Assembly (NCBI GenBank): GCA_018304325.1
Contig: JAGVWM010000010.1
Coordinates: 1-12,452, forward strand
From: Candidatus Pacearchaeota archaeon
GTDB lineage: Archaea; Nanobdellota; Nanobdellia; Pacearchaeales; GW2011-AR1
DNA: 12,452 bases
Reading direction: 5' to 3'
Position 1 is the stretch's first letter; the number at the start of each line of letters is the position of its first letter. A program made the position numbers and the translations under genes. Positions 1 to 12,452 of this stretch are shown here, in pieces. A model generated the notes under the pieces. It was not told where the DNA came from. It did no database searches and worked only from the letters and a program-made list of their open reading frames with translations.

Positions 1-68
1 GAAAACTTTTGTTAAAAAAGAAAAAGTGGTTGTTCTTCAAAAAAGACTTGGAGATTTTTAATCAAACG

Positions 69-89
69 CTGTGGGCTTTAGCCCATCAG
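69..89 (+). terminator. Short imperfect hairpin just downstream of a truncated upstream ORF (candidate 3'-end structure)
   Basis: ctg-tgggc / tta loop region / gccca-t-cag. A 5-bp perfect stem (72-76 with 81-85, loop tta-a 77-80) extends by 3 bp with one bulged T. It sits 8 nt after a TAA at 59-61 that closes an ORF open from the window start. It is followed only by a weak T-containing stretch. It shares the 12-mer gctgtggg[c/a]ttt with the 36-bp repeat at 165-200. Confidence 0.25.
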
Positions 90-164
90 TAGTTTACATT
101 TATGAACATAAAAAATTCAGAGAATTTTAATTCACATGGGTTAAAATCAGTTTAATTTTTATAA

Positions 165-200
165 AGTGAAGCTCCCAATCACAGCAAGCTGTGGGATTTC
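165..200 (+). repeat. 36-bp repeat, copy A (agtgaagctcccaatcacagcaagctgtgggatttc), perfect inverted partner at 9221-9256
   Basis: Its exact reverse complement occurs at 9221-9256 (36/36). There is an internal imperfect hairpin: tccca 173-177 pairs with tggga 192-196, and cagc 182-185 pairs with gctg 188-191. It is followed by atttcttttt (T-rich). The flank on the T-rich side is also partly similar between copies (tttttaattaa vs ctttcaattaa). Confidence 0.9.
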
Positions 201-532
201 TTTTTAATTAAAAAAAGAACATAGTAAATTGGTAGCAGACTACAATACCAGATGCTCAGAAACTAGATTTAAATATGAACGAGAAAGGCTGGCTTTAAAT
301 AATGCAGAAAAGCAGGAAATAGCATCAATTCGAAATCCACCTTCATTAGAAAGTATGATTTTATAATTCTAAGTTAATTTCTTAATTTTTAGGGAGTACC
401 TCAAAAATCCCGTTCAAGCAAAAAAATAGAAAGCTTTAAAAACCAACTTTTGATAATATTTAGTATTAGAAAGTTGTAAATACCCAAGCTCGTCAACTTT
501 TTTACAGTAAATACTTAACAATACTAGCTATA

Positions 533-736
533 ATGCACGCTCTTCAACCAAAACACTCAAAAATTAGCAAAAAAGATGAGGAATCTTTATTAAAAGGACT
601 AAATGTTTCTAAAACACAATTACCAAAAATAAGAAAAGAAGATGCTGCTTTACCAGAAAATTGTGAAACTGGAGATATAATTAAAATAGAGAGGAAAGAA
701 GAAGATTCTTTCATTTACTATAGGGTTGTTATTTAA
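533..736 (+). CDS. rpoH: DNA-directed RNA polymerase subunit H (Rpo5/Rpb5 C-terminal domain homologue)
   Basis: This 67-aa ORF reads HALQPKH...QLPKIRKEDAALPEN.ETGDIIKIERK...FIYYRVV. That fits the conserved RpoH pattern (H.LVPKH ... LPKI ... DP ... GD[IV][IV]KI.R.S ... YR.V). Its stop lies 1 nt before the rpoB ATG, the canonical position upstream of rpoB. Confidence 0.85.
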   Translation: MHALQPKHSKISKKDEESLLKGLNVSKTQLPKIRKEDAALPENCETGDIIKIERKEEDSFIYYRVVI

Positions 737-737
737 A

Positions 738-3700
738 ATGGGCTTTGGAAAGGGAGTTAAATTAAAATTGAAAGGTGATGAACATCTTATTTTGCAAAAA
801 TATTTATCTGAAAATTCTTTAGTTGGATCTAATTTAACTTCATTCAATAATTTTATCGATAGAAGAATGCAAGAAATTGTAGATGAAATATCTGAGCATA
901 TAGAAAATGATGATGGTTTGGAAATAAATCTTGGAAAAATAAGAGTTGGAAAACCAAATATTATTGAATCAGATGGATCAACAAGTCTGATTACTCCTGG
1001 AGAAGCAAGAATCAGAAATTTAACTTATTCTACACCAGTATTTCTGGAAATTTCTATAAAACAAGAAGGGCAGATTGAAAATCAAGAAGTTGAAATTGGT
1101 AGAATACCTATCATGGTTAAGAGCAAGGTTTGTAATTTAAATGGGATGTCAAAAGATGAGTTGGAACTTAATTATATGGATCCTATTGATCCTGGAGGAT
1201 ATTTTATAGTTAATGGAAATGAAAGAATTATGGTTATGTCTGAAGATCTTGCTGCAAATCAGCCATTTATCGAGCCTATTAAAGATAAATTAACACTAAG
1301 ATTATTTTCAAGCAGAGGAGCTTACAGAATACCTATAACAATAACTGAATCTAGCGAAGGAATAATTGAGGTTAGTTTTTCCAGATTTAAAAATATCCCT
1401 GCAGTTATATTAATGAAATCATTAGGAATGATAAAAGAAGCAGACATAGCCAAGCATATTGGTAAAGAAAATGATACTGTTATTGTTAACCTTTATGAAT
1501 TTGCAAAAGTATCAACAACTGAAGATGCTATGCTTGAAATAGCTGAGAAAACGAGTGTTCAGGGGACGAAGAAAGAAATTCTTGACAGAATAAAACAAAG
1601 ATTAGACTCTTATTTTCTTCCACATATTGGTTTAAAAAAAGAAAAAAGAATTGACAAAGCAATAACACTTTGTAAATTAATAAAACAATTTCTAATATTT
1701 AAAGAAAATGAAAAATTAAGAGTTGATAAAGATCATTATGCTAATAAAAGAGTTAGATTATCTGGAGATTTGCTTTCTGACTTATTTAGAGTTAATCTTA
1801 ATATTTTAGTTAGAGATATAAAATACTCTCTTCAAAAGACAATAAAGAGAAAGAAATTCTTTAGTATTAAGACAATTGCTAAATCAACTTTATTTTCTCA
1901 CAGAATAAAATCTGCCATTGCAACAGGTAGCTGGATTGGTGAAAAGAAAGGAGTTACTCAGAATATGGACAAGACAAATTACATGTCAATTATATCTCAA
2001 TTACAGAAAGTTTCTAGTTCATTATCTGGAGAACAGACAAATTTCGCAGCAAGAACATTACATCCGACACATTATGGAAGATTCTGCCCTGTTGAAACTC
2101 CTGAAGGAACTGAAATAGGATTAAGGAAAAATCTTGCACTTATGTCTAAAATTTCAACTAGACTTGATTTAGATGAAGAACAATTAGTTAAGGAATTGGA
2201 AAAACTTGGTATGAAAAAAGAAGGAGATGGTGTAGATGTATTTTTTAATGGAATATATATTGGAGGTGCTGAAAATTATAAAGATTTTACTGAACAAGTT
2301 AGAAATAAAAGAAGGGAACTAAAACTTCCTGATGAACTAAGTATAAGGTATGATAAACAAATCAACAGCATACTAATACTTGGAGATATTGGTAGAGTTT
2401 TGAGACCTTTAATTATTGTAAAAAATGGTAAACCTCTGCTTGATGATTCACATATAGAATCTTTGAAAAATGGAAGTTTAACTTGGAAAGGTTTGTTAGA
2501 ACATGGGATAGTTGAATATATCGACGCTTCTGAAGAAGAAAACTGCTTAGTATCAATAACTAAAGATAAACTTACAAATGAAAATACTCATCTTGAAATA
2601 GATAAAATTGCTTTCCTTGGACCAATTACATCTTTAGTTTCTTTTGGAAATCATGACCAGTCTTCAAGACTTATAAGGGGAAGTAAAACACAAAAACAGG
2701 GACTTGGATTATATGCTGCAAATTATTTATGCAGGGTTGACACAGATGTTTCTATTTTACACTATCCACAACAACCAATTGTCAGAAGTTTTGTTTATGA
2801 TGCATTAAATGCATATCCTGTTGGAGAAAATATTGTCGTTGCAGTAATGACTTATGATGGTTATAATATGGAAGATGCTTTAGTTATAAACAAAGCAAGT
2901 ATAGACAGAGGATTTGGAAGAAGTACATACTTTAGACCTTATGTTTCAGTAGAACTTAATTATGCAGGAGGATTAGCTGATGAAATTATTATTCCTGGAA
3001 AAGATGTTTCTGGTTATAGGACTGAAGAGTCATATAAGTATTTGGAAGATGATGGAGTTGTTTATCCTGAAGCTAAATTAGAATCTGGAGATGTTGTTAT
3101 CGGTAAAACTTCTCCTCCTAAATTCCTTTCAGAAGCTAAAGATATTAGTATAAAAGCAAAAAAAGAAGCAAGTTCAGTTATAAGACAGGAAGAAAGTGGA
3201 GTAATTGACGGCGTATTCATAACACTAGATGAAGATGGGAATAAAATTGTCCAAGTTAGAACAAGAGATCCTAGAATACCTGAATTAGGAGATAAATTCT
3301 CAACAGCTCACGGACAGAAAGGAGTTATAGGTGCTATTGTTCCTGAAGATGATATTCCTTTTACATCAAGAGGAATGAGACCTGATTTGATATTTAATCC
3401 TCATGGTATCCCATCAAGAATGACTGTAGGATATTTATTAGAGTTACTTACTGGAAAAATTGGTTGCTTAAAGGGAGAAATTATGGATGGAACATCATTT
3501 GGAACAAGAGATATTGATAATCTTGAAGAGCAGCTAAGAGGTTTAGGATTTAGATATGATGGAAAAGAAACAATGTATCATGGAGTTACTGGAAAAAGAA
3601 TGACTGCTAAAATTTATATTGGTAATATGTATTATTTGAAATTAAAATATATGGTAAGTAATAAAATGCATGCACGTGCATCTGGAAAAGTTGCTTTACT

Positions 3701-4022
3701 TACTAGACAGCCAATTGAAGGAAGGGCAAGAGGAGGAGCATTAAGACTTGGAGAAATGGAGCAGCAAGCATTAGTTGCACATGGAGCTTCTTTATTATTA
3801 AAAGAAAGATATGATTCTGATAAAGTAATAATTCACATTTGTGAAAACTGTGGAGCTTTAGGAATTAAAGATACGTTAAGAAATAAAACATATTGTCCCT
3901 CTTGTGGAAGTAATGAAATAGAAGAAGTAGAAGTGTCTTATGCATTCAAATTACTTGCAGAAGAATTATTAGGATTACATATAAATACTGAGTTCGAACT
4001 AAAGAACAAATATGAAGAATAA
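738..4022 (+). CDS. rpoB: DNA-directed RNA polymerase subunit B, unsplit (1094 aa)
   Basis: The ORF-track start at 726 is a TTG overlapping rpoH. The first ATG at 738 gives MGFGKG...SLVGSNLTSFNNFI, which aligns with archaeal RpoB N-termini. Hallmark motifs are GDKFSTAHGQKGV, PDLIFNPHGIPSRMTVG and TRQPIEGRARGGALRLGEME, plus a C-terminal Zn ribbon CENCG...CPSCG. It is one continuous ORF with no B'/B'' split. Confidence 0.95.
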   Translation: MGFGKGVKLKLKGDEHLILQKYLSENSLVGSNLTSFNNFIDRRMQEIVDEISEHIENDDGLEINLGKIRVGKPNIIESDGSTSLITPGEARIRNLTYSTPVFLEISIKQEGQIENQEVEIGRIPIMVKSKVCNLNGMSKDELELNYMDPIDPGGYFIVNGNERIMVMSEDLAANQPFIEPIKDKLTLRLFSSRGAYRIPITITESSEGIIEVSFSRFKNIPAVILMKSLGMIKEADIAKHIGKENDTVIVNLYEFAKVSTTEDAMLEIAEKTSVQGTKKEILDRIKQRLDSYFLPHIGLKKEKRIDKAITLCKLIKQFLIFKENEKLRVDKDHYANKRVRLSGDLLSDLFRVNLNILVRDIKYSLQKTIKRKKFFSIKTIAKSTLFSHRIKSAIATGSWIGEKKGVTQNMDKTNYMSIISQLQKVSSSLSGEQTNFAARTLHPTHYGRFCPVETPEGTEIGLRKNLALMSKISTRLDLDEEQLVKELEKLGMKKEGDGVDVFFNGIYIGGAENYKDFTEQVRNKRRELKLPDELSIRYDKQINSILILGDIGRVLRPLIIVKNGKPLLDDSHIESLKNGSLTWKGLLEHGIVEYIDASEEENCLVSITKDKLTNENTHLEIDKIAFLGPITSLVSFGNHDQSSRLIRGSKTQKQGLGLYAANYLCRVDTDVSILHYPQQPIVRSFVYDALNAYPVGENIVVAVMTYDGYNMEDALVINKASIDRGFGRSTYFRPYVSVELNYAGGLADEIIIPGKDVSGYRTEESYKYLEDDGVVYPEAKLESGDVVIGKTSPPKFLSEAKDISIKAKKEASSVIRQEESGVIDGVFITLDEDGNKIVQVRTRDPRIPELGDKFSTAHGQKGVIGAIVPEDDIPFTSRGMRPDLIFNPHGIPSRMTVGYLLELLTGKIGCLKGEIMDGTSFGTRDIDNLEEQLRGLGFRYDGKETMYHGVTGKRMTAKIYIGNMYYLKLKYMVSNKMHARASGKVALLTRQPIEGRARGGALRLGEMEQQALVAHGASLLLKERYDSDKVIIHICENCGALGIKDTLRNKTYCPSCGSNEIEEVEVSYAFKLLAEELLGLHINTEFELKNKYEE

Positions 4023-4162
4023 ACCTTTTAACGAAAAGGTTTCCAAAATACTTTTAAAAAAGTAATAAAAGAAAGATAAACCTTTTAACGAAAAGGTTTC
4101 CAAAATACTTTTAAAAAAGTAACAAAAGAAAGATAAACCTTTTAACGAAAAGGTTTCCAAAA
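4021..4162. repeat. Tandem repeat, 57-bp period, about 2.5 units (starts 4021, 4078, 4135)
   Basis: Units 1 and 2 differ at one position (T4066 vs C4123). Unit 3 matches through 4162 and then diverges. Every unit carries palindrome P1, aaacctttt-aacg-aaaaggttt (9-bp arms, 4-nt spacer, e.g. 4021-4042). Full units also carry P2, tactttt-aa-aaaagta (7-bp arms, e.g. 4049-4064). The rpoB stop codon (4020-4022) overlaps the first unit. Confidence 0.95.
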
Positions 4163-4206
4163 CAAACGAACTGAAAAATAAAACTAAATAGAAAAAATAA
4201 AGTAAA

Positions 4207-4422
4207 ATGAGAGACATATATTATGGAATGAAAAATAAAAATCTTTACTTAATGTTAGTTATAGACTTTATATTAATTATTATAGGGATATTAATATCAT
4301 TGCTTTATGATAAGAATATTGGACTTTTAATAGTAATATTTTTTGCAGGTAATGGATTTGTATTATTAGAAATTTGGCAAATGGACATTAAATTTAATTC
4401 AAAAAATAGGATAAAAAAATAA
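4207..4422 (+). CDS. Small hypothetical membrane protein (71 aa, two predicted TM helices)
   Basis: Two hydrophobic stretches are present: LYLMLVIDFILIIIGILISLLY and IGLLIVIFFAGNGFVLLEIW. Its stop lies 1 nt before the next ORF's ATG, so the genes are tightly packed. I recognise no family. Confidence 0.5.
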   Translation: MRDIYYGMKNKNLYLMLVIDFILIIIGILISLLYDKNIGLLIVIFFAGNGFVLLEIWQMDIKFNSKNRIKK

Positions 4423-4423
4423 A

Positions 4424-4615
4424 ATGAATGAAGGAATTGAAGGAATAAAAACAAGAGAAGAAGGAGATAGAGAAGGAGTATATGTTTCAGGAGAATGTCC
4501 TGAAATTGATGCTAGCTGTATTTGTATAAGAAATCATGAAATATACACACAAGTTTGCCTGGGAAATTATGAAACTTGCCCAATATATGCTTTAAATTCA
4601 GGAGTAATGAGATAA
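4424..4615 (+). CDS. Small hypothetical cysteine-rich protein (63 aa; C-x6-C-x-C-x10-C-x6-C)
   Basis: Cysteines are at residues 25, 32, 34, 45 and 52, after an acidic/glycine-rich N-terminus. It starts 1 nt after the previous stop and ends 2 nt before the rpoA ATG at 4618. It has no CxxC pairs, so it does not look like RpoP, RpoN, Spt4 or TFS. Family not recognised. Confidence 0.45.
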   Translation: MNEGIEGIKTREEGDREGVYVSGECPEIDASCICIRNHEIYTQVCLGNYETCPIYALNSGVMR

Positions 4616-4617
4616 AA

Positions 4618-7600
4618 ATGCATGCAGTAAAAAAACAAGTTAGAGCATTAAGATTCAAATTACTTAGTCCTGACCAGATTAAAAAAATTTCATGTGCTAA
4701 GATAATTACTCCTGAACTTTATGATATGGATGGTTATCCTGTAGATGGAGGATTAATGGATTTAAGATTAGGAGCTATTGATCCTGGAGTAAGATGTAGA
4801 ACTTGTGGAGGTCGTTTGAAGGAGTGTTTAGGACATCCTGGAAGTATTGAACTTGCACGTCCTGTTGTTCATGTAAAATATATTCCAATTGTTTATACAT
4901 TTTTAAGAAGTTTCTGCCAACATTGTGGAAAAATACTTATTGATGAAAAAAATATTGAAAAACTTGGACCAGCTGCAAGATTAAAAAAAGCAAAAGATGG
5001 AAAAAAATGTCCCCATTGTCAATCTCCTCAAGAAAAAATAAAACTTGAAAAGCCAACAAATTTTATAATAGGTAAAAAAAGATTATTTCCTCCAGAAGTA
5101 AGAGAGCTTCTTGAAAGAATACCTGATGAAGATCTTAGACTGGTTGGTGTTAATCCTAAAGAATTCCGTCCTGAATGGGGAGTATTAACTGTGCTATTAG
5201 TTCCTTCAGTTACTGTAAGACCAAGTATTACTCTTGATAGTGGTGAGAGAAGTGAAGATGATTTAACTCATAAATTAGGAGATATTATAAGAGCTAATCA
5301 AAGACTTTGGGAAAACCTTAATGCAGGAGCTCCAGAAGTTATTATTGATGATTTATGGGATTTATTACAATATCATGTTACAACATTTTTTGATAATACA
5401 ATATCAAGAATACCTCCAGCAAGACATAGATCTGGACAGCCACTAAAGACTATTACTGAAAGAATAAAAGGAAAAGAAGGAAGAATAAGAAATAATCTTG
5501 CAGGTAAGAGAGTTAATTTTTCATCTAGAACAGTAATTTCTCCAGATCCTTCATTAAGAATAAATGAAGTGGGAATACCTTTTGAAATTGCTAAAGTTCT
5601 TACAGTTAATGAAGAAGTTACATCATTAAATATTGAAAAGTTAAGAAAATTAATCTCTAGTGAAGGTTATCCTGGAGCTAACTATATAATAAGACCTGAT
5701 GGAAGAAGAAAAAAAATTAGTTTAGAATTAAAACAGGAAATAATAGAAGAAATTAAACCGGGATATTTTGTTGAAAGACATTTACAAGATGGAGATGTTG
5801 TTTTATTTAACAGACACCCAAGTCTTCATAGAGGAAGTTTAATGGCGCACTATGCTAAAATACTACCTTATAGAACATTTAGATTACATCCTGCAGTAGT
5901 ATTTCCATATAACGCAGACTTTGATGGAGATGAAATGAATGTTCATGTTCCACAAACTGAAGAAGCAAGAGCAGAAGCAAGAATTTTACTCGATGTAAAC
6001 AATAACTTAATGAGTCCAAAAAATAATACAAATTTAATTGGAACTATTTCAGATGCTATTACAGGAAATTATTTACTTGGAACAACTGAAATTTCTAAAG
6101 GAGATGCTCATCAGCTTCTTTTCACTTCAGGAGTATTAGTTCAATTCAGTAAGGATAAAATAAATGGAAAAGAGGTTTTCACAAGTATATTCCCTCCTAT
6201 AAACAAAGCTATAATAAATGAGGTTACAAAGAGTAACTTAACTGATGAATATACTTTTGGAGTTGAAAATGATAAAACAACCAAGATAATTGACAGAGAA
6301 TTAGGAAGAGAAAAAGCTATGGAAACAATTGGTAAAGCTTTTACTCTTGGAACTAAATATCTTTCAAAAGTTGGTTATACAATTTCATTAAATGACTTAA
6401 ATGTGTTAAGTAGTGTTAAAAAAACAACTGATGAAGTTATCAAAGAGGGAGAAGATAAAACAAATAAAATAATTGAAGATTATAATGGTGGCACAATGGA
6501 AGTTATCCCAGGAAAAACGCCTGAAGAAACAAGAGAAATTAAAATACTTCAGTCTTTAAATGAAGTAAGAACAAAAATAGGTAAAATTGTAAAAAATGAA
6601 TTCCCTAAGGACAATCCTGTTAATAGTATGATAATTTCTGGAGCAGGAGGTAATATACTTAATATTACACAGATAGCTTGTTCAGTTGGACAGCAGTCTT
6701 TATGGAGTGAAAGAATTAAGTTTGGTTATACTAACAGAACATTATCTTCATTTAAGGAAAATGACTTATCTCCAAGAGCAAGAGGATTTATTTACAGCTC
6801 ATATATGAAAGGTCTTGATCCAGATGAATTTTTCTTTAATGCTATAACTGGAAGAGATGGTCTAATGGATACTGCACTTAGAACACCTAAGTCAGGGTAT
6901 TTATATAGAAGATTAGCTAATGCACTTCAAGATTTAAGAGTTGAGTATGATGGAACTGTAAGAGATGCAATTGGACAGATAATACAATTCAAATATGGAG
7001 ATGATGGTATTGCAGTTCAAGGAGCACACCTTAAACAACAAATATCTCCTGGAGAAGCTATAGGAATAATCACTGCTCAAAGCTTTGGAGAACCTTCTAC
7101 ACAGATGGCTCTTAATGTATTCCACTTTGCAGGAGTTCAGGAAATGCAGATTACACTTGGACTTCCTAGATTAATAGAAATATTTGATGCAAGGAAAACA
7201 CCTTCTACTCCTGCTATGGAGATTTATCTCGATAAGGACTTCAATGATGAGAAAAATGCTAAGTTAACTGCTGAAAAAATAAAAGAAGTTAAACTTAAAG
7301 AAATACTTACAGAAGCAAATATTAATTTCTCTGATAAAAAAATAGAATTAGTAATAAATAATAAAGCACTAAAAACAACACATATGTCTTTAGAAACAAT
7401 TGCAAACAAGTTAAAGACAAAAACTCTTAAAATAAATGTAAAAAGTGATTCTATGTCAATAAATGCTGGAGATTTAGATTTCAAAGAGATGTATAAACTG
7501 AAAGAAAGGATGAAAGAAACAATAATCTCTGGAGTAAAGGGGATACAACAAGTACTTATTGTAAAGAGAGGAACTAACTTTATTATACTAACTGCAGGAT

Positions 7601-8079
7601 CTAACCTTAAAGAAATAATGGAATTAAAGGGAATTAATAGAGATAAAACAACTACAAATGATTTATATGAAGTTCAGGATGTTTTAGGTATAGAAGCTGC
7701 AAGACGGGCAATTATAAATGAAATTGATAGAGTTCTAAACTCTCAAGGATTAGATATTGATAAAAGACATCTTAAATTAGTTGCAGATGCTATGTCTGTT
7801 GATGGAGAAATAAGAGGAATGACAAGAATGGGTATAATTTCCAAGAAATCAAGTATTTTAGCAAGAGCAAGTTTTGAAACTCCTATAAAACATTTTGTAG
7901 ATGCAACAATAAAAGGTAGAAGAGATGAATTACTTTCTGTTATTGAAAATATAATCTTAAATCAACCTGTTCCAGTTGGTACTGGTCTTCCTGGATTAAT
8001 GGTTAAAATTACAGGGCCACTAGTACAAGAGAAAGATATGAAAAAAGAAAAGAAAGAATCTAAAAATAAATCTAAGTAA
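4618..8079 (+). CDS. rpoA: DNA-directed RNA polymerase largest subunit, A' and A'' portions fused in one ORF (1153 aa)
   Basis: The ORF-track start at 4576 is a TTG extension overlapping the upstream ORF. The ATG at 4618 gives MHAVKKQVRALRFKLLSPDQIKK, a typical A' N-terminus. N-terminal Zn motifs are CRTCGG...C.GH and CQHCG...CPHC. The catalytic NADFDGDEMN lies at 5911-5940. The bridge helix is GRDGLMDTALRTPKSGYLYRRL and the trigger loop is AQSFGEPSTQMALNVFHFAGV. A''-type C-terminal motifs are GIEAARRAIINEI and SILARASFE. No stop occurs between the A'-type and A''-type parts. The C-terminal tail is Lys-rich (KKEKKESKNKSK). Confidence 0.95.
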   Translation: MHAVKKQVRALRFKLLSPDQIKKISCAKIITPELYDMDGYPVDGGLMDLRLGAIDPGVRCRTCGGRLKECLGHPGSIELARPVVHVKYIPIVYTFLRSFCQHCGKILIDEKNIEKLGPAARLKKAKDGKKCPHCQSPQEKIKLEKPTNFIIGKKRLFPPEVRELLERIPDEDLRLVGVNPKEFRPEWGVLTVLLVPSVTVRPSITLDSGERSEDDLTHKLGDIIRANQRLWENLNAGAPEVIIDDLWDLLQYHVTTFFDNTISRIPPARHRSGQPLKTITERIKGKEGRIRNNLAGKRVNFSSRTVISPDPSLRINEVGIPFEIAKVLTVNEEVTSLNIEKLRKLISSEGYPGANYIIRPDGRRKKISLELKQEIIEEIKPGYFVERHLQDGDVVLFNRHPSLHRGSLMAHYAKILPYRTFRLHPAVVFPYNADFDGDEMNVHVPQTEEARAEARILLDVNNNLMSPKNNTNLIGTISDAITGNYLLGTTEISKGDAHQLLFTSGVLVQFSKDKINGKEVFTSIFPPINKAIINEVTKSNLTDEYTFGVENDKTTKIIDRELGREKAMETIGKAFTLGTKYLSKVGYTISLNDLNVLSSVKKTTDEVIKEGEDKTNKIIEDYNGGTMEVIPGKTPEETREIKILQSLNEVRTKIGKIVKNEFPKDNPVNSMIISGAGGNILNITQIACSVGQQSLWSERIKFGYTNRTLSSFKENDLSPRARGFIYSSYMKGLDPDEFFFNAITGRDGLMDTALRTPKSGYLYRRLANALQDLRVEYDGTVRDAIGQIIQFKYGDDGIAVQGAHLKQQISPGEAIGIITAQSFGEPSTQMALNVFHFAGVQEMQITLGLPRLIEIFDARKTPSTPAMEIYLDKDFNDEKNAKLTAEKIKEVKLKEILTEANINFSDKKIELVINNKALKTTHMSLETIANKLKTKTLKINVKSDSMSINAGDLDFKEMYKLKERMKETIISGVKGIQQVLIVKRGTNFIILTAGSNLKEIMELKGINRDKTTTNDLYEVQDVLGIEAARRAIINEIDRVLNSQGLDIDKRHLKLVADAMSVDGEIRGMTRMGIISKKSSILARASFETPIKHFVDATIKGRRDELLSVIENIILNQPVPVGTGLPGLMVKITGPLVQEKDMKKEKKESKNKSK

Positions 8080-8089
8080 CTGCGATATG

Positions 8090-8099
8090 TTTATAAATA
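8090..8099 (+). promoter_or_regulatory. TATA-box-like element (tttataaata) upstream of the 54-aa ORF and nusA
   Basis: It closely matches the archaeal TATA consensus TTTAWATA. It is intergenic, about 60 nt upstream of the ATG at 8158. Such strings are common by chance in AT-rich DNA. Confidence 0.25.
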
Positions 8100-8157
8100 T
8101 ACTACTTTATTAAGAAATATATTTATTAGCAGGATGATAAAATAATAACTATAAAAC

Positions 8158-8322
8158 ATGGTTGAAAAAATAATTTTAAATATAGGTGAATTTAAAAGAT
8201 ATTATCTCCCAAGATTGCATGAAGAAGAAATTGAGGCAATAATGGAGCATCCAGAATTATATGGAACAGGAATTGTTAGAGAGATTTTTGAAAAGATTTC
8301 AAAACACACTACTAACATCTAA
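8158..8322 (+). CDS. Hypothetical 54-aa ORF occupying the slot where rpl30e normally sits
   Basis: ATG to TAA, MVEKIILNIGEFKRYYLPRLHEEEIEAIMEHPELYGTGIVREIFEKISKHTTNI. It falls below the ORF-track length cut-off. It is same-strand and ends 19 nt before nusA. It shows no resemblance to L30e and I recognise no family. Confidence 0.3.
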   Translation: MVEKIILNIGEFKRYYLPRLHEEEIEAIMEHPELYGTGIVREIFEKISKHTTNI

Positions 8323-8341
8323 TAATTAATTTGAAGATAAG

Positions 8342-8758
8342 ATGATAAGAACAATTGATATGCAACATATGAGGTATTTAAACCTCTTTTCTAGAATAAC
8401 TAAGATAAGTACTCAACATTGTTTTATTTACAATGGTCAGCTTATTTTTGTTGTTCCAGAAGCTCTTGTTTCAAGGGCAATTGGGGATAATGGTAGAAAT
8501 ATCAGAAAAATATCAGAGGTAATAAATAAAAAAGTTAAAGTGGTAATGATTCCTAATGGAATAAAAGATGCAGAAAAGTTTATTTCAACAATAATTTATC
8601 CTGCTCAGCTAAAAAGTGTTGAAGTTAAAGATAATGTTTTAATTATAAATGCTGGTCAGCAAAACAAAGCTTTGTTAATAGGTAGAAACAAAGCAAGATT
8701 GGAGGAAATGAAGGAAATTGTTAAGAGTTACTTCGGAAAAGAGGTAAAAGTTGTTTAA
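8342..8758 (+). CDS. nusA: Archaeal NusA-like transcription elongation/termination factor (two KH domains, 138 aa)
   Basis: Size and architecture are typical of archaeal NusA. There are two KH-like modules with GxxG-type loops: AIGDNGRNIRKISEVINKKVKVV and ALLIGRNKARLEEMKEIVKSYFGKEV. It has the canonical position downstream of rpoA. Confidence 0.8.
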   Translation: MIRTIDMQHMRYLNLFSRITKISTQHCFIYNGQLIFVVPEALVSRAIGDNGRNIRKISEVINKKVKVVMIPNGIKDAEKFISTIIYPAQLKSVEVKDNVLIINAGQQNKALLIGRNKARLEEMKEIVKSYFGKEVKVV

Positions 8759-8772
8759 TAAAAAATAGGCTA

Positions 8773-8778
8773 TTTTTT
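8773..8778 (+). terminator. Oligo-T tract (T6) 15 nt after the nusA stop, an archaeal-type termination signal candidate
   Basis: The sequence is taaaaaaataggctaTTTTTTgg. Archaeal RNAP commonly terminates at T-runs. This is positional evidence only. Confidence 0.3.
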
Positions 8779-8785
8779 GGAAAAG

Positions 8786-8795
8786 TATAAATATA
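8786..8795 (+). promoter_or_regulatory. TATA-box-like element (tataaatata) preceded by a purine-rich gaaaag, upstream of the Tat-signal ORF
   Basis: It is intergenic, about 80 nt upstream of the ATG at 8873. The AT-rich background makes the call weak. Confidence 0.25.
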
Positions 8796-8872
8796 AGTTA
8801 TGTTTTATAACTATGAAGTTAAGATAAACCTTTAAATAATTATTATTTTATTTAAACTAACTGGAGTATAAA

Positions 8873-9201
8873 ATGAAAAGTTCAAGAGATACAGGTGATA
8901 AAAAATATGAAGGAATAGAAAGAAGAGATTTTCTTAAGTATGTTGGTAGAGGTATTGCAGGATTATTATTTTAGGTGAAACTGTGAGATCAGCTAGTAAA
9001 TATCCAACCTGTGATGAAAATAATACAAATTATACCAAAGAGCTTGCTAAGAGAGAAGAAAACTTCTATAGTGCAATAACTAATGTAGCTTCTTCTAATA
9101 ACTATGGTGTAGTTGTTGAAAAAGGGGATCCTGAAATTGCAGGATATAAAGATATAACTTCAGAGGTTGTTAAAGCTTTGAAAGAAATTGAGAAAAATTA
9201 A
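8873..9201 (+). pseudogene. Small secreted (Tat-signal) protein gene interrupted by a 1-nt frame change; alternatively two separate short ORFs (8873-8974 and 8983-9201)
   Basis: The ATG at 8873 has GGAG 6 nt upstream. It encodes MKSSRDTGDKKYEGIERRDFLKYVGRGIAGLLF and then TAG (8972-8974). RRDFLK matches the twin-arginine consensus [ST]RRxFLK, and the hydrophobic region is cut short by the stop. The -1 frame is open from 8950 and continues as ...LGETVRSASKYPTCDENN... to the TAA at 9199-9201. Joining the two gives a plausible protein of about 108 aa. In counter-evidence, AGGTGA lies 4 nt upstream of the GTG at 8983. Confidence 0.45.
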
Positions 9202-9220
9202 AAATAATCTTAATTGAAAG

Positions 9221-9256
9221 GAAATCCCACAGCTTGCTGTGATTGGGAGCTTCACT
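9221..9256 (-). repeat. 36-bp repeat, copy B (inverted orientation relative to 165-200)
   Basis: gaaatcccacagcttgctgtgattgggagcttcact is the exact reverse complement of 165-200. It lies between convergent gene ends (+ ORF stop at 9201, - ORF stop at 9285). T5 follows on the + strand (9260-9264), and atttcctttc follows on the - strand. Confidence 0.9.
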
Positions 9257-9284
9257 AAATTTTTAGATTATTTAATGATATTTT

Positions 9285-10682
9285 TTAATGTTGTTGAGTT
9301 CCAACTAAACTATCTCTTTCTATAACTCTAGCTTCTAAGAAATAGAACAATTGCGATTGATTGTTCTCTATACTTCTGGAGGTTATTACTCCGTTAATAA
9401 AAGGAATTTTATTCAAACCCGGAATTCCTCTGTCAACAGACTTATACCTAGTGAATAAGGTTGCTCCTAAAAAATAAGTTTCTCCGTTTCTTATTGTTAC
9501 ATCTGTATTTATATCAGATTCCCTGAATACAATTCTTTGAACAGTTCCTACATAACCTGCTTGCTCTCCCGATTTTCCCTGTTCAACTTTAACAGTAATA
9601 AGACCCTCTTCATTAGCATAAGGAGTCATTTTGATCTCTGTACCAATATCTCTATACTTTAAGGTTTCATAAGTAGAGGTTGGCAACACTACAAATTCAG
9701 GATAAGGGACAGAATTTATATTTCTCATAAAAACTGAGGTTCCATTTGAAACCAAGACATCAACATCTGAAACAATGTTTACTTTGCCATGACTGTCAAG
9801 AAATTTAATCGCCCCTGAAAGATTAAATTCATTTGCAACTTCTGTTACATGCCGTATAATATTTCCAACTCCTCCTGCTGGATTGGGAATATATTCATAA
9901 GTTCTTATAACATTTGGATCATTTGCATTGAAAAATGGGTTAATATCTATACCTGTTGTTAGAGGCTTTGTTTCATCAGCATTGCTTGGTAAATTCAAAG
10001 AAAATGTATTCGCTCCATTTCTTAATACCTTAATAGCTAATTCTCTATCATAAGTATTGTCTGCAAAATATTCAACAATCTTCATTCTTAATCTAACTTG
10101 TAAAGCAGGCAAGTCAAATTCGTTTAGCAATGTAGATAAATAGGAAAAATCTCCGAATTCAGTTTCAGGACCATTGAAAATTAGTATGTTCTGATTTGGA
10201 AATTCAGTAATTTTTATGTTAGGTATATACTCTTCCACAATCTTTTTCAAATCAGGAGCAGCAAGTCTTGAGTGATATTGCATAATAACTCTCCCAGAAT
10301 TATCTTTTATGTATGTAGCATTGAGTGATGGTATTTTAAATCTCTGTGATTGTGGAACATCTACTAAAGTTTCTAAAGTTTTTGGAGGTGTGTTTTCATC
10401 ATCCCTTAAATAGCCCCTACTATTTATTATTTTATAGTTATGCTCTTTATCATATTCTGAATAATCTATTTTTATTATATCTGAAACAGGTTCTTCATTT
10501 TTAGATTCATTTGTTCTAAATACCTCATGGACTAGTGGAGAATTATTTATCACTGTTGCAGTTTTATGTAATAAGTTGGTAGGATTTACTTTACTTAGTG
10601 TATTACATCCAGGACCGATTGTGCTGAGAATTCCTATAAGACCTGTTGCAAATGCTCTTGTGGCTGTTTTTCTTGCGTTCAT
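9285..10682 (-). CDS. Secretin-family protein (GspD/PilQ/RcpA/pIV-like) with a lipoprotein-like signal peptide, 465 aa
   Basis: The N-terminus MNARKTATRAFATGLIGILSTIGPGC is a signal peptide with Cys26 in a lipobox-like context. Residues about 155-205, IKITEFPNQNILIFNGPETEFGDFSYLSTLLNEFDLPALQVRLRMKIVE, fit the secretin N-domain pattern (..NsLiv.g.....l..li..lD.p..QV.ie..ivE). Residues about 340-456 read LKYRDIGTEIKMTPYANEEGLITVKVEQ...SDINTDVTIRNGETYFLGATLF...RGIPGLNKIPFINGVITSRS...QSQLFYFLEARVIE. That fits the secretin C-terminal core (Y.dvG..L.vtP.i...g.i.l.v.....t.v.v.dGet.vlGGL......vP.L..iP.lG.lF.......eL.ifitP.ii). A strong SD-like agaGGTGgcGAGG lies 6-17 nt upstream of the ATG. Confidence 0.75.
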   Translation of the reverse strand: MNARKTATRAFATGLIGILSTIGPGCNTLSKVNPTNLLHKTATVINNSPLVHEVFRTNESKNEEPVSDIIKIDYSEYDKEHNYKIINSRGYLRDDENTPPKTLETLVDVPQSQRFKIPSLNATYIKDNSGRVIMQYHSRLAAPDLKKIVEEYIPNIKITEFPNQNILIFNGPETEFGDFSYLSTLLNEFDLPALQVRLRMKIVEYFADNTYDRELAIKVLRNGANTFSLNLPSNADETKPLTTGIDINPFFNANDPNVIRTYEYIPNPAGGVGNIIRHVTEVANEFNLSGAIKFLDSHGKVNIVSDVDVLVSNGTSVFMRNINSVPYPEFVVLPTSTYETLKYRDIGTEIKMTPYANEEGLITVKVEQGKSGEQAGYVGTVQRIVFRESDINTDVTIRNGETYFLGATLFTRYKSVDRGIPGLNKIPFINGVITSRSIENNQSQLFYFLEARVIERDSLVGTQQH

Positions 10683-10783
10683 TCATAACCTCGCCACCTC
10701 TATAGTATTACTCAATAGTTATGATATTTAAACATATACTAAAATTAATATATATTTTATAGTATATATTATAATAATTTAAT

Positions 10784-11287
10784 CTATAATGTGTTGTACT
10801 CTTTGTGATTCTTTATCCATTCAGAAACTTTTTCATTGTCTGATGTGAAAGTTGTTTTATCCCAATACTCTCCGAATTTTTTGTTTATATGATATGCTGC
10901 TTCTCTGCATAAAATAAAATAACTTTTACTTGGTAGTTTATTTTTTTTGTCAATTTTAATTGAATAGTCTACAACTATAAAACAATCACCTATTATTTTT
11001 TTATTTCTGAAATCATATGCTTTTGTTGTTTCAAAATTGTACAAATTTTCTCTTTTTTTAATTTCTTTTAATTCTAATTCATTAACTTTAAACATTACTC
11101 CATTTAGCTCTGAATTTTTTGATTTCTCAAGATTTAATATGTCAGAATTTTCATTTTTCTTTACATAAATATCAAAAATTCTTTTATAACCTTTTATTAT
11201 TACCGGCTTAAAGTGTTTATTGTTTATTGTTTCCTTCAGGGAGTTATGGCTAATAAGACTGCCATAACCTATCATATTATACTCCAT
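10784..11287 (-). CDS. Gamma-glutamylcyclotransferase-fold protein (ChaC/AIG2-like), 167 aa
   Basis: The N-terminal IGYGSLISH carries the YGSL motif of the GGCT/ChaC fold. This is followed by IIKGYKRIF (ChaC-like GY.R.F) and ELKEIKKRENLY (RE..Y context of the catalytic Glu). It is on the same strand as, and 101 bp upstream of, the secretin-like gene. The call rests on motifs only. Confidence 0.45.
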   Translation of the reverse strand: MEYNMIGYGSLISHNSLKETINNKHFKPVIIKGYKRIFDIYVKKNENSDILNLEKSKNSELNGVMFKVNELELKEIKKRENLYNFETTKAYDFRNKKIIGDCFIVVDYSIKIDKKNKLPSKSYFILCREAAYHINKKFGEYWDKTTFTSDNEKVSEWIKNHKEYNTL

Positions 11288-11448
11288 TTTACTCTTTTGA
11301 TTTAATTATAATGACAAAACAAATGATGTATTTAAATTTTAAGATTAAATAAAAATATGTTTTTCTTGGCTTAATGTTTCAAATTATCTACAGTATCTCC
11401 GCACGAGTGTTAATACTATAAAATTAATCCACAAAGATTAAATACTTA

Positions 11449-11467
11449 ACCTATCTATTAGATAGGT
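11449..11467. promoter_or_regulatory. 19-bp palindrome (acctatcta-t-tagataggt) abutting the start codon of the IS small ORF; candidate operator or translation-masking hairpin
   Basis: It has perfect 9-bp arms separated by 1 nt and ends immediately before the ATG at 11468. Function is inferred from position only. Confidence 0.35.
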
Positions 11468-11626
11468 ATGAGAAGAGTTAAGATAATAAATAAATCAACA
11501 CTTACTCTGAAAGGGATAAAATGTTTTCTTGAAAGAGAAGTTAAACCCTTTGGGACAAGTGCTAGAATAGATTTCCCAAAGGAATTCATCGGAAAAAAAG
11601 TGTATGTTATAGTGGCCGATGGATGA
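11468..11626 (+). CDS. Small transposon-associated protein (52 aa; DUF2080-like / AbrB-SpoVT-like pattern)
   Basis: The sequence is MRRVKIINKSTLTLKGIKCFLEREVKPFGTSARIDFPKEFIGKKVYVIVADG. The segment G.SARI.FPKEFIGKKVYVIV resembles the short archaeal proteins encoded directly upstream of transposases. It overlaps the transposase start by 8 nt (ATGGATGA). It falls below the ORF-track length cut-off. Confidence 0.5.
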   Translation: MRRVKIINKSTLTLKGIKCFLEREVKPFGTSARIDFPKEFIGKKVYVIVADG

Positions 11627-12452
11627 AAATAAAATAAGTTTTAGTTTAGGAATATTAAAACATTTTATTAATGATTCTTTAGGATTAGATTATGAATCTA
11701 ATAAGGTTACTGGATTTGAATTATTAAACTCGGTTGTTTGTGCTTCAGCCCATAATACTTATGTTGAAACGGTTGGAGATAAAGCGGATACGCTTTATCG
11801 TCGGATAAAGGAATCTCCAATAAGCATGACTACCCACGCTTATCTAAATTATATAAAAAGATTATCTGCAAAGTTAGAATTAAATAAAAAAGAAATTGTT
11901 CTTGCATTTGATTATACAGATGAAGATTTTTATGGTGATGTTCAAGGTTTTGACATTCATGGCTGGACAGGAAAAGATGCAGTTACAGGACATTTTAAAT
12001 TTCTAACATGCAGTATAATTTCCGATGATATTCCTGAAAAAATACCTTTAATCTCCATTCCAATAATGCTCGGGCATTATAAAAGCAGTGTAGTGTTACA
12101 CTGCTTATCTTTGATTAAAAATTATATTGGAAAAATTAATTTGATTTTATTTGATAGGGGATTTTATGATAAAGATTTGATGTATGAATTAACAAAATTA
12201 AGTTATCCTTATTTGATATTTGTTCCAAAACATAAGGATAAAAAAGAAATTATTTATCCAATGAAAATAGATGAACAAGTCGCCATTTACAACAATTTTG
12301 TCGTCAATAAAAATCAGAACAGATATTCTGGAGAGAACATCTTAATTTTTCTCAAACAAATTTATGATCCAAGAAGTGAGAAAAATTACGATTGGGTTTT
12401 TGCAACAAATGTCGAAGAAGTTTTGCTTGAAAATCTAGTTATAACTTACAAA
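11619..12452 (+). CDS. DDE transposase, ISH3/IS4-like, N-terminal 278 aa (ORF runs off the window end)
   Basis: I translated this by hand with no stop through 12452; it is absent from the ORF track because it is incomplete. LAFDYTDEDFYGDVQGFDIHGWTGKD is a first catalytic Asp in the D.T....YYG context typical of ISH3-type enzymes. NLILFDRGFYDKD is a second Asp in a DRGF context. The window ends at ...LVITYK, where the Y..RW.IE signature would be expected. Confidence 0.75.
   Translation, partial: MDENKISFSLGILKHFINDSLGLDYESNKVTGFELLNSVVCASAHNTYVETVGDKADTLYRRIKESPISMTTHAYLNYIKRLSAKLELNKKEIVLAFDYTDEDFYGDVQGFDIHGWTGKDAVTGHFKFLTCSIISDDIPEKIPLISIPIMLGHYKSSVVLHCLSLIKNYIGKINLILFDRGFYDKDLMYELTKLSYPYLIFVPKHKDKKEIIYPMKIDEQVAIYNNFVVNKNQNRYSGENILIFLKQIYDPRSEKNYDWVFATNVEEVLLENLVITYK

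What the first reader, a model, noticed from the sequence alone, without database searches (positions are those of the whole stretch)
9285..10682. Secretin-family lipoprotein-like gene on an unmistakably archaeal contig
Seen in sequence: the 465-aa minus-strand protein has a signal peptide ending in Cys26. It has a segment matching the secretin N-domain (NILIFNGPE...LLNEFDLPALQVRLRMKIVE). It also has a C-terminal core with the characteristic secretin layout (YRDIGTEIKMTP...ITVKVEQ...TDVTIRNGETYFLGATLF...GIPGLNKIPFINGVITS...QLFYFLEARVIE). Established knowledge: secretins (Pfam Secretin and Secretin_N) form outer-membrane channels. They serve type II/III secretion, type IV and Tad pili, competence, and filamentous-phage export in diderm bacteria. 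Some are lipoproteins that target themselves without a pilotin. Archaea generally lack an outer membrane, and I know of no characterised archaeal secretin. This gene sits 1.2 kb from archaeal rpoH-rpoB-rpoA-nusA in DNA that is AT-rich like the rest of the window. No pilin, ATPase or platform gene is visible here, so it looks like an orphan. Its GC-rich SD (GGTGgcGAGG) contrasts with the weak or absent SDs of the core genes. It lies between a dispersed repeat and an IS, which fits horizontal acquisition. Inference: it may be a pore-former co-opted by an archaeon (for example for cell-cell or host contact, or in a double-membraned lineage), a prophage or foreign remnant, or an assembly chimera.
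Basis: partly seen in the sequence, partly recalled or inferred. Interest (0 to 1): 0.8.

Follow-up and report, generated by a model that had tools for sequence, protein, structure and literature searches.

The report
Archaeal secretin with Skp-like partner
A bacterial-type outer-membrane pore protein (a secretin) and a small chaperone-like partner are a real, inherited two-gene unit in a group of tiny symbiotic archaea that are not known to have an outer membrane, so the pore must do something new there.

Summary
ORF 9285-10682(-) encodes a 465-aa secretin: Pfam PF00263 scores 73.8 bits (cut-off 27.5), and the 40 best PDB fold matches are all secretins.

It is not a chimera. The identical gene lies next to nusA-rpoA-rpoB-rpoH in nine other assemblies. 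Orthologues (36-53% identity) hold the same slot between nusA and rps12 in five further Pacearchaeota lineages.

The acquisition from bacteria is therefore ancient. It has nothing to do with the nearby IS or the repeat.

New findings:
- Cys26 is invariant in 29 homologues, as in a lipoprotein secretin.
- The protein has one N domain and no N0 or S domain. No pilus or secretion genes lie within about 10 kb.
- A convergent 120-147-aa exported protein with Skp/OmpH-like similarity is a conserved partner. In this window it is broken by a 94-bp deletion.
- A sister strain is 98-99% identical in the flanks but only about 40% identical in the mature secretin and partner. The pair behaves as a swapped, hypervariable cassette.

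Best reading: a lipid-tethered, self-contained surface pore module. It possibly inserts into a Gram-negative host's outer membrane. An archaeal outer membrane is not excluded.

The parts
9285..10682 (-). Secretin gene (465 aa), Pacearchaeota-specific secretin family
   Evidence: ORF and translation. PF00263 at 73.8 bits against GA 27.5. All 40 top PDB fold matches are secretins. 33 close homologue clusters at 36-51% identity. The family is sharply bounded in an exhaustive HMM search: 19 representatives at >=210 bits, then a drop to 123 bits.
10605..10682 (-). Signal peptide ending in a lipobox-type Cys26 (MNARKTATRAFATGLIGILSTIGPG|C)
   Evidence: Cys26 is invariant in 29 homologues. 22 of 29 fit a PROSITE-like lipobox pattern. 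The window's own copy has an atypical Pro at -2. It is the only Cys in 13 of 29 proteins. Lipidation itself was not tested.
10068..10349 (-). Single secretin N (ring-building) domain, aa about 112-205
   Evidence: Profile alignment to the last N domain of PilQ and GspD. The AF2 alpha/beta domain has pLDDT about 90. Pfam Secretin_N is not significant. No STN/N0 hit.
9792..9977 (-). Variable, low-confidence loop region (aa about 236-297) with a lineage-specific insertion
   Evidence: The alignment shows an insertion shared in full only with P0021 and P0027; P0007 has an insertion at the same site. pLDDT is below 50 for 212-255 and 284-297.
9318..9800 (-). Secretin beta-barrel core (aa 295-455), including the conserved RGIPxLNKIPxI motif
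   Evidence: Pfam match to model positions 2-169 of 169. Long beta-hairpins with pLDDT about 80-90. Invariant residues include G347, G360, G372, E373, Q382, F386, R418, G419 and P421.
10683..10735 (-). Upstream region with SD-like GAGGTGGCGAGG (10689-10700) and a TATA-like TTTAAATA (10725-10732)
   Evidence: Read directly from the sequence. These are consensus-level matches only, in AT-rich DNA.
8873..9201 (+). Convergent partner gene: a small exported Skp/OmpH-like protein, disrupted here by a 94-bp frameshifting deletion at 8965|8966
   Evidence: An intact 140-aa gene is present in nine other assemblies. It carries an RRDFLK twin-arginine-type signal. Pfam OmpH hits seven of the nine distinct partners scanned, best 31.8 bits against GA 32.4. 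The PDB profile search finds OmpH 9yju at E 1.2e-4. Precomputed OmpH hits are on record for the L026 and L028 partners.
8966..10625 (.). Allelic cassette: the mature part of the partner plus the mature secretin
   Evidence: Against L012/L013/L037 the flanks are 95-100% identical in nucleotides, but this stretch is about 55% identical in nucleotides and about 40% in protein. The breakpoints are sharp and lie just after the partner's signal peptide (mature residues 1-15 are still conserved) and inside the secretin's.
9210..9256 (.). 47-nt element between the two convergent genes; an inverted copy lies at 165-211 upstream of rpoH
   Evidence: 96% complementary. It forms a weak hairpin, z -1.2 and -2.2. 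It is found only in this strain type. No Rfam match.
10784..11287 (-). ChaC/GGCT-like 167-aa gene upstream of the secretin; not a conserved partner
   Evidence: Weak ChaC hits. Present in L012 but absent from L011 and L026.
11468..12452 (+). IS-like element: DUF2080 ORF plus a 278+ aa ORF. It occupies the place where rps12-rps7 sit in related genomes
   Evidence: DUF2080 at E 2.5e-15. The ORF was read. SNPs between assemblies cluster only beyond 11684 or 11837, as expected for a multi-copy element. S12 and S7 sit here in L012.
533..8758 (+). Archaeal core context: rpoH, rpoB, rpoA (unsplit) and nusA
   Evidence: Pfam domains. The order is the same in all related loci.

Best explanation
SHOWN.
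- The ORF is a real, intact gene of a Pacearchaeota (DPANN) archaeon.
- It encodes a compact secretin. The parts in order are a signal peptide with an invariant lipobox-type Cys, a tether of about 85 aa with conserved short motifs, one ring-building N domain, and a complete secretin beta-barrel core.
- There is no N0/STN domain and no S domain.
- It forms a two-gene module with a convergent small exported protein that resembles the C-terminal part of Skp/OmpH.
- The module sits at a fixed site between nusA and rps12 in this window's strain and five further lineages. It was therefore gained from bacteria once and long ago, and then inherited vertically.
- Between otherwise near-identical strains, the mature parts of both proteins differ as a unit, like an exchanged cassette.

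INFERRED MECHANISM.
1. Both proteins are exported.
2. The secretin is lipid-anchored through Cys26 to the outer face of the archaeal membrane.
3. The Skp-like protein keeps protomers assembly-competent.
4. The protomers form a 12-15-mer gated pore.

Several facts argue that the pore works as a self-contained surface module rather than as part of a T2SS or type IV pilus machine. No filament, ATPase or platform genes accompany it. It lacks the N0 domain that couples secretins to inner-membrane machinery. The whole mature protein is hypervariable.

The most plausible use is at the contact with another cell. The membrane-inserting end would enter the outer membrane of the Gram-negative host that these episymbionts attach to.
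For: Secretin identity.

Real and archaeal:
- The identical protein lies on 14 contigs, with the same joins in nine other assemblies.
- Composition matches the neighbouring genes.

Vertical inheritance at a fixed site: S7-S12 | secretin | partner-NusA-RpoA-RpoB-RpoH in L011/L015/L036, L012/L013/L037, L014/L034, L017/L018, L019/L038 and L026.

Narrow clade:
- Only 6 GTDB species carry it, all of Pacearchaeota type.
- The family is sharply bounded among 18,167 secretin representatives.

Invariant Cys and lipobox.

Partner:
- It is adjacent in 6 of 6 informative loci found by searching with the partner itself.
- It is also adjacent in a different genomic context, L028.
- OmpH similarity.

No secretion or pilus genes within about +/-10 kb in any locus.

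Cassette:
- The window and L012 are 99% identical in RpoA, RpoB and NusA. Secretin is 43% and the partner 62% identical.
- The control pair L017/L019 has RpoA 96%, secretin 88% and partner 93%.
- Breakpoints are sharp.
- L031 has NusA 90% but a secretin fragment only 39% identical.

Lifestyle: He et al. 2021 (PMC7906910) report that Ca. Pacearchaeota are unusually strongly host-attached. They also show ultrasmall cells without an outer membrane attached to hosts with two lipid layers.
Against: - No direct evidence for lipidation, oligomerisation, localisation or expression.
- The window's own lipobox is atypical, with Pro at -2.
- The partner's OmpH similarity is below Pfam's gathering score (best 31.8 against 32.4) and covers only the last third of the model. 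Its AF2 model failed, with pLDDT 40.
- The partner is broken in this window. It was not found next to the secretin in L016 or L027.
- Type IV filament genes elsewhere in these genomes could not be surveyed, so 'orphan' is only shown locally.
- The host and envelope of these Pacearchaeota are unknown. The host-membrane step is inference.
- The imaged ultrasmall cells in PMC7906910 were not assigned to Pacearchaeota.
Confidence: 0.55

Rival explanations
1. The secretin is the outer portal of a conventional trans-envelope machine (type IV filament, DNA uptake or secretion) in an archaeon that has its own outer membrane or an equivalent outer layer. This Pacearchaeota subgroup would then be diderm-like, and the Skp-like protein would be part of a bacterial-type outer-membrane biogenesis kit.
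For: - All known secretins work in an outer membrane. The membrane-associated RGIPxLNKIP motif and the barrel are conserved.
- A Skp/OmpH-like periplasmic-chaperone homologue is co-inherited.
- A second, unrelated archaeal contig (L020) also carries a lipobox secretin among ribosomal and RNA polymerase genes.
Against: - No filament, ATPase, platform, Bam, Lol or Lpt genes lie in any of the loci examined.
- There is no N0 domain for coupling to an inner-membrane platform.
- The entire mature protein, not just surface loops, is swapped between near-identical strains.
- The literature states that archaea lack an outer membrane and do not need secretins (PMC6711533).
- Ultrasmall groundwater cells imaged so far lacked an outer membrane (PMC7906910).
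Confidence: 0.22
2. The gene is a recent foreign insertion: mobile-element cargo or a remnant of a filamentous-virus pIV-type export gene. It would be unrelated to host biology.
For: - An IS-like element lies 0.8 kb away.
- A 47-nt repeat lies at the 3' end of the gene.
- PHROG pIV family hit at 81 bits.
Against: - The position is the same in this strain and five further lineages that lack that IS and repeat.
- No relatives occur on viral contigs.
- Phage pIV proteins are only 21-26% identical.
- No phage-family hits for the neighbours.
- Composition equals that of the flanks.
Confidence: 0.04
3. The finding is an assembly or binning artefact: a bacterial gene joined to an archaeal contig.
For: - Metagenomic origin.
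- One related MAG is labelled 'Paceibacterota bacterium'.
- This window has an odd 94-bp deletion at 8965|8966.
Against: - Nine other assemblies (MEGAHIT, JGI and scaffold-based pipelines) give the same joins on both sides.
- Contigs of 139-867 kb carry orthologues; in those of 168, 389 and 867 kb the gene sits between archaeal core genes.
- The 'Paceibacterota' contig encodes Rpb5-type RpoH, EF-2 and eEF1A-type EF-1alpha, so the label is wrong, not the contig.
Confidence: 0.02
4. The gene is a decaying or non-pore relic: it is retained but no longer forms a channel.
For: - The partner gene is frameshifted in this window.
- The lipobox is atypical in this copy.
Against: - 29 or more intact full-length homologues share invariant core residues.
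- The Pfam match is full-length.
- The partner is intact in nine other assemblies that carry the identical secretin.
Confidence: 0.06

Closest known systems
Bacterial secretins in general (Pfam PF00263; GspD/PulD, PilQ, InvG/YscC, RcpA, phage pIV)
   Same: - A full C-terminal secretin core, preceded by a ring-building N domain.
- A signal peptide.
- Predicted long beta-hairpins.
- Every top fold match is a secretin.
   Different: - The host is an archaeon.
- No cognate machinery genes lie nearby.
- Only one N domain, and no N0/STN or S domain.
- Scores are far below the PilQ, GspD and SctC equivalog cut-offs (about 69 bits against 284-351).
- It forms its own sharply separated clade.
Self-piloting lipoprotein secretins ('liposecretins' such as HxcQ, BfpB and TcpC; recalled from my own knowledge, with BfpB seen as PDB 9u5s)
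   Same: An N-terminal lipobox-type Cys directly after the signal peptide. It is invariant across the family, and no separate pilotin lipoprotein lies nearby.
   Different: Those proteins are lipid-anchored in the bacterium's own outer membrane and are encoded inside T2SS or T4bP operons. Here the only membrane known is the archaeal cytoplasmic membrane, and the gene is orphan apart from a Skp-like partner.
Skp/OmpH periplasmic chaperones (Pfam PF03938), for the partner protein
   Same: - Small and exported.
- The C-terminal 'GYDVVVEKGDP...DIT.EVIK.L' region and an N-terminal strand/helix start align to OmpH and Skp.
   Different: - The mature protein is about 90-100 aa, against about 140 aa.
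- Only model positions about 82-141 match, so the long helical arms appear truncated.
- Scores are just under the gathering threshold.
- Some members use a twin-arginine signal.
- It is encoded convergent to a secretin rather than in a bamA-skp-lpxD type cluster (the latter from my own knowledge).
Deinococcus radiodurans DR_0774 secretin complex (PDB 8co1)
   Same: A secretin that is a major envelope constituent rather than an obvious operon member. It is a structural match at E 2.7e-16 and a sequence-profile match at E 9.5e-9.
   Different: Deinococcus has an outer membrane. DR_0774 is much larger (740 aa) and has many N domains.

Membership tests
Secretin superfamily (PF00263) | C-terminal secretin domain scoring above the curated threshold | tested here: met
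   73.8 bits against GA 27.5, E 1.6e-20, model positions 2-169 of 169. Fold search: all 40 top hits are secretins.
Secretin superfamily (PF00263) | At least one ring-building N domain (Secretin_N type) directly upstream of the core | tested here: inconclusive
   Pfam Secretin_N is not significant at E<=0.01. However, the family profile aligns through the last N domain of PilQ and GspD, and AF2 gives a confident alpha/beta domain at aa 115-205.
Secretin superfamily (PF00263) | Assembly into a 12-15-mer gated pore in an outer membrane of a diderm cell | not testable with these tools
   Only a monomer was modelled. The organism is archaeal and its envelope is unknown.
Secretin superfamily (PF00263) | Encoded with its cognate system (T2SS, T3SS, type IV or Tad pilus, or filamentous phage genes) | tested here: not met
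   No such genes lie within about 10 kb in the window or in loci L011, L012, L016, L024, L026, L027 and L028. The rest of each genome was not searchable.
PilQ (TIGR02515), GspD (TIGR02517) and SctC (TIGR02516) subfamilies | Score above the NCBIfam curated cut-off | tested here: not met
   69.7, 68.9 and 36.6 bits against cut-offs of 284, 351 and 238.
N0-containing secretins coupled to an inner-membrane platform | N-terminal N0/STN domain | tested here: not met
   No STN or other N-terminal Pfam hit. Residues 27-110 have only family-specific motifs and low to moderate pLDDT.
Lipoprotein ('self-piloting') secretins | Lipobox with an invariant Cys at the signal-peptide cleavage site | tested here: met
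   Cys is invariant in 29 of 29. 22 of 29 match a PROSITE-like lipobox pattern. The window's copy deviates at -2. Actual lipidation was not tested.
Skp/OmpH (PF03938), for the partner protein | Score above the Pfam gathering threshold over the whole domain | tested here: not met
   Best 31.8 bits against GA 32.4. Only model positions about 82-141 of 141 match. The PDB profile search gives OmpH E 1.2e-4 and Skp E 0.04. It is best called Skp-like, not a proven member.
Twin-arginine (Tat) substrates, for the partner protein | S/T-R-R-x-F-L-K motif followed by a hydrophobic region and an AxA cleavage site | tested here: inconclusive
   ERRDFLKY...AYA|DT was read in L001, L012 and P0036, and DRRDFMKY in L014. 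Pfam TAT_signal gives E 0.0044, below its cut-off. Other members (L011, L017, L019, L026, L028) have Sec-type N termini.

The most novel reading that the evidence does not exclude
One reading: an archaeal episymbiont uses a bacterial-derived, lipid-tethered secretin, delivered with its own mini-Skp chaperone, to punch a gated pore of about 7-8 nm into the outer membrane of its Gram-negative host. That would create an inter-domain conduit. Host or phage pressure would then drive wholesale swapping of the pore-and-chaperone cassette between strains.

The equally radical alternative is that this Pacearchaeota clade is a diderm archaeon with bacterial-type outer-membrane components.
Probability: 0.3. 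Interest if true: 0.95.

Novelty: new variant of a known kind. Interest (0 to 1): 0.8.

Why it matters
Secretins are treated as a hallmark of diderm bacteria. [quoted passage not shown]

Here a secretin is conserved, vertically inherited and lipobox-bearing. It has a Skp-like partner and sits in the most conserved gene neighbourhood of an archaeal lineage. That leaves two possibilities. Either some DPANN archaea have an unrecognised outer compartment, or a bacterial outer-membrane portal has been re-purposed, possibly to breach a host envelope.

How DPANN cells connect to hosts and take up material is an open question. This module is a concrete, testable candidate for that role. Its strain-level cassette swapping marks it as a likely interface with hosts or viruses.

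Tried and rejected
- AF2 of the partner from the two sequences that were allowed gave pLDDT 40. It was not used for a fold search.
- The viral-contig scan with the family profile found no relatives.
- A homologue search with the second archaeal secretin, P0048, found it to be a singleton with no close relatives. A wider archaeal distribution could not be shown.
- Donor clade: the nearest non-family hits are mostly unnamed metagenomic proteins. One cluster is from a Planctomycetes MAG. P0061 (sigma-70, Lnt) and P0049 (BatD, TPR) sit in bacterial-type contexts; P0050's context is uninformative. PilQ and GspD score equally. The donor remains unresolved.
- Eight literature searches for any archaeal secretin report, with follow-up reading of hits, found none. 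Several hits were just the word 'secreting'.
- Rfam and tRNA scans of the window found nothing. The 47-nt repeat folds only weakly.
- I considered DGR-type hypermutation as the cause of the hypervariability and rejected it. Divergence spans about 1.65 kb across two genes with sharp homology breakpoints, which fits allele exchange rather than targeted A-mutagenesis. The DGR properties are from my own knowledge.
- I considered the ChaC/GGCT-like gene as part of the module and rejected it, because it is absent from L011 and L026.
Full report
**Observation**

- Pfam Secretin (PF00263) matches aa 295-455 over the whole model (2-169 of 169). The score is 73.8 bits against a gathering score of 27.5, E 1.6e-20.
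- NCBIfam sees PilQ, GspD and SctC only at 37-70 bits, far below their cut-offs of 238-351. It is a secretin, but not a member of a named subfamily.
- A profile of 29 homologues hits solved PilQ and GspD structures at E 1e-17 to 1e-16. The alignment runs from the last N domain to the C terminus.
- An AF2 model (mean pLDDT 69.7; core and N domain about 80-92) has the long beta-hairpins of a secretin.
- Its 40 best PDB fold matches are all secretins: GspD, PilQ, InvG, pIV, BfpB and RcpA.
- Pfam Secretin_N itself was not significant. The N-domain claim therefore rests on the profile and the structure.

**Is it really archaeal?**

The window carries RpoH (Rpb5_C), RpoB (Rpb2 domains 1-7), an unsplit RpoA (Rpb1 domains 1-5) and a NusA-type KH protein. 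GC content is uniform.

The identical protein is on record on 14 contigs. In nine other assemblies from different pipelines the DNA joins on both sides are the same as in the window.

Homologues named by their sources are Candidatus Pacearchaeota MAGs. A scan of one genome per GTDB species found six carriers, all of Pacearchaeota type. One is mislabelled 'Paceibacterota bacterium', although its contig encodes Rpb5-type RpoH, EF-2 and eEF1A-type EF-1alpha. A chimera is effectively excluded.

**Age and inheritance**

In this window's strain and five further lineages (RpoA about 78-84% identical to each other) the gene sits at the same place:

S7-S12 (leftward) | secretin (rightward) | small partner-NusA-RpoA-RpoB-RpoH (leftward)

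This holds. That site is the junction of two of the most conserved archaeal gene clusters.

The IS-like element (DUF2080 plus a 278+ aa ORF, 11468-12452) and the 47-nt repeat are specific to this strain type. They do not explain how the gene arrived.

In an exhaustive HMM search of 1.84 billion representatives, the family is sharply bounded. Nineteen representatives score at least 210 bits. The next hit drops to 123 bits, followed by a continuum near 100 bits of ordinary secretins, 18,167 in all. The picture is one ancient transfer from bacteria followed by vertical descent. The donor could not be identified.

**Architecture**

- Cys26 is invariant in all 29 aligned homologues, and 22 fit a lipobox pattern. 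The window's copy has Pro at -2. In 13 proteins it is the only cysteine.
- Two members combine the lipobox with an RRDFL motif.
- After the Cys come about 85 residues with family-specific motifs (HEVFR.NE.KN, IDYS, N.RAYL). Then follow one N domain and the core, which includes an invariant RGIP...P motif.
- There is no N0/STN hit. The protein ends about 10 residues after the core, so it has no S domain.
- A low-confidence loop (aa about 236-297) carries an insertion shared in full only with P0021 and P0027; P0007 has an insertion at the same site.

**A conserved partner**

Convergent with the secretin lies a 120-147-aa protein with a signal peptide and a conserved mature N terminus (ADT[IV]Y[YF]G). 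The signal is of twin-arginine type, ERRDFLKY...AYA|DT, in several members and Sec-like in others.

- Seven of the nine distinct partners scanned hit Pfam OmpH. The best score is 31.8 bits against a gathering score of 32.4, and only model positions about 82-141 match.
- A profile search finds solved OmpH at E 1.2e-4 and Skp at E 0.04.
- Precomputed OmpH hits are on record for the partners in L026 and L028.
- Searching metagenomes with the partner itself returned 8 loci. In all 6 with enough flank, the secretin lies convergently downstream.
- The pair also occurs in a different genomic context, L028.
- It was not found next to the secretin in L016 or L027.

I call it Skp/OmpH-like with shortened arms. 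It is not a proven family member. Its AF2 model failed.

**This window's copy of the partner is broken**

Compared with the nine other assemblies, the window lacks 94 bp at 8965|8966, which frameshifts the gene. The right end of the deletion coincides exactly with the homology breakpoint described below. It may be an assembly artefact at a strain-variation bubble, or a recombination scar. Read mapping is needed to decide.

**Cassette behaviour**

Loci L012, L013 and L037 are 98-99% identical to the window in rpoH, rpoB and rpoA, and 93-96% identical in nusA and the ChaC-like gene. From 8966 to about 10625, identity falls to about 55% in nucleotides.

| Pair | RpoA | RpoB | NusA | Secretin | Partner |
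|---|---|---|---|---|---|
| window / L012 | 99% | 99% | 99% | 43% | 62% |
| L017 / L019 (control) | 96% | - | 87% | 88% | 93% |

Values are protein identities. The partner's N-terminal signal is nearly identical between the window and L012.

L031 has NusA 90% identical, but its secretin fragment is only 39% identical. The breakpoints lie just after the partner's signal peptide and inside the secretin's, so both mature proteins differ almost entirely as a unit. This is the pattern of an exchanged allelic cassette at a surface or interface locus.

**Mechanism**

Shown:
- a secretin-fold protein with a lipobox;
- a co-inherited Skp-like exported partner;
- no nearby filament or secretion genes in any locus;
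- no N0 domain;
- hypervariability.

Inferred:
- export, lipid tethering to the archaeal membrane, chaperoning by the partner, and oligomerisation into a gated pore that works as a self-contained module;
- because secretins need an outer membrane and archaea are not known to have one (PMC6711533), the simplest placement is in the outer membrane of a Gram-negative host.

The host idea has some support. Pacearchaeota are reported to be unusually strongly host-attached and metabolically minimal. Ultrasmall groundwater cells without an outer membrane were imaged on hosts with two lipid layers (PMC7906910). Two of the carrier MAGs come from that study's samples.

The main rival is that this clade has its own outer membrane or an equivalent layer. 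The Skp-like partner and a second archaeal lipobox secretin keep that rival alive. That second secretin, P0048, sits on contig L020 between L21e/Rpb4 and further core genes, but it is a singleton.

**Novelty**

Automated pipelines already label one homologue 'GspD/PulD (secretin)'. Eight full-text searches, with follow-up reading of the hits, found no description of an archaeal secretin. The fold is known. The host domain, the Skp-like pairing, the orphan status and the cassette swapping are new, so I rate it a new variant of a known kind.

Noticed in passing
window 8965|8966 (partner gene 8873-9201): A 94-bp deletion, unique to this window among ten assemblies, frameshifts the Skp-like partner. 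Its right end coincides exactly with the allele homology breakpoint. It could be an assembly artefact at a strain bubble or a real recombination scar.
   Followed up: partly
window 4576-8079: RNA polymerase subunit A is one unsplit ORF of 1153-1167 aa holding Rpb1 domains 1-5. Most archaea have split A' and A'' genes (from my own knowledge). It is also unsplit in all related loci.
   Followed up: no
window 4014-4184: Three tandem 57-nt units lie just after rpoB, each with a 9-bp-stem hairpin (AAACCTTTT/AAAAGGTTT; z -2.9). L002 has one unit fewer.
   Followed up: partly
window 4207-4615 and 8158-8322: Small ORFs of 71, 63 and 54 aa with no family hits are inserted between rpoB and rpoA and between rpoA and nusA. 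The first stretch has very low GC (0.23). All are absent from the 98.5%-identical sister strain L012.
   Followed up: partly
window 165-211 and 9210-9256: A 47-nt inverted repeat pair (96% complementary) brackets the whole rpoH-to-partner block. It is present only in this strain type. It has no Rfam match and folds only weakly.
   Followed up: partly
window 11468-12452: A DUF2080 ORF plus a 278+ aa ORF without Pfam or PHROG hits replaces rps12-rps7 at this position. SNPs between assemblies cluster only in this ORF, which suggests a multi-copy IS.
   Followed up: partly
L020 5898-6992 (JAIYQP010000050.1, GCA_053531595.1): A second, very different lipobox secretin (P0048, 364 aa; Secretin 104 bits, Secretin_N 24.7 bits) lies on another archaeal contig between L21e/Rpb4/DUF655/S13/S4/S11/RpoD genes. 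It has no close homologues anywhere.
   Followed up: partly
L011/L015 (DAOTCN010000001.1): The NCBI record is titled 'Candidatus Paceibacterota bacterium'. The contig nevertheless encodes archaeal RpoH (Rpb5_C), EF-2, eEF1A-type EF-1alpha, and S12/S7 in archaeal order. This is probably a taxonomic mislabel.
   Followed up: no
P0017 and P0033 (secretin homologues): Two family members combine an RRDFL twin-arginine-like motif with the lipobox Cys. That would mean Tat-type lipoprotein signals on a beta-barrel protein.
   Followed up: no
window 10784-11287: A 167-aa protein with weak ChaC/gamma-glutamylcyclotransferase similarity (E about 1e-3 to 1e-4, below cut-offs) is co-oriented upstream of the secretin in this strain and in L012 only.
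   Followed up: partly
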